A DNA stretch of 64,000 nucleotides from an uncultured Candidatus Saccharibacteria bacterium (lineage in GTDB: Bacteria > Patescibacteriota > Saccharimonadia > Saccharimonadales > Saccharimonadaceae): contig CAZVBM010000002.1 of assembly GCA_964625885.1 (NCBI GenBank), positions 7,537 to 71,536 on the forward strand, given 5' to 3'. The notes beneath the pieces were generated by a model. The model saw only the letters and a list, made by a program, of their open reading frames with translations. It was not told where the DNA came from and ran no database searches. This document shows positions 1 to 64,000 of this stretch, one piece after another; position 1 is the stretch's first letter, and every line of letters starts with the position of its first letter. Position numbers and translations under genes: made by a program.

Positions 1-302
1 GTGGCTGAAATAATTTCGTTTGCCCGTCAATTTCCAGACTGTACCAAACTTCTTTATCGGTAGCTAGGCTGCCTGACAGCACCTGGTAATCCTGTTCTAA
101 AAGTCGCCTTAAACCAACTACATCAATCCGTTCAGTGCGCGACCAGTCATAAATAAACGGCGTATCGTCGAATCGTAAATCCAACCAGCGCCGACCAGTT
201 TCATCCGCTAAAGTTTCGAGCGATTTTGTCAAATGTAAAGTGACAATCTCAACTGATTGCCCCACCAAATAGAGTATTGGTTTTCCCGCCCCTTTTACCA
301 TA
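1..302 (-). CDS. Hypothetical protein, N-terminal part. The ORF runs off the window start.
   Basis: I translated the minus strand by hand from the ATG at 302..300: MVKGAGKPILYLVGQSVEIVTLHLTKSLETLADETGRRWLDLRFDD... It stays open to position 1. I recognise no family. Confidence 0.4.
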
Positions 303-349
303 AGCTTGATTATACTGGATTTAACCAGCCGTCGCAAATCAAATCACAA

Positions 350-3166
350 TTACTTCTTAAAGTATTGTTTCAAATATTGCCCAGTGTATGACTCGCCAAC
401 CCGACTAACATGTTCAGGCGTGCCGGTCGCAACGATTTCGCCGCCACCTTCACCACCTTCTGGGCCAAGATCAATAATCCAATCGGCTGATTTAATTACT
501 TCCAAGTTGTGCTCAATTACCACCACCGTGTTGCCTTCGTCAACTAATTTTTGAATAATATCAAGCAATCGCGCCACGTCGTCAATATGAAGTCCCGTGG
601 TTGGCTCATCAAGGATATAAAGTGTTTTACCAGTAGAGCGACGCGACAGTTCGGTGGCTAACTTAACTCGCTGCGCTTCACCGCCAGAAAGTGTCGTGGC
701 CGATTGACCGAGACCAATATAGCCTAGGCCGACTTCAACCATGGTGTCTAGCTTGCGTTTTAGATTTGGCAGGTTCTTAAAGAATTCAGCCGCTTCTTCA
801 ATCGTCATATCAAGCACATCGCTAATCGACTTACCTTTGTATTTAATCTCTAGAACTTCTTTGTTATAACGCCGACCATGACACTCGTCACAAGTCACGT
901 AAACATCTGGCAAAAAGTGCATCTCGATCTTTTTGACACCGTCGCCCTGACAAGCCTCACAGCGACCGCCTTTGACATTAAAACTAAAACGACCAGCTTT
1001 ATAACCACGTAAGTTGGCTTCGGGTAGCGACGCGAACAGATCGCGAATTTGCGTAAATAAGCCCGTATAAGTTGCTGGATTAGAACGCGGCGTACGCCCA
1101 ATCGCCGACTGATCAATCACGATGACTTTATCAATCTTTTCTAAGCCCTCAACACCATTGTGCTTGCCAGCGATTTCTTTGGCTCGATAAAACCGCGCCA
1201 TCAATTCACGCGCTAATATTTGATTAACCAGGGTAGATTTACCAGAGCCCGACACGCCAGTCACGCAAGTCAAAACGCCAATTGGGAAGCTAACATCAAT
1301 CTTTTTTAGATTGTGCTCACTAGCGCCTAAGACTGTGATCGCCTGATCTTTCTTAACCGCGCGGCGCTTCGCCGGCAAAGCGATTTTCTTTTTGCCACCC
1401 ATGTATTGCCCAGTGATGCTAGCTGGATTTTGCATCACCTCTTCGGGCGTACCAGCCGCGACGATTTCACCACCATGTTTACCAGCACCTGGACCAACAT
1501 CAATCAGATAATCGGCCTGACGAATCGTATCTTCGTCGTGCTCCACGACCAAAACTGTATTACCTAAGTCACGTAAATGTCTAAGCGTATCAAGTAGACG
1601 ATTATTATCACGCTGATGCAAACCGATTGATGGTTCGTCTAAAACATAAAGCACACCTTGTAAGCCAGAGCCAATTTGTGTTGCCAGACGGATGCGCTGT
1701 GATTCACCACCAGAGAGCGTATTAGCCGCTCGCCCAAGCGCCAAATAATTCAAACCAACATCGTGCAAGAAATCCAAGCGCGCCATAATTTCTTTGATAA
1801 TTGGCCGAGCGATTAGCATTTTTTCGTCCGACAATTTGATATGGGCAAAATACTCCACCGCTCGATCCACTGGTAAATCACTGACGTCCATAATACTTTT
1901 ATCAGCCACCGTGACCGCCAAAACTTCTGGCTTGAGTCGGCGACCTTTGCAAGCGTGGCAAGGAATTTCGCGCATAAAACGCTCGATATCTTTGCGAATA
2001 AATTCGGAGTCAGTTTCACGATGACGTCGCTCCAAGTTAGGGATCACCCCTTCGAAAATCGTGTCAAACGACCGGCCATTGCCAGCCTCCACGCTATAAG
2101 TATGGTCGCCAGTGCCATATAAAATTAACTGAACTTGATCTTTGGATAGTTTCTTAATCGGCACGCGCAAACTAAAGCCGTTCGCCTCAGCCACCACACT
2201 CAGGCGTTTGAGATACCAACTCTCATAACCAAGGCGATTATATGGCCGGATGCCACCCTCAGCAATAGTTAGGTTTGGATTTAAAACTAAACTTGAATCA
2301 ATCTCCTGACGAATACCCAGTCCAGTACAAACTGGACAAGCACCTAATGGCGCATTGAAACTAAACAAACGCGGTTCGAGTTCAGGAATGTTAACTTCTG
2401 GATGGACTGGACAGGCGTAGCGCAAGGAATAGTCAACGATTTCTTCCGTGTCAGCATCCAGAATTTCCACCACTTCGTTGCCGTGCTGTAAGGCTTGCTC
2501 AACCGAGTTGGTCAAACGCGCGCTCAAATCTGGACTCACTACCAAACGATCAACCACCAGCTCGATAGTATGTTTGTAGCTCTTTTGTAATTCAGGAAAT
2601 TCGTCCAAGTCATAAATCACACCATTAACCCGCACCCGGGCGTAGCCTTGCTTGGCATACTCGGCCGGAACATGCGCAAACTCACCCTTTTTTGCCTTAA
2701 CCAGTGGCGCCAAAATAATAATTCGCTTGCCCATAAAAGTCGCAGTGATTTCATCGATAATTGATTGCTCAGTTTGGCGCGAGACCTCACGGCCACAAAT
2801 CGGACAGTGCGGTACACCAACGCGAGCAAACAAGAGGCGCATATAGTCATAAATCTCGGTCACGGTTGCTACGGTTGAACGCGGATTGCGCGAAGCGGTT
2901 TTTTGATCAATTGAAATCGCTGGCGACAGGCCGGTAATCATATCAACGTCGGGTTTGTCCATGATGCCTAAGAATTGCCGCGCATAGCTAGACAAGCTCT
3001 CAACATAACGACGCTGGCCCTCGGCGTAAATCGTATCAAACGCCAAGGTTGATTTACCCGAACCAGACAAGCCAGTAATCACCACCAGCTTATCACGCGG
3101 AATCTTTAGATCGATATTTTTCAAATTGTGCTGACGCGCACCTTTTATCTCAATATAATCTTGCAT
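350..3166 (-). CDS. uvrA: Excinuclease ABC subunit A (UvrA)
   Basis: 938 aa with two ABC ATPase modules ([20 protein letters not shown]; LSGGE signatures) and CxxC zinc-finger pairs. The length and N-terminus [18 protein letters not shown] are typical of UvrA. Confidence 0.97.
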
Positions 3167-3228
3167 AAAGCCGCTAGATTATAACATAGATAGGCGGTTT
3201 TTACCAGATGTGCACACAACTCGTGCTA

Positions 3229-3257
3229 TCTTGACAAAAGCAAGCATTAGTGCTATA
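3229..3257 (+). promoter_or_regulatory. Sigma70-like promoter (TTGACA, 17-nt spacer, TATAAT) for the 3326 ORF
   Basis: ttgaca at 3229-3234 and tataat at 3252-3257. An AGGAGG Shine-Dalgarno lies about 10 nt before the ATG at 3326. Confidence 0.6.
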
Positions 3258-3325
3258 ATAGAAAGACGCTAGGTCTTACCTAGTAGTACGGTCGCTAAGC
3301 GACTAAAAATTAGGAGGCTTTAAAA

Positions 3326-3766
3326 ATGGCAAAGGAACTAGTGATAACGCGTCGCGTTACCAAGGACGGGGACTTATCTTATAGGTTCCCAAAGGAGTCC
3401 CCGCACGGACTGCCTGAAGCGCTATTTTTAATGACAGGAAGAGGTGTTGTTGGCTTAAAGAAACAACGACAACATCTCAATCTGAAGTTTGCCAATCAGT
3501 CTCAGATGAACTTCATTGGCAACCTGTTCAGTTCTGGTGTGGTCTTTATGCTTACGATCACAAAAGACGAAGTGGTCGCAACTGTTAACCCCGACCTGAG
3601 TAATGGCGACATGGACAAAATAATGTCCACGCAATTTGAGTTACTCACGGGAGACGACTGTCAGATCAAGCCATCTGGGGAGTGGGCAAGATCGATTGCC
3701 AATGTAATCGAAGGCCTAAACGGCCTAAAAGTTGTGAGACTGTGCGAAATTCCTGTTCTCGCCTAA
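3326..3766 (+). CDS. Hypothetical protein (146 aa)
   Basis: An ORF with a consensus promoter, a strong SD and a downstream hairpin terminator. No recognisable motif. It is a plus-strand singleton among minus-strand genes. Confidence 0.6.
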   Translation: MAKELVITRRVTKDGDLSYRFPKESPHGLPEALFLMTGRGVVGLKKQRQHLNLKFANQSQMNFIGNLFSSGVVFMLTITKDEVVATVNPDLSNGDMDKIMSTQFELLTGDDCQIKPSGEWARSIANVIEGLNGLKVVRLCEIPVLA

Positions 3767-3771
3767 CCCTC

Positions 3772-3803
3772 AGAGCCAACCTAACAAGGTTGGCTCTTTT
3801 CTT
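3772..3803. terminator. Bidirectional intrinsic terminator hairpin between convergent genes
   Basis: agagccaacc-taacaa-ggttggctct followed by a T-run, located between the stop of the 3326 ORF and the stop of sbcB. Confidence 0.6.
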
Positions 3804-3807
3804 TGGC

Positions 3808-5274
3808 TTAAAAACTATCAGCTGGCGCCAGACTCTCCAGCCACAATTTTAATTCGCTGACATAAAACTCAGCTGATTCATTTTGCGCCAGAGATTCTAG
3901 CTCTTGCATAAAACTTGGCAACTGACACTGTAGACGTGCCGTGCGCCACTTTTCCCACCTTAGAGCTTCAGCTTCACTTAAACTGCGTGGGAAAGACCGA
4001 GCTTTGTAACCTAAGAACAGTTCTGGCAGGCGCTCATCACTAAACTCAGCTCGATATTCGCGTAGTTCATCGCTCGACAATCGACTAATCTCCTGCGTTC
4101 TTCGCCTATCTGAGTCATCTAAAAACGCATCGTATAATCGCTCTTCAGCAGGAGCTGGCGACTCATCAGTGAATTTCTGTTCGATTTGACGTTCTTTTAA
4201 GTCAGCTAATATATTAATGTTTTGAATCAGCTTTGGATTATCTTGCAAAGTTTTTACACGCTGTTTGATTGTTTCTGGATCAAGTTTCAGACGAGCATAA
4301 TCTTCTTTGCGCAGCACCGACATGGGCGCGACGGCCGGGCAGCGATTGTAGCGCAAAGTTTTAAAATAAACTCGCCTTTCGTTCACTTCTGCGTCATCAT
4401 TTTCGTCATCAGATTTGACATCTTTAAATTTTGAGTATTTAGCAAGAAAAGTGGCAAGTTCGGCAGGGGACTTGTCCAGCAAATCCGCCGGATCATAGCG
4501 CAAATTATAAACCATAATGTTGTTATTTTTACAATCAAAAATAGGGTAGGCGAGGGTAGTTTTTTCAAATTCTGATTCTAGTCGCCCACTGCTATACACA
4601 AACGGCGCTGGATGATCTAAATTAACTAGCTGCTGTACCGACTTTTTGTCGCGCATTTTTAGTAGATACCCCCACATTTTCGGGTCGGACTCTTTAATTA
4701 ACCGCCCCACCCCAATCAACGCCTCGACATCACTCAGAGCGTCATGCGCATGAGTATGCTCAAGATTGTTCAGCTTACTTAACAATTCCAGGCGGTTAGT
4801 TGCTTTGCCCTCGTCGTCAACCGGCCAGTTGATTTTGCCTGGCCGCACGGCGCGCGTAAAACGCACTACGTCGAGTAAGTCCCAACGACTACGACCGTCT
4901 TTATAGGCCCACTCATACGGATCACGAAAATTACGCCAAAATAGATGGCGAATGAACTCATCGTCAAAACGGACGTTATTATAGCCAACCACGATGGTGT
5001 TTGGCGTCAACATCTCGTTTAAAATTAGATCGCAAGCCTCAGCTTCGGTATAGCCTTCTTCAATGGTTTTTTGGGGCGTAATGCCCGTGACGCTGATCGC
5101 CATCGGACTAGGCAAAGTGTCTTCGCTCAGTTTAATTAAAAAATTATACGGCGCGCCAATTGGGTTTAAATCAAGATCGGTGCGCTGAGCGGCAAATTGC
5201 ATGATTCGATCAGAGCGTGGATTAAGTCCACTAGTTTCTAAATCGTAAAAAACAAAGCTTGGCTCAGGCATCAA
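3808..5274 (-). CDS. sbcB: Exodeoxyribonuclease I (SbcB)
   Basis: 488 aa. The N-terminal DEDDh exonuclease motif FVFYDLETSGLNP and the HDALSD motif match Exo I in length and architecture. Confidence 0.85.
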   Translation of the reverse strand: MMPEPSFVFYDLETSGLNPRSDRIMQFAAQRTDLDLNPIGAPYNFLIKLSEDTLPSPMAISVTGITPQKTIEEGYTEAEACDLILNEMLTPNTIVVGYNNVRFDDEFIRHLFWRNFRDPYEWAYKDGRSRWDLLDVVRFTRAVRPGKINWPVDDEGKATNRLELLSKLNNLEHTHAHDALSDVEALIGVGRLIKESDPKMWGYLLKMRDKKSVQQLVNLDHPAPFVYSSGRLESEFEKTTLAYPIFDCKNNNIMVYNLRYDPADLLDKSPAELATFLAKYSKFKDVKSDDENDDAEVNERRVYFKTLRYNRCPAVAPMSVLRKEDYARLKLDPETIKQRVKTLQDNPKLIQNINILADLKERQIEQKFTDESPAPAEERLYDAFLDDSDRRRTQEISRLSSDELREYRAEFSDERLPELFLGYKARSFPRSLSEAEALRWEKWRTARLQCQLPSFMQELESLAQNESAEFYVSELKLWLESLAPADSF

Positions 5275-6572
5275 TCAATTTCCTCGAGAGTGAATTCTGG
5301 ATCTTCGCCAATTTGCACCAGGCTCTCACCAATCGCGTCCTGCTTGATTAATTCACGCGTAATACCAGTTTTTCGCATAATATCACGCAAGCGATTGAGC
5401 GCTTCCCAACTTGAATAATCAGTGCGACGGCTAAAACGCTCGATTTTCTTACCAGTGACATGAAAAACGTCGCCAGTTTTTTCGACTTGCCATTTATCAG
5501 CTAATGCATCGGCGTCAAGTGAGATAACTGGTATCTCGTCGGCATCGTCTACCGGTGGCTCTTGCTCCAACTCAATCTGGCGCTGGCGTTCAGTCTTAAC
5601 TTGCTCGACCAGAACTCTTAGTAGATCTTTAATGCCCGATTTAGCAATCGAGGAGATAGCGTAGATGGGGGTGTCAGCTGGCACAACTGTGCGCAACCGC
5701 TCAATCTGATGTTTAATGATCTCATCATCTAGTCCATCAGCCTTGGTTAGGGCGACAACCTCTGGCCGTTCGCTCAAAATCACATCATGGGCAATTAATT
5801 CTTGACGAATTGTTGTGTAGTCTTTCGCTACATCATCATGCCAGGCATCAATTAGGTGTAGAAAAACTGCCGTGCGTTCAACATGGCGCAAAAACTCCGC
5901 GCCCAAACCTTTACCCTGACTAGCACCTTCTATTAAGCCTGGAATATCGGCAATCAAGAGGCTTGTGTCGTCAATCTTGGCCACACCCAAATTAGGCACC
6001 AAGGTCGTAAACTCATAATCAGCAATTTCTGGCTTGGCATTTGACACTATTGATAAAAACGTTGACTTACCAACATTGGGTAAGCCAATCAAACCAACAT
6101 CGGCCAACATCTTGAGCTCTAATTCAGCCGTAAATGCCTCGCCAGCCTCACCCCTCTCAGCAATCGTTGGCGCCTGACGCACCGACGATTTAAAATGCCA
6201 ATTACCGAAACCGCCTTCACCACCCCTAGCTATTACTTCTTTTTGACCATCTTCAATTAGGTCGGCAATCACCGCACCGTCACGCTTAACTATAGTGCCA
6301 ATCGGCACGCGAACCACCAAATCAGCGCCGTTTTTGCCGTGTCGCTTAGCTTTGCCACCATTACCGCCATTCTCGGCCGCCAACTCGGGCTGGAAACGCA
6401 AATTAATTAAGGTATCAATATCATGTACGGCTTCGAAAACCACATCACCGCCCTTGCCACCATCGCCACCGTCTGGGCCACCCTTGTCGACAAATTTTTC
6501 CCGACGAAAAGACCGCGCGCCATCACCGCCCTTACCTGCCATCAAGTTAACCGTTACAACATCTACAAACAT
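5271..6572 (-). CDS. obgE: GTPase Obg/CgtA
   Basis: Glycine-rich Obg fold (GKGGDGARSF, GGDGGKGGDV), G-domain GLPNVGKST and DIPGLIEGA, and a C-terminal OCT-like extension. Confidence 0.95.
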   Translation of the reverse strand: MFVDVVTVNLMAGKGGDGARSFRREKFVDKGGPDGGDGGKGGDVVFEAVHDIDTLINLRFQPELAAENGGNGGKAKRHGKNGADLVVRVPIGTIVKRDGAVIADLIEDGQKEVIARGGEGGFGNWHFKSSVRQAPTIAERGEAGEAFTAELELKMLADVGLIGLPNVGKSTFLSIVSNAKPEIADYEFTTLVPNLGVAKIDDTSLLIADIPGLIEGASQGKGLGAEFLRHVERTAVFLHLIDAWHDDVAKDYTTIRQELIAHDVILSERPEVVALTKADGLDDEIIKHQIERLRTVVPADTPIYAISSIAKSGIKDLLRVLVEQVKTERQRQIELEQEPPVDDADEIPVISLDADALADKWQVEKTGDVFHVTGKKIERFSRRTDYSSWEALNRLRDIMRKTGITRELIKQDAIGESLVQIGEDPEFTLEEID

Positions 6573-6596
6573 AATTACCTATTAGTATACGACAAA

Positions 6597-7799
6597 TTAA
6601 CGAATATAGGTGTATTTACCGTAAGTTTCGGCTGTCCACGTCTTGTAGCCGACACACCACAAGCAGTGATTAATGCCGTTCATATCCGACACATTAATCG
6701 AAGCGATTGAGCCGTCTTCATTGTAGTTAACCTTCTCCACCACACCAACATGCCCAGCCCAGCCATCCTTAGTCTGAAAAACCGCGCCAGCCATTGGCAC
6801 ACCCCTAGTAACCGTATAGGCACCCGAGGCAATAGCCGCCGTGTCCCAAGTGCGGGCATTACCCCAGTTACTACCAACCGTCCGTCCACCATTAAGCTCG
6901 GCAAAACGATTATAAGCATACCAGGTACACCAACCGGGAGCATATTTATTACCAGCATAAACGGTTTGCTTGAAAACCGGACGCTTGACTGGTGGTTTAT
7001 AGCCCGGACGCTCGGTCTCTGGCAGGATGCCGTCTGGTATGACAATTTTTGCGCCCACTGACAGGCCACTCAATTCCAGATTATTTATGGCTACAATCTG
7101 ACCGGCTGTTGAGCCATAGCGCTCAATTATAGATTCGTAAGTATCACCAACCTTGACAGTGTAATAGACACCATCAACCGGCAAGAGCCTCAACTCCTGT
7201 CCAATACTTAGACTATCGCCAGTTAAATTATTAGCCCACTTAATGGTCTGAACCGAGATACCATTAGCTGCCGCTATATGCTCAATTGTCTCATCTGGCT
7301 GTACTACGTGCAGCTTTATACCTTGTCGACCACCACCTAAGCTGGCAATCTCTGGTTTAATTAGTACCGGCTCAGCTTTTTGCACAGCGCTGGCTTGAAT
7401 CTCCGCTGACGTTGCTGTATTAGCAGCATAAATTGCCACCGGTAAGTTGGCCTGCTCGGCCACGCTAGCGACGATACCGGCCTCGACCACAGAATCTACC
7501 TTAGAGACGGTTGGTAGCTTTATCTGTTCACTTGGCCTGGTCACGACCGACTCAGTCGACATAACCGCCTTAGATTGCGACGGCAAATAATTTATAGCAA
7601 CAACACTAAACAATAGAATAAATGGTATCATCACCAAGAACTTCCAAAAACGTCGCGACATCGACCTAGGGCCAGCATTCTTAGCAATTTGTTTAGCAAT
7701 CTGCTTCTGGCTACGCCTGTCAGCTCGACGCTTACGCGCCGCACTGAGTTTTAGTTTAACAAAATTTTTTATAAATCTTCTCCGGCTAATTGTTGCCAA
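6597..7799 (-). CDS. Secreted or membrane-anchored peptidoglycan hydrolase with two LysM domains and a C-terminal CHAP domain
   Basis: N-terminal TM segment. Two LysM-like repeats (HVVQPDETIEHIAAANGISVQTIKWANNL; YTVKVGDTYESIIERYGSTAGQIVAINNL). CHAP-like CTWYAYNRF...GHVGVVE. Confidence 0.8.
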   Translation of the reverse strand: MATISRRRFIKNFVKLKLSAARKRRADRRSQKQIAKQIAKNAGPRSMSRRFWKFLVMIPFILLFSVVAINYLPSQSKAVMSTESVVTRPSEQIKLPTVSKVDSVVEAGIVASVAEQANLPVAIYAANTATSAEIQASAVQKAEPVLIKPEIASLGGGRQGIKLHVVQPDETIEHIAAANGISVQTIKWANNLTGDSLSIGQELRLLPVDGVYYTVKVGDTYESIIERYGSTAGQIVAINNLELSGLSVGAKIVIPDGILPETERPGYKPPVKRPVFKQTVYAGNKYAPGWCTWYAYNRFAELNGGRTVGSNWGNARTWDTAAIASGAYTVTRGVPMAGAVFQTKDGWAGHVGVVEKVNYNEDGSIASINVSDMNGINHCLWCVGYKTWTAETYGKYTYIR

Positions 7800-7961
7800 T
7801 TAGCATTAGCAATTTACATTAGCGGGCGCTCGACCATTTGATTAGCTTATTTCCCGTGCTAAATTGCTAAGCATACCTCTGTTTCTAAAGGCATTTCCAC
7901 CCCTTTAAAATACACAAATATACCATATAATTCTAACAAATTAGAGCTTTTAGTCAAATGA

Positions 7962-9077
7962 CTACTGAACTGAGCAGCCGATTTTACAGTGGTCGCGGAT
8001 ATTGCGCTCATGCTCAGCGTTGGTGCGCGCAAAATAGGTCTTGCCGTCGTCACCAGTCAGAAAGTAGCTATAGTCGCCTTCGGCCGGGTTAGCCACAGCC
8101 AAGAGTGAACTATTGGATGGAGACGAAATCGGCGTTGGTGGCCAACCAGCATAGCGCCTAGTATTATAAGGTGAGTCTATGTACAAGTTATTCTTTGTGC
8201 CCGCCAGGCGCGAAGCGTAGTGATAAGTCACATCTGAACCAAATTTATCACCAGAACGAGCTCGTCTTAGAAAGATTTGTGCCGCCTGAGCTCGATCGGC
8301 CTTGATGGTTAGCTCTTTTTCAATCATTGAAGCCATGATTATCCCCTGATAGAGAGTCAACCCCCGAGCCTCATATTTCTTCACCAAATCATTATCGACA
8401 ATGAATTTGTAGTAGTGATCAAAGTCATATTTGAGAACATCTTCGAGCGAGGCGTTGATATCAAAATGAAGCGTCTCGGGATAAATTAACCCCTCTAGGC
8501 TTGTTACTTCAGGCAAAAGTTTAAAAAGCGGGTGATCGCGCTGAACTTTGGCGAAAGCGACATCAATTTGTTCGTCGCTGAAGCCAACTTTGCGAAGCGC
8601 TTCACGATGAGTGGTAGTAGTGTCGTTTTCGTAAAACTTAAAATTAAGCGTTGCTCCTGGAAAGAACGTTACTATCATTTGCTGTTTTTGCCCGCCAGAA
8701 GTTAGAGCCTTAACAATCTCGGCAACCGACATTGACGATTTTAAATGATACACCCCTTCTTGCAGTAAACCACCGGTTTTGTTAAGCCGATTATAAAGTT
8801 CAAAGGCACGCTGATCACGAATCAAGCTATGCTCTTTGAGTTTCTTGGCAATTAAGGCCGAATTATCACCTTTTTTCACAACAAATTCGACTACGTCCTC
8901 AGACTGGTTGTTTACCGATTTGATACTGTCTTGATACCACTTATAGGCTAAACCAAATGCGCCAGCCGCCAATATCACAATCGCGCCAACAACCATTAGC
9001 AACCGTTTCAACCAAGCTCGACGAGGTTTAACAGCAACATTGTCGCTATTCAAAGCTAACTTCTTTTTACCAATCAT
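7962..9077 (-). CDS. mltG: Endolytic murein transglycosylase MltG (YceG family)
   Basis: N-terminal TM helix followed by a YceG-like domain (...YFLTGDDGKTYFARTNAEH). Size 371 aa. Confidence 0.8.
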   Translation of the reverse strand: MIGKKKLALNSDNVAVKPRRAWLKRLLMVVGAIVILAAGAFGLAYKWYQDSIKSVNNQSEDVVEFVVKKGDNSALIAKKLKEHSLIRDQRAFELYNRLNKTGGLLQEGVYHLKSSMSVAEIVKALTSGGQKQQMIVTFFPGATLNFKFYENDTTTTHREALRKVGFSDEQIDVAFAKVQRDHPLFKLLPEVTSLEGLIYPETLHFDINASLEDVLKYDFDHYYKFIVDNDLVKKYEARGLTLYQGIIMASMIEKELTIKADRAQAAQIFLRRARSGDKFGSDVTYHYASRLAGTKNNLYIDSPYNTRRYAGWPPTPISSPSNSSLLAVANPAEGDYSYFLTGDDGKTYFARTNAEHERNIRDHCKIGCSVQ

Positions 9078-9475
9078 AAACTCTCCAAAAAATCTTCTAG
9101 TATCATCACCGCCGCCATCGCATCAATGTCAGCTTTGCTATAAGGCTTACCGTAGCTTTTTAGACGCTCCTCTGCCAGCACGCTAGTCACCGACTCATCC
9201 TGAAAGACTACTCTAGAAAATACTTGGCGCAACTTTTGAGCGAAAGCTTCCACCTCAGCGGTTTGCTTAGTTGGCTCGCCCGATTGATTGCGTGGATAGC
9301 CGACGATAATCTTATCAATGCTTTCCAGTTCAGCTAGCCTAACAATTTCGTCAATAGCCCGGTCATCATTGGTGATAGTTTCTTGCGGAATGGCAATTTT
9401 TATTTGACTGTCACCTAATGCTACACCAATCCGGCTTGCACCGTAATCTAGTGAAAGATAGTTCTTAACCGACAT
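9074..9475 (-). CDS. ruvX: Putative pre-16S rRNA nuclease / Holliday junction resolvase-like RuvX (YqgF)
   Basis: 133 aa. LSLDYGASRIGVALGD N-terminus and GYPRNQSGEPT motif typical of YqgF. The start overlaps the mltG stop. Confidence 0.85.
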   Translation of the reverse strand: MSVKNYLSLDYGASRIGVALGDSQIKIAIPQETITNDDRAIDEIVRLAELESIDKIIVGYPRNQSGEPTKQTAEVEAFAQKLRQVFSRVVFQDESVTSVLAEERLKSYGKPYSKADIDAMAAVMILEDFLESL

Positions 9476-9476
9476 A

Positions 9477-11081
9477 TTACTGCAAATCTACACTAACAGT
9501 TATGCGATCAATATTGTTTGGCACACGGCGCACCCACATTGGTCGAAAATCAACCGTAACCGTCTCAATACCATCGATTGCCTCGTAGCGATCCTGGATC
9601 TCGCCATGACTCTTCCCTTTGGCGAATTCTTTGATTTCGTCGATGCTGACATCTGGTCCAATGCGCACCTGAGTAATAACCTTTACCGAGACAGCACCAT
9701 CTTTGGAAGTGAAGTCATCAAATTGCAACTGGTCGTCGCCCGACTGATAAACTTTTTGCTTAACTCGAGTCTCCTGCTCCTGTTTTAGCACTAGTTGGTC
9801 GATATACTCTACTAGACGACCGCGAACAACCGCCGTCAACGAGTATTTAACCGTTTGCTCAAGCGTCGCTTTGTTCTCGGGAGCCTCTTTACCAACTTCA
9901 ATCGAACTCTTGGCTTCGCCAGCTTCAATCTTAAGGCTTTCATTTATAACCACCGCCGAAGCATCAAATTTGTTTTTCAACTCACTCAGCGCCTCTTCCT
10001 TGCCAAGTTCGGCGATCTTTTCTTTGGCGGCATTGACGTCAGCTTCTGTTATAACCTTAACCACTCGATCAGTTCCGCCAGTCATATCCGAGCCATAGCC
10101 AGTAACGTAACCAATGGATGATTTATGGTCGCCTTCTTTAATGTTACAAGTCGCGCCCGGAGCGGTTGCAACAACCGCCACGGTTTTACGATCTGGCTTG
10201 GGGTCGAAAATTGAGCCGGTTGGACGCGCCAACGACACCGCCTCCTGCGTCACAAAAGTACAGCCGTCTTTACTAAAACTCGCTCCCGCTGGTACGGTAA
10301 CGGCCACCATGGCCGTGTTAGTAATAGTCATCTTACCCTGCGCCTTTTCGCCCACGTTTTTATCGCCAGTTGCCGCGAATTCCAGCTTGCGACTTTTTTC
10401 TAAAACCTGTGATTGGGCGTGAACAATATGATTGTCGTGATTTGTTTTAGATGAGTCTTCAGTCAATTGGACCACCTGACTGACGTTGACTAACTTAGTT
10501 TTGGTCTTCAAAACAATTGAAGCTTCGGGCGCAAAGACCAAAGCCCAAACTAGGCCGGCCGCTAGTAGCAACAAGAATACTGCCGACCAGATTAACTTCT
10601 TGCGAGCACCACTGAGCTTAGCCAAGAAACCTGACTTAACAGGCTTATCTATCGGCGGCTGGGGTGTAGGATCAGTCGGGTCATCAATAACGTCGGCCGT
10701 AGAAACTTTGGCGTTATTTTTTAGCGACGGACTGGCCGCCACCAATTCACCAACTGGCATGGTCTCACCATCAATTAAGTCGTCTTCCGGTTTGTCAATC
10801 GGCAGCTTAGCCAACACTGGCTTAGACTGTAAGGTCTTAGCCACTGGTATCTTCGCCATGGCAGCTAGTTTTGACAACGAATCTTTCGTTGTAATAATTA
10901 CAATATATTTCTTGGCTTCTTTGGCTGCCCGTGCCAATAAGTGTAAATTAACCGCACTTTGCAACAGGCCAATCTGCTTAGGCGGCACCAGGGCAACGAT
11001 TTTTTCCTTAGAATGCTTAATCTTCTCGATCACACTAGTGATATCATCGTTTATATCAATATAGACTACTTCTTTACTCAT
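9477..11081 (-). CDS. Hypothetical bitopic membrane protein (534 aa) immediately downstream of ftsA
   Basis: Long ORF with a central TM helix (LIWSAVFLLLLAAGLVWALVFAP). Its start overlaps the ftsA stop by 1 nt. I recognise no family. Confidence 0.7.
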   Translation of the reverse strand: MSKEVVYIDINDDITSVIEKIKHSKEKIVALVPPKQIGLLQSAVNLHLLARAAKEAKKYIVIITTKDSLSKLAAMAKIPVAKTLQSKPVLAKLPIDKPEDDLIDGETMPVGELVAASPSLKNNAKVSTADVIDDPTDPTPQPPIDKPVKSGFLAKLSGARKKLIWSAVFLLLLAAGLVWALVFAPEASIVLKTKTKLVNVSQVVQLTEDSSKTNHDNHIVHAQSQVLEKSRKLEFAATGDKNVGEKAQGKMTITNTAMVAVTVPAGASFSKDGCTFVTQEAVSLARPTGSIFDPKPDRKTVAVVATAPGATCNIKEGDHKSSIGYVTGYGSDMTGGTDRVVKVITEADVNAAKEKIAELGKEEALSELKNKFDASAVVINESLKIEAGEAKSSIEVGKEAPENKATLEQTVKYSLTAVVRGRLVEYIDQLVLKQEQETRVKQKVYQSGDDQLQFDDFTSKDGAVSVKVITQVRIGPDVSIDEIKEFAKGKSHGEIQDRYEAIDGIETVTVDFRPMWVRRVPNNIDRITVSVDLQ

Positions 11082-12349
11082 CAGATTCTCAATATTTTAT
11101 TTAGTTTCTCTTTAAAGTTTAAATCATCCGAATCATCGACCTGCGTAGTGTCCTGTCCAACTCGTAAGAGCCCCATGGCAGTAATGAAAGTGTGGTCGCT
11201 AATTGTATCAGTGGCATCCTTGATGTCAATTACATCACTCGGCAAGATTCGCTTCACTACCGGCCGCTTGCTAAACGGAATATCCTCTGGCCAGTCGTGC
11301 TCAGCTAGCGCATTCACTAGCATTTCTAAGCTAGCGCCGCCGCCGCACAGCCAAATCTGATTGGGCATCTGATCAACATCAACAAACTCACTTAGCGCTA
11401 ACTCAACCCCGGCTAGCCAAACATTAAGCGTCTTATTAAGTGCCGTCATGGCATCTTTGCGAATATCAGCATTTAGTTTTGGATTATCAATAATCAGTTT
11501 AATATTCTCTGCTTCTTCTAGCGAAACATTAGCCTCTTGCGAAATCGTTCGGGTGAAGCTGCGACCACCAATACTAAACATCTTGGTACCCTCAACGCCA
11601 CCGTCATTAACCACAGCCACGTCAGTCGTACCACCACCGATATCAGCCAAGATTGCCGTAAAGCTACTACTGGCATCGGTGCCGATCACTGCTCGCGACA
11701 CCGCAAACGGCTCGGCCGCTACGGCAATCAGCTCTAGCGCTAACTCGTCAGAGACACGCTCCAGGGCGCCAATATGCACCATAGGGGCAAAAGCTGTATA
11801 AATCTGCACCGCCACGTCGCGCCCTTGAAAGCCAATCGGATTTGAAACCTTGTAACCATCAATATGGAGTGAGACTAGGGCCGAATTGACTAATTTGACT
11901 TCAACATTTTCGTTGCCAGTTTCTAAACCGATTTGCCGCTGCGCCTTAACCAGAGCGTGATCCTGAACCTTGTTAATAATATAGTTCATCTCGTCTTCGT
12001 CTAGCTCTTTGTCGGGCTGAGGTCGACGATAACGAATGGTGTGAGTCACACCCTTGACTAATTCACCAGAAATGCCAATCACCACCCGCTTAGCTTGAAA
12101 GCCGGCCTGCTCTTCGGCTTGGTGTAGGGCCTGCTCACAGTTTTGCACCACACCAGAAATATCAGCAATCGCCCCAGCATGCATATCGCTTTGTTTCTGT
12201 CTGGCTCGGCCGACACCAACAATTTTTAAGTTATCACCATCAACTAGGGCTATTAGAGCCTTGATATATTCGGTACCAATATCCAAACCGACAATAGCGT
12301 TATCGGCGTCTTTATTCTCTTTGCGTTTGGCGCGCAATTTATCAAACAT
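11081..12349 (-). CDS. ftsA: Actin-like cell division protein FtsA
   Basis: ASKHA motifs (VGLDIGTEYIK; DIGGGTTDVAVV; LCGGGASL) and a C-terminal amphipathic tail (FKEKLNKILRI). A PilM-type alternative is not excluded. Confidence 0.7.
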   Translation of the reverse strand: MFDKLRAKRKENKDADNAIVGLDIGTEYIKALIALVDGDNLKIVGVGRARQKQSDMHAGAIADISGVVQNCEQALHQAEEQAGFQAKRVVIGISGELVKGVTHTIRYRRPQPDKELDEDEMNYIINKVQDHALVKAQRQIGLETGNENVEVKLVNSALVSLHIDGYKVSNPIGFQGRDVAVQIYTAFAPMVHIGALERVSDELALELIAVAAEPFAVSRAVIGTDASSSFTAILADIGGGTTDVAVVNDGGVEGTKMFSIGGRSFTRTISQEANVSLEEAENIKLIIDNPKLNADIRKDAMTALNKTLNVWLAGVELALSEFVDVDQMPNQIWLCGGGASLEMLVNALAEHDWPEDIPFSKRPVVKRILPSDVIDIKDATDTISDHTFITAMGLLRVGQDTTQVDDSDDLNFKEKLNKILRI

Positions 12350-12395
12350 ATATGTTCTATTATACCACTACGTAAGCGGTTTAGAAAGAATGTAG

Positions 12396-14273
12396 CTACT
12401 GCAAAACTGCTTTGACGCGGCGGACACCCGCTGAAGATGACTCTTCTTTGGTAATCTTAAATCTTTCGCCATTTGGCGCAATGTCGCCAGTGTTGGTAAC
12501 ATGTGGACCACCACAAATTTCATAGCTAAAACGTTTATCGCTTTCGCCAACCGCATAAACCTTCACCTTGTCGCCGTAGCGATCCATAAAATCGCCATGG
12601 GCGCCGCGCTTTTTGGCCTCGCTGAGCAGCATTTCTTCAAAACTAACTGGTAATTTATCGGCAATCGCTTGATTGACTAGTTTTTCAATTTCGTCTAGCT
12701 TATCGCGACTGACTTTTTCTGGGTAGTTAAAATCAAACCTAAGTCGCTCGTCAGTGATGTTTGAACCTTTTTGATTAACATCCTCGCCTAAAACTCGTTT
12801 CATCGCTGCTAGCATCAAATGAGCTGCGGTGTGTAGGCGAACTTGCTTGTCAGTCTGTCCTTCTAGGCCGCCCTTAAACATACCCTTAGAAGCTGTCTGA
12901 CTGCGCTCGCGTTGCTCTTGTAAAGCCCCGTCGTAATCAGCCTGCCAATCGCCCACTAATTTAATTTGTTGGCGCTTGGCCTCCTCTAGCGACAATTCGA
13001 GCGGAAAGCCATAGGTGTCGTAAAGCTTAAACAGCTCCACGCCAGTTAGTCCTGATGCTTTTAGGCGATCAAGCTGGCGCAAGCCATTGCGCAAGGTGCG
13101 GCGAAAAGTCGCTTCTTCGTTAACTAAAATCTGCAGAACCTCAGCTTTTTTGGCAGCAAATTCTGGATAGCCATTCTCGTAAGCCTCAATAATAACTGGC
13201 ACAACCTGCTCGAAGAAGCTACTCTCAATACCGAGTGCAAAGGATTTTACCATGGCGCGACGAACAAAACGACGCATTACATAGCCATGCTCTTTGTTGC
13301 TCGGCACACAGCCATCAACCGCTAACCAAACCGCGCTACGCAAATGGTCAGTTATGATTCGCATCGCTTGGGTGTTGTCAGTATAAGTTTGACCACTAAC
13401 TTCTTCTAATTTTTTAATAATCGGCTGGAACAGACTACCCTGGAAAACATCTGGCGTATCGAGCTTAGCCGCTACAATACGCTCGAGCCCAGCACCAAAA
13501 TCGATATTCTTCTGCTTTAATGGCTCAAAACTACCATCTTCTAGTCGCCGATACTCCATAAAGACTTGATTGCCAATTTCCATAAACCTGCCGCCGTCGC
13601 TAGCTGGATGCGATTTACCAAAACTTGGATCCTGGTTCTCCTCACCAAAATCATAAAAGACTTCGCTGTCTGGCCCACACGGATCGCTAATCGGCGTCTT
13701 TTCAATGCCGCCACCACGACTCCACCAGTTTTCTTTATCGTCATAGAGGAAGATCCGGCCGCCTTGCAAACCGAGCTCATCACCAATCTTAGCGTCGCCA
13801 ACCTCAACCACCTTGGCGTCAATGCCGACCTCTTTAAACAACTCCTGCCAAATCTCTACCGCCTCGGTATCAGCCGGAATACCATATTTTTTATTACCAA
13901 TGAAACAGGTGGCGTAGATCTTGTTTGGATCAAGGCCGACGACCTGCGTCAAGAACTCGAAAAACCATCTGATTTGCTCTTTTTTACCATAATCACCCAA
14001 GCTCCAGTTGCCGAGCATCTCAAACACTGTTGTGTGGCGGTTATCACCAACGTCGTCGATGTCCTGAGAACGCAAAGATGGCTGACTGTCGGTTAAGCGT
14101 CGGCCCTGCGGGTGGTCCTTGCCCAATAAATAAGGCATCAGTGGCTGCATACCCGAGCCAGTAAACAAGGTCGTCGGATCGTCTTTCAAAACCAGCGGCG
14201 CCCGTGCGATTAACTTGTGCCCATGTTTAATAAAAAAATCTAAATAAGCTTGGCGAATTTCATTTGTTGTCAT
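12396..14273 (-). CDS. alaS: Alanine-tRNA ligase, short form (about 625 aa)
   Basis: N-terminus IRQAYLDFFIKHGH, class II core, editing-domain HTAAHLM and CGGPHV motifs. The start is probably the second Met (MTTNEIR); the track ORF extends to 14285. It ends soon after the editing domain. Confidence 0.92.
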   Translation of the reverse strand: MTTNEIRQAYLDFFIKHGHKLIARAPLVLKDDPTTLFTGSGMQPLMPYLLGKDHPQGRRLTDSQPSLRSQDIDDVGDNRHTTVFEMLGNWSLGDYGKKEQIRWFFEFLTQVVGLDPNKIYATCFIGNKKYGIPADTEAVEIWQELFKEVGIDAKVVEVGDAKIGDELGLQGGRIFLYDDKENWWSRGGGIEKTPISDPCGPDSEVFYDFGEENQDPSFGKSHPASDGGRFMEIGNQVFMEYRRLEDGSFEPLKQKNIDFGAGLERIVAAKLDTPDVFQGSLFQPIIKKLEEVSGQTYTDNTQAMRIITDHLRSAVWLAVDGCVPSNKEHGYVMRRFVRRAMVKSFALGIESSFFEQVVPVIIEAYENGYPEFAAKKAEVLQILVNEEATFRRTLRNGLRQLDRLKASGLTGVELFKLYDTYGFPLELSLEEAKRQQIKLVGDWQADYDGALQEQRERSQTASKGMFKGGLEGQTDKQVRLHTAAHLMLAAMKRVLGEDVNQKGSNITDERLRFDFNYPEKVSRDKLDEIEKLVNQAIADKLPVSFEEMLLSEAKKRGAHGDFMDRYGDKVKVYAVGESDKRFSYEICGGPHVTNTGDIAPNGERFKITKEESSSAGVRRVKAVLQ

Positions 14274-14327
14274 AATTAAACACATTCTAGCACATCAGAG
14301 ATAGGCCAACAAACTAGACTGATTAGT

Positions 14328-16088
14328 TTATTTAAGTTTTTGAGTAGTTAGGCCACCCCACTCCACTACTGTAAAACCACGACGTGGCGTACTAACGAGT
14401 TCTTGTGACTGAATTGAGATTGGTCGTTCTAAGCCGGACATATCCAGAAAAACTCGGATTAACGTGTCGGGCTTTGGCGTAATCTTTAGTGGCGCTAAAC
14501 GATTAAGCTCATCAGTATTAAACCAAGTTAATCTAATATAAGGCGAGTCTGGTATTTTATCACCCCAGAAATCCATAAAATCACTAATTTCTTTAGTGTT
14601 TAGACCAAGCTTAACCAATTGATTTTGTATAGTAGCTAACGCATCGGATTGTTTGACTACTGTTCCTGACGTAATTGCAGGATAGCGACCATGCCCATTA
14701 CCCTCCCAAAACAATGAATCATATTTTGCGCCCTGGTAAACCAAGCTGCCGTTTGGATACGCTAACACATCACGCCAACCGTTAACTGGATAGAGCGGGT
14801 CAGAAATGGTCACATCAGCTCCAACTACTACGCTAACCTTTGTTTTAACCTCAGGATATAGATAAATGACTGGCTTAGCACAACCGTATGTTGGAGCGTA
14901 GCTACCTCTAACATAAACTAGTTTTTCACCTTGCTTATTCTTTATAATCATTAAACCGTGATTATTGATGTATTCATCAAATGCTATAACAGCGCTACTA
15001 TCGTATGAATCCTTGTATTCTTTATAAGCTTTTTGGTACAAATCAGCTTGTCGATTAATTAATTCATAAACAGCATTACCCTGGCCGGTTTGACCGATTT
15101 GTCGCAATTGATCATCGGATAAATTATCAACTCTGGTAGCAGAGGCTATTACCGTGCCACAACCCTGCGCAACAGGCAAAAGAGAATCGTAGCCACCCAC
15201 GCCAGAGCCATTATTACTTTTCATGGAAACATTGTCGTTAAATGAGTAGCCGTCCAATGACAACTCATTCGGTTCGTATCGCATCGTAATTCGAGTTTTA
15301 ATTGGTGTTTCTAAAAAATAAGCTATATTAGTTAATCCGGTATCTGCATATGTCGTCTCTGATTTAATAAGTGAACTCTGGCCAAACTTATCTACCACCG
15401 TCTCTTTAACTCCATTGACAGAATCTTTTGAATCAAATTTCTCTCCCAGGTAGAAGATTGGCGGTCGATAAACCGACTCGCCCGACTCAGAAAAAACTAA
15501 ATTTGGTGGCACACTAAGAGAATCAAAACGAGTTTCAGTATCAAAAACTGTCACCTTGTCTGTAGCCAGACCTTTTATAATGTCAATTACATTAACGCCA
15601 CCATCTTGAGGTTGACCAATAGCCACAACCTTATCATCACGCTTTTCAAATAAGAATAGGTTGGAAGCGCCTTGGCCAACACCAGGATCAAAGACCAACA
15701 CGATAGTGTTGCCATTACGCTTGCCAACCTCTTTGTAGGTCGGCATATTATCCTTTAATTGTTGCGCAACACTATAGTATTCATCATCATTATAATAAGA
15801 CCCAAACTCAGTTTTTAGCCAACCAGCTGGCACTATAGTCTTTGGGCTACTAAACCAAACCTCACCAGTAGTAGAATTAAAAATCTTAGATACTTCTGGA
15901 TTATCTGAAGACTGTAGGGAATTATTTGACGACTTGGATTTAATTATAATTATTATTAATAAGACAATAATCACCAAGACCGCTACAACTATCGAAACAA
16001 TCCGAATTCGCCGCTTTTTATCAACACTACCACTATTAACCGGAACATCCGAGATATTTGTTCCCCCACCAAGCTCGTCGTTATTCAT
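14328..16088 (-). CDS. Hypothetical membrane-anchored extracytoplasmic protein (586 aa)
   Basis: Long ORF with an N-terminal TM helix (IVSIVVAVLVIIVLLIIIII). No recognisable catalytic motif. Confidence 0.7.
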   Translation of the reverse strand: MNNDELGGGTNISDVPVNSGSVDKKRRIRIVSIVVAVLVIIVLLIIIIIKSKSSNNSLQSSDNPEVSKIFNSTTGEVWFSSPKTIVPAGWLKTEFGSYYNDDEYYSVAQQLKDNMPTYKEVGKRNGNTIVLVFDPGVGQGASNLFLFEKRDDKVVAIGQPQDGGVNVIDIIKGLATDKVTVFDTETRFDSLSVPPNLVFSESGESVYRPPIFYLGEKFDSKDSVNGVKETVVDKFGQSSLIKSETTYADTGLTNIAYFLETPIKTRITMRYEPNELSLDGYSFNDNVSMKSNNGSGVGGYDSLLPVAQGCGTVIASATRVDNLSDDQLRQIGQTGQGNAVYELINRQADLYQKAYKEYKDSYDSSAVIAFDEYINNHGLMIIKNKQGEKLVYVRGSYAPTYGCAKPVIYLYPEVKTKVSVVVGADVTISDPLYPVNGWRDVLAYPNGSLVYQGAKYDSLFWEGNGHGRYPAITSGTVVKQSDALATIQNQLVKLGLNTKEISDFMDFWGDKIPDSPYIRLTWFNTDELNRLAPLKITPKPDTLIRVFLDMSGLERPISIQSQELVSTPRRGFTVVEWGGLTTQKLK

Positions 16089-16143
16089 ACCACTTCCTTA
16101 TTAACTACTTAAAAGTATAAGCTTTTTGTGATTAAAAGCCAAG

Positions 16144-17175
16144 TTAGCCAGCCACAACACCGCCACCAAGGCAGACTTCATCATCGTAAACCACGACGGA
16201 CTGGCCACTCGTAATCGCCCGCTGGGGCGATTTTAATTGCACAACCGAGTCGTTAATCTGAGCTTCAACCAGTGGCGCTTGGTGGCGTGTCCGAACTTGA
16301 CAGATCTTGTTGGACACTGGCGCATCGTTAATCCAGTGAAGATCTTTTAACTTAATCTGCTCAACCCACAAATCTAACTGATTTAGGTCGCGCGATACGT
16401 AGACTTCATTTTTCTCGATATCTTTACCAACCACGTAATACGGTAAACCACCGCCCAAATCCAAGCCATGACGCTGACCGGTGGTGTAAAAAATCGCACC
16501 CTTGTGCCAGCCCAAGTCTTTTGTCGTTTCCTTTTCGATAATTTTTCCGGGCTTAACGTCAACATACTGGCTCAAAAATTCTTCAATTCCAACCTGACCG
16601 ACAAAACAAATTCCAACCGAATCTTTTTTGTTAGCCGTCACCAAGCCGCGCTCACGCGCCAACTCACGCACTTCACTTTTTAGCAGCCCACCAATAGGGA
16701 AAAGCGTCTTTTCAAGTGCTTCTTTGGTAACTCGATAAAGAAAATAGGTCTGATCTTTTTTAGCATCTTTAGCTCGAAGAAGTTGACCGCTATCAACTCG
16801 CGCATAATGCCCAGTGGCAATCATATCCGCCCCGTCCTCTAGCGCCGTCTCGAGAAATAATTTAAATTTAACCTCTTGATTACACATAATATCAGGGTTG
16901 GGCGTACGGCCCGCTTGATATTCGGCTAGCATATAGTCGACAACTTTTTGCTTATACTCGGTCTCAAAATCATAAACTTTTAAATCAATCCCTAACTTAA
17001 CCGCCACTCGCTTGGCGTCAGCCAAGTCTTCCGCCCACGGACAGCGCGCTCCGGGCAAATCGCGCGACCAATTCTTCATATAAACTCCGGTCACGTCATA
17101 ACCGGCCTCAATCAAAAGCGCCGCGGTGACGCTACTATCAACCCCACCGCTCATGCCAACATAGACTTTAGTCAT
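16144..17175 (-). CDS. mnmA: tRNA-specific 2-thiouridylase MnmA
   Basis: PP-loop VGMSGGVDSSV, conserved Cys residues, 343 aa. Confidence 0.95.
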   Translation of the reverse strand: MTKVYVGMSGGVDSSVTAALLIEAGYDVTGVYMKNWSRDLPGARCPWAEDLADAKRVAVKLGIDLKVYDFETEYKQKVVDYMLAEYQAGRTPNPDIMCNQEVKFKLFLETALEDGADMIATGHYARVDSGQLLRAKDAKKDQTYFLYRVTKEALEKTLFPIGGLLKSEVRELARERGLVTANKKDSVGICFVGQVGIEEFLSQYVDVKPGKIIEKETTKDLGWHKGAIFYTTGQRHGLDLGGGLPYYVVGKDIEKNEVYVSRDLNQLDLWVEQIKLKDLHWINDAPVSNKICQVRTRHQAPLVEAQINDSVVQLKSPQRAITSGQSVVVYDDEVCLGGGVVAG

Positions 17176-17181
17176 GAGAAA

Positions 17182-17820
17182 TTAACAATCCCAGCCAGAC
17201 AATTGACGCAAAAAGCCAAAGAATTCTTTTGAGGCTAGCACCCAGCTATTAGGGTTTGTGTACCAAGCCGATGGCCAGTCTTTATCCTGCGCGAGTGGCG
17301 CGTTAAATATCTCGTATTCGTGATCAAAGCTCTTCTTGAATTCAGCCAGGGCACGACGCTGATGGTAAGCCGAAGTTACTAGTGTGATTCTTCGCAGCTT
17401 ATTTTGTTCAATGATGCTTTTAGCTTTTTTAGCATTTTCACAAGTGTTGCGCGAAGCCTCTTCAACCAAGACCGCCTCCATCGGTACGCCAGAAGTGTAT
17501 GCCAAGTCGGCCATCACCGAAGCATTGCTTGGCGAGCCGTCTTCGGCTGCTGCCCCAACAAATAGAATCTTATTGGCAATACCAAATCGGTACAGCGTTA
17601 TGCCATATTCAGCCCGCGCCTTCGTGTCACCACCAGACAGCACCACAATCACGTCAGTTTTCTGACAACCGACATTTTTACCCTCACACTCCACTGTTGG
17701 CTGCAGGCACTCCAGTGTGCAACCACGATAATCATTTGGTATAAAGGCTGTGTTTAAAACGACTACTAAAATTACATAAACTACCAACAAAGAAATTAAT
17801 GTTTTAATCAACTTAATCAT
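17182..17820 (-). CDS. DUF218/YdcF (ElyC/SanA-like) family protein
   Basis: N-terminal TM segment, then VVLSGGDT...RAEYGITLYR...ILFVG and TSAYHQRRA motifs characteristic of DUF218. Confidence 0.7.
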   Translation of the reverse strand: MIKLIKTLISLLVVYVILVVVLNTAFIPNDYRGCTLECLQPTVECEGKNVGCQKTDVIVVLSGGDTKARAEYGITLYRFGIANKILFVGAAAEDGSPSNASVMADLAYTSGVPMEAVLVEEASRNTCENAKKAKSIIEQNKLRRITLVTSAYHQRRALAEFKKSFDHEYEIFNAPLAQDKDWPSAWYTNPNSWVLASKEFFGFLRQLSGWDC

Positions 17821-18950
17821 AATCTCACCCTTTCTTGCTCTAATTTTACCTCATCAACGATAATTTGTCCCGCATATTCAACATCACCCATTGACGTCCC
17901 GACGCCAATCGTCAAACGCAGGCTGCCAAGCTGCTCCGACTCACTTAGATTGATTGATCTTAAAGCGAGAGAACCGACACCACGATTGGCTGAGCAGGCA
18001 GCACCAGTTGAAACGTAGATTCCGCGCGCCTCTAATCGATAAATTAAACGTTCGGCCTCAAGGCCGGGAAAGCTTATCACACAATAATTTGGCAAGCGTT
18101 TCTTAGTGTGGTTGAGCAATTTTGCACCAGGAATTGCCAACAGAATACCCCCTAGCCGATCACGCACTTTTGCAACCTCATAGTAACCACCGTGAGTCAA
18201 TTGTTTGACCGCGGCCGCAAAACCAACTACGCCAGCCACATTCTCAGTACCGCTTCTGATACCCATCTCTTGACCGCCACCTCTTATTAGCGGTTTCAAC
18301 TTCACACCCGACCGCACCCACAAGGCGCCAACTTGCTTAGGGCCACCAATCTTGGCAGCGCTAATTGTCAATAAATCCACCCCCAGTCGCGATGGATTGA
18401 CTTCCAGATAACCCAAGGCCTGGGAGGCGTCGCAATGAAATAAAATCGGCTCTCGACCTGCTAGTTTTCTCTGTAGGTTAGCCTCAGCAAGCTGTCGACT
18501 AACTTCCGCAATTGGTTGAATTGTGCCCAAGTCACTACTAGCCAAGCTGACACTTACGAAATCGATCTGGTCGGTGATTAAATCACTAAGTTTGTCAACA
18601 TCAAGAACACCTACGGAACTGACTGGAATAACACGGTGACTAGTCCGCGCCAAGGCCGCTTGATACACTGCTGGATGCTCTACACCAGAAATCAAAACAT
18701 GATTTGCCAAGCTAAAAGCTAGGTTTATCGACTCGGTAGCTCCGGCTGTCATTATTAACTGACTAGCTTTAGCGCCAAGCGCCTCAGCAATTACACTTTT
18801 GGCTTGTTCATAATCATGACGCACCTCAACCGCCGGCAGGTATGGTGCCGAAGGATTGTAAAATAAGTCCGTCAAATACGGCATCATCGCCGTCAATACC
18901 TTATGGTTAAGTGGAGTGGCGGCGGCGTGATCAAGATAGACTGTACGCAT
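17817..18950 (-). CDS. Cysteine desulfurase (class V aminotransferase, NifS/IscS-like)
   Basis: VYLDHAATTP-like N-terminus (VYLDHAAATPL), a PLP-lysine region (SAAKIGGPKQVGAL) and a catalytic Cys loop (GAACSAN). Confidence 0.88.
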   Translation of the reverse strand: MRTVYLDHAAATPLNHKVLTAMMPYLTDLFYNPSAPYLPAVEVRHDYEQAKSVIAEALGAKASQLIMTAGATESINLAFSLANHVLISGVEHPAVYQAALARTSHRVIPVSSVGVLDVDKLSDLITDQIDFVSVSLASSDLGTIQPIAEVSRQLAEANLQRKLAGREPILFHCDASQALGYLEVNPSRLGVDLLTISAAKIGGPKQVGALWVRSGVKLKPLIRGGGQEMGIRSGTENVAGVVGFAAAVKQLTHGGYYEVAKVRDRLGGILLAIPGAKLLNHTKKRLPNYCVISFPGLEAERLIYRLEARGIYVSTGAACSANRGVGSLALRSINLSESEQLGSLRLTIGVGTSMGDVEYAGQIIVDEVKLEQERVRL

Positions 18951-18952
18951 AG

Positions 18953-19444
18953 CTACTGATATAACTGCTGTTCAACCAAGATGCTGTACACCTTTACAGC
19001 ATTATAAAAATTCTCCAGTTCTTGCCCCTCTAGCATCTGATAGCGCACCACTTGGCTAGATTTAGCGACGCCACCTTCAGAGACTTCATAGCGCATCGTC
19101 TGAGAAACCGGCTGATGCGTATTAGGGTCGGCCCAAGTCTCATACCACATCCAGGTGTGGCGATCGAAACAAAAGAAACTACGCTGTTCATCAGGCTTAA
19201 CCAGACCAAAGACCCGAGCTCCAATCTCGCTCTCTTTTTGTAGCAACATTCGCTGCGTGTCGGTCGCCTTTTCTGGGCCGCCTATAGTTAAGGCGCGTGA
19301 TTCACGCCACTGCATAATTCGATCTGACATTGCCATAATATCTTGAAGAACCGCACCACGTCCCGTCACATCAATTGGTGCATGCACCTGATCTTTAAAA
19401 AGATTGGCATATTTATCTTGTATATCTTGAATTGGCTCGTCCAT
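18953..19444 (-). CDS. Hypothetical protein (163 aa)
   Basis: ORF tightly packed in an operon between tatD and the desulfurase gene. No recognised motif. Confidence 0.6.
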   Translation of the reverse strand: MDEPIQDIQDKYANLFKDQVHAPIDVTGRGAVLQDIMAMSDRIMQWRESRALTIGGPEKATDTQRMLLQKESEIGARVFGLVKPDEQRSFFCFDRHTWMWYETWADPNTHQPVSQTMRYEVSEGGVAKSSQVVRYQMLEGQELENFYNAVKVYSILVEQQLYQ

Positions 19445-19463
19445 TTAATATTATTTTAACAGA

Positions 19464-20216
19464 TTAGATAGAAAATAACAGCTCGGCGTTACGACTAGTT
19501 TGTTCAGCCAGTTCGGTAACTGGTAAACCACGCTGTGCAGCCAAAAATTCCACTACGCGCTTAACATAAGCCGGTTGATTAACTTGGCCACGTAACGGCG
19601 ACGGTGCTAAGAATGGAGCGTCTGTTTCTAGGACAATACTATTTAGTGGCATGTTCCTGTAAATCGCTAATTGCTTATGGTCTTTGGTGAAGGTGACGAT
19701 ACCATTTAACCCCACCATCCACTCCTTAGCTAAAATTCGTTCCAGATTAGCCTGGTTATCTGAAAAACAGTGCACGACTGCTCGCCTAATATCATAACCA
19801 TCAACAACCTGCCAAAAATCATCATAAGCCTCGCGCACATGAAAAATAATTGGTAAGTCGTGCGCCAAAGCTAGCTCAATCTGCTGACGCAGCACCTTGA
19901 CCTGAACATCGCGCGGCGAGAAGTCATAATGATAATCGAGTCCTGTTTCGCCAACTGCCACCAGTTTAGAATGTGAGAAATCAATCTGATGCATGAAATT
20001 CATACCATCTTTGGCATGATGTGGGTGGACACCAACGCTAGCCCAAACATTGACATGGTTCTCAGCGAACGCCAAGGCGCGTCGCGATTCATCTTCATCA
20101 GCACTGGCTAAAATAATCTTTTCAACACCAGCCAGTCTGGCCTCAGCTAGACAATCAATTGGATCGAGCGGAAATTCGGCGTCCGCCAAATGACAGTGAG
20201 TGTCAATTAGTCGCAT
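19464..20216 (-). CDS. tatD: TatD-family metal-dependent hydrolase/DNase
   Basis: IDTHCHL N-terminal motif and conserved His/Asp/Glu pattern. 250 aa. Overlaps the metG stop. Confidence 0.9.
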   Translation of the reverse strand: MRLIDTHCHLADAEFPLDPIDCLAEARLAGVEKIILASADEDESRRALAFAENHVNVWASVGVHPHHAKDGMNFMHQIDFSHSKLVAVGETGLDYHYDFSPRDVQVKVLRQQIELALAHDLPIIFHVREAYDDFWQVVDGYDIRRAVVHCFSDNQANLERILAKEWMVGLNGIVTFTKDHKQLAIYRNMPLNSIVLETDAPFLAPSPLRGQVNQPAYVKRVVEFLAAQRGLPVTELAEQTSRNAELLFSI

Positions 20217-21705
20217 TAACTGTACCAGCTGGTTGACGAGGATCGGCTGTGTGAATATAAATCTTCGGGAAAAGTGGTAAGTGAGAAGCGTCGATCACGC
20301 CATTGCCAAATATTTGGCGAATCTTTTGGGCGGTTTCTGGCATAAACGGCTCTAGAAGTGACGACATTTGTAGCAGACCACTAGCAGCATAGTTCAGGAC
20401 ATCCTCGAGATGATGTTTGGATTCCGGATCGGTCTCAGCTTTCTTGGCAATCTCCCACGGCTTAACTGAATCAATATATTTATTCAGACTATGTACAAAA
20501 GACCAGGTTTCATCCATAGCGCGATCAAAACGCAAATCGCGTATCGCCTCAAAGTAGGAGTTCTCGTCATGATTAGTGGTATCCACTCCCGCCACCACAC
20601 CAGCTTGATATTTCTCAATCATTTTAGCGACGCGCTGCACCAAGTTGCCTAAATCATTACCCATCTCTGAGTTATAAGCCGTTTCAAATTTCTGCCAAGT
20701 AAAATCGCCATCATCTTGAGTTGGTATATGTCGCGAAAAATAATACCGAAAAGCATCGCGGCCATAGTTATCAATAAGCTCAACTGGGTCAACCACGTTA
20801 CCAACCGATTTGCTCATCTTGGCACCATCAACATTAATATGACCATGCACTAATAGGATTTTTGGTAAAGGCAGCTCCAATGCTAGTAAGATGGCTGGCC
20901 ACAAACCGGCATGAAAACGCAAGATATCTTTACCAATCACTTGCACATCAGCTGGCCAAACCTCATCCCAACCCAACTGATCTGGATAGCCAATACCCGT
21001 TATGTAGCTCGACAGAGCATCAAACCAAACATACATTACCTGATCTGGGTCGTTTGGAACGGAGATACCCCACCCCAAGCTTTTGCGTGGACGCGAGACT
21101 GAGACGTCAGCCAGACCATCTTTAATTAGGTTAAGAAACTCATTGCGACGCATCTCTGGCACAATCTGCATCTGGCCAGATTCAATAGCTGAACGAATTT
21201 GGTCACCGAAGGCACCAGCCTTGAAATAATAATTTTCTTCCTCAATATGCTCGAGAGCTTTTTGATGATCAGGACAGATACCCTCGCAAGCCGCCGCCTC
21301 AGCATCTGTAAAAAAGCGCTCACAACCGGTGCAGTACCAGCCATTGTAGCCAGATTTGTAGATATAGGGCTGGAGCTTTGTCCAGATATACTGCACGGCG
21401 CCAACATGATGGCCGTCTGTTGTCCGCACCGCATCGGTGTAACTAGCGCCGACTTTTTCAACCAAATTACGAAAGTTAAGATGATTTTCATCGACATAAG
21501 CTTGCGGTTCAAGGCCCAATTCTTGAGCTTTTTGGGCGATTTTGTTGCCATGCTCATCTGTACCGATCATAAAACGCACATCTTTGCCATGCCTCTTGTG
21601 ATGTCGTGCCCAAATATCAGCGTAAAGATAATCTAGCGCATTGCCAATGTGCGGCTTAGCGTTAACATACGGAATTGCCGTCGTGATATACAGAGAGTTC
21701 TTCAT
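20203..21705 (-). CDS. metG: Methionine-tRNA ligase
   Basis: HIGH-type motif (PHIGN), KMSKS motif and a CxxC zinc knuckle (CTGCERF...CPDH). Confidence 0.95.
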   Translation of the reverse strand: MKNSLYITTAIPYVNAKPHIGNALDYLYADIWARHHKRHGKDVRFMIGTDEHGNKIAQKAQELGLEPQAYVDENHLNFRNLVEKVGASYTDAVRTTDGHHVGAVQYIWTKLQPYIYKSGYNGWYCTGCERFFTDAEAAACEGICPDHQKALEHIEEENYYFKAGAFGDQIRSAIESGQMQIVPEMRRNEFLNLIKDGLADVSVSRPRKSLGWGISVPNDPDQVMYVWFDALSSYITGIGYPDQLGWDEVWPADVQVIGKDILRFHAGLWPAILLALELPLPKILLVHGHINVDGAKMSKSVGNVVDPVELIDNYGRDAFRYYFSRHIPTQDDGDFTWQKFETAYNSEMGNDLGNLVQRVAKMIEKYQAGVVAGVDTTNHDENSYFEAIRDLRFDRAMDETWSFVHSLNKYIDSVKPWEIAKKAETDPESKHHLEDVLNYAASGLLQMSSLLEPFMPETAQKIRQIFGNGVIDASHLPLFPKIYIHTADPRQPAGTVNATN

Positions 21706-21715
21706 ACCTACTATT

Positions 21716-22477
21716 TTATATCAGCTGAGCAATTTTCACAAAATCAGCCAAAGATAGCTCCTGGGCGCGCTTATCTGGATCAATTCCGGCCCGCTCCAAC
21801 AACGCCACGGCGTCATCTTTACTAATCGCCAGACCGCCTGCCAAAGACGAGCGTAGCTTCTTGCGCCTAGCGCCAAACCCCGCCTTGACTACGCGCATAA
21901 AAGTCCTTTCATCAGGGGCTAGTGGCTGAGAGCGTAGATCTAGTCTTACCACTTGTGAATCCACCTTTGGCGGGGGTGTAAATAGCTCAGCCGGGACAAT
22001 TTGACCAAGTTCTGTTTCGGCCCAATTCTCTACTGCCAAGCCCAGGACACTAGAGCCGTCAATCTGAGCTATTCGCTCTGCCACCTCTTTTTGAACTAAA
22101 ACTGTAATTGAGCTTGGACGATTCGGAGCCGTAAGCAAAAAGCGAATAATTTTTGAGGTGATGTAATATGGTAAATTTGCCACCACTTTATAGTTTTGAG
22201 GCAGATTGGTTAGGTCAAGTTGCAATATATCTGCCTGAATAACTTCTAGACTCTTACCAGGAAACTGCGCTGGTAGGTTGGCTGCCAAATGTTCGTCTAG
22301 CTCCACCGCAATAACTCTTTTAGCTCGCCGCAGCAGAGCGCTAGTTAGCGTCCCCAGCCCCGGTCCAATTTCTAAAACCGTATCACTCTCGTCTACACCG
22401 GCAAAATTAACAATTGAATCTAGCACCGATCGATCCTTTAGCCAGTGCTGCCCGAGCGATTTGTTTGGCGCTGTCAT
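21716..22477 (-). CDS. rsmA: 16S rRNA (adenine1518/1519-N6)-dimethyltransferase RsmA/KsgA
   Basis: LGQHWL N-terminus, SAM motif LEIGPGLGTLT, NLPYYIT motif. Confidence 0.93.
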   Translation of the reverse strand: MTAPNKSLGQHWLKDRSVLDSIVNFAGVDESDTVLEIGPGLGTLTSALLRRAKRVIAVELDEHLAANLPAQFPGKSLEVIQADILQLDLTNLPQNYKVVANLPYYITSKIIRFLLTAPNRPSSITVLVQKEVAERIAQIDGSSVLGLAVENWAETELGQIVPAELFTPPPKVDSQVVRLDLRSQPLAPDERTFMRVVKAGFGARRKKLRSSLAGGLAISKDDAVALLERAGIDPDKRAQELSLADFVKIAQLI

Positions 22478-22479
22478 AC

Positions 22480-23724
22480 TTAAATACCGTCTGGCTTGGT
22501 CCAGTCCGTTGCAATGTCAAAACCGTGTGGATGTCGAGCCGTAAAAGCACCGGTGTCGTACACCTTGCCTAAGCCAAGGCTAGTCTCCACTACTGAACAA
22601 CGCGGATAGTTATCTAAATGAGCCGCCACAATAATATAGCCATCGCGATCAACCTTGACGCCGTCACCTCGAACAGTATAGTAACCACCCTGGTTGCAAT
22701 TACGCATAACAATACTCATCGGCAAATCATAATAGGTCTCACGATGCACCACACCGCTGCTATCAACAAACTGATAAACACCTTTTGATTTAGTAAGCCC
22801 ACCAGAAGGCTTGGCCCCTACAACCTCAACCTGCTCAACTGGCTCGGTGATTATAACACTACTTAATTCGCGTCGCGCCACCTCCTCACCATTTTTTATT
22901 TCCACTTCGTAGGTCACTAGGCGCCGGCCAGAAACCCCAGCTTGCTCAATATGACGATAGTTCTGCGCACGATTAAAGTCATAGACTTTGCGTACCGAAA
23001 AGCTAACCTCTTCTTCCTGAGCAACTTCTTGTTTTCCCTCTCGCCAAAGCTCCAAAGTCATACCATCAACAACTGGCGCATCTAGTGCTAGGCTTAAACG
23101 ATCATCAGCCCCCAGCTTGATCCTCTTAACAGACAGCAGTTCGGCCACATTTTTACCCTGAGTGCGAACCTCTATCGCCTTGCCATAATAAAGAAAGTTG
23201 ACTAGCTTAGCTCGAGTAACCACATAGCTCAAGCCAGTCTCTCCGCCAGTCGCCATAAAATCAAATTTAGGTGTCACTATATCCTCTGGATAAAGCGTTA
23301 CCCCAGCTACGCGCGCGATCAAATCAGGTGTTTCGTATGGTGTCACCACCCTCAGGCGAGTCGTCCCGTCAACTAGCAACACTGAGTGAGCACGAAATAT
23401 ATTGATATTAAATTTATCGGAAATTAGTTCGGTGTCCAAGCTTGGCTCAACCACATCTCCCGGAGAAACTTTAATTTTTGCTTGCTCTAAAACCACCGCC
23501 ACGGTAGTCTGATTTGTCAGGACAACCTGTTTTTGGTCGCGATCGAAAATCGTCACTAAGCGCTGTTTAGCGCCATCATTATTCTCACTAGTCGCAAACG
23601 CCCTTGGTAGTAAAACAAATGCCCCAATTGACAAAAACGCGACCGTTGCCGCTAAAATAATTGACGTCTTAACAGATAGTCTAACCTGCCTAATTCTTCT
23701 AAGCATTTGGTTATATTGTACCAC
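22480..23724 (-). CDS. Membrane-anchored DUF348/G5/3D-domain protein (YabE/Rpf-associated type)
   Basis: N-terminal TM segment, repeated DUF348-like segments, a G5-like region (VTYEVEIKNGEEV) and a C-terminal 3D-like domain (GKVYDTGAF...FDIATDW). Confidence 0.7.
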   Translation of the reverse strand: MVQYNQMLRRIRQVRLSVKTSIILAATVAFLSIGAFVLLPRAFATSENNDGAKQRLVTIFDRDQKQVVLTNQTTVAVVLEQAKIKVSPGDVVEPSLDTELISDKFNINIFRAHSVLLVDGTTRLRVVTPYETPDLIARVAGVTLYPEDIVTPKFDFMATGGETGLSYVVTRAKLVNFLYYGKAIEVRTQGKNVAELLSVKRIKLGADDRLSLALDAPVVDGMTLELWREGKQEVAQEEEVSFSVRKVYDFNRAQNYRHIEQAGVSGRRLVTYEVEIKNGEEVARRELSSVIITEPVEQVEVVGAKPSGGLTKSKGVYQFVDSSGVVHRETYYDLPMSIVMRNCNQGGYYTVRGDGVKVDRDGYIIVAAHLDNYPRCSVVETSLGLGKVYDTGAFTARHPHGFDIATDWTKPDGI

Positions 23725-23725
23725 A

Positions 23726-25816
23726 CTATCTCTTGCTTAAATTAGCGTATTGGGTGTTGAGCTTACGAGTTTTACCATCGTTAAAACGCACTGACACTGC
23801 TAGACCATCAACGTCAATCACTTCGCCCCGACCAAACTGTGGCGATTCCACAAAATCTCCCACCTCAAAAGCGTTAATAAAGTCGATTTCTTCATAAAAC
23901 GGCTCTAATCCATAGCGCGATGATGATATGTCGGGGCGAATGCAGTCCAAAAATTGCGAAGGTAATAGATATTGACGCTGTCCAAACACAAACCGCGAGC
24001 CAGCGTAGGTTAAATAGAGCTCCTCTTTGGCGCGCGTCATTGCCACGTAACAAAGGCGCCTCTCCTCTTCTAATTCACCCGGTTCATCATAAACTCGCGA
24101 ATGCGGAAAAGTCCCCTCCTCCATGCCGACGATAATCACCACTGGAAATTCCAGCCCTTTTGAAGCATGCATTGTCATTAGACTAACTTGATTGTCGTCA
24201 GCCACCTGATCAGTACTTGACATCAGAGCTGCATCTTCTAGAAAAGACTCGATATCGCTATAAAGCGCGGCCTCGCTAACTAAAACACCTAAGTTAGCCA
24301 ACCGGTCCTCACCCTCAATCGAACCGTCGCTCAAATAATCTTTATACCCCGATAGAACTATGGCCTTATCGATAATTTCACCTGGCGCCAAACCAACCTT
24401 AAATAATTGATCAATTTGGCTGATTATCTTAGCAAACTTTTCCAACTTGGTTCGAGCTACCGTCTTTAGCGGACTTTCCTCGAGATGATACAGCGCCTCA
24501 ACCAAGTTATAATTAGTGCTTTGTTGCCAGTTAATAAAGTTTTCAACCGTCACACTACCGATGCCACGCGCCGGTGTATTAATCGCCCGCGCTAAGCTCG
24601 CCACATCAGACGGCTGATAAACCAGCTTTATATAAGCCAAAATATCCTTAATTTCTTTGCGATCAAAAAAGCGCACACCACCAATCACCTTGTGTGGGAT
24701 CTGGTAGCGCATGAAGGCCTGCTCAACCTGGTAAGATTGAGCATTAGCGCGGTAAAGCACCGCGATGTCTGCCAAGTTATGTCCATCCAACACCGCCGAT
24801 TTAACGATTTCCGCCACGCGATTAGCTTCATCAACCTCATCACGCGTTTCAATTATGTCAATTGGCTTGCCGTCACCCGCCTCAGTCCAGATTTTCTTAT
24901 CAGTTCGCTGCTGATTTTGCTCAATCAATCGCTGAGCCGCTTGCAAGATATTATTAGTCGAACGATAATTTTGCTCTAACTTAACTTCTTTTGCCTCGGG
25001 CCAATCGCGTTTAAAATTCAAGATATTAGTAAAATCTGCTCCGCGCCACGAGTAAATTGACTGCCAATCATCACCAACCACGCAGATATTTTGTTGATCG
25101 CTAACCAACATTTTAACGATTTGATACTGGGCGTGGTTAGTATCTTGGTATTCATCAACCAGGATATGCAAGAAACGCTCTTGCCATAAAGCCCGAGTTT
25201 TTGGTTTGGTACGCAACAGGCGCACCACTTCCAGCAACAAATCATCAAAATCCAAAGCATTAGCCGACCGGCGAAGCGATTCATAGCGCTCATAGACCGC
25301 GGCCAACATCTTTTGTTTCTGGCCACGCGCCTGATCAAGCGCCTCAGCCAGATCAACCATTTTATTTTTATTCGATGAGATCACCGCTACCGCTAATTGC
25401 GGTTTTAGCTCTCGGTCGGAAATATTCAGATCTTTTAATGCTCGTTTCACCAAACCTAGCCGATCTGATTCGTCGTAAATAACGAACTTCTCGTCAATTT
25501 GGATTTCGACGCCACTTTCTCGCAAGATTTTGACACAAATACCGTGAAATGTGCCCATAAAAGGCATAAAATACCAGCTGTCTTCGCGCCCCAACAGATG
25601 AGCAAGACGCGAACGCATCTCTTTAGCCGCCTTATTTGTAAAGGTCACCGCCAAAATCTCATCTGGCTTCACGCCACAATTAGCAATCAAGTGCGCGATT
25701 CGATGTGTCAAAGTTTTGGTTTTACCGCTGCCGGGGCCAGCCAAAATCAAAAGCGGACCATCGGTTATCTTGACCGCCTCGCTTTGAGCGGCATTTAAGC
25801 CCCTAAAAACATCCAT
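23726..25816 (-). CDS. pcrA: ATP-dependent DNA helicase PcrA/UvrD (SF1)
   Basis: Motifs AGPGSGKT, DEYQDTN, VGDDWQSIYSWRGA, NYRS, MTMHASKGLEF and YVAMTRAK. Confidence 0.95.
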   Translation of the reverse strand: MDVFRGLNAAQSEAVKITDGPLLILAGPGSGKTKTLTHRIAHLIANCGVKPDEILAVTFTNKAAKEMRSRLAHLLGREDSWYFMPFMGTFHGICVKILRESGVEIQIDEKFVIYDESDRLGLVKRALKDLNISDRELKPQLAVAVISSNKNKMVDLAEALDQARGQKQKMLAAVYERYESLRRSANALDFDDLLLEVVRLLRTKPKTRALWQERFLHILVDEYQDTNHAQYQIVKMLVSDQQNICVVGDDWQSIYSWRGADFTNILNFKRDWPEAKEVKLEQNYRSTNNILQAAQRLIEQNQQRTDKKIWTEAGDGKPIDIIETRDEVDEANRVAEIVKSAVLDGHNLADIAVLYRANAQSYQVEQAFMRYQIPHKVIGGVRFFDRKEIKDILAYIKLVYQPSDVASLARAINTPARGIGSVTVENFINWQQSTNYNLVEALYHLEESPLKTVARTKLEKFAKIISQIDQLFKVGLAPGEIIDKAIVLSGYKDYLSDGSIEGEDRLANLGVLVSEAALYSDIESFLEDAALMSSTDQVADDNQVSLMTMHASKGLEFPVVIIVGMEEGTFPHSRVYDEPGELEEERRLCYVAMTRAKEELYLTYAGSRFVFGQRQYLLPSQFLDCIRPDISSSRYGLEPFYEEIDFINAFEVGDFVESPQFGRGEVIDVDGLAVSVRFNDGKTRKLNTQYANLSKR

Positions 25817-25825
25817 GGAGCTATT

Positions 25826-27223
25826 TTAGCGTAAAAGCGCTTCGACGTCACCCCAGAAGAAGTAGACCAAACCAGCGACAATTAGAATTATCAGAATAAG
25901 TAATATCGTCCAACCAATTGAGCTTTTCTTATCCTCCTCGGCTACTGGACGTAGTTCCGCCCGATAAAGCGCGGTTTGTTCACCAGCGTCGTAAGTTGAA
26001 ATTCGATCTGGCACATGCATTGTAACCGAAGGAGACTGAATTAATGGCTCAGGTTGTCCAAGCGGACGCTTTTTAACCTTAGTCTCTGGTATAAATGGGC
26101 TCGACTTGGGTTGCTTCGGCTCAGCTGGAGTTAGTTGTACGTCGTCATCGTCATTAGACTCGATCAACTCCTTGGGTTGAAGCGGCGCAGCCTTCAAGGC
26201 CCTTCTGGCAACCGAAAGCTTAGCATCAATATCAGACTTCCGATCTAACCCCGGCTCAGTCTTTAGCTCGGCCCTTGGCTCCGATTTAGGCTCGGGCCGA
26301 GTGACCATCTCCACCGCTTGTTCTTTGATGGTAACTACTTCGCCATCAGGCTTGATTACAGTGGTCCTCCCCGTTTGGACGCTGCCTTTAACGGTCTTGG
26401 CTGGCTGGCCATCTTTTGCGGGAAGTTTCATTTCAAAACCAACCGAGCGCTTGGTGACAGCTGGCTTAGGCGCAACATCGGTAATCTTATCGGCTTTTTG
26501 ACGAATTTGAGCGTTAATCCTGGCCGCCCTGGCTCGACGTTCATCAGGAGACAGGCGCTTTGGGGCCACGATTGGTGTAGTAGTAGAAGTCATAAAATCA
26601 ATATATTTACCGCGGCGATGTGGGATATGAGTCTTTTGGGGAATCGAAGCGGTCGCAACGGAGGGGATAACTTTTGGTTCAGGAAGTAGCTCAGGCTCAG
26701 ACTTGGAATCAGCCAACCTAGGCACCTCTTTGACTGGAGCTAGCTCAACTTTTGACTCGGCCGCCTTTAACTTAGGCAGGGGGTCAACCTTAGCCTCAAA
26801 GGACTCCTCCTTGGCTGGCCCAATTGACACAGTCTTACCTAACAGGTCTTTTGGTATTGGTACTTTTATTGGTCGAGGCGAAGCGCTTGATGATTCTGAA
26901 GGAGACTTGGCGGCCTCAAAGCCAACTGGCACTCGCTGCTTAACCTCAACGGTGGCGTCACTCGTATCAGGAACAAATTTGTCCTTAACCTCCTGATCAA
27001 TATCGCTGACCTCTACGTCAGTAATAGCCCCAGTCTTTGCCAGATTGACAATATCGTTATCTTCTTCTAATTTAGCCACCAAATCAGCAGCAATCTCATC
27101 TAGGTTGCCACCGCCAACATCTTCGGACAACTCATTAATCACGTCCTCTTCTGCAGCCTGCTTTTCCATCAAGGCGCCGATTGCGCGGTCTAGTTCTTCA
27201 AAGTCAATGTCTTTATCTGCCAC
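25826..27223 (-). CDS. Hypothetical low-complexity (K/E/P-rich) protein with a C-terminal TM anchor
   Basis: 465 aa ORF. Acidic N-terminus, long P/K/E-rich region and a C-terminal TM helix (IGWTILLILIILIVAGLVYFFW). Confidence 0.65.
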   Translation of the reverse strand: MADKDIDFEELDRAIGALMEKQAAEEDVINELSEDVGGGNLDEIAADLVAKLEEDNDIVNLAKTGAITDVEVSDIDQEVKDKFVPDTSDATVEVKQRVPVGFEAAKSPSESSSASPRPIKVPIPKDLLGKTVSIGPAKEESFEAKVDPLPKLKAAESKVELAPVKEVPRLADSKSEPELLPEPKVIPSVATASIPQKTHIPHRRGKYIDFMTSTTTPIVAPKRLSPDERRARAARINAQIRQKADKITDVAPKPAVTKRSVGFEMKLPAKDGQPAKTVKGSVQTGRTTVIKPDGEVVTIKEQAVEMVTRPEPKSEPRAELKTEPGLDRKSDIDAKLSVARRALKAAPLQPKELIESNDDDDVQLTPAEPKQPKSSPFIPETKVKKRPLGQPEPLIQSPSVTMHVPDRISTYDAGEQTALYRAELRPVAEEDKKSSIGWTILLILIILIVAGLVYFFWGDVEALLR

Positions 27224-27232
27224 TAGCGCCTC

Positions 27233-28012
27233 CTATTGACTTTCCTTGAATGTTTCATAAGCTTTTTCGACAACTGCCGCAAAATCCGCTGGATTAATAC
27301 TGAGAGCACCAACCACTAGGCCGTCAATGCCCGGAACGCGTAAGTAGTCATCAGCACTGTTAACCGTGACACTGCCTCCGTAAAGAACGCGTACCGCCTC
27401 GGCTGCCTTGGCGCCATAAAGCTCCTTGATCTGATAACGAATAATCTTAACCGCCTCAGCAATATCATCTGGCATAGCAGACTCGCCCGTGCCAGTAGCC
27501 CAAACTGGCTCGTAAGCCACTACTACATCGGCAATTTCTTCACTAGTGACATTAGCCAGACCGCCAATTAATTGATCATTAATCGCATCACGGGTTTCGC
27601 CATTGGTTTTTTCGCTGATAGTCTCGCCAACGCACAAAATCGGCTTAACTCCTGAGCGAATTGCTGCTTGAACCTTAGCACGAACATCGCGATCGCTCTC
27701 ATTGAATAAATAGCGTCGATCAGAGTGACCGACCAAAGCATAGTCAACAATTCCCCGTAGTTGCGCAATCGACACCTCGCCAGTAAACGAGCCCATATCA
27801 CGCCAGTAGAAATTCTGAGCCGCCAGCTTAAACTGACGTCGATTGATCTGTAACGACAAAGATTGCAAGGCAAACATCGATGGCGCTAAAACAATATCCA
27901 TGCCTTGGCGAATTTTTACCTCTTTGGATAATTTCTCGAGCAATAAACTGGATTCTTGCATGTTAAAATTCATCTTCCAGTTACCCACGATTAGCGGTCG
28001 ATTTTTTGTCAT
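27233..28012 (-). CDS. tpiA: Triose-phosphate isomerase
   Basis: VGNWKMN, VGHSDRR and AYEPVWATGTG motifs. Confidence 0.95.
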   Translation of the reverse strand: MTKNRPLIVGNWKMNFNMQESSLLLEKLSKEVKIRQGMDIVLAPSMFALQSLSLQINRRQFKLAAQNFYWRDMGSFTGEVSIAQLRGIVDYALVGHSDRRYLFNESDRDVRAKVQAAIRSGVKPILCVGETISEKTNGETRDAINDQLIGGLANVTSEEIADVVVAYEPVWATGTGESAMPDDIAEAVKIIRYQIKELYGAKAAEAVRVLYGGSVTVNSADDYLRVPGIDGLVVGALSINPADFAAVVEKAYETFKESQ

Positions 28013-28052
28013 GTAAAGTCCTTGTGCTTATTTACTTTGATTGTAACGCACT

Positions 28053-29228
28053 TTAAGCGTCAAGTAAACAATCTACCCCAACCAGTCGGCCAGAACCAAT
28101 CAGCTCGAGCATCGCTCCACCGCCCGTTGATAAAATCAATCCATCGTAATTCAAATTCGGCTGTTCACGCTTTACAAAAGCTAAGGTGTCACCACCTCCG
28201 ATTAGAGCTGGCTTTTCTGACGCCGATAGTGAACGCACGATTACTTCTGAGCCAGCCTCAAAAGTTGGATTCTCAGTATAGCCCAGAGGACCATTCCAAA
28301 TGATTGAGCCAGCGTTGGCGACTAATTGACCTAAAACCATAGCCGAAGCGTCACCAATGTCAAGGATTTTATCTTGGCCTAACACTGCTTCAACTCGCTT
28401 ATTCTCCGATGCGCCGGCTAATTCATCTGACGCCACCTTGACATCAGTCGGCAGAAATAGCGCCTTGCGCTCAGACGCCACCAACTGATTAATCTCTTTA
28501 ATTACCGTCTCTTGATCATACTCTACTAGGCTTGATCCGACCGGCTTGCCACTGGCTCGTAAAAAGGTATTTCCCAAAGCCCCACCAACAAACACCTGGT
28601 CGGCCAGCTCCACCATACGCTTAACAAAACCGATTTTATCACTAATTTTAGCGCCACCCAGGATAGTCACTAACGGACGCGGTGCATTCTCAATAAATTG
28701 ATCAATCGATTTATATTCTTTGATTAGGCCAGCGCTCGCATAACTTGGAAGTAGACGGGTAACTGCCTCTGTCGTCGCCGTAGTGCGATGGCAAACTGAA
28801 AAACCGTCCTGAACGAACAAATCTGCACCAGTAGCGGTAATAAGATTTTGAGCAAAACCTGAGTCGTTTTTCTCTTCACCCGGCCAAAACCGTAAATTTT
28901 CACACAAAACGACTTGGTCCCGGCAAGAAAATGCCTCCGTGGGCTCATCAAAGCCCACCGGAAGGCCGAGAAGACCCTCCAGGCGCTCTCGTACCGGTTT
29001 GAGCGAAAAGGCCTCCTCGCGGCCCTCAGGACGCCCCAGGTGGCTTAGTATTACAATTTGCTTCGCTTCACGGCCGATTAGGTCACGAATCGTCGGTAAA
29101 CTAGCCACAATTCGACTGTCATCAGCAATAACACCACTTGAAATCGGCACATTAAAGTCCACTCTCAATAAAACCACCTTACCGGCAACATCTATGTTGT
29201 CGATGCTGGCTTTTTGATATTTGATCAT
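28053..29228 (-). CDS. pgk: Phosphoglycerate kinase
   Basis: RVDFNVP N-terminal motif and a C-terminal GGGDT-type motif (IGGGDTLAF). 391 aa. Confidence 0.95.
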   Translation of the reverse strand: MIKYQKASIDNIDVAGKVVLLRVDFNVPISSGVIADDSRIVASLPTIRDLIGREAKQIVILSHLGRPEGREEAFSLKPVRERLEGLLGLPVGFDEPTEAFSCRDQVVLCENLRFWPGEEKNDSGFAQNLITATGADLFVQDGFSVCHRTTATTEAVTRLLPSYASAGLIKEYKSIDQFIENAPRPLVTILGGAKISDKIGFVKRMVELADQVFVGGALGNTFLRASGKPVGSSLVEYDQETVIKEINQLVASERKALFLPTDVKVASDELAGASENKRVEAVLGQDKILDIGDASAMVLGQLVANAGSIIWNGPLGYTENPTFEAGSEVIVRSLSASEKPALIGGGDTLAFVKREQPNLNYDGLILSTGGGAMLELIGSGRLVGVDCLLDA

Positions 29229-29259
29229 TTGTCCCCCTTTTTAAGATTTATAGTTCAAA

Positions 29260-30690
29260 TTAACGAATCTCGCACACACTAATCGTGTCAGTGCCACCGG
29301 CTCTACCCATCTGAGAGCCAGAAGTAACGACGACTTTAACACCTTCTACGTCGCCAAAGCGTCCAGCGTCTTTTAGCTCTTTGACTAGCTTTAAGCACAT
29401 ATCAGGCTCTTCTGGTCGAACATAGCTCTGATTAGCAAAAGACAGGGCGAGCTGCTGAGCCACCCGCTTATTGTTAGTCACGCTCAAAATTACTCGATTT
29501 GGCCTCTGGGCCGACACTCGCGTTGCTGTTAAGCCGCTACGAGTCTCGACAGCGATAGCTGGCACATCTAGTACCTCCGCAATCTTCATTACCGAAGCAC
29601 TTAAAACGTCAATTTGCTGAGTGGCTTCTTCTATTTCTAGTTCTGGGCAGCGAACAGTTGAATGAGCTTGGCTATAAAGAATTACCTTTTTCATCGCCTC
29701 AACCGCCTCAATTGGATACTTACCATTAGCTGACTCGTCTGATAGCATGACCGCATCAGCGCCCTGCATAACAGCGTGAGCAACATCGGACACCTCAGAG
29801 CGAGTTGGCTCAGGGTTGTCAACCATACTAATCATCATCTGAGTGGCAATAATCACTAATTTACCGTGCTTGCGACAAAGATCAACTAACTGCTGCTGCA
29901 CCACCGGCACTACCTCGGCGCCAACTTCAACTGCTAAGTCGCCACGCGCCACCATAATGCCATCGCTAGCTTTGACGATTTCTTCAAGTGTTTCTGGTTC
30001 AATCGCGTGCTTAGTCTCAATTTTAGCAATCACCTGAGCGTCAGAATTATGCGACAACAAAATCTGGCGCAAATTATGAATATCATCGGCTGACTGCACA
30101 AATGACAGAGCTACATAATCAATATCTTGAGTTGCGCCAAATTCTAGGTCGTTTAAGTCCTTTTCAGTTAATATATCACCACCCATGTCAGTATCTGGCA
30201 GGTTTAGACCTTTTTTCTGACGAATAATACCATCATTGAGAATCTTGATGCGCACCGCCTTATCGCTGACGATTTCCACCACCTCTGACTTAACCTTGCC
30301 GTCAAAGATGTAAACCGGCTCACCAACCTCAACTTTTTCAGCCAAATTGTACTGCACTGGAATGATAGTCTTGCCATCAAACTCGCCCTCATATTCCAAA
30401 ACCAACTCATCTCCAGTTTTAACCGGAAACGGCTGATCGTCGTTAAATTCGCCAAGGCGAATCTTTGGTCCTTGTAAATCTTGTAAAATCGCCACCGGTT
30501 TACCAATCTCTTCCGAAGCCTGACGAATCCAGGCAATCTGCTCACGACGTTCATCATAATCACCGTGGCTAAAGTTTAAGCGGCAACCATTGGCGCCAAT
30601 TTCTAGCAACTGCTTTATTTTTTCGAAACTATTAGTCGCGGGACCAATCGTTGCTAAGATCTTGGTCCGCTTAAATACTGGTAAAATCAT
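29260..30690 (-). CDS. pyk: Pyruvate kinase
   Basis: TKILATIGPAT, IAKIETKHA and MVARGDLAVE motifs. 476 aa. Confidence 0.95.
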   Translation of the reverse strand: MILPVFKRTKILATIGPATNSFEKIKQLLEIGANGCRLNFSHGDYDERREQIAWIRQASEEIGKPVAILQDLQGPKIRLGEFNDDQPFPVKTGDELVLEYEGEFDGKTIIPVQYNLAEKVEVGEPVYIFDGKVKSEVVEIVSDKAVRIKILNDGIIRQKKGLNLPDTDMGGDILTEKDLNDLEFGATQDIDYVALSFVQSADDIHNLRQILLSHNSDAQVIAKIETKHAIEPETLEEIVKASDGIMVARGDLAVEVGAEVVPVVQQQLVDLCRKHGKLVIIATQMMISMVDNPEPTRSEVSDVAHAVMQGADAVMLSDESANGKYPIEAVEAMKKVILYSQAHSTVRCPELEIEEATQQIDVLSASVMKIAEVLDVPAIAVETRSGLTATRVSAQRPNRVILSVTNNKRVAQQLALSFANQSYVRPEEPDMCLKLVKELKDAGRFGDVEGVKVVVTSGSQMGRAGGTDTISVCEIR

Positions 30691-30794
30691 TTGTCTTATT
30701 ATAACAGATAACGGAACCTCAGGCTACTGCTTTAATTTTTGACATATTCTTGTTAGACTCGATTTAGTCAAACATAACTATTTTAAGGAGTTTT

Positions 30795-31619
30795 ATGCAA
30801 CCAGAAGTCAAAAATAAGAAATGGCCCATGATCATTTTGTGTGCCCTGTGTCTGGTGTTTGCCGGAGCTGGGACTTATTTCTTTATTGAGAACAACAAGT
30901 GTAGTGGCAAATTCAGCCAGCTAGATAATATCTCAACCGGCTGTATTGATGAGCTGCGTGAATCTGGCATCACCGGACTAACGATCAGCGGCACCAAAAC
31001 ACCAGTGAATAAAAATGTGCCGGCACTAGATGTCGAATTCTGCGCCGAAGATTCCCAGCTTTGCATGAAGCGCCCCGGCAACTGGATGGTCTCGGCCGGT
31101 CAATTTGAATACGTCGATGGTCAAAACAAATGGAACCAAGACATTGCCTTTTACAACCAATTTGGCACCAAAATCATGACCGTTCACAATAAAGTTTCTG
31201 GTATTGGATTTGGCCCCTGCGAAGGCAACCCAGATGACATCAAGCTAACCGTATTAGAGACCCACAAGCTCGGCTTCAAGAACAGCAATAATGAAGACTT
31301 CTATGTTTCTAAGGCCTACTATCAAGAGAAAAACGACAGCTTTTTCATCCCAATCGTAGTTATAACCGATATCAAAGCACTTCAATCTGTCAAAAAAGCC
31401 ACCAATCATAACTTCTGCGACATTGAAGCCTGGGGGCTATTTGCCACCGCGACCGCCAAAGATAACTCAACGGCCTTTTGGATAAAGCCTGAGCTTGGCA
31501 GCCCAGCCGAAGGCAAAGGCTTTTTCTTCCGCGAAGAGAGCGCTGTTAAAGATTGGCTAGAAAACAGCGACGGCGCTATTGTGTACGAGATGCTTAAAAC
31601 TGCTTATATCAAGAAATAG
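30795..31619 (+). CDS. Hypothetical membrane-anchored or secreted protein (274 aa)
   Basis: AAGGAG SD 7 nt before the ATG. N-terminal hydrophobic helix (WPMIILCALCLVFAGAGTYFFI). Followed by a clean terminator. Confidence 0.65.
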   Translation: MQPEVKNKKWPMIILCALCLVFAGAGTYFFIENNKCSGKFSQLDNISTGCIDELRESGITGLTISGTKTPVNKNVPALDVEFCAEDSQLCMKRPGNWMVSAGQFEYVDGQNKWNQDIAFYNQFGTKIMTVHNKVSGIGFGPCEGNPDDIKLTVLETHKLGFKNSNNEDFYVSKAYYQEKNDSFFIPIVVITDIKALQSVKKATNHNFCDIEAWGLFATATAKDNSTAFWIKPELGSPAEGKGFFFREESAVKDWLENSDGAIVYEMLKTAYIKK

Positions 31620-31644
31620 CTTGATTTAAGCGTTAAACGCCAAC

Positions 31645-31672
31645 AAAAACCCGCAAAAAGCGGGTTTTTGTT
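31645..31672 (+). terminator. Intrinsic terminator
   Basis: aaaaacccgc-aaaaa-gcgggttttt hairpin with a T-run. Confidence 0.75.
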
Positions 31673-31797
31673 TAGCGATACGAAGAAACATTAACTCATT
31701 TTGTCCACGGATGCTTCACCTGAATATTAGTTCAAATTCGTCGTTTTATATCCATGATTACATAATGAATAATTTACCAAGGTTATATAATGGTTCT

Positions 31798-32262
31798 ATG
31801 AACATCCACCAAGTTGAAAAATTCTTCAAAGATAAGAACGACGCGCCTTGCCCATTAACCAAGCGACTTATTAAGGCTGGTTATCAACAGACCAGTGGCG
31901 GATACATAGCCCTGGCAAAGAAGCGCGGTTTGATCGTAGATTACACAAAAGCCAAGCCTACACAATATTGGCACCTTATAGAGGGGTATTGCCCTTCCGT
32001 AGACAAGAATAAGACTTTTAGCAGAAGCATCGTTTGTGGCGAACTAATATTCTGGATGGCCGAGGTGTCGAAAGCCGTATCAAACGACGACTTAGAAGAA
32101 TTGCTTGAGCGAATAATTGCAAGTAGGGATACTGGCACCACTCCGCCAAAACATGATCGCATCAAATGGAATAAAGAGATTCAGAACCTTTGTTTTTGCG
32201 CAATAGAAGCGAAGGTAAAGAACACCGAGAATGTCGCTAACGCGACTTCCGTTCGCTCATGA
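31798..32262 (+). CDS. Hypothetical protein (154 aa from MNIHQ). Possibly leaderless.
   Basis: ORF 31711..32262 in the track. TATAAT at 31786-31791 lies 6 nt before the in-frame ATG at 31798 and there is no SD, so I prefer that start. No recognised family. Confidence 0.5.
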   Translation: MNIHQVEKFFKDKNDAPCPLTKRLIKAGYQQTSGGYIALAKKRGLIVDYTKAKPTQYWHLIEGYCPSVDKNKTFSRSIVCGELIFWMAEVSKAVSNDDLEELLERIIASRDTGTTPPKHDRIKWNKEIQNLCFCAIEAKVKNTENVANATSVRS

Positions 32263-32265
32263 AAA

Positions 32266-32410
32266 ATCCCACCGGGAAGGTTCGTTCGCTTTGCTTCCGA
32301 ACGCTCCGCCCGAACGCCAGATTAGTTTTGCTAACGCAAAACATCTGGGTTCGGTCCTGATGCGAAGCATCAAAAAAGAATACCCCAGCCGTTGGCTGAG
32401 GTATTCTTTT
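32266..32410 (-). repeat. tRNA-Glu-matched trailer unit: terminator-like hairpin, T-arm-derived palindrome and a 13-nt copy of the tRNA 3' part
   Basis: atcccaccgggaa at 32266-32278 repeats 32416-32428 inside the tRNA. ccgaacgccagat (32310-32322) and atctgggttcgg (32343-32354) form a hairpin made of tRNA-Glu T-arm sequence around gttttgctaacgcaaaac. Confidence 0.7.
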
Positions 32411-32485
32411 TGGTGATCCCACCGGGAATCGAACCCAGATTGCCAGGATGAAAACCTGGTGTCCTAACCGTTAGACGATGGGACC
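32411..32485 (-). tRNA. tRNA-Glu (anticodon UUC), CCA encoded
   Basis: Hand-folded cloverleaf: GGTCCCA/TGGGATC acceptor, anticodon loop TTTTCAT, T-arm CTGGG-TTCGATT-CCCGG. Confidence 0.9.
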
Positions 32486-32719
32486 AAAATGGTTAAAACG
32501 TGGCTAATTATAACCGATTAATTCTCAAAACACAAGCGTGGCTAAAACACAAGAATTCTTTCCGTAATCAGCCCATCATTCCGCAAGGTATCTGAGTTGG
32601 GCTTACAACCAACCAGCCGATTTTAGTAGTTGTTACACTGTAATACCAAGATCAGCTTCGTATAACAGTGGTCAAATTGCTTAGCTTATTGTTATTTTGC
32701 ACTTTTTGTTGTAAAACTA

Positions 32720-32748
32720 TTGACTTTTTAAGCCGTTTGTGCTAATAT
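32720..32748 (+). promoter_or_regulatory. Sigma70-like promoter (TTGACT, 17-nt spacer, TAATAT) followed by a leader of about 150 nt
   Basis: ttgact at 32720-32725 and taatat at 32743-32748. The leader contains three hairpins before the GGAGGG SD of the 32904 ORF. Confidence 0.55.
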
Positions 32749-32903
32749 TAAAGTATCTTTGATCCGCCCTAGGGTGGGCGACAAATCAAGGTGAAACTTA
32801 ATAGTTAGGTAATTTTAGTCTAAGAAGTTAGACTAATCAAGTTGGATTTCTTTTTTACCACTCTTGGCCGAGTGGTAGACAACAAACAGGAGGGAAAGAG
32901 ACC

Positions 32904-33746
32904 ATGGCGACAAATATAAGCCTAAAAGACGCGCGTCTCTTTGTTGAGAACGCGCTTAAAGCAGCTGGTAGCTCGGTTGACGTTTCCAAAAAGCGTCGGC
33001 CTGGACTGAGGGAGGCCTTGGTAAAAGCCAAGGTTGACTTCAAGGTTCTGCAGGAGTTTGATAGACTCTTCCCAGAACCCGCAACGGCCCAAGAACCCCC
33101 CGCCAAAAGCGGGGACGACACAAAACCCGAAGGCAACAAGCCAGAGGGTGAGAAGCCCGAGGACAAGAAGTCTGAGGGCGATGAGAAAAAACCGAAAAAA
33201 CCCTGGTATAAGAGAGTTTGGGTATGGATATTCTTTATCCTCCCCGCCCTCTTTGCAACCGGAGTGTGGTTCTTTTCTCTACCCGAAGTGGATAAGTGGG
33301 GAATTGGAGCTCAATTATTCATCGTAATAGTAAGCTCTCTGGGAATCTTCGGCCTCTGGAAGTGCCAAGAAAGGTTCCCAGTCGCCAAAGTGTTTGGGTC
33401 GGCTGCAATCATCGCAGCCTTCCTGGGCGGTATTCAGTCCGTTCATCGGGCTGATGGCGACCCCAACACCTACTTCCGATTCAGCGGCGGAGTCGCTAAT
33501 TGGACCATGGTGATAGCTGGGGTTGTCCTGGTAGCCGTAGTCACGCTTATCGCGTGGATTGTAGCTACTAAGACACCTAAGCTGTTCAAGGCGATTACGT
33601 TGTCCGCTCTGTTACTGCTCGGGATTGCCTATACATACTTTGTCACTTTTGAGGTACATCTAAGTGAGGCGAACATGATAGCGCAAACCCAAAAAGACCT
33701 AGATGGCGGCACAAATCCGGCGCCAATGGCGCCAGCAAACGATTAA
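32904..33746 (+). CDS. Hypothetical polytopic membrane protein with a charged K/E/P-rich linker
   Basis: 280 aa. Soluble N-terminus, then a PEGNKPEGEKPEDKKSEGDEKKPKK linker, then about 5 predicted TM helices. SD GGAGGG upstream. Confidence 0.7.
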   Translation: MATNISLKDARLFVENALKAAGSSVDVSKKRRPGLREALVKAKVDFKVLQEFDRLFPEPATAQEPPAKSGDDTKPEGNKPEGEKPEDKKSEGDEKKPKKPWYKRVWVWIFFILPALFATGVWFFSLPEVDKWGIGAQLFIVIVSSLGIFGLWKCQERFPVAKVFGSAAIIAAFLGGIQSVHRADGDPNTYFRFSGGVANWTMVIAGVVLVAVVTLIAWIVATKTPKLFKAITLSALLLLGIAYTYFVTFEVHLSEANMIAQTQKDLDGGTNPAPMAPAND

Positions 33747-33763
33747 AAAGGAGGGGTTCTTCC

Positions 33764-35164
33764 ATGACGAAGAATAGAAAATGGCTTTGGGCCATCTTGG
33801 CAGTCGTATTGATTGCCGCAGTCGCGTTCGGCGCATGGTACGCCGCAACAAACATTCCTGAGGTTCGCAAGCTCTTTGGTTTCGGTAAGAAGCCAGGAGC
33901 AGGCGACAACCTACCGACCCAACCGACGCAGGTACCTCTGGTGACAGAGGCGCCAGCAGCGGAACTCGTTTCCGAGGCGGTGCCCAGCGTCAAGCTGTGG
34001 CTCGCCAACGACGAGACCCTTACTGGTCGTCCGAAGAGCGAGGAACAACTCGCTTTTGAAGCCGCTCTCGGTCGCGAGTTAACAACTGGCGACGTAGTCG
34101 GTTTCTCCGGTCACGGTGACCGGATCGGCACCCGCTACGCTAATAGGCTGTTCTTCGTTGATTACGATGAAACAGTCTTCCGCGGCCTCTCTGGCGATTT
34201 TAATACCGCCAATGAGGCTTGGCTGACTATCCAGAGCGACGTCGATAACTACGACGTCATTATGAGGGCAGCCAAAATAATGCTGAATGCCAATCCTGAG
34301 GACATCAGGTTAGCAGCTCAGCAAGAAGCCGAAACCGGGCTTTGGCAGCGACTGGTGTGGAACCACGCCAACGCTTGTCTGAGCGCGAAAAAGCGCACAG
34401 CCAAGCTCGAGTATCGCGAGATGCTCGATAAGTTGGTGAACAAAGAGTATCAGAGCTTACGCACTGATACTTTTAGGACTCACTGGGTATTCCGGATCAC
34501 TCGGGTAACCAAGGAAGAGTATGAGGCGGCAACGCCCGACTTCCAGGGATGGCACCTCGGTGCAGCACCTGGAGTTTATCGCTCCAAGTCCTATGCTGAC
34601 GAGGCGAAAAACCTGTTCATCGTAGGGGAAATCTTCTACGATGAGAGTGAGTGGGCTACCCCAGTGATCCACATCCCGTTAGGTGATGTGTTCACCCAGG
34701 GCGGATTTAGGATCAACGATCTTTGCATCGTTGTCCCCTACGACCCCTGCACCGGAAACCCGTCGGTAAATCCGACCGAGGTACCGGTTCAGCCGACGGC
34801 GACACCGGCACCGACTCCTACCAAGGAACCGAAGCCTTCGGACGAAGGAGAGTATATGTATACAAACCCTGAGAAACCGAATGAATCGGCCCCGGTAGAG
34901 GCACCGAATGCCGAGCCGACAAACGTGCCGACGCCAAAGCCAACCAAAAAGTCGGCGGCACCGGCACAGCAACCGGCACCACAGCCGGCACCGGCATCAC
35001 AACCGGAACCGGCACCGGCACCGCAACCGGAACCCGCGCCAGCTCAGGTACAAGTTGTTGTCATCAACAACCCGCCTGATAACTCAGCGCCCTACCCCAG
35101 TACCACTGAACCACCCCAGGTGAACGAAACAAGCACCGAGGCGGTGGACCTCAGTGGTATCTGA
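33764..35164 (+). CDS. Hypothetical membrane-anchored protein with a C-terminal proline-rich (PAPQPEPAP) region
   Basis: 466 aa. SD AGGAGGGG. N-terminal TM (WLWAILAVVLIAAVAFGAWYAA). The proline-rich tail is encoded by markedly GC-rich DNA. Confidence 0.7.
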   Translation: MTKNRKWLWAILAVVLIAAVAFGAWYAATNIPEVRKLFGFGKKPGAGDNLPTQPTQVPLVTEAPAAELVSEAVPSVKLWLANDETLTGRPKSEEQLAFEAALGRELTTGDVVGFSGHGDRIGTRYANRLFFVDYDETVFRGLSGDFNTANEAWLTIQSDVDNYDVIMRAAKIMLNANPEDIRLAAQQEAETGLWQRLVWNHANACLSAKKRTAKLEYREMLDKLVNKEYQSLRTDTFRTHWVFRITRVTKEEYEAATPDFQGWHLGAAPGVYRSKSYADEAKNLFIVGEIFYDESEWATPVIHIPLGDVFTQGGFRINDLCIVVPYDPCTGNPSVNPTEVPVQPTATPAPTPTKEPKPSDEGEYMYTNPEKPNESAPVEAPNAEPTNVPTPKPTKKSAAPAQQPAPQPAPASQPEPAPAPQPEPAPAQVQVVVINNPPDNSAPYPSTTEPPQVNETSTEAVDLSGI

Positions 35165-35249
35165 CCCAACTTGACGGCTGTTGCTGCTGACAACCGAAAG
35201 AGCCTTGTCTGGGGCCAAACAGACAAAGCTCATCAGCGCAGTACCTTTC

Positions 35250-35273
35250 GGGCCACCACTTCGGTGGTGGCCC
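35250..35273 (+). terminator. GC-rich hairpin after the 33764 ORF (weak terminator, no clear T-run)
   Basis: gggccaccac-ttcg-gtggtggccc. Confidence 0.4.
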
Positions 35274-35323
35274 AATTCCTAGATTAAAACTACCTAACTA
35301 TTAAAGAAAATAACGCTAATGCC

Positions 35324-35352
35324 TTTACAAAACCAAAGTTTTGTGATATAAT
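35324..35352 (+). promoter_or_regulatory. Sigma70-like promoter (TTTACA, 17-nt spacer, TATAAT) followed by a structured leader of about 130 nt
   Basis: tttaca at 35324-35329 and tataat at 35347-35352. The leader has cgtgag...ctcacg and gccattac...gtaatggc stems. Confidence 0.55.
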
Positions 35353-35488
35353 GGTATTATTCACGTGAGAGATTGGTCGAAATAGCTCACGGGAGGAGCG
35401 CCATTACAATCAATATTAGCTCGTAATGGCATAAATAATTAATAAGGTCATCGGTGTTTGAGACACTAGATGGCAAAGGGAGAAAACT

Positions 35489-36934
35489 ATGAAAAAGATT
35501 TGGAGCGCTATCAAGCGTAACCCAAAGAAGGCGATTTTAGCTAGCGTACTAGCTATCGTTGGTTTGCTACCTATTGTGTCAAACGCATGGGGACCAAGCC
35601 GACCAACCTTCACGATTGAGGATCCAGCCGACTACGTCGTGTTTAACTCAATCACCAACAACCCAGCTCACGGTGACGAGCGAAGCTTCGTACAAATCAA
35701 GGAGAAAACTGCTTCTGATAGTACCTACGCTAATAAGCTTAACATCGCAACTGGTAAAACCTACACGGTTTTCGTGTATTACCACAACAACGCAGCTGCT
35801 AACTATAACCTAGTAGCGACTAACACTCGCATGAACACGCAGTTGCCAGGTACTGTCAAGGCTAACACCGAGACAGCTATCTCAGCCAAAATCATGGCTG
35901 ACAACGCCAACCCAAAAACTGTTTGGGATGAGGTCAAGGTCACCTCAACTGAGGACGTAGTGCTAAAATATGTTTCAAACAGCGCTACCATCCACAGCAA
36001 GGGTGCTGTCAATGGCAAGAAGCTTAACTCAAATGAGTTTCTAACCAGTGGCGCCCTCATCGGCTACAACGCTCTGGACGGACGAGTCCAAGGTTGTCAT
36101 CAATTCGCCGGCTATGTCACTTATGACTTCGTCGTCGAATCAGCCAACCAGCCTAACTTCACCATCGTGAAAACTGTTTCGCTGACTGGCAAGAAACAAT
36201 ACGGCGAGGAAGTCAACACAACTGATAACCAGATCGTTGACTTCAAAATCGTCTACACCAATACTGGTAAGACTACCCAGACTGGCGTACACATCAAGGA
36301 CGTTCTGCCAACTGGCATGACTTATGTCAAGGGCAGTACTATACTAGTTAACGCCGCAACTGGCGGTAAGCCTAAGGTAATCGCCGATACTATCACCACC
36401 AACGGTGTTAATATCGGAGACTATGCCCCAGGCGCCAATGCTGGTATCGTGTTCAGCGCTAAGATCAATGATTTTGACTGCAATAAGCGAGTTGAAATCA
36501 CCAACTACGCGCAAGCCATCACTAAAGATGGTACAAAATCTGACTCAGCCAAGGTAATCGTTACGACCGAAGCCTGCCCAATCAAAGACATCAAAGTCTG
36601 CCGATTGAGCGACAAGAAGGTTGTTACTATCAAGGAAAACGAGTTTGACGCTAATAAGCACTCAAAGAACTTGAAGGACTGCGACGAAGTTCCAGCTAAG
36701 CATATAGAAGTTTGCCGCCTAAGCGACAAAAAGATGGTATCAATTCTGGAAAGTCAGTTCGACGCCAGCAAGTACTCGAAAAATGCCAAAGACTGTGAAA
36801 CTACCCCAGTCGTGCCAACTCCTCCAGAGTTGCCAACTACTGGTCCAGCTGAAACTCTCAGCCAGGTAATCGGTCTTGGTGCCCTAGTCACCAGCGCGGG
36901 ATACTACATCTCGAGCCGAAAACTAGTCAAATAA
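35489..36934 (+). CDS. LPXTG-anchored cell-surface protein with a DUF11-like fold and two tandem Cys-containing 38-aa repeats
   Basis: Signal peptide (ILASVLAIVGLLPIVSNAWG). A DUF11-like segment (VDFKIVYTNTGKTTQTGVHIKDVLPTGMTYVKGST). C-terminal LPTTG, then a hydrophobic stretch, then SRKLVK. Confidence 0.85.
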   Translation: MKKIWSAIKRNPKKAILASVLAIVGLLPIVSNAWGPSRPTFTIEDPADYVVFNSITNNPAHGDERSFVQIKEKTASDSTYANKLNIATGKTYTVFVYYHNNAAANYNLVATNTRMNTQLPGTVKANTETAISAKIMADNANPKTVWDEVKVTSTEDVVLKYVSNSATIHSKGAVNGKKLNSNEFLTSGALIGYNALDGRVQGCHQFAGYVTYDFVVESANQPNFTIVKTVSLTGKKQYGEEVNTTDNQIVDFKIVYTNTGKTTQTGVHIKDVLPTGMTYVKGSTILVNAATGGKPKVIADTITTNGVNIGDYAPGANAGIVFSAKINDFDCNKRVEITNYAQAITKDGTKSDSAKVIVTTEACPIKDIKVCRLSDKKVVTIKENEFDANKHSKNLKDCDEVPAKHIEVCRLSDKKMVSILESQFDASKYSKNAKDCETTPVVPTPPELPTTGPAETLSQVIGLGALVTSAGYYISSRKLVK

Positions 36935-36975
36935 GCCTGACCGCTCCAAGATAATTCTTATAGCCTAAGGGCACT

Positions 36976-37003
36976 AAAACCTCCCCGAACTGGGGAGATT
37001 TTA
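36976..37003. terminator. Bidirectional terminator hairpin between convergent genes
   Basis: ctcccc-gaact-ggggag flanked by an A-run and a T-run. Confidence 0.55.
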
Positions 37004-38407
37004 GTTTTGCTTTTCAATATGAATACCAGGGTTGAGGCTACGATCAATTGGCAAGCGAAAACCAAAAACACTACCACCACTGTCAATTGGTTGATAATAG
37101 GCCTCGCCGTTATGACGCTCAACGATTTCTCGCACCAAATACAGCCCAATACCAGTACCATCTGGACGACGCTTGCGCCCATTACTTGCCCGAAAGAACT
37201 TATCAAACAACTCGGCTCGCTCCTTGGGCGGCACGCCAATGCCCTGATCACGCACCGCCACCTCAATCGCCCCACTCACCTGCTTCACCCCCACCTCAAT
37301 CACACTGCGCCTATTGGAGTAGTAAATAGCGTTGTCTAATAGATTGCCTATTACTTGGCGAATCTTGTCACGATCAAGGTTAAACACTGCTGGCAAGTTA
37401 TCTTGACAGGTTAACTCAATTTTCAAGTCGTACATCTGGGCAACCTCGCGCATTGACTCTACTTCCGACACGACTAAATCAACTAGATTATGTGGGGACT
37501 TGAGTAAACGAAAACGCCCTGCCTGTAGTCGCGACAAACTAACAAAATCGTTAATCATATGCGACATCGTGGCGCTAGCCCGAAAAGCCTCGCCCAATGC
37601 TCGCTGCTGCTCAGGTGTAATTTGGCCAACATCACCCTCTAAGACCAGACTTAAATAGCCCTTGATGGTCGTCAGTGGAGTGCGAAGTTGGTGCGATACC
37701 ATGGCCACAAATTCGTCTTTAATCTTGTCAAACTTACGTAACTGTTCATTAGAGCGCTCAATTTCCTTGGTAGCGTCCTGTACTCGTTGCTCTAATGTCC
37801 TGTTTAGCTCAACTAGGCTGTCGCGCGACCAAGACACGCTTAACGCTACCGCCACACCGTTTAGTGCCGCCTCAACTTCCGCTATTTTATACCTGTCAAT
37901 TTCGCCGTCGCTAGCCGTCAAACCAAGAAAACCAATCGCCTGTCCGCCAGCGCGCAATAACATCAAGTAGCTAAGCCCATAGCCCGACAGAAGTTTGTTG
38001 ATCGTAGCTTCAGTTGATGAGAGCTTTGCTCTCTCTATTACTGGCGACCGACGCGACTCGAAAAACTTTACCAGAGTCGAGAAATCAGCTTCGGCAAAGC
38101 CAGACTGGCTGTGTGTCAAACGACCGGATAAAAGCGTCGACATGGTAGTCTGCTCGCCGCCCCTGGGACGGACAATCAAACAAACTTGATCTACCTCGGC
38201 CCAACGCGCCGTCACGCGCAACAAGCGACCAATGGTTGCCTGAAATCCTATGTCAAGCGAGGCAATCTGGTAAATCTGATCCTCAAATTCATCATCGGCC
38301 TTTGCCCGAATGGCCACCAACCTACTCTGCCGCCACAATAGATAGAAACTAGTAACTAAAATTACCAGTAGAACTATGACAGTTGCCCACGTAGAAATAT
38401 CGTCCAT
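37001..38407 (-). CDS. Sensor histidine kinase (TM, GAF-like, HisKA and HATPase_c regions)
   Basis: H-box MVSHQLRTPLTTIKGYL, N-box LLDNAIYYS, and G-boxes DQGIGVP and GTGIGLYLV. N-terminal TM helix. Confidence 0.9.
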   Translation of the reverse strand: MDDISTWATVIVLLVILVTSFYLLWRQSRLVAIRAKADDEFEDQIYQIASLDIGFQATIGRLLRVTARWAEVDQVCLIVRPRGGEQTTMSTLLSGRLTHSQSGFAEADFSTLVKFFESRRSPVIERAKLSSTEATINKLLSGYGLSYLMLLRAGGQAIGFLGLTASDGEIDRYKIAEVEAALNGVAVALSVSWSRDSLVELNRTLEQRVQDATKEIERSNEQLRKFDKIKDEFVAMVSHQLRTPLTTIKGYLSLVLEGDVGQITPEQQRALGEAFRASATMSHMINDFVSLSRLQAGRFRLLKSPHNLVDLVVSEVESMREVAQMYDLKIELTCQDNLPAVFNLDRDKIRQVIGNLLDNAIYYSNRRSVIEVGVKQVSGAIEVAVRDQGIGVPPKERAELFDKFFRASNGRKRRPDGTGIGLYLVREIVERHNGEAYYQPIDSGGSVFGFRLPIDRSLNPGIHIEKQN

Positions 38408-38467
38408 TGCCCTAATTTTACCATAAACAATTTGTTTTAGACGACTCTTGGTGTTAAAATTGAGTTA

Positions 38468-38839
38468 ATGCATAAAATTGTAATCATTGAAGATGACCGC
38501 GCCATCAACCAGATGTACCGCATGAAATTTGAAACCAACGACTTTGACGTGCGAATTGCTTATGACGGCCAGTCTGGCATTGATCTAGTCAAGGCTTTTG
38601 CGCCCGAGGTGGTTCTGCTTGATCTGCAAATGCCAGAAATGACTGGCGATGAAGTATTAAAAGCTATACGAAAAGACGACAAGCTAGCCGACACTAAGGT
38701 AATCATCCTAACCAACACCAGTGCCGAAGAGGCACCAGCCAGTCTAAGCAAGTTTAAGCCAGATGACTATATCGTCAAAGCCGAATTAACCCCATCGCAA
38801 GTTGTCGAGCGCACTAAAGAAGTGCTCGGCGCAAAATAA
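38468..38839 (+). CDS. Single-domain response regulator (CheY-like receiver only)
   Basis: 123 aa. IEDD acidic pocket, phospho-acceptor context VLLDLQMPEMTG, conserved T and K positions. No output domain. Extended -10 (TGTTAAAAT) ends 7 nt before the ATG and there is no SD. Confidence 0.88.
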   Translation: MHKIVIIEDDRAINQMYRMKFETNDFDVRIAYDGQSGIDLVKAFAPEVVLLDLQMPEMTGDEVLKAIRKDDKLADTKVIILTNTSAEEAPASLSKFKPDDYIVKAELTPSQVVERTKEVLGAK

Positions 38840-38880
38840 CTTTTGGCTTTTGCGCTAAAAAGTGGTAAAATAACTCTAAT

Positions 38881-38957
38881 GCACCCGTAGCTCAGCGGAT
38901 TAGAGTACTTGGCTTCGAACCAAGGGGCCGCAGGTTCGAGTCCTGCCGGGTGCACCA
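38881..38957 (+). tRNA. tRNA-Arg (anticodon UCG), CCA encoded
   Basis: Hand-folded: acceptor GCACCCG/CGGGTGC, anticodon loop CTTCGAA, T-arm GCAGG-TTCGAGT-CCTGC. Confidence 0.9.
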
Positions 38958-39335
38958 TCCTCCGTCGCTATCCGTTGGATAGCTATGGAGGATTTTTTGT
39001 ACATCTAGGTAGGGCGAGAACCTGACTCGCCAGTTGGCGGGAGGTTCGGCGTAGCGCAGCGAAGCGAAAAAGTGTTTACATTTTTTCGCAAGCAAGCGAA
39101 GGAGCGAGCAAAGCGAGCGATGTCCTGCCGGGTGCACCATTAAAAAATAGCTACATTGTGGCCATTTTTTAATGGTCTATACCCAGACAGATTTGATTCT
39201 GCGGCGCGGCAGATTTAGCTGACGCAAGCCGCAGGTTCGGCGGAGGCGAAATGAGAAAAGAAAGCACTGTAGGTATTTTCTTTTCGAATGAGCCAGAGGA
39301 GGCAAAGCCGATGTCCTGCCACGCACCCATCACCC
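38958..39335 (+). repeat. Two tandem tRNA-Arg-matched units, each ending in a copy of the tRNA 3' part
   Basis: gtcctgccgggtgcacca (38940-38957) is repeated exactly at 39122-39139 and degenerately at 39313-39329. T-stem 5' copies lie at 39038-39049 (diverged) and 39228-39240 (12/13). Confidence 0.85.
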
Positions 39336-39385
39336 CTTGAATAAAACCCCAAAAAAGTGTAGAATAATCAGGCAAGAGAAGCTTA

Positions 39386-39974
<589 letters not shown>

Positions 39975-40053
39975 ATTACAATATTATCATAAACACAATA
40001 AAACCACCCGGTTTGTGACCGAGTGGTTTTAGTTCTGTCAAAAGCTTTGCTTA

Positions 40054-40524
40054 TTATAGTGTGGATGGGGTGTAGTCGCCACAACCACTGCCAGAGTCGA
40101 TATTGGCGCTCTGCTTCTTGTCGTAGTCCCAGTATTCTACACGGATACCAGTGTCGCTGCCATCAGTTGTACAAACTCGATAGTAGATGTTCTTTCGAGT
40201 TTCTTTGGTGTAAGTTGAGGCGGCGCCATTAGTGGCGGTCGATAGGTTAAGGACTCCAGTTACCTCACCGCTCAATTTGACGGTTGAATCAGCACCATCG
40301 GCTGAGAAAACGGCCACATCGGTTGGATAACCAGTCTCGAGTGAGTTGTAGGCTTCGGCCTTAGCAATCACTTCCTTGGCGTTTGATTGGTTTTTAGTAG
40401 TATTGGCCTTGTCTTGAACACCCTGGTAAGTCACGATAACGATAGTTGCCAAAATACCCATGACAACAATCACAATCAAGAGCTCAACGATGGTAAAGCC
40501 TTTTGCAGTTGTTTTTTTAGACAT
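40054..40524 (-). CDS. Type IV pilin, a candidate major pilin
   Basis: MSKKTTAKG|FTIVELLIVIVVMGILATIV. 156 aa. Strong SD (AAGGAGA). Confidence 0.85.
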   Translation of the reverse strand: MSKKTTAKGFTIVELLIVIVVMGILATIVIVTYQGVQDKANTTKNQSNAKEVIAKAEAYNSLETGYPTDVAVFSADGADSTVKLSGEVTGVLNLSTATNGAASTYTKETRKNIYYRVCTTDGSDTGIRVEYWDYDKKQSANIDSGSGCGDYTPSTL

Positions 40525-40601
40525 TGATTCCTGTCTCCTTTTTTAGTTTATAATCCGATTGTAAAGTATTTATGCTTATAATGCAAGTGTCTTTTGGTAA
40601 T

Positions 40602-41459
40602 TTACGGTATCCGATTAGCACGCAATTGGCCAGATATTACTGTTGGCCGATCACCCTCAATTGCCGCTACCTTACTTCTAAGTGTGATATGAACTGTGAC
40701 TGCCTTGTCTAGCGCATTTTGCCTTTCACCATCGTTAAGAGCAGATGAAAATACCTCAGTTAATGGCGTATCAGGCGCTGCTGGATCGAAGAACTCAATA
40801 TCTATTTCGGCATCTTCTAGCAGCTTGGAGTCGGGGTAAAAATTAGTAACTCCAGAACTATCATAAGCGCAAGTCGGTCTTTGCCATGGTATTTCACAAT
40901 TAGCTTTAAGTCCCACCAAGCCAGCCACCTCTGGATAGTCTACGTTATCTGGAAAGGCCACGCGACGATAGAGTACCCCATCTTTAATATAATAAATCGT
41001 ATTAGAAAACAGTGGTGGATTTAAGCTACAGTCGTCATGTGGGTTGTAAGACATATGTACCATATTTTTAGTTGTGTCTTCGGTCAACGGATTGTCGGTT
41101 GTCATTAGGGTCTGTAGAATCAAAGCTTTGCTATCTTGCCCAACCAGCTTAAAAGGCTCATAGTGTGAACCAATCACGCTATATTTTCTATCATAATAAT
41201 CACAAGATTGATTAGAGTTGTGCCCACTCTTGAAGCCAACCGACAAATAAGCGTTGCTTAAACTAATATCTTGCTCAATCCGATCTAGCGCTATCTGGAT
41301 ATCAGCCATGCGTTTGGTCAAAATGTTTTGCGCCGAAGAATCATTCACTAAACGAATACTCGTCGCTAATAACGCCAAAACCACAAAAATCGCAATTGGT
41401 AAAACAACTGCTAGCTCCACTACGGTAAAGCCACTTTTGACTAGCTTATTTTTGGACAT
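40602..41459 (-). CDS. Type IV minor pilin-like protein
   Basis: MSKNKLVKSG|FTVVELAVVLPIAIFVV. I prefer Met14 of the track ORF (40602..41498) because it gives a normal 10-aa leader. Confidence 0.75.
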   Translation of the reverse strand: MSKNKLVKSGFTVVELAVVLPIAIFVVLALLATSIRLVNDSSAQNILTKRMADIQIALDRIEQDISLSNAYLSVGFKSGHNSNQSCDYYDRKYSVIGSHYEPFKLVGQDSKALILQTLMTTDNPLTEDTTKNMVHMSYNPHDDCSLNPPLFSNTIYYIKDGVLYRRVAFPDNVDYPEVAGLVGLKANCEIPWQRPTCAYDSSGVTNFYPDSKLLEDAEIDIEFFDPAAPDTPLTEVFSSALNDGERQNALDKAVTVHITLRSKVAAIEGDRPTVISGQLRANRIP

Positions 41460-41832
41460 AGATTGTCTGCTTTTCACGCCTATCCGACCCATTAACATTA
41501 TAATCTACCGTTACATCAATCCGAATCAGCTTAGCTATGCAGGTATACGGAGCTGTGATTGCCGAAGTGATTTTTAATCCAGGCAAGCTCTCCTCGGCAA
41601 AAGGTGTTTGGGCCGCAATCAGCTCACCATCAGGACAATCAGCCATACTAAAGATATTACCAATATGACGCAGATGATTGTAAGCAATATTAGTCGCCTT
41701 GGACCGCGACCGCGCCTCCAGGGTACCACTTAAAACCACACTATAAAGCTGAAAACCAGCGATGATAAAGAGCGTCACCGCTATTAACGAGAACAAAACT
41801 TCAACCGTAGTTAAACCGCTCTTGACTCTCAT
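41446..41832 (-). CDS. Type IV minor pilin-like protein
   Basis: MRVKSG|LTTVEVLFSLIAVTLFIIAG. Confidence 0.7.
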   Translation of the reverse strand: MRVKSGLTTVEVLFSLIAVTLFIIAGFQLYSVVLSGTLEARSRSKATNIAYNHLRHIGNIFSMADCPDGELIAAQTPFAEESLPGLKITSAITAPYTCIAKLIRIDVTVDYNVNGSDRREKQTIYVQK

Positions 41833-41833
41833 C

Positions 41834-43015
41834 TTAGTACTTGCCGGTTATTGCCTTGCTTAATCTAATCTTACCGCCAGACTTTTCTAGATAATAAATG
41901 TAGTAGCCGCGACAATCAGTAGCGTCAACCACAGACGGTTGATAGCTTGTTAGGGTGATATTTGGCCTTGTACGTACTGAGTAATCAGCTAGCTCAACAT
42001 TATTACGTGAATTAATATTTTGACCAAATAGATTTTCGCCATCTACACGAGTATGAGGTAAGAGTGGCAAGCTAGACTTTTTAGGGTATGAACCTGGATC
42101 GTTCGGATTAGCCGCTGGTCCATACGTATAACCAGGGGCGACGCAGCCACCACCGCAGTATTGGTGCCCGGGATTATCAGAGTCATACCACAACTCCAGC
42201 CCATCAGAATAGCCATCGCCATCAGTGTCGCTAATAAGTGGGTTTGTTGGATCGCCCCTACCATCGCCATCGTTATCATATGGGTTGTGACTATCGTCAT
42301 TAACCTCTTGACCATCAGTCAGGCCATCGCCATCAGTGTCTATATTATTTGGGTTGGTACCAATAGCCGCTTCTTGGCTGTCAGTTAAGCCATCGCCATC
42401 AGTGTCAACACTAGGTCCTTCTGGTTTTTCAAAGCTCTCGCCCAAGCATTGCCAGGCCATATTGCTTGTATCAGCATAATCTGGTTTAGTCTTAATATTA
42501 GTAATTGGTTGATAAACAATCATACCTATATTCTTTTTATCATTGGCGTCTAGTTCTTCCATAGACGGTTCGCAAGCAACTATCTTTGCTGTTGGAATGC
42601 CAGAGACACAACCACTAGTAATCTCGCCGTCTGACGAAACCTCGCAACCCGTCATATCCTTTGAAAAGGATTCCGGAGTGGTTGACGACAGAAACGCAAC
42701 CTTGACATCATCATCAACACCCTTTTGCTGCTTGATGATCTGCTTCATGATCGCGCCATCTTTTATACAGGCGTCGTGAACCGACGGATATACACCCTTG
42801 TTGCCTTGCGTACCGTCAGTGGTCTGACCAGCCATATATAGCTCATCTAGGGCCGAAGCAATCCCTTCAGCATTAGTACGCGCTTTTTCGTGAGTTTGAT
42901 GATCTTTGAGTTTGCTATAACCGAACGAACTCAGTAGAGCAAAAGTTGATAAAATAACTATCACCACTAGCAATTCAACTATGGTGAAACCTGATTTAAT
43001 TTTGCGCTTATTCAT
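41834..43015 (-). CDS. Large type IV pilin-like protein carrying thrombospondin type-3-like Ca-binding repeats
   Basis: MNKRKIKSG|[13 protein letters not shown] prepilin signal. Four DxDxDG repeats ([49 protein letters not shown]). Confidence 0.8.
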
Positions 43016-43051
43016 ATCCTAAGCATAAGGTTTTTGGCGTAAAAACGCAAG

Positions 43052-44098
43052 CTAATCAATTGTAATTGGCTCTAATTCTAACTCAATCGCGAATTTATCT
43101 TTGACGGCATCAACAATAGCCCGCTTGGCTAATTCTAAATCTTGATAAGTCCGCGCTGATTCGTTTACCAATATCATCGGATTGTGCGCCGTGACATTCA
43201 TACCGTGAATGGTTTGTCCTGCTAAGCCCGCCTTATCAATCAGCCAACCAGTTGGGACTTTGACTAGGCCACTGGGCTGGGGATCGCCATAAGGCAAATC
43301 TGGATAATCACGTTTTAGTTCTTCAAATTTCGCTGGCGGAATCTCGGCATTTTCAAAAAACGATCCAGCACTAGGATACTCTTTGTGATCAGGTATTCTC
43401 TTGGCACGAATTGCCAAGACATATTCACGAATTTTAGCTGGCGAATAATCGGATAGACCGTTTTCTTCAACGTATTTTTCTAGCGACCAGTAAAACGGTC
43501 GCTTCAGTTCACCTGGCGCTAAATCAAAAGTCACGCTAGTGATAATGTAGCGGTTAGTGTTGCGTCTTTTTAGTGTACTAGTACGATAAGCGAACTCAAG
43601 CTCAGAAGTCTTAACCGTCACAAAACGATTATCGATTAAATCATAGGCCTCAAACTCTACCATCGTATCGGCTACTTCTTGACCGTAAGCGCCGGCATTT
43701 TGAATCGGCGCAGCGCCGACAGAGCCCGGAATACCGCTGGTTAGCTCTACCCCAGTCATACCATCAGCGACAGTTCGCGCCACAAAATTATCCCAAACTT
43801 CACCAGACGAGACGACGTAGCGTCGCTTACTCTCCTCTGTTGTGAAATTTACAATACCCATTAATTCATTTTTAATAATAATCCCATCAAACATTTCATC
43901 GGTCGCTAATGAATTGGTGCCCGCACCCAAAACGCGGATTTTTAGACCATTTTCTACTGCAAATAGGTGTATTTTAGGTACGTCCTGCTTGTCGGTCAAA
44001 GTGTAAAAATACCTAGCACGCGACATGCCCAGTTTCATAGTCGTGAGCTCACCCAAAGCGACATTTTGTTGAAATTTTAGTGGTTGATCCATAACCAT
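43052..44098 (-). CDS. murB: UDP-N-acetylenolpyruvoylglucosamine reductase MurB
   Basis: FAD-binding region (VLGAGTNSL), GIPGSVGAAPIQNAGAYG motif and a C-terminal MurB domain. Confidence 0.88.
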   Translation of the reverse strand: MVMDQPLKFQQNVALGELTTMKLGMSRARYFYTLTDKQDVPKIHLFAVENGLKIRVLGAGTNSLATDEMFDGIIIKNELMGIVNFTTEESKRRYVVSSGEVWDNFVARTVADGMTGVELTSGIPGSVGAAPIQNAGAYGQEVADTMVEFEAYDLIDNRFVTVKTSELEFAYRTSTLKRRNTNRYIITSVTFDLAPGELKRPFYWSLEKYVEENGLSDYSPAKIREYVLAIRAKRIPDHKEYPSAGSFFENAEIPPAKFEELKRDYPDLPYGDPQPSGLVKVPTGWLIDKAGLAGQTIHGMNVTAHNPMILVNESARTYQDLELAKRAIVDAVKDKFAIELELEPITID

Positions 44099-44184
44099 AT
44101 TCTAACACAATCTGATTAATCGAAGTGCTTATATAAAAATTAAAAGACCCAAGCTCATCGCTTGGATCTTCATTTTTTGCTACC

Positions 44185-45192
44185 TTAGACAGCAACCGGC
44201 GCTCTTACAGTATCATGTGATTGATAGCCGACCAATTCGATATCATCCCAGGTGAAGTCGGTAATGCTTTCAGGCACCCTCTTGATGCGGATTGACGGAG
44301 ACGGGAACGGTTCGCGACTCAGTATTGTTTCTACCGCCCCTTGATGATTCAGATAGATGTGAGCATCACCGAAAGAGTGGTTAAACTTGTCTGGCTCACG
44401 ACCAGTTATCACTGACATCAAAATCAAGAACAAAGCATCTTGCGCATCGTTGTAGGGCACACCCAGGAACGTGTCACAACTCCTTTGGTACATATTCAGA
44501 GACAGCTTGCCAGGTTGGTTGGCAAAGAATTGATAGAAGCACGGACACGGTGGCAGCAGTGTTGCATACTCAGAGTGCGGATCCCAAAGGCTTATGATGA
44601 TCCGCCGATCACTGGGCTTATTCTCGATCTTGTCAATCGCCCTCGCCAGTTGATCAACACCAGCTCTGATTATCTGACCATCTTCCGACCGAACTTCACC
44701 AAAGTTGCGGAAATGACGACCATAAGTTGGCCCAAGCTCGCCAAAACGGCTTTCAATCGAGCCATCAAGAAGTCCTTGTTCGAACTCCTCAATTCGCCTT
44801 TTCCACTCTGGACTGTAGTCACTCTTTTTGTCATCAACATACCACCCAAAGTTGTTTATCTGACCAGTATGCTCGAGCCATTTTTTAAATGGCCACTCCG
44901 TCCAGATGTGAACATTCTTTTCAAGTAACGGAATAATGTTCGTTTTACCTCTCAGCTTCCACATCAACTCTTCGAATATACCCCGAAGGTGCATCTTTTT
45001 GATGGTTTGCAGAGGAAAGCCGTGAAACAGCAGTTTGTCATTTGGGTCAGGACGTATTTCAATTGAGTAATAATGCCCCGGCACACTCAATGTTCCGACC
45101 CCAGTACGGTCACTCACCTCCTTGTTGGCATCCAGAATCTTTCGCTCCATCGCCTGATAGGCTCGGTCATACGGATTCACGCATGTGCTCAT
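44185..45192 (-). CDS. thyA: Thymidylate synthase ThyA, long form with an insertion
   Basis: DRTGVGTLS, RRIIISLWDP, LPPCPCFYQF (catalytic Cys), YQRSCDTFLGVPYN and GDAHIYLNH motifs. An insert of about 50 aa follows the WTEWP region. Confidence 0.85.
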   Translation of the reverse strand: MSTCVNPYDRAYQAMERKILDANKEVSDRTGVGTLSVPGHYYSIEIRPDPNDKLLFHGFPLQTIKKMHLRGIFEELMWKLRGKTNIIPLLEKNVHIWTEWPFKKWLEHTGQINNFGWYVDDKKSDYSPEWKRRIEEFEQGLLDGSIESRFGELGPTYGRHFRNFGEVRSEDGQIIRAGVDQLARAIDKIENKPSDRRIIISLWDPHSEYATLLPPCPCFYQFFANQPGKLSLNMYQRSCDTFLGVPYNDAQDALFLILMSVITGREPDKFNHSFGDAHIYLNHQGAVETILSREPFPSPSIRIKRVPESITDFTWDDIELVGYQSHDTVRAPVAV

Positions 45193-45383
45193 AATAATTC
45201 CCTCCTTTTATTTTTGGTTGAGCAAAATAAAAAAGGTAGCTTGTAAACGAGCCACCCACCAAATTTATCGTAACACGTCGACACAAGCCCAGTCAATAAA
45301 ACCCGCTCGCCCGGCGGGCTTTTTCTTTTCTCAGTTTTATTGTAAAATATATTCGGTGGCGTACTTTATAAGGAGGTGATCAT

Positions 45384-45959
45384 ATGAAAAGAGCCACGAC
45401 TCCAGTTTATATCATAGCTGCTGTTGGCCAAGATCTAGAATTAGGTATTGGCGATAACCTACTGGGAAATTTCCCAACTGACATGAAGCATTTTACCGAA
45501 ACGACCGAAAACAGCGTAGTAATTATGGGTCGAAAAACTTTTGATTCGCTGCGCAAAAAACCGTTGCCTGGTCGCACTAACATCGTTTTGTCGCGCGATC
45601 CAAACTTCAAATTTGAAGGCGCTCATGTAGCCAAAGATCATCTGGAAGCTCTAGAGCTAGCTCAGGAGTTGGCAGACGGTCGCAATATCTTTGTGATTGG
45701 CGGCGAATCAGTTTACCGACGGTATCTTGACGACAACCTGATCGACCAAATTTATCTGACTGAGATCCAAGCTGATTTTCCTGAGGCTGACAAATTCTTT
45801 CCATTTCATCCGTTACAAACACGGTATTCAAACTGGCATCTGGTTCAGCAAGAAATTGTTGAAGCCGATGACGTCACTATGCACTTTTCTATCTATGAAA
45901 GGTCTGGCAAAAGTCGAATTGAGGAGATTGAAGAAAGAACGAAAGAATGGCCAGACTGA
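45384..45959 (+). CDS. folA: Dihydrofolate reductase, with a C-terminal extension of about 25 aa
   Basis: IAAVGQDLELG, MGRKTFDSL, GRTNIVLSRD and VIGGESVY motifs. SD AAGGAGG. Confidence 0.88.
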   Translation: MKRATTPVYIIAAVGQDLELGIGDNLLGNFPTDMKHFTETTENSVVIMGRKTFDSLRKKPLPGRTNIVLSRDPNFKFEGAHVAKDHLEALELAQELADGRNIFVIGGESVYRRYLDDNLIDQIYLTEIQADFPEADKFFPFHPLQTRYSNWHLVQQEIVEADDVTMHFSIYERSGKSRIEEIEERTKEWPD

Positions 45960-46019
45960 AAAAAGCAATTCCCCGGCTATAATCCCAACCCCGTAAAATA
46001 AGCAAAAAACACTTCCACC

Positions 46020-46339
46020 CAGAAACACCTCGTGTAAACGAGGTGTTAATTTTAGTGAGACATCGCTCACCGCGTTCGCTCCTCCGCTCCGAAAGGGTCG
46101 AAAGCAAGCTTTCGCGTTTCTTTCGTCGCTACGCCGAACTCACGACTTGTTTTGCTAGTGAGACATCGCTCATCCGCCAATTGGCGGATTCACTCCTCCG
46201 CTTGCTTGCGAAAAAATGTAAACACTTTTTCGCTTCACTGCGCTACGCCGAACTCATTTTTGCTACGCAAAAATCTGAGTTCTCGTCTCAGCCAAAATCA
46301 AAATCCTCCATAGCAATTCAAAAGGATTGCGACGGAGGA
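46020..46339 (-). repeat. Two tandem tRNA-Lys-matched units downstream of tRNA-Lys
   Basis: tagtgagacatcgctca occurs twice (46053-46069 and 46156-46172). cgaactcacgac at 46135-46146 equals 46359-46370 inside the tRNA. The 61-nt block at 46193-46253 is the reverse complement of 39044-39104 (59/61). Confidence 0.85.
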
Positions 46340-46416
46340 TGGTGGATCTGGTGAGACTCGAACTCACGACACCCTGCTTAAGAGGCAGGTGCTCTAACCG
46401 GCTGAGCTACAGATCC
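46340..46416 (-). tRNA. tRNA-Lys (anticodon CUU), CCA encoded
   Basis: Hand-folded from the reverse complement: GGATCTG acceptor, anticodon loop CTCTTAA, T-arm GTGAG-TTCGAGT-CTCAC. Confidence 0.9.
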
Positions 46417-46497
46417 GAACGTCATTATTTTACACTTTTTTACAGATTTTACAAGAGAATAAGAAAAATCCCTGCCTGTACGGCAGAGATTTTGTTA

Positions 46498-47154
46498 CTA
46501 GGTGGCGAACCAATCGTCAACAATTGGCCGGATGATTTGATAGATATCAGCCGCCACCTTTTCCTCGGACTGACTGGCGTCAACCAAATGACGACCATTT
46601 TGTTGACTAAGCTCGATATAACCCTGCCTGACTCGCTCGTGGAAATCAGCACCTTTTGACTCAAAGGTGTCAGCTTGGGCTGCAGCCAAGTCGCGCGACC
46701 GCATACGCTCCTGGATTGTTGGCACATCGACCATCAAGATTATTTCAGCGCCTGGCTTGGTGTAGTCTTTTGGCAACCACATTTTCGTCGAAGCAATGAT
46801 GTCATCAAGATCAACGCCTTCGCCATAGCCCTGATAAGCCAATGTCGACAAATAGCTCCGCGATGAAATAACCCAAATGCCCTCTTGCAATTTTGGGCCA
46901 TAAACCGTGTTCCACGCATCAGCCCTGGCGGCCAAGAACAACAAAGCGTTCGTCTTGGGATGACGATCGATCTCTTTGTTCTTTAAAATACCCTTTAAAG
47001 TATCCGCCATAACCGTTCCGCCTGGCTCCTCAATCTCAATGCATTTAATGCCATAACTACGTAACCGTGCCAGCAAGCGCTGCACTTGAGTTGATTTGCC
47101 AGAACCATCACCACCGTCTAATACAATGTACCTACCTCTTTTCACAAAATTCAC
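46498..47154 (-). CDS. tmk: Thymidylate kinase
   Basis: P-loop LDGGDGSGKSTQ and DRY-like region. 218 aa. Confidence 0.9.
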   Translation of the reverse strand: MNFVKRGRYIVLDGGDGSGKSTQVQRLLARLRSYGIKCIEIEEPGGTVMADTLKGILKNKEIDRHPKTNALLFLAARADAWNTVYGPKLQEGIWVISSRSYLSTLAYQGYGEGVDLDDIIASTKMWLPKDYTKPGAEIILMVDVPTIQERMRSRDLAAAQADTFESKGADFHERVRQGYIELSQQNGRHLVDASQSEEKVAADIYQIIRPIVDDWFAT

Positions 47155-47240
47155 CTCACCTTTTATTTGTTTTTAATAAGATATAGTTCTAATATACACC
47201 ATTGGCCTAAATCGGTCCAATATGGTAAAATAATGAAGCT

Positions 47241-47315
47241 TGCGGGTGTCGTATAATGGCTAATATATCTGCCTTCCAAGCAGAGGCTGCGAGTTCGATT
47301 CTCGCCACCCGCACC
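47241..47315 (+). tRNA. tRNA-Gly (anticodon UCC), CCA encoded
   Basis: Hand-folded: acceptor GCGGGTG/CACCCGC, anticodon loop CTTCCAA, T-arm GCGAG-TTCGATT-CTCGC. Confidence 0.9.
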
Positions 47316-47568
47316 AGACCGCATTTGAGGCTTTAGTCTCAAATAAGGTATGCTCGGCGTAGAAGAGAAGCGAACTCTTCGATAATTTCGCGGTCAGCGA
47401 AATTACATGTTGAGCCCAAGAAAACCAGCAACCTAAAAAATAGTTTTCATGGCGCGAGACTATATTCTCGCCACCCGCACCAAATCGTATTTGAGATTTT
47501 AATCTCAAATGCGAGTTGGCTCAGCATGGAAGAGAAGCGAACTCTTCGTTCTCGCCACCAACATCGTA
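47316..47568 (+). repeat. Two tandem tRNA-Gly-matched units between tRNA-Gly and tRNA-Arg(UCU)
   Basis: attctcgccacccgcacca (47297-47315) is repeated at 47463-47481. A degenerate third copy, ttctcgccacc, lies at 47548-47558. Both units start with an atttgag...ctcaaat hairpin and share gaagagaagcgaactcttcg. Confidence 0.85.
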
Positions 47569-47645
47569 TGCCTCGGTAGCTCAGCTGGATAGAGCAGGAG
47601 ACTTCTAAGCTCAAGGTCATAGGTTCGACTCCTATCCGAGGCGCC
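47569..47645 (+). tRNA. tRNA-Arg (anticodon UCU), CCA encoded
   Basis: Hand-folded: acceptor GCCTCGG/CCGAGGC, anticodon loop CTTCTAA (the anticodon stem has mismatches), T-arm ATAGG-TTCGACT-CCTAT. Terminator tcgcc-acacaa-ggcga with a T-run follows. Confidence 0.85.
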
Positions 47646-47676
47646 AAATTATTCGCCACACAAGGCGATTTTTTGT

Positions 47677-49203
47677 TTAATAAATCGTTTCAATATTTGC
47701 ACCAAGGGAGTTGAGGCGGCGAGCAAAGTCTTCATAACCCCGATTGATTGAGTAGACATTGCGCAAAATCGACTCGCCTTCGGCCGCCAACATCGCTAGC
47801 ATCAACACTACCGCTGGCCTTAGGGCTGGTGGCGTGACAATTTCTGCTGGCTTGAAGTTAGTTGGTCCAGTGATAATAATGCGGTGCGGATCAATTAGTT
47901 GAGTCGAGACATTTAATTTACTCAGCTCAGCCAAGTAAATCGCCCGGTTCTCGTACACCCAGTCATGAATCATCGTTGGCCCCTCCGCCACCGCCGCAAT
48001 CACCGCAAAAAAGGGCAGGTTATCGATGTTTAAGCCCGGATATGGCATCGGGTGAATTTTATCAACTGAGCAGGTCAACTTGCTCGGCTTTATTGTTATA
48101 TCAACCAGCTTAGTACGCTCATTGCGCGAGAAATAAACATCAGAAACTTTTAAGTTCGCCCCCATGCCCCGCAAAGTTTCGATTTCAACTTCGAGAAAAT
48201 CGATTGGCGCACGCTTAACGGTAATCTCCGAATTGGTTACCAGGCCAGCAGCGATGAAGCTCATAGCTTCAATCGGGTCTTCGCTAATTTCATAACTAAC
48301 GTTTTTATTAATATCGGCAAGACCCTGAACTCTTAGAAGCGTCGTACCGATCCCTTCAATGCGCACCCCTAATTTTTCTAGGAAGAAGCAGACGTCTTGC
48401 ACCATATAGTTCGGACTAGCGTTGTGAATTTCAGTCACGCCACTATGCAAGGCTGCCGCCATCAAGACGTTTTCTGTTACGGTATCACCTCGCTCCACCA
48501 AGACAATCTTGACTGGCTTTTTAGGGTCAACCGCTGAAACTTCAGCTTTATAAAACCCGCCAGCAGTATTGACGCTTAGGCCAAATGATTCTAAGGCCTT
48601 AAGATGCGGCTCAACCGTACGTGCCCCAAGATTACAGCCACCAGCGTACGGTAGCTTGAAGCGCTTATTTTTGTGAAGCAAGACCCCCATTAGCATAATC
48701 ACGCTACGGGTCATACGAGCCGACTCGAGGTTAATTTGGTTAGTATCAAAGCTAACTGGTGGAATTATTTCTAAATCACGATGATTGTTAAGCCAACGAA
48801 CTTTGACGCCCAAACTCTCAATCACTTCAATGATGCGATAAACTTCTTCAATGTTAGCGACGTGCCTGAGCACAGTCTTGCCACGGTTAAGTAACGAAGC
48901 GCAAAGTAGCGCTACAGCCGCGTTTTTTGAGGTATTAATGTTAATTGAGCCGCTTAGTTTCTTGCCACCATTGATACGAAAATGGATCACTCCCTTTTGG
49001 CCAAACGTCAACAGCCCCACTTTTAAAACCTCGCTGATCCTTTCGATCATCTCGAGACTAATGTTTTGTTTACCTTTCTCAATGCGGTTAATCGCACTCT
49101 GGGAAGTACCAACTTTGACCGCCAAATCAGCCTGTGTCATGTTTTTTTGCAAACGCGCGCGCTGAATCAAGTCCCCCACTAAACGTTTATAATTCTTTAC
49201 CAT
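47677..49203 (-). CDS. murA: XRE-type HTH domain fused to UDP-N-acetylglucosamine 1-carboxyvinyltransferase (MurA)
   Basis: The N-terminal 65 aa (LIQRARLQKNMTQADLAVKVGTSQSAINRIEKGKQNISLEMIERISEVL) form a classic HTH_3. The rest is a MurA/EPSP-fold protein (SKNAAVALLCASLL; GGCNLGARTVEPH with the catalytic Cys). Confidence 0.85.
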   Translation of the reverse strand: MVKNYKRLVGDLIQRARLQKNMTQADLAVKVGTSQSAINRIEKGKQNISLEMIERISEVLKVGLLTFGQKGVIHFRINGGKKLSGSININTSKNAAVALLCASLLNRGKTVLRHVANIEEVYRIIEVIESLGVKVRWLNNHRDLEIIPPVSFDTNQINLESARMTRSVIMLMGVLLHKNKRFKLPYAGGCNLGARTVEPHLKALESFGLSVNTAGGFYKAEVSAVDPKKPVKIVLVERGDTVTENVLMAAALHSGVTEIHNASPNYMVQDVCFFLEKLGVRIEGIGTTLLRVQGLADINKNVSYEISEDPIEAMSFIAAGLVTNSEITVKRAPIDFLEVEIETLRGMGANLKVSDVYFSRNERTKLVDITIKPSKLTCSVDKIHPMPYPGLNIDNLPFFAVIAAVAEGPTMIHDWVYENRAIYLAELSKLNVSTQLIDPHRIIITGPTNFKPAEIVTPPALRPAVVLMLAMLAAEGESILRNVYSINRGYEDFARRLNSLGANIETIY

Positions 49204-49246
49204 AGATTAATTATATATCACTAGTGATATATTTCAAGGGCTTGTA

Positions 49247-51682
49247 TTAATTATTAGCAATATAATCAGCTTCTTTTTGCTTTTCGACGATATTTTTTAC
49301 GTCATCAAGCGTAATAGTAATAGTTGAGCCAGATAAATCAGGCCGCGCAATCATTTCCCGTGCCACAATATTCTCAACCGTTGACTGCACCATACGGCGC
49401 ATCGGTCGCGCCCCCAAGCGTGGATCATAGCCAACATCAACCAGATAGCTCATCGCGTCTTCAGCTACTTCTACAGTAACCTTCTGGGCAGACAAGTTCT
49501 TGTTGACTCCCTTGATAATCAATCCCAGAATCTGCATTAGTTCTAGCTTGTTGAGCGGGCGAAAAACCACAATCTCATCAAAACGGTTGAGAAACTCAGG
49601 GCGAAATTGATTAGACGAAATTAGCTCGTCAACAAACTGCTTCTCGAACTTACTGACCTCATAACCCCGCTCTACATACTCACGAATGCGCTGCGCTCCA
49701 GCATTTGAGGTAGCAATAATAATCGCGTCACGGAAACTAACCTCACGATTGTTCTCGTCACGCAGAACGCCTTCATCAAGTAGCTGCAATAGAGTTGATA
49801 GAACAGCCGGATGGGCTTTTTCAATCTCATCTAGCAAGACGACTGAAAACGGTCGCTGCATCACCTGCGCCGTTAAGCTATGCGGATTATTGGCGCCATC
49901 CTCCAATAGGCGCGATACGTCATTGACCGTCACAAACTCGTTCATATCTAGCCGTATGATACTAGCTTCGCCACCAAAATAAACTGCCGCTAGCGACTTA
50001 GCTAGCTCAGTTTTACCAACACCAGTCGGACCCAAAAACAAGAAAGTGCCAATTGGTTTTCCTTGACTGCGCACACCAGCGCGCGCTCGCCTAAGCGCAT
50101 CACTCACCACACTGACTGCTCGATCTTGATTAATCATGCGTTCGTGAATGAGCTGTTCCAAGTTAAGCAACATCTCGCGCTCTTCTTCGTGATTGACAGC
50201 CCCTATTTTAACGTTCATGGTTTTTTCAATCGCTTCTTGCACCGACTCTACGGTCACCAGGCCATCGCGATTGTATCCAGCAGCCGACTCCATTAGACGA
50301 ATGGCCCGCCCTGGCATGGTTAAGTCGTGAATATAACGCTCGCTCAGACGGTAAGCCTCTTTCATCGCTTGATACATATAAATCACCTGAAAGCGCGGCT
50401 CTAAGTCCACCGCCCGATCTTGCATTGCCACAATTGTTTCAAGCTCATCAGTCGGATGAACAACAATTCGGTTTAGTGTATTGACAAGATTTGGATGTTT
50501 TTTATTAATCTGCAGCAGTTTGTGCTCATTGATAGTTAAGATCACTCGCGCATTACCTGACTCAAAGATCGGCAAAAGTACGTTTGATAAATCTATTGCC
50601 CCCACACCTTCTTCAAAAAAGACATGGGCGTTGTCAAAACAAATAATGATATTCTTGGCGTTATAAGCCTCGGCAAAAATCTGAGTAACAAGTTTTTCTA
50701 ACTCTCCCCGACCAGGCGCACCAGCCACAATCGCACTAGCATCCAGCAGTACAATTTGTCTAAACCTTAGGTTGCTGGGTAAGTCATCATCGACCGACAG
50801 CAACTTTTCCGCCAAGGCATAAACCATCGTCGTCTTACCAACGCCATCTAGGCCAACCAACGCCACGTTTTGTCGAGCGCCACCAGAAAAAATATCAATC
50901 ATTTGCTTGATAGCGCCCTGACGAGAGCCAGCCGTCGTCTGCATAAAACGACGGCCGATAATTTCTTGACTGATATTCTGGCCATATTGATCAATCAGTG
51001 GTGTGTAGCCAAACGACCAATCGCGAGCGATACCACCAGTCCGAAGGCGCACGCCAGTCTGGTCCCTAACACCATGAATATAATCATGCCAACGCACACC
51101 AGCGATTAGGTCATCCAGGCTAAGCTGCAACTTGGCCAAAACTTGCTCATAATTAGGGAAATTCTTGATTAGGGCTAGTGCTAAAGCGCCACCCGACAAG
51201 GTAGCTGAGCCAGTTAATTTACGAATCTCTAAAGCTGCTGACCAGATTGCCGGCATATCGGCCGAATTGGTTGATGACAGTTCGGTTAAAAACCTCGGGC
51301 TAATGCCAAAGCGAACTAGCAAGAACGATCCGCTCGAAGTGTGGGTGAGAATCTCTGCCAACTCACGCGGAGTGGGATTTGATGACAGGCGACCCAAAAC
51401 ACTACTCGACAAGATGTTGTCGACTTGATTATCATCACCAGCAATAGTCCCTAGACGATATAGATGCCAGCGCCACCACTGATAAGTTGCCCACATAACA
51501 ATACCCGGAATCGCAATCAGCCAACCAAAGTAATAACCAAAAACCACAGCCGCTAGACCACTAAGCATAAGTAGCCAACTAAACCACTGCAATACAAAAC
51601 GCCAATTTGGAGTGATGCCGACTGTTGCGCGCGCCTCGCTGGCCCGCAAGCTACGATAATTAAACCTCATTACATCAGCCAT
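49247..51682 (-). CDS. Membrane-anchored double-AAA+ Clp/Hsp100-like ATPase
   Basis: Two TM helices near the N-terminus. Walker A motifs GLDGVGKTT (D1) and GPTGVGKTE (D2). ClpB/ClpC-like D2 small domain (GARPMRR). Start at MADVMRF (51682) or MRF (51670, overlapping the upstream stop as TAATG). The track start at 51748 is less likely. Confidence 0.8.
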   Translation of the reverse strand: MADVMRFNYRSLRASEARATVGITPNWRFVLQWFSWLLMLSGLAAVVFGYYFGWLIAIPGIVMWATYQWWRWHLYRLGTIAGDDNQVDNILSSSVLGRLSSNPTPRELAEILTHTSSGSFLLVRFGISPRFLTELSSTNSADMPAIWSAALEIRKLTGSATLSGGALALALIKNFPNYEQVLAKLQLSLDDLIAGVRWHDYIHGVRDQTGVRLRTGGIARDWSFGYTPLIDQYGQNISQEIIGRRFMQTTAGSRQGAIKQMIDIFSGGARQNVALVGLDGVGKTTMVYALAEKLLSVDDDLPSNLRFRQIVLLDASAIVAGAPGRGELEKLVTQIFAEAYNAKNIIICFDNAHVFFEEGVGAIDLSNVLLPIFESGNARVILTINEHKLLQINKKHPNLVNTLNRIVVHPTDELETIVAMQDRAVDLEPRFQVIYMYQAMKEAYRLSERYIHDLTMPGRAIRLMESAAGYNRDGLVTVESVQEAIEKTMNVKIGAVNHEEEREMLLNLEQLIHERMINQDRAVSVVSDALRRARAGVRSQGKPIGTFLFLGPTGVGKTELAKSLAAVYFGGEASIIRLDMNEFVTVNDVSRLLEDGANNPHSLTAQVMQRPFSVVLLDEIEKAHPAVLSTLLQLLDEGVLRDENNREVSFRDAIIIATSNAGAQRIREYVERGYEVSKFEKQFVDELISSNQFRPEFLNRFDEIVVFRPLNKLELMQILGLIIKGVNKNLSAQKVTVEVAEDAMSYLVDVGYDPRLGARPMRRMVQSTVENIVAREMIARPDLSGSTITITLDDVKNIVEKQKEADYIANN

Positions 51683-52059
51683 GACGGCGCCACCTCCAAA
51701 ACGAACAAAATAACGCAAACTGCCGGCAAAAACGGCACAAATAGCCACAGAATCATCGCTACCAGGCTATAAACCAGCCGAGCTAACAAAGCTAACAAGC
51801 CAACTAAAAGCACCCCAAAGCGTATCATCGCGCCAATCAAACGCGAGATTAATCGATCAAACCAGTTGCGCACTTTGTCTTCCAGCGCGCCCTTTTCTAG
51901 TTTTTGCGAATCAATCATGCGAAACGGCTGAAAGAAAGTCTTAATCAATAAATCAATTGAGAAAAAATCCGATGTTTTAATTATCTTATCGGTCAAACGC
52001 TCAAAACGATTTTTTAGGCCGGCTCCATACCACCATTTGAAAAAACTAGCCAAAAGCAT
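51670..52059 (-). CDS. Small hypothetical membrane protein, translationally coupled to the Clp-like gene
   Basis: 129 aa with C-terminal TM helices. Its stop overlaps the downstream start. Confidence 0.6.
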   Translation of the reverse strand: MLLASFFKWWYGAGLKNRFERLTDKIIKTSDFFSIDLLIKTFFQPFRMIDSQKLEKGALEDKVRNWFDRLISRLIGAMIRFGVLLVGLLALLARLVYSLVAMILWLFVPFLPAVCVILFVLEVAPSWLM

Positions 52060-52107
52060 AAGCTAATTATACATCAAACAAGCGTCGCGCTAAAACTAAG
52101 TTTGCGA

Positions 52108-52192
52108 TATAATATGAGCACCTGAGAGAAAAGCGAAACTTGTTTTAGCTTTTCCGAAGGTGAGAAATATTACACGGAGTATAATCAACGTT
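52108..52192 (+). promoter_or_regulatory. Conserved promoter/hairpin module upstream of murT (copy 1 of 2)
   Basis: Order of elements: TATAAT (52108-13), a hairpin cacct...GAAAAGC..GCTTTTC...aggtg (52119-52162), then TATAAT (52180-85), then the ATG 7 nt later. About 85% identical to 55037-55121. Confidence 0.65.
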
Positions 52193-53446
52193 ATGCATTT
52201 TAAACGCTGGCTCTCAATTAAAATCGGCAAGTTCCTGTTACGAGTGGGGCGGATCTACGGTGGCGGCTCAGCTCTGCCCGGTCTGATGATGGAAAAGATT
52301 TATCCAAATTTTGTTCAAGACTCCCTAGGTAACCTACCACTGGGAGTAGCAATCATATCTGGCACCAATGGTAAGACTTCAACCACCAAGGTTGTCAGTC
52401 AAATCTTAACCGAACAAGGGGTGTCAGTTTTTACTAATCCGTCCGGCAGCAATTTCTCACGCGGAGTAGCTTCAGCCTTACTCAAACAGTGCGATAGTCG
52501 TGGTCAAATAAAAGCGCAAATTGCTGTGCTAGAGCTAGATGAAGCTCACGCTGTCCATTTTATTAAGCAAGTTAAGCCAACATATAGCCTACTTCTAAAT
52601 ATCCTGCGCGACCAACTAGACCGCTTCGGCGAGATTGATAAGGTTACAGAGCTATTGAAACAAATTGCCGAGGCCACTACTAAAACCGTGGTAATTAATC
52701 GCGAAGACGCCCGCCTTAGGTCCATCGCTGTTAAACTACCAAACGCCAGCTACTACGGCTATAGCGACAAGGTGGGTGAGCAGCTGCAAAACCTTGACGA
52801 CCCACTAACCGCCGCCGAACTACCGCCAGCTGATGTTGAGCTAGTCTACCATGGCGCCGACAATGCCAATGTTTATCGCATCGGCCACGATAAAATCAGC
52901 ACCAAACCTAAAATGAGCGGACTTTATAATCACTTTAATATTGCTGGTGCCATTGCCCTAGTTCGCGTCATACTGGGCGACAAGCTTGACCTTGACCGGC
53001 TAGTTAATAGCCTAAAGAATCTGGAACCGGCGTTTGGACGAGGCGAAAAATTCCTAATCGGCGGACAAACCACAGAACTAATTTTAGTTAAGAATCCATC
53101 CGGTTTTCAGATGTCAATCAATGCGCTAGCCGACCCCAACGCCGCCATCATGATGGCCGTCAACGATAATTATGCCGACGGTCGTGACACTTCATGGTTA
53201 TGGGATGTTGATTTTACTAACCTGCCACAAAAGACCGTTAATGTCACGTCAGGCAGTCGCTGTTTCGACATGACCAACCGACTAAAATACGATCTAAAAA
53301 AAGTTAAAATTAGTCAGCCAGATTTAAAAATCGCGACCGCTGAACTTTTAACTATTAATCAGCCGCGCCAAATCTTTACTACCTACACCGCCATGATGCA
53401 GATTCGTAAATTTCTACTGGAAGCCGTTAAAGGAGAAAAACCATGA
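52193..53446 (+). CDS. murT: Lipid II isoglutaminyl synthase subunit MurT (Mur-ligase family)
   Basis: ISGTNGKTSTTK P-loop about 55 aa from the MHFKRW start, a Mur ligase middle domain and a DUF1727-like C-terminus. The track ORF starts at 52160. The internal ATG at 52193 gives the expected spacing from the N-terminus to the P-loop (inference). Confidence 0.85.
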   Translation: MHFKRWLSIKIGKFLLRVGRIYGGGSALPGLMMEKIYPNFVQDSLGNLPLGVAIISGTNGKTSTTKVVSQILTEQGVSVFTNPSGSNFSRGVASALLKQCDSRGQIKAQIAVLELDEAHAVHFIKQVKPTYSLLLNILRDQLDRFGEIDKVTELLKQIAEATTKTVVINREDARLRSIAVKLPNASYYGYSDKVGEQLQNLDDPLTAAELPPADVELVYHGADNANVYRIGHDKISTKPKMSGLYNHFNIAGAIALVRVILGDKLDLDRLVNSLKNLEPAFGRGEKFLIGGQTTELILVKNPSGFQMSINALADPNAAIMMAVNDNYADGRDTSWLWDVDFTNLPQKTVNVTSGSRCFDMTNRLKYDLKKVKISQPDLKIATAELLTINQPRQIFTTYTAMMQIRKFLLEAVKGEKP

Positions 53447-54168
53447 GCCAAGAACTGACCATACTACAACTTTATCCAGATGAACTAAACATCTACGGCG
53501 ATGGTGGCAATTTATTGGCCTTAAAGCGCCGACTAGAGTGGCGCGACATCACCGTCAATATCACGCACCACCAAATCGGTGATAATCCCAGCCAATACAA
53601 CCCAGACATTGTTATTGCTGGTGGCGGGCAAGACTCTAACCAAATTAAGATTGCCAGCGATCTAGAGCGGCTACGCGAACAACTGGCTGGCTGGATAGAG
53701 AGCGGCGTGCCATGCCTGATGATCTGCGGAGCTTATCAGATTTTAGGCAAACCTTATCAAAACAACGACGGTGTCACTATACCTGGGTTAAAAATAATTG
53801 ATATTGAAACGAGGGCTGGCAAAGAACGTATCGTCGGTAACCTGGTAATTGATAGCGACGATTTTGGCCGCATTGTTGGTTACGAGAACCACTCCGGACA
53901 AACCTACCTAGGCGCCGAACTCAAACCATTAGGTAGGGCTATAAAAGGCGGCGGTAACAACGGCCAAGACGGTACGGAAGGCTTACAATACAAGAATCTA
54001 ATCGGCACCTATTGCCATGGACCAATCCTGCCGAAAAACCCCAGAGTAGCAGATTTCCTGATTACCCAAGCTTTAAAACGAAAATACGGCGAAAATGTCC
54101 AATTATCGCCACTCGATGATACCGTTGAGCTAGCGGCCCAAAGCCAATCAGCCGATAGGCCACGCTAA
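53443..54168 (+). CDS. gatD: Glutamine amidotransferase GatD (CobB/CobQ-like), partner of MurT
   Basis: Overlaps the murT stop. Nucleophile context MICGAYQILG and the CHGP histidine motif. 241 aa. Confidence 0.85.
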   Translation: MSQELTILQLYPDELNIYGDGGNLLALKRRLEWRDITVNITHHQIGDNPSQYNPDIVIAGGGQDSNQIKIASDLERLREQLAGWIESGVPCLMICGAYQILGKPYQNNDGVTIPGLKIIDIETRAGKERIVGNLVIDSDDFGRIVGYENHSGQTYLGAELKPLGRAIKGGGNNGQDGTEGLQYKNLIGTYCHGPILPKNPRVADFLITQALKRKYGENVQLSPLDDTVELAAQSQSADRPR

Positions 54169-54174
54169 ATAAAA

Positions 54175-54200
54175 CAGACCGCCTATATAGGCGGTCTGTT
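54175..54200. terminator. Bidirectional terminator hairpin
   Basis: cagaccgcc-tatata-ggcggtctg between convergent genes. Confidence 0.65.
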
Positions 54201-54220
54201 CAAATTGTTTAACTTAAAAA

Positions 54221-54646
54221 CTATTTCTTATCTAGCTTATTGCTAATTTCGCCCAAGTAGCGGTAGATCTTGATAATGATCATCGCAAACTGGAAGGTGA
54301 TCCATAGCGCAATATTACCAACAACCAAGGTTAATAGGAACGCTAAGAAGCTAGCACTAATTAACTCGAAAGAGATTAAAGTGGTGAACAAAGCCATGGC
54401 TAGGTAGACTAATTTAAGAATCGCTTCAACCCGTAGACGCTTGAAGTTAACGAAGTCGTGTAACTTGACCGCAAAACCCTTAAACTTGTCACGTGACTGA
54501 CGAGCAAAGAAGAAATAGATTACTAAAGCACCAACAATCGCCAGAACCAGAGCGATAATACCCCAGATCGACAGCGCCGACAACAAGACCGGGCTTGAAG
54601 TGGTGACACGAGTGGTTGGATAATCTAAACCATAACTACTATACAT
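54221..54646 (-). CDS. Hypothetical polytopic membrane protein (141 aa)
   Basis: ORF with 3-4 hydrophobic helices and SD AAGGAAG. Confidence 0.6.
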   Translation of the reverse strand: MYSSYGLDYPTTRVTTSSPVLLSALSIWGIIALVLAIVGALVIYFFFARQSRDKFKGFAVKLHDFVNFKRLRVEAILKLVYLAMALFTTLISFELISASFLAFLLTLVVGNIALWITFQFAMIIIKIYRYLGEISNKLDKK

Positions 54647-54758
54647 ATCTTCCTTTCATTAAATTATTTTAATCATATGTTAATCTAATAATTTTTGCAA
54701 CTGGCAAAGCTCACAGCCTTGATTTTATTAGCAAAATCTACTATACTTTGTACCTAAT

Positions 54759-54835
54759 CGGGGCGTGGCGCAGCTTGGTAGCGCGCGCGGTTTGGGACCG
54801 TGAGGTCGCAAGTTCAAATCTTGTCGCCCCGACCA
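54759..54835 (+). tRNA. tRNA-Pro (anticodon UGG), CCA encoded
   Basis: Hand-folded: acceptor CGGGGCG/CGCCCCG, anticodon loop TTTGGGA, T-arm GCAAG-TTCAAAT-CTTGT. Confidence 0.9.
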
Positions 54836-55030
54836 AATAAAATTAGTCACCTTCATGGTGGCTGATTTTATTTGACCACGGAATGGTGAGTTGAACTTGC
54901 GACGTTTTGCGCCAGCAAAACAAGTCGCAAGTCGTGAAGTGAGTGAAGCGAGTGAAAAGCAGGCCGAAGGCTTGTTTTTCCGAGCGAACGAGCGGAAGAG
55001 CGAGTAATACGAGCGATAATCTTGTCCCAA
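54836..55030 (+). repeat. tRNA-Pro(UGG)-matched trailer unit
   Basis: Elements in order: a terminator-like hairpin at 54836-54876; ttgaacttgcgac (54891-54903), the inverse of the tRNA T-arm 5' side; the inner hairpin gttttgcgccagcaaaac; a direct copy gtcgcaagt (54924-32); a central hairpin GAAAAGC..G.TTTTTC (54954-80); and a 3' copy aatcttgtc (55018-26). Confidence 0.8.
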
Positions 55031-55036
55031 ATATTG

Positions 55037-55121
55037 TATAATTAGAGCATCTGAGCGAAAAGCGAAACCTTGTTTCAGCTTTTCCGAAGATGTGAATAAT
55101 TACACGTAGTATAATCAAGCT
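55037..55121 (+). promoter_or_regulatory. Conserved promoter/hairpin module upstream of the deacetylase gene (copy 2 of 2)
   Basis: Order of elements: TATAAT (55037-42), a hairpin catct...GAAAAGC..GCTTTTC...agatg (55048-55092), then TATAAT (55110-15), then the GTG 6 nt later. Confidence 0.65.
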
Positions 55122-56567
55122 GTGAGAAAGAAATTAGAACTCTTTAAACAAAGATTAGGCAGGCTAGTCAAAAACGACAAGACTCCCTACTTATTTATCC
55201 TTCTCAGTGGCGTGATTTTTCTAGCCCTGGCTTATATCTTTCAAGAAAATGGCATCGGTCTAACTAGTAGACAAGCCTACTTAAAAAACTCCGCCTATAA
55301 CGGCGTCAGCAGCAACTTTGTAACCGAACAAAAATGGCACCTTAAATCACAACGCGAATATCCAATTACTTCAAACAATGATGTCAACCAAAAACTGGCT
55401 CAAAAAATTAATAATTTCCATCAGGAGTATTTGAATCGTCTTAAAAACAAAACTCACAAATTGAGCTACGAAGAAAACACTAGCTTTAGCGTCACCTACA
55501 ATCGCAACCAACTGCTATCAATATCAATTAATTCCGTACAAGATTCAGACAATAAGACCGTCACTATGTTGACTGATTCGGAAACCTTTGACCTAACCAC
55601 CGGAAAGCCAATCGGCCTAGCCGACATATTTATCAACACTGATTGCTTACACTCCAGAGCTCTACCAGATCTACGCCAGCTGGTTGTCAAGGAAATTCAG
55701 CAAGCGAAGCCAGATTTTGATTCTAATAAGTTAAGCCAGACACTAACGGTAGAATTAGCTAATAATTTTCTAGTTCATCAAGATGGTAGTTTTCAATTTG
55801 AGTTTACGCCAGAAAAGCTTGGCGCCGATTTCAATGGCAGAATAGTCGTAAACTTGCCGGCAACCCGCTACTTATCAAGCATAAAACCAGATCTAGCCAA
55901 GAGGTTATTTGACCAAGCGGTCATCGACCTCAACTCACCCGAGAGTCCGCAAAACCGATCGGGATTTTGCAGCAAGAACCCATGCGTCGCCCTGACTTTC
56001 GACGACGGACCGAGCGACCAAACTCCCCAAATTCTAGATATTCTGCAAAAATACAATGTCAAAGCTACTTTCTTTGTTTTGGGTAAAAAAGCTCACGATC
56101 ACCCTGACATTATTAAGCGACAAATTGATGAGGGACATCAAGTAGGCTATCACGGCTGGAACCACACCGCCTTTAACCGATTGAGGCCTGAGCAAATCCA
56201 TGACGAACTCAATCGCACCGACGAGATTTTTCGAGCTAATAATTACATCTCAAGAGTAGCTCGACCACCTTATGGAACATTAAATCAAAAATCCATTGAT
56301 GTTTTACGCGATCGCAATCAAGATATTATCCTATGGTCGGTTGACCCGCGCGACTGGGATGTCAAGGACGCCGAGCAAATCTACAACCGCGTCATAACCG
56401 CCAGCCACAACGGCGCCATTATTTTACTCCACGATATTTACCCCAGCACCGCTGATGCAGTCGAGCCAATTATTAATTATTTTCAAAACAACGGCTTTTA
56501 CTTAGTAACCGCCAATACACTACTTGGCGACGTGCCACCATCTGGCAGTATTTATCGCCGACGCTAG
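55122..56567 (+). CDS. Membrane-anchored polysaccharide/peptidoglycan deacetylase (NodB domain) with an N-terminal DUF3298/RsiV-like region
   Basis: TM helix (YLFILLSGVIFLALAYIF). NodB motifs TFDDGP, HGWNH and LLHD. Only a GTG start is available. Confidence 0.82.
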   Translation: MRKKLELFKQRLGRLVKNDKTPYLFILLSGVIFLALAYIFQENGIGLTSRQAYLKNSAYNGVSSNFVTEQKWHLKSQREYPITSNNDVNQKLAQKINNFHQEYLNRLKNKTHKLSYEENTSFSVTYNRNQLLSISINSVQDSDNKTVTMLTDSETFDLTTGKPIGLADIFINTDCLHSRALPDLRQLVVKEIQQAKPDFDSNKLSQTLTVELANNFLVHQDGSFQFEFTPEKLGADFNGRIVVNLPATRYLSSIKPDLAKRLFDQAVIDLNSPESPQNRSGFCSKNPCVALTFDDGPSDQTPQILDILQKYNVKATFFVLGKKAHDHPDIIKRQIDEGHQVGYHGWNHTAFNRLRPEQIHDELNRTDEIFRANNYISRVARPPYGTLNQKSIDVLRDRNQDIILWSVDPRDWDVKDAEQIYNRVITASHNGAIILLHDIYPSTADAVEPIINYFQNNGFYLVTANTLLGDVPPSGSIYRRR

Positions 56568-56589
56568 TTCTATGATAAAATTAGAAAAT

Positions 56590-56665
56590 CGGGATGTGGC
56601 GCAGTTGGTAGCGCGCACGGCTGGGGGCCGTGAGGTCGCCTGTTCAAGTCAGGTCATCCCGACCA
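56590..56665 (+). tRNA. tRNA-Pro (anticodon GGG), CCA encoded
   Basis: Hand-folded: acceptor CGGGATG/CATCCCG, anticodon loop CTGGGGG, T-arm GCCTG-TTCAAGT-CAGGT. Confidence 0.88.
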
Positions 56666-56747
56666 TCCTCCTTCGCTGTCTTCTGGACAGCTACGGAGGA
56701 TGCAGTCCGTAGCCTTTGGCGAAGGAGTGCATTTTATCAACACGCAT

Positions 56748-56824
56748 CGGGGCGTGGCGCAGCTTGGTAGCGCGCACCGTTCGGGACGGTGAGGTCGCCT
56801 GTTCAAATCAGGTCGCCCCGACCA
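56748..56824 (+). tRNA. tRNA-Pro (anticodon CGG), CCA encoded
   Basis: Hand-folded: acceptor CGGGGCG/CGCCCCG, anticodon loop TTCGGGA, T-arm GCCTG-TTCAAAT-CAGGT. Confidence 0.9.
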
Positions 56825-57282
56825 TAAAAATTGACTCACCTTTTGGTGGGTCAATTTTTATCTGTTGCGCGCAACATGTTTGACTGGCGACCTTTTGCGT
56901 AGCAAAAATTGGTCGCCTGTCGTGGAGTGAACGAAGCGAAGAAAAGCGCGTAGCATTTTTCTGAGCGAGTGAACGGAGGAGCGAAACGAAGTGGAGCGAT
57001 AATCAGGCCTGATACTATCGTAATATTGGTGGCTGATTTTATTTGGCCACGGAGTGGTGAGTTGAACAGGCGTGCCTGTTCGCGAATGAACTCAGCCTAC
57101 ATACGATCATGTGACCGGTTTAATAATTACTTTGAAGGGAATCTCGCAGTTACGACGGAGAGCTTAGCGCAGACGGCCCTGTAACGACAGGCGCCGTCAA
57201 GTGTCCCTGAAAAGTAATTATTAAATATCAGGTCGTATTAGAAATAGACAAGCAGGGTGGACGAAGCCCATAATCAGGCCCT
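56825..57282 (+). repeat. Three tandem tRNA-Pro(CGG)-matched units. The middle one carries the type-2 structured insert.
   Basis: Partial T-loop/T-stem 3' copies lie at 57001-57009 (aatcaggcc), 57225-57235 (atatcaggtcg) and 57270-57281 (ataatcaggccc). T-stem 5' copies are ggtcgcctgt (56911-20) and gcctgttcg (57074-82). Confidence 0.8.
57117..57235 (+). ncRNA. Candidate structured element (type-2 insert), copy 1. Strand and RNA status unproven.
   Basis: A 21-bp closing helix (ttaataattactttgaaggga / tccctgaaaagtaattattaa, with 2 mismatches) encloses a core that is about 85% identical to 61247-61310. Confidence 0.5.
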
Positions 57283-58756
57283 AAAACAACTTCTCACCGT
57301 AAATTTCATTTTCTAACTCATCATGATCATGACACCAAACCTGCGCAATAAACTGACTTTTCTTAGCTAATTTATCATTGTTCCACGGTGGCAAGAAACA
57401 TTCCGGACACCAATGCCCAGTTTTTAAGACTAAATACGGACTGGCCTCAAATTCGTGACCTTCGGAACAAACCCATTTCAATTTAGTTTGCAAATCGCCC
57501 TTTTTCATTTTATTAGACAAACAGTCGCCACCACGAAACTGAGCGGCTCGCTTCATATCAGCCAAATCTAACTGGTCTAACGGTTTTGTTTCATCATAAC
57601 CATGGTCTAATTTTGAATGCGCTTCATCGTGCACTAAACTAAAACCATCCCAGCCACCAGGAATCGCCTGCCATTTTTCAACCGAGCCAAAGAAAGCCTT
57701 AAATTTAGCCACTTCACCATGTTTTAGCCAATAGAGTGGCGCATTGGGCCGGTTGGCACGCGGTAACATAAAGAATCGCTTTACCAAACTAGCTGGGATA
57801 TATTTCAGTAATTTTAATTTGAGCGGTAGATCTCGTTTAATCTCTGCCAAAACATCATCAACCGTTTCGGTTCGAAAGTCTAAATAATTATTTAAATCAT
57901 CGGAATCCAAATACCACATGCCATGAAAATTACGCAGCGCATACCAATTTGGCTGTTCTAATGATTTAAGATCCACCCCTAACATACGATAAAACTTGTC
58001 TAAAAATTCAAAGGCCGTCAAGCGATTGGCCGCGCCACCACCAATATTATAGACTCGGCTCCAGAATCCACTAGGTAGCTCTTTGGTGCAGAGATTGTAT
58101 AGCAGCCGACCAGAATCACGCGCCGTAATCCACTCCAAGCTATTGTTGAGTGGCTGATGATAACTAATACCATCGTCCACCGCAAAAATATCTTTGTGTA
58201 TAATGCCCGTCTGACGGAGCGACACCCACTGCTTTATACCAGATTCAATCACATAACGTTCAGCTGCCACTTTGGAAATGGAATAATAGTCAAAAGCACT
58301 CGGTAGTAGTGGATCGCCGACTCGCCCCCAGTGGACTGGAATTGGCCGATTGCCATACTGACCAATACTACCAATGTAAACAAATTTAGTTGTTTCACCC
58401 TGCCCAAGTTCTATCACCGCATCGACTAAGTTTTTTGTGCCACCAAAATTAATTCGCCAGGCTAGTTTTGGACGCGTATCGGCCATCGGCGAGACCAACG
58501 CCGCAATATGCAAAACAATATCTATCCCAGATACAGCCTTTTTAACATCGTCATAATTGGTTAAATCACCCCAAACAATTTTAATATCTAGATTATCTTG
58601 ATAGGGCGCCAAGACCTTCTTGTCTGACTCACTTGGCAAAGAGAATATTACCAAATCAAATTGGTCAGTCTTTTCAGCCAATTGACGCAAAGCCTCACGC
58701 CCCATATTGCCAGTCGCGCCGGTTAAAAGAACCTTGGTTTTTTTAGCTTGACTCAT
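57281..58756 (-). CDS. NAD-dependent epimerase/dehydratase (extended SDR) with a C-terminal Cys-rich, zinc-ribbon-like domain
   Basis: Rossmann motif LLTGATGNMG and catalytic YSISK (YxxxK). C-terminal WVCSEGHEFE...GHWCPEC. Confidence 0.75.
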   Translation of the reverse strand: MSQAKKTKVLLTGATGNMGREALRQLAEKTDQFDLVIFSLPSESDKKVLAPYQDNLDIKIVWGDLTNYDDVKKAVSGIDIVLHIAALVSPMADTRPKLAWRINFGGTKNLVDAVIELGQGETTKFVYIGSIGQYGNRPIPVHWGRVGDPLLPSAFDYYSISKVAAERYVIESGIKQWVSLRQTGIIHKDIFAVDDGISYHQPLNNSLEWITARDSGRLLYNLCTKELPSGFWSRVYNIGGGAANRLTAFEFLDKFYRMLGVDLKSLEQPNWYALRNFHGMWYLDSDDLNNYLDFRTETVDDVLAEIKRDLPLKLKLLKYIPASLVKRFFMLPRANRPNAPLYWLKHGEVAKFKAFFGSVEKWQAIPGGWDGFSLVHDEAHSKLDHGYDETKPLDQLDLADMKRAAQFRGGDCLSNKMKKGDLQTKLKWVCSEGHEFEASPYLVLKTGHWCPECFLPPWNNDKLAKKSQFIAQVWCHDHDELENEIYGEKLF

Positions 58757-58831
58757 TACACTTAATTGTACATCAAAATTTTAACCCAAAGAAAAATCGG
58801 GCTTAACGCCCGATTTGGAGAAATAATTTGC

Positions 58832-59110
58832 TTAAATGGCAAGTTCTAAATCCGAAATGTACGCACCAATTTCGGCAGACTGCTTTTCAAGACTTTCTAG
58901 CTCACTCTCGACGTTGTCGGTAGAGCGACCATCATTCTGCAACTCGGCAAGCAACTCGCACTGCTTGACGTACCTGTTGTGGACGCACTCCAGTGCCTCA
59001 TTAGCTTCCCTTAGTTTGCGATCCCTAAACTCGACAGCCTCATGGTCCAAGCCACGAGAGAGGTAATCGGCTATCATGGTTAACGCTCTTGTGTCTATAT
59101 CATATTTCAT
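58832..59110 (-). CDS. Small hypothetical helical protein (92 aa)
   Basis: SD GGAGGG, its own TATAAT and its own terminator (58793-58818). Heptad-like charged sequence. Confidence 0.55.
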   Translation of the reverse strand: MKYDIDTRALTMIADYLSRGLDHEAVEFRDRKLREANEALECVHNRYVKQCELLAELQNDGRSTDNVESELESLEKQSAEIGAYISDLELAI

Positions 59111-59205
59111 AACATAGCCCTCCTTTTTGTACTAGCACCCTTACGAGCGCCTCATCCTACAATTATAGCATAAAAATGTATAAATATCAAATAAAAGCCG
59201 GGTTT

Positions 59206-59448
59206 TTACCCGGCATTGAGCATTTCGCCAAAAGTTTCTAGCTCGGCAATAAAATGAGAAATAGTTTCAATTTTAGCCTCAATACTCTTACGATCTTTTG
59301 CTGAAGCGGTTTCATATTGTTCGTCTAGTTTTTTTAACTCAGCTCGACTCTCGCCAAGGACCCGATTCATCAAATCTCGTGCCTTGTCCCGCTCATCCAA
59401 AAGAAACAGTTTGTTTAGTTCGATCCTAACGTCATCACGATACAGCAA
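59206..59448 (-). CDS. Small hypothetical helical protein (80 aa, TTG start). Possible paralogue of the 58832 ORF.
   Basis: SD GGAGGGA before the TTG. It shares the leader motif ggtgctagtaYaa with the neighbouring small gene. Its own terminator (aaagccgggtttttacccggc) overlaps the 3' end. Confidence 0.5.
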   Translation of the reverse strand: MLYRDDVRIELNKLFLLDERDKARDLMNRVLGESRAELKKLDEQYETASAKDRKSIEAKIETISHFIAELETFGEMLNAG

Positions 59449-59533
59449 TCAAACTCCCTCCTTCGCTTATACTAGCACCAAAAAGCGCCACAACCATCAT
59501 ACAGTCATAGCGCTTTTATATCAAGCAGGCTAT

Positions 59534-61045
59534 TTATTTGGCGTATTCTTCGGCGCGAGTTTCGCGCACGACATTAACCTTAATCACACCCGGATATTGC
59601 ATAGTGCTTTCGATTTTTATAGCAATATCGCGCGCCAATTTAATAGCTGACAAATCATCGACTTTTTCCGGTTTAACAATCACACGTAGCTCGCGACCGG
59701 CTGAGATCGCATAAGACTTCTCAACACCAGGAAAGGCGTTGGCAACATTTTCCAAGTCGCGCATGCGCTCCACAAAGTTTTCACTTGAAATGTTGCGTGC
59801 GCCTGGCCGAGCGGCTGAAACCGCATCAACTACACGTACCACCAGAGCTTCTGTTGTAGTAGCTTCGATATCCTCGTGGTGCGCTTCCATGGCGTGCGCT
59901 ATCTCTTTTGACATGCCATATTTACGAGCTAATTCAGCGCCAATTACATGGTGCTTGCCTTCAATCTTATGCGTCACCGCCTTGCCAATATCGTGGAATA
60001 GGGCGGCTGTCTTGGTGATTTTGACATCAGCACCAATTTCCTCAGCAATTTGCCCGGCTAATTGGGCCATTTCAATTGAGTGCTTCAAAACGTTTTGGCC
60101 ATAAGACGTACGATATTTTAATTCACCGAGCAGGTGCAGCATCTCGCGCGGCATGCCAATCAATCCAACCTCACGCGCTGCGTCTTCACCAGCCCTCACA
60201 ATTTCTTTATCAATTTCTTTTTCAGCTTTAACAACTACTTCTTCAATGCGAGAGGGGTTAATGCGCCCATCTTTCATCAAGAGCTCAAGCGCTAGACGAG
60301 CTACTTGGCGACGCACTGGATCAAACGAGCTCAACACTACCATGCCAGGGGTTTCGTCGATTAAAATGTCAACACCGGTGGCGCGTTGCAAGGTCTGGAT
60401 GTTTCGCCCCTCCTTACCAATAATTCGCCCTTTCATTTCATCATCCGGCAACTCTACTGACGTTACTGTGTGTTCAGAAGTGACTTCTGAGCTCATGCGC
60501 TCCATAGCGCCTAATAAAATCATCTGAGCACTCTCTTCGGCCGCCTCAGTCGCTTCGTTCTTTAATTTACTAATCAAACCAGTCAAGTCGTCTTTGACGT
60601 TCTTTTCAGTCATGTCAAGCAGCTTTTGACGTGCCTCGTCCTTAGTCAATTTAGCAATTTTCTCCAATTTTTCTTCTTGCTTTTGGCGAATATCTAAAAC
60701 CGCATTCTTTAGATCTTCCAACTCTTGTGTCTGTTGGCGCAAAGAATCCATCTTTTCATCGGCCTGCTCGTTCTTTTTATCAAGTAGAGCCTCACGCTCA
60801 GTTAGGCGACTTTCGACGCGGTCCAGTTCTTTGCGACGACTAGCCTCATCACGCTTAGCCTGTTCTAAAACCTTATCGGCGTTACTTTGAGCTTCTTTGG
60901 CTAATTTGCGCGCCTTATCTTCGGCTTCTTTTACTAAATCGTCAGCCTTTTGCTGGTGTTTTTTCGCCTTGGTCGTCAAGACACCATAAGCCGCGCCACC
61001 ACCAATAGCTAGGCCAGCTAGCGAGGCAATCACTATTTCTATCAT
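59534..61045 (-). CDS. rny: Ribonuclease Y
   Basis: N-terminal TM, long coiled coil, KH domain (IGKEGRNIQ) and HD domain (LFHDIGKA). Confidence 0.95.
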   Translation of the reverse strand: MIEIVIASLAGLAIGGGAAYGVLTTKAKKHQQKADDLVKEAEDKARKLAKEAQSNADKVLEQAKRDEASRRKELDRVESRLTEREALLDKKNEQADEKMDSLRQQTQELEDLKNAVLDIRQKQEEKLEKIAKLTKDEARQKLLDMTEKNVKDDLTGLISKLKNEATEAAEESAQMILLGAMERMSSEVTSEHTVTSVELPDDEMKGRIIGKEGRNIQTLQRATGVDILIDETPGMVVLSSFDPVRRQVARLALELLMKDGRINPSRIEEVVVKAEKEIDKEIVRAGEDAAREVGLIGMPREMLHLLGELKYRTSYGQNVLKHSIEMAQLAGQIAEEIGADVKITKTAALFHDIGKAVTHKIEGKHHVIGAELARKYGMSKEIAHAMEAHHEDIEATTTEALVVRVVDAVSAARPGARNISSENFVERMRDLENVANAFPGVEKSYAISAGRELRVIVKPEKVDDLSAIKLARDIAIKIESTMQYPGVIKVNVVRETRAEEYAK

Positions 61046-61220
61046 AAAACCCTTTCATCTGGGCGATCGTTTTCATCGCCTGTAAAAATATTCTTAAATC
61101 CGCGTCTTCGTCAAAAAATGGTCACTAAACGCTAATTAGATTGTAGCACAAAGCCATTTAGCGCGCGACTAATTATTAAAACCGACAACTAGTTTGCGTC
61201 ATTGTCCTTTATTCCGTACG

Positions 61221-61335
61221 GCCAGTTCAACAACTCACCAGCAGACAATCTCGCAGTTACGACGAGAGTTTAGCGCGAGCAGCCCTGTGACGACAGGCGC
61301 TGCCGACGCGTGTCTGATGGGGAGTTGTTGAACAT
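61221..61335 (+). ncRNA. Candidate structured element (type-2 insert), copy 2, embedded in an orphan tRNA-Pro-like T-arm. Strand unproven.
   Basis: ggccagttcaa | insert | catcaggcc. The closing helix gttcaacaactcaccagcagac / gtctgatggggagttgttgaac is unrelated in sequence to that of copy 1, while the core is conserved. Confidence 0.5.
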
Positions 61336-61490
61336 CAGGCCGTGGGTTAGCCTGGATTGGGGCTTTCAACCGACCAGCTCTCCAGAGACGTTTGACCACG
61401 CCCGTCGTTACGGGGTGGTCTGCACTTCGCTGTCGGTCGTAACCGCCAGAGCCTCTGTCGAGCTGGTTGGTTTACGCCCACTAGGTGACA

Positions 61491-61865
61491 CTATTTACGT
61501 GGTTGGGTGATTACCGCGTCCTGATAATAAATCGGCGTGATTACTTGTGGTGTTGCCTGCTTTTTCAGCAACTCATCACCATCAGCGCGCCAATTTTCGC
61601 CACCGGAACCAACAATTGGAATTTGCAAGCTATCAGCCAAAGTATTCGCCACCGTAATACCGATGCGAAGTGATGTATAGCTACCAGGCCCACGAAACAC
61701 CACAATACCATCAAGATCTGACCACCCCCTACCCTCGCCCCCTAACGACTGTTGTAAAAATTGCAACATATTTTTAGAAAGCTCACGACCAAACTGTTGC
61801 TCGAATAATTTATCGTCGAGCCACAAGCGACACCAGTCATCGGCGGTTTGTAGATATAATTTCAC
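61491..61865 (-). CDS. tsaB: tRNA t6A biosynthesis protein TsaB, N-terminal-domain-only short form
   Basis: GPGSYTSLRIGITVANTLA motif. 124 aa, versus roughly 230 aa for the usual protein (from memory). Overlaps the tsaE stop. Confidence 0.75.
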   Translation of the reverse strand: MKLYLQTADDWCRLWLDDKLFEQQFGRELSKNMLQFLQQSLGGEGRGWSDLDGIVVFRGPGSYTSLRIGITVANTLADSLQIPIVGSGGENWRADGDELLKKQATPQVITPIYYQDAVITQPRK

Positions 61866-62284
61866 GCTTTTAGTTCCCCTAGCGTTACCTTGCGGCCATC
61901 TACGGTGTAGTCAATCATCAGGCGGTAGCGATTTAAGGGCAAGACCGCGCCGATCGTCTCGCCCCACTCCACTACCACCGAAGTTAGATTATCATTCAAG
62001 TCTTCAGCCAATTCCTGATTCATCACACCGCCCTCATTTAGACGATAAAAGTCAAAATGCGACAACATCTTGCCGTCATCTAGACGATACTGATTATTAA
62101 TCGTAAAACTCGGACTAGTGACTTCGTCGATTGAGCCCAGCCCCTTAGCCAAACCTTTTACAAAAGTTGTCTTACCAGCACCAACATCGCCGACTAGTTC
62201 TAAACAAAATGGCCAAGTTAGTTCCCTAGCCAAGCGCTCACCTAGCGCCACCATCTCCGCATCGCTTTTGACTTCAAATTCCAT
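61862..62284 (-). CDS. tsaE: tRNA t6A biosynthesis ATPase TsaE
   Basis: P-loop GDVGAGKTTFVKG, SPSFT and YHFDFYRL-like (SHFDFYRL) motifs. Confidence 0.9.
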   Translation of the reverse strand: MEFEVKSDAEMVALGERLARELTWPFCLELVGDVGAGKTTFVKGLAKGLGSIDEVTSPSFTINNQYRLDDGKMLSHFDFYRLNEGGVMNQELAEDLNDNLTSVVVEWGETIGAVLPLNRYRLMIDYTVDGRKVTLGELKA

Positions 62285-62306
62285 ATTACCTTAATTATAC
62301 ATGATT

Positions 62307-63761
62307 CTATTCAATCACATTGAACGCCTTGAGCGCCTCCGCTAGCTTGACATCACGCTGATTGCACCACGCCATATAAGCCGTCGCCGCGATAATCACC
62401 GCGTAAGCTAAAATTACTTGCCATAAATTAACCGTCACATCAATCTGCGCCAGTGGCAGGCCAGCAAACCAATTAGTTACGCCGATGACGTAATTTAATA
62501 CCAATTGCAGTGGCCAGACCAAAATCGCACCAACACCCGGTATAGCGCCAAACAACGACACTAACAAACTAAGTAGCATCAGAAGCGACGCCACTGGCAC
62601 GACTAGTAAATTAGTTAGCAAAGCCACCGTTGATAATTTACCAAAAAAGAAAATACTAATAGGTAAAGTAGCGATTTGCGCGGCGATTGATTCGGTCAGG
62701 AGCTGTTTTACAAAACCCAATTTAGTTTTGCCCCAAAAGTATTGACGCATAATCGGCCCAATTATTAATACGCCAGCGAAAGCCCCAAACGATAGATAAA
62801 ACGACGCATTGCCCCAGAGATAGAGTGGGTTCATTAGGACAGTTAGACCCAAAACCAGCAGTAAGATTCGCCCCGCCGAACTACGCCGACCATAATACCA
62901 ACCAACTAGCGAGATTAAACTGACTAGCCCTGCCCGCGTCATGCTTGATGACGCGCCAGTTATCATCGTAAATAGCCCAATCGCCGCCAAACCCAAAGCC
63001 AACGCCCAACGACGCGATCGCTTCTCACCCAACCTTTTGCCAGCTCGCACCACTGTCGTTAGGTGAAAACCGCTTGCCACTACCAGATGAGTCAGGCCAA
63101 CAATTTGCAGATTGAGCGTGAAGTTAGCCGGCAACTCACGTCGTTTGCCCGTTAAAAAAGCGCTGGCTAGGCTAGATTGCAAGGGTGACAAGTGATAATC
63201 CAAGTTATCAGTGAAAAAATTCCGCATTGCTAAACCCCAGCTGGTACTAGCCGCTACCTGCCCTAGTCGAGCATTTTTGAAGGCTACCTGATAGCCCGCC
63301 AGACCCTCAGACACCACTCCCGCAATCTCCAATCGATCACCCCGCTTCGCCACGCTCGACTGGCGTGACATCACTAAAATATCGCCGGGCAATTTCCTAC
63401 CATAGACCTCAATCTGATCCAGTCGATACACATACGCCCCCGACGTAGTTTTAGCGACATCGTCAAACAAAACTCCTGACAGCACCACCTCTTTATTCAC
63501 TAATTGGTCATACGCCTGTAATTGCTGACGAAATGACGTCGCATAACGCCAGCCTAGCAAAAAACCAACCAAAACCAAGATTAAAAGTGGCCAAATGGTT
63601 GTTTTAGTGGTCTTTATTAACACTGCTAACACGACCAGCAAAATTATCAAAACTACCCAAGAAACGTCCAGCCAGATAAAATATGCCGTCGCTACCCCAA
63701 GCGTAGTGCCCATCATCAACATGACTGGCCACCAAGACGGATGAAACTTCCGGCGCTGCAT
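62307..63761 (-). CDS. comEC: ComEC/Rec2-family competence membrane channel (no beta-lactamase domain)
   Basis: 484 aa with about 10 TM helices. N-terminal OB-like region plus the Competence domain pattern (GLTHLVVASGFHL). Confidence 0.8.
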   Translation of the reverse strand: MQRRKFHPSWWPVMLMMGTTLGVATAYFIWLDVSWVVLIILLVVLAVLIKTTKTTIWPLLILVLVGFLLGWRYATSFRQQLQAYDQLVNKEVVLSGVLFDDVAKTTSGAYVYRLDQIEVYGRKLPGDILVMSRQSSVAKRGDRLEIAGVVSEGLAGYQVAFKNARLGQVAASTSWGLAMRNFFTDNLDYHLSPLQSSLASAFLTGKRRELPANFTLNLQIVGLTHLVVASGFHLTTVVRAGKRLGEKRSRRWALALGLAAIGLFTMITGASSSMTRAGLVSLISLVGWYYGRRSSAGRILLLVLGLTVLMNPLYLWGNASFYLSFGAFAGVLIIGPIMRQYFWGKTKLGFVKQLLTESIAAQIATLPISIFFFGKLSTVALLTNLLVVPVASLLMLLSLLVSLFGAIPGVGAILVWPLQLVLNYVIGVTNWFAGLPLAQIDVTVNLWQVILAYAVIIAATAYMAWCNQRDVKLAEALKAFNVIE

Positions 63762-63821
63762 GGGTTTATCATCGCAAATCTGATCTGAATGCGCAAGCCG
63801 GTTGTACTAAGTATCTTAATA

Positions 63822-63850
63822 TTGACTTTTTATCAAGCTTATGCTATAAT
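63822..63850 (+). promoter_or_regulatory. Sigma70-like promoter (TTGACT, 17-nt spacer, TATAAT) driving a structured leader of about 130 nt at the window end
   Basis: ttgact at 63822-27 and tataat at 63845-50. A long hairpin at 63924-63966 overlaps a second hairpin, ggaggtg-a-cacctcc (63964-78). An ATG lies at 63986. Confidence 0.5.
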
Positions 63851-64000
63851 GAAGTCATTGAGTTACAAGATAGCTCAACGCACCTTAAGGTTAGGTTAAG
63901 GACTTGGTTAATCCATCAGTCATCTCCAGATTAGGGTTTGTTCAAAACACAAATCCTAACCTGGAGGTGACACCTCCAAAAAATCATGGCAAGCGCGGCC

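Follow-up and report, generated by a model that had tools for sequence, protein, structure and literature searches.

[quoted passage not shown] Bacterial MITEs such as Correia/CREE, ERIC and RUP have terminal inverted repeats and target-site duplications, carry no transposase, fold into a long hairpin and are mobilised by a transposase acting in trans (PMC3184786). A structured element situated between tsaB and rny, in a 64,000-nucleotide stretch (the window) of a 739-kb, 23-contig Nanosyncoccaceae (Saccharibacteria) genome, was compared with these systems. It is probably one copy of a non-autonomous, RPE-like selfish palindromic repeat, of which the subfamily represented here (s1) had its founder in a copy of a tRNA-Pro T-arm. 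To our knowledge, the rise and spread of RPE-type elements within essential genes of reduced genomes remain unexplained.

As originally predicted, the element lies in a 445-nt spacer between the gene for a TsaB-like protein of 124 aa (61491–61865, minus strand, followed by TsaE and ComEC) and the RNase Y gene rny (59534–61045, minus strand). The interval first reported, 61221–61335, is the hairpin proper, with the repeated unit (GTACGGCC...GGCCGT) extending over 61216–61345 on the plus strand and scoring 144.9 bits with covariance model R1 and 133.1 bits with model R2. The same spacer holds a second copy, of a diverged subfamily (s2) and inverted, at 61356–61483 on the minus strand (BLAST; 61.0 bits with R1, 87.6 bits with R2), which comes to within 7 nt of the stop codon of tsaB and had earlier been missed as such. 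Read from tsaB, the spacer is made up of 7 nt, the s2 copy (128 nt), 10 nt, the s1 unit (130 nt) and 170 nt, the last of these (61046–61215, minus strand) being the native part with the promoter-like sites and leader of rny, as judged by alignment with the sister species and by a promoter scan. Shortening of TsaB by the insertion was ruled out, as the protein has the same length and stop position in relatives.

Two promoter-like sites were found for rny, namely TTGACG-16-AATATT at 61114–61087 from the promoter scan and TGCTACAAT at 61148–61140, read off the sequence. Both sites and the 170-nt block conserved in the sister species lie between the s1 element and the rny ATG, so the element would be outside the rny leader unless tsaB transcripts read through. 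The earlier suggestion that it forms part of a long rny leader is thus unlikely. At most, the two very stable hairpins (about −60 kcal/mol) might, as a conjecture, hinder or process read-through from tsaB, and the two copies probably have no dedicated role for rny. An intrinsic terminator was ruled out by the lack of a T-run on either side of the element, and a hammerhead-like CUGAUG in the 3′ arm was dismissed because this segment varies among copies. The element matches no known Rfam RNA family; no match at gathering score was obtained in the window, and at E ≤ 1 the region 54600–61700 returned only tRNAs and two chance matches elsewhere.

The fold of 61215–61340 has a predicted energy of −61.7 kcal/mol compared with −38.1 ± 3.4 kcal/mol in 200 shuffles (z = −7.0), none of which was as stable. 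Its shape is that of a long hairpin which branches internally at a three-way junction. The outer stem P1 is formed by a 5′ arm, GTTCAACAACTCACCAGCAGACA (61225–61247, predicted from the fold and covarying in 39 copies), and a 3′ arm, TGTCTGATGGGGAGTTGTTGAAC (61311–61333, from the fold), with GGCC...ATCA-GGCC outside it; the closing helix GTTCAAC...GTTGAAC of the original prediction was recovered in this fold. Within P1 stand the P2 hairpin TCTCG-CAGTTACGA-CGAGA (61249–61267), which carries the conserved GTTACGAC motif and is invariant in all ten s1 copies, and the composite P3 hairpin GCGC..GCAGC-CCTGT-GACG-ACAGG-GCTGC..GCG (61273–61309), the best-conserved part across genera. The core of the family is accordingly a Y shape, composed of two hairpins each with GU-NACG-AC and closed by a long outer stem.

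Base-pairing in the element is kept by compensatory changes on both arms. Across 39 copies from this genome and its relatives, aligned by fitting to a covariance model that itself favours pairing, 92.8% of cells were paired, against 71% after shuffling and 37–49% when the partners were slid, and 33 of the 39 pairs (including all 19 in P1) showed changes on both sides. An earlier MAFFT alignment agrees with this, as 20 of the 39 pairs were compensatory among ten copies. The mismatches in 18 s1 copies numbered 44 G-U against 21 A-C, with 18 of the G-U mismatches coming from a single invariant pair; without that pair the counts are 26 and 21. This is read as pairing that is maintained without a clear RNA-strand signal, as expected of a palindrome acting at the DNA level or on two strands.

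A search of the genome by BLAST and by model R1, which was built from ten copies, returned 14 copies of a unit of approximately 125 nt, ten of them s1 and four s2, and all 14 were intergenic. Three are in the window, at 61216–61345 (+), 57109–57238 (+) and 61356–61483 (−). The second of these (131.9 bits with R1, 121.9 bits with R2) lies inside the trailer of tRNA-Pro(CGG), 285 nt past that tRNA and 42 nt from the stop of an epimerase-like gene, and is the only copy close to a tRNA; the remaining 13 are 4 to >20 kb from the 45 tRNA genes or are on tRNA-free contigs. The description of the tsaB–rny copy as an orphan was therefore correct as to its distance from tRNAs and misleading as to its meaning, given that 13 of the 14 copies are likewise kilobases from any tRNA, and this copy is an ordinary member of the family. 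It has a twin on contig C4 (14296–14420) with 99% identity over 125 nt and unrelated flanks, and this near-identity was counted in favour of the selfish repeat as a recent duplication. Partial copies also occur, consisting of the 3′ half from GACAGGC in the P3 loop, placed after a 12–13-nt spacer behind two full copies (C7:34428–34476 and C13:3691–3740). The other tRNA-trailer inserts in the window gave no match to the family model and were dismissed as members.

The s1 copies are oriented non-randomly relative to genes. Most copies lie 7–100 nt past a stop codon, and s1 is antisense to the gene with the adjacent stop in nine of nine cases here and in six of six in the sister species. Together with a very stable and covarying structure, a core sequence conserved across genera of differing G+C content, one G.U pair that is invariant in one orientation, and a copy at the orthologous site of the sister species which is fixed in all sampled contigs, this would be in keeping with a cis-acting functional structured RNA (a 3′-end stabiliser, a terminator/insulator or a processing site) that is repeated because it is useful, like REP, ERIC and SPRITE-type sequences. 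Such a role is considered unlikely. A transcript directed by the gene would be the reverse complement of the strand bearing the invariant G.U, so that the two strand signals disagree, and apart from that pair the G-U and A-C mismatches are balanced. There is no T-run after either end and no Rfam match. In addition, the element is absent from one congener and from about 80% of the genomes of the family, two copies of the sister species are located between divergent gene starts, and copies within coding regions run both ways (15 sense and 6 antisense). The orientation of s1 is also consistent with GC skew in eight of ten copies, and the bias could have a replication-linked or a transcription-linked cause. 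It should be noted that a purely selfish model leaves the s1 orientation bias unexplained by itself, and that core conservation and the invariant G.U would fit a functional RNA as well.

The ends of the unit resemble parts of a tRNA. The GGCCA before the 5′ arm of P1 (61220–61224) reads as the 5′ half of a T-stem, and the ATCA bulge with GGCCGT (61334–61343) is similar in tRNA-Pro(CGG) to the 3′ end of the T-loop, the 3′ half of the T-stem and the start of the acceptor strand. When the ends GCCAGTTCAA and ATCAGGCCG are joined, they are identical to GCCTGTTCAAATCAGGTCG of tRNA-Pro(CGG) at 17 of 19 positions (8 of 9 for the 3′ half ATCAGGCCG), and this tRNA is their top match among all 45. No shuffle out of 300 reached 17 of 19 (maximum 14–15), the end junction having been picked post hoc, which makes the true p-value somewhat weaker. 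The original prediction had also pointed to a motif shared by the element and the tRNA-Pro trailers, and the comparison holds genome-wide: besides the two tRNA-Pro trailers (54884–54896 and 57055–57067), the only places in the genome with the 13-mer TGGTGAGTTGAAC are a remnant on contig C8 and, in a form with a duplicated TTG, the two arms of this copy and of its 99% twin on C4.

All s1 copies start with (NN)GGCCRG-TTCAAY and finish with RTTGRAC-ATCA-GGCC(NN) or -AA-AGGCC, and the T-arm-like halves are the own termini of every s1 copy in this genome and in the sister species, where a copy beside tRNA-Arg keeps its Pro-like ends. As the same ends surround copies at ten unrelated sites as well as the sister copy by tRNA-Arg, they belong to the unit and travel with it. 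The proposal that a piece of a tRNA-Pro T-arm was carried along when the element moved is borne out to this extent, with the modification that the piece forms the termini of all s1 copies. It is suspected from these sequences that in the s1 founder the core lay within the T-loop of a copied tRNA-Pro(CGG) T-arm, perhaps one situated in a tRNA trailer. The T-arm, now in two halves, would have come to form the outer end of the unit and would have been copied with it ever since.

The alternative put forward originally was that a tRNA-Pro gene had stood between tsaB and rny, was hit in its T-loop and decayed to the T-arm. T-arm-like halves do flank the insert and tRNA-Pro genes are found 4.4 kb off in this genome, yet the alternative is contradicted by the comparisons that follow and is extremely improbable. 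No tRNA was detected at 61046–61490 by ARAGORN or by the Rfam tRNA model, only the 19 nt of the split T-arm-like ends match, and the flanks beyond the T-arm-like ends pair with each other and are not tRNA-like. The same T-arm also surrounds all s1 copies, at ten unrelated sites. The tsaB–rny region was compared in six relatives, and none of them has a tRNA in the spacer. In a congener (Rny identity 84%), which has no copies of the repeat, the spacer is 194 nt, and in the sister species, a Nanosyncoccaceae MAG (Rny identity 93%) with at least 17 copies, it is 498 nt and contains an orthologous s1 copy, a 13-nt s2 remnant and one more copy of hybrid type. In two other genera there are spacers of about 210–240 nt with neither repeat nor tRNA, and in two further genera the spacers are about 1.4 and 1.9 kb. 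The pair of tRNA-Pro(GGG)/(CGG) genes is not upstream of rny but past its stop, by about 370 nt in the congener and 755 nt in the sister species. What is left of the 445 nt once the two repeat copies are subtracted (170 + 7 + 10 nt) approximates to the 194 nt of the repeat-free congener.

At this locus the repeat would have been gained twice, between the end of tsaB and the promoter region of rny, in the common ancestor shared with the sister species. The repeat site was occupied in all ten listed contigs with an exact TsaB match, which came from at least four studies. One of these, a contig of 97 kb, has the same spacer with 1 mismatch in 481. The other nine are short-read contigs (at least four studies) that all end 41 nt past the tsaB stop, inside the s2 copy. 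The TsaB metagenome scan gave no relative above 62% identity. No filled/empty polymorphism was caught among the exact-TsaB contigs or in the sister-species comparison, in which the spacers compared for empty sites were about 80% identical at best and were filled with other repeats.

No consistent direct repeat indicative of a target-site duplication was seen in the seven s1 copies examined with their flanks. Outside GGCC the flanks instead show 0–3 extra complementary bases (AC/GT, TAC/GTA, ATC/GAT, TC/GA, CT/AG and CC/GG). In the sister species, the two parts of a hybrid s2/s1 copy meet at the P3 loop, with an insert of 30 nt between them. Breakpoints at this loop, and outermost pairs that vary but stay complementary, suggest copying that depends on the hairpin, or template switching, and not a cut-and-paste process. 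From the conserved loops, a protein in trans may recognise the hairpins by their sequence. Searches for Y1 transposase, TnpB and reverse transcriptase (PF01797, PF07282 and PF00078) found none of these families in this genome or in the sister species, and the presence of reverse transcriptase in relatives does not follow that of the repeat. There is no multi-copy IS in this genome, and no repeat >150 bp is an IS. The only long exact repeat was considered as a parent mobile element and rejected, being the shared C-terminus of two surface-protein paralogues. The absence of these enzymes and of an insertion signature counts against the reading as a mobile repeat.

The split T-arm could also be understood as a pair of attL/attR-like junctions, which would make the unit a miniature integrative element or att footprint, produced by a T-loop recombinase in trans and belonging to the same system as the tRNA-trailer modules. 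In favour of such an origin are the match of the ends to a tRNA-Pro(CGG) T-arm divided in two (17 of 19), the arm motif TGGTGAGTTGAAC, common only to the two tRNA-Pro trailer modules, and the one copy within the tRNA-Pro(CGG) trailer. It is nevertheless quite unlikely, as the T-arm is split and not duplicated, with no direct crossover-core repeat at the ends, 13 of the 14 copies are away from tRNA genes, and the ends are constant whatever the neighbouring tRNA, being Pro-like even beside tRNA-Arg in the sister species. Members from other genera are located inside protein genes, with outer stems that are private and unrelated, and the other tRNA-trailer inserts of the window are outside the family. 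The resemblance to tRNA-trailer modules and RtT-like repeats extends to the tRNA-Pro T-arm halves and to the 13-nt motif held in common with both tRNA-Pro trailers; it differs in that those other trailer inserts fail the family model and in that the repeat family is dispersed off tRNA genes.

The wider distribution of the repeat was surveyed with the second covariance model, R2, built from 39 copies. Positive genomes made up 36 of 201, in 17 of 95 genera, within the same GTDB family, and a class-wide sample of 301 genomes contained 18 positives, all of them Nanosyncoccaceae. The number of copies per positive genome in other genera ranged from 1 to at least 17. A search of 185,579 species for the exact pattern CGCAGTYACGACG-N15-40-CCYGTRACGACRGGC gave 26 stretches, each of which belongs to a Candidatus Saccharibacteria, Nanosyncoccaceae or Nanosyncoccus MAG, and the core CCYGTRACGACRGGC was likewise found in Saccharibacteria only among these species. 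The repeat is thus limited to a single family of gut Saccharibacteria, the Nanosyncoccaceae, and is patchy therein. The record titles of the MAGs with the core pattern name sheep and goat gut among the sources. In other genera the outer stems are mutually unrelated, and the parts retained are P2, the TTAGCGC joint and P3. Eight copies of the sister species could be compared with their flanks, three being at sites that are also occupied here and four to five at sites that are not; on this comparison between species, copies appear to have been mobile since speciation.

In other genera, copies were also found inside genes. By Pfam assignment the hosts include ValRS (four genomes, at least two sites), LeuRS, Der, RecG, DnaX, UvrD, PriA, a ClpB-like ATPase, YchF (two genomes), UvrA and a Mur ligase, along with the RNase HII–YraN and Sua5–TrmB linkers. 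Alignment with the orthologues of this genome showed clean in-frame inserts, one of 46 aa that separates conserved blocks of ValRS and one of 70 aa in RecG, with further clean in-frame inserts in Der, LeuRS and the RNase HII–YraN linker. Genic copies have two to four of six frames open, compared with zero to three of six (mostly zero or one for s1) in copies of this genus, and the individual chances, multiplied over the first eight genic copies, come to about 0.004. The stop codons in nearly all frames of the copies in this genus suggest that they would survive only between genes. The core has the same nucleotides in different hosts but a different reading (PVATGE, PRDDGR or SSQVS), so that the constraint is on the nucleic acid and not on the peptide.

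The family works like the RPEs and partly like MITEs. As with RPEs, it consists of an imperfect palindrome of approximately 125 nt that folds into a long hairpin, is present in tens of copies in the small reduced genome of an obligate symbiont, has no transposase or clear target duplication, and occurs both between genes and in frame in intact essential genes (aminoacyl-tRNA synthetases, helicases and GTPases). It would then be selfish DNA that is tolerated where the harm is small, in the way of the Rickettsia elements. The in-frame insertion characteristic of RPEs was seen in members from other genera but not in the 14 copies of this genome; in this genus all copies lie between genes, and most of their frames are closed. 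The Saccharibacteria repeat differs further in its sequence-conserved Y core of two GU-NACG-AC hairpins with outer stems varying by lineage, and in s1 ends resembling a tRNA-Pro T-arm cut in two. Rickettsia belongs to an unrelated phylum and the likeness is one of behaviour; since the core pattern was found only in Saccharibacteria, common descent with RPE-1 to RPE-10 is not expected.

With MITEs the repeat shares its small, non-coding and dispersed nature, its terminal inverted repeats and long hairpin, a mostly intergenic location, and positions and copy numbers that vary between related species. It departs from them in lacking the target-site duplication and, for the long repeats and the Y1, TnpB and reverse transcriptase families screened, a parent IS or transposase with the same ends, in having an internal core and not the inverted ends as the conserved part of the family, and in outermost pairs that vary yet stay complementary. 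The REP/REPIN-RAYT system and the IS200/IS605-derived PATEs are similar as hairpin repeats behind genes with an orientation bias (here the eight of ten s1 copies following GC skew), and the two similar hairpins could bind a dimeric single-strand DNA enzyme. Unlike in those systems, both a Y1/RAYT gene (PF01797) and TnpB are absent from this genome and from the sister species, a GTAG-type head is missing, and the unit is a three-way junction and not a REP doublet. A limited literature search gave general reviews only and no published description of this Saccharibacteria repeat family.

A broader and tentative possibility, which we regard as doubtful on the present sequence comparisons, is that the Y-core elements and the tRNA-trailer modules of Saccharibacteria arise from a single, as yet undescribed, copying system that depends on hairpins. 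The core would land in a hairpin loop, which here would be the T-loop of a tRNA-Pro copy, build or extend a private outer stem out of the site of insertion and be re-copied with that stem. If this were so, one system would explain the split T-arm ends, the absent target duplications, the P3-loop breakpoints and the in-frame genic copies in either direction, and would be a tractable model for the spread of RPE-type elements. The family itself offers a searchable conserved core, lineage-specific outer stems and both intergenic and in-frame copies, with s1 ends that would betray the founder site in a tRNA-Pro T-arm. The conserved hairpin loops could serve as bait for the partner protein, and the defined junctions could be used in strain comparison. 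For annotation, the family accounts for GC-rich "ncRNA-like" spacers such as that between tsaB and rny, for breaks in short-read contigs, and for unexpected inserts of approximately 40 residues in Saccharibacteria housekeeping proteins.

The GC-rich, hairpin-dense stretch lying between the element (the s1 copy of the repeat family in the tsaB-rny spacer) and the tsaB stop codon was found to be a diverged s2 copy, situated on the minus strand at window 61356-61483 and inverted relative to the element. The stretch does not represent a separate ncRNA. Inverted neighbouring s1 and s2 copies occur at three loci of this genome (G000), namely the tsaB-rny spacer, C4:14169-14425 and C13:3399-3680.

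Partial and chimeric copies were also detected. Downstream of full copies on two contigs lies an extra 3' half of the repeat (C7:34428-34476 and C13:3691-3740), each starting exactly at GACAGGC in the loop of P3, the composite hairpin, and separated from its full copy by similar spacers of 12-13 nt (TTTATAGAATAT and TTTCTAGACATGC). Window 57239-57280 is possibly a further extra 3' half behind a full copy. On C7, the "full" copy is in turn chimeric, combining two subtypes. Together with the extra 3' halves starting at GACAGGC, this suggests that the P3 hairpin is a site of breakage or template switching. The tsaB-rny spacer of the sister species (L049, about 4180-4330) contains a hybrid whose 5' half is of the s2 type and whose 3' half is of the s1 type. 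The two halves meet in the P3 loop, where they flank a 30-nt insert (TTTGTAGTCCGTAGCCTATGGCGGAGGAGT) resembling the CCTCCGTAGC...GCTACGGAGG hairpins found behind tRNA genes at window 38954-38993 and 56662-56701.

Copies were also identified within or overlapping genes. The ValRS genes of four genera (L033, L137, L139 and L141) carry family copies at at least two different sites and in both orientations, with two adjacent copies inside the gene in one genome. It appears that ValRS is a hot spot for family copies or that copies flip in place. In YchF, a copy occupies the same site in two genomes of one genus (L147 and L155). RNase HII and a YraN-like UPF0102 domain form a single open frame both in G000 (C15:8047-8907) and in another genus (L029), with the interdomain linker of the latter holding a repeat copy. 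On C4, a predicted 216-aa ORF on the minus strand has its stop codon (TGA) within the ATCA bulge of the element's 99%-identical twin copy (C4:14415-14425), so that its last codons are repeat-derived.

The repeat family is a systematic source of contig breaks, as public short-read assemblies of the species (L125-L133, L158-L160) stop at fixed points within its copies, 41 nt past the tsaB stop and 140 nt past the epimerase stop. A tandem repeat with a period of ~175 nt, common to three contig ends of G000 (C2:78806-79302, C7:42035-42654 and C10:23989-24362; 83-90% identity), probably also breaks the assembly.

The tRNA-Pro(GGG)/(CGG) pair sits 370-755 nt beyond the rny stop in both congeners (L048 and L049), compared with 2.7 kb in G000. 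Within this interval lie an epimerase-like gene of 491 aa and two short ORFs (92 and 80 aa), neither of which had a Pfam match, and window 57281-59448 may represent an insertion beside the tRNA trailers. Elsewhere in G000, a 100% identical duplication of 1363 bp (C13:9871-11233 and C13:13144-14506) makes up the C-terminal part (~450 residues) of two large paralogues that look secreted (1046 and 886 aa), and may have arisen by recent gene conversion.
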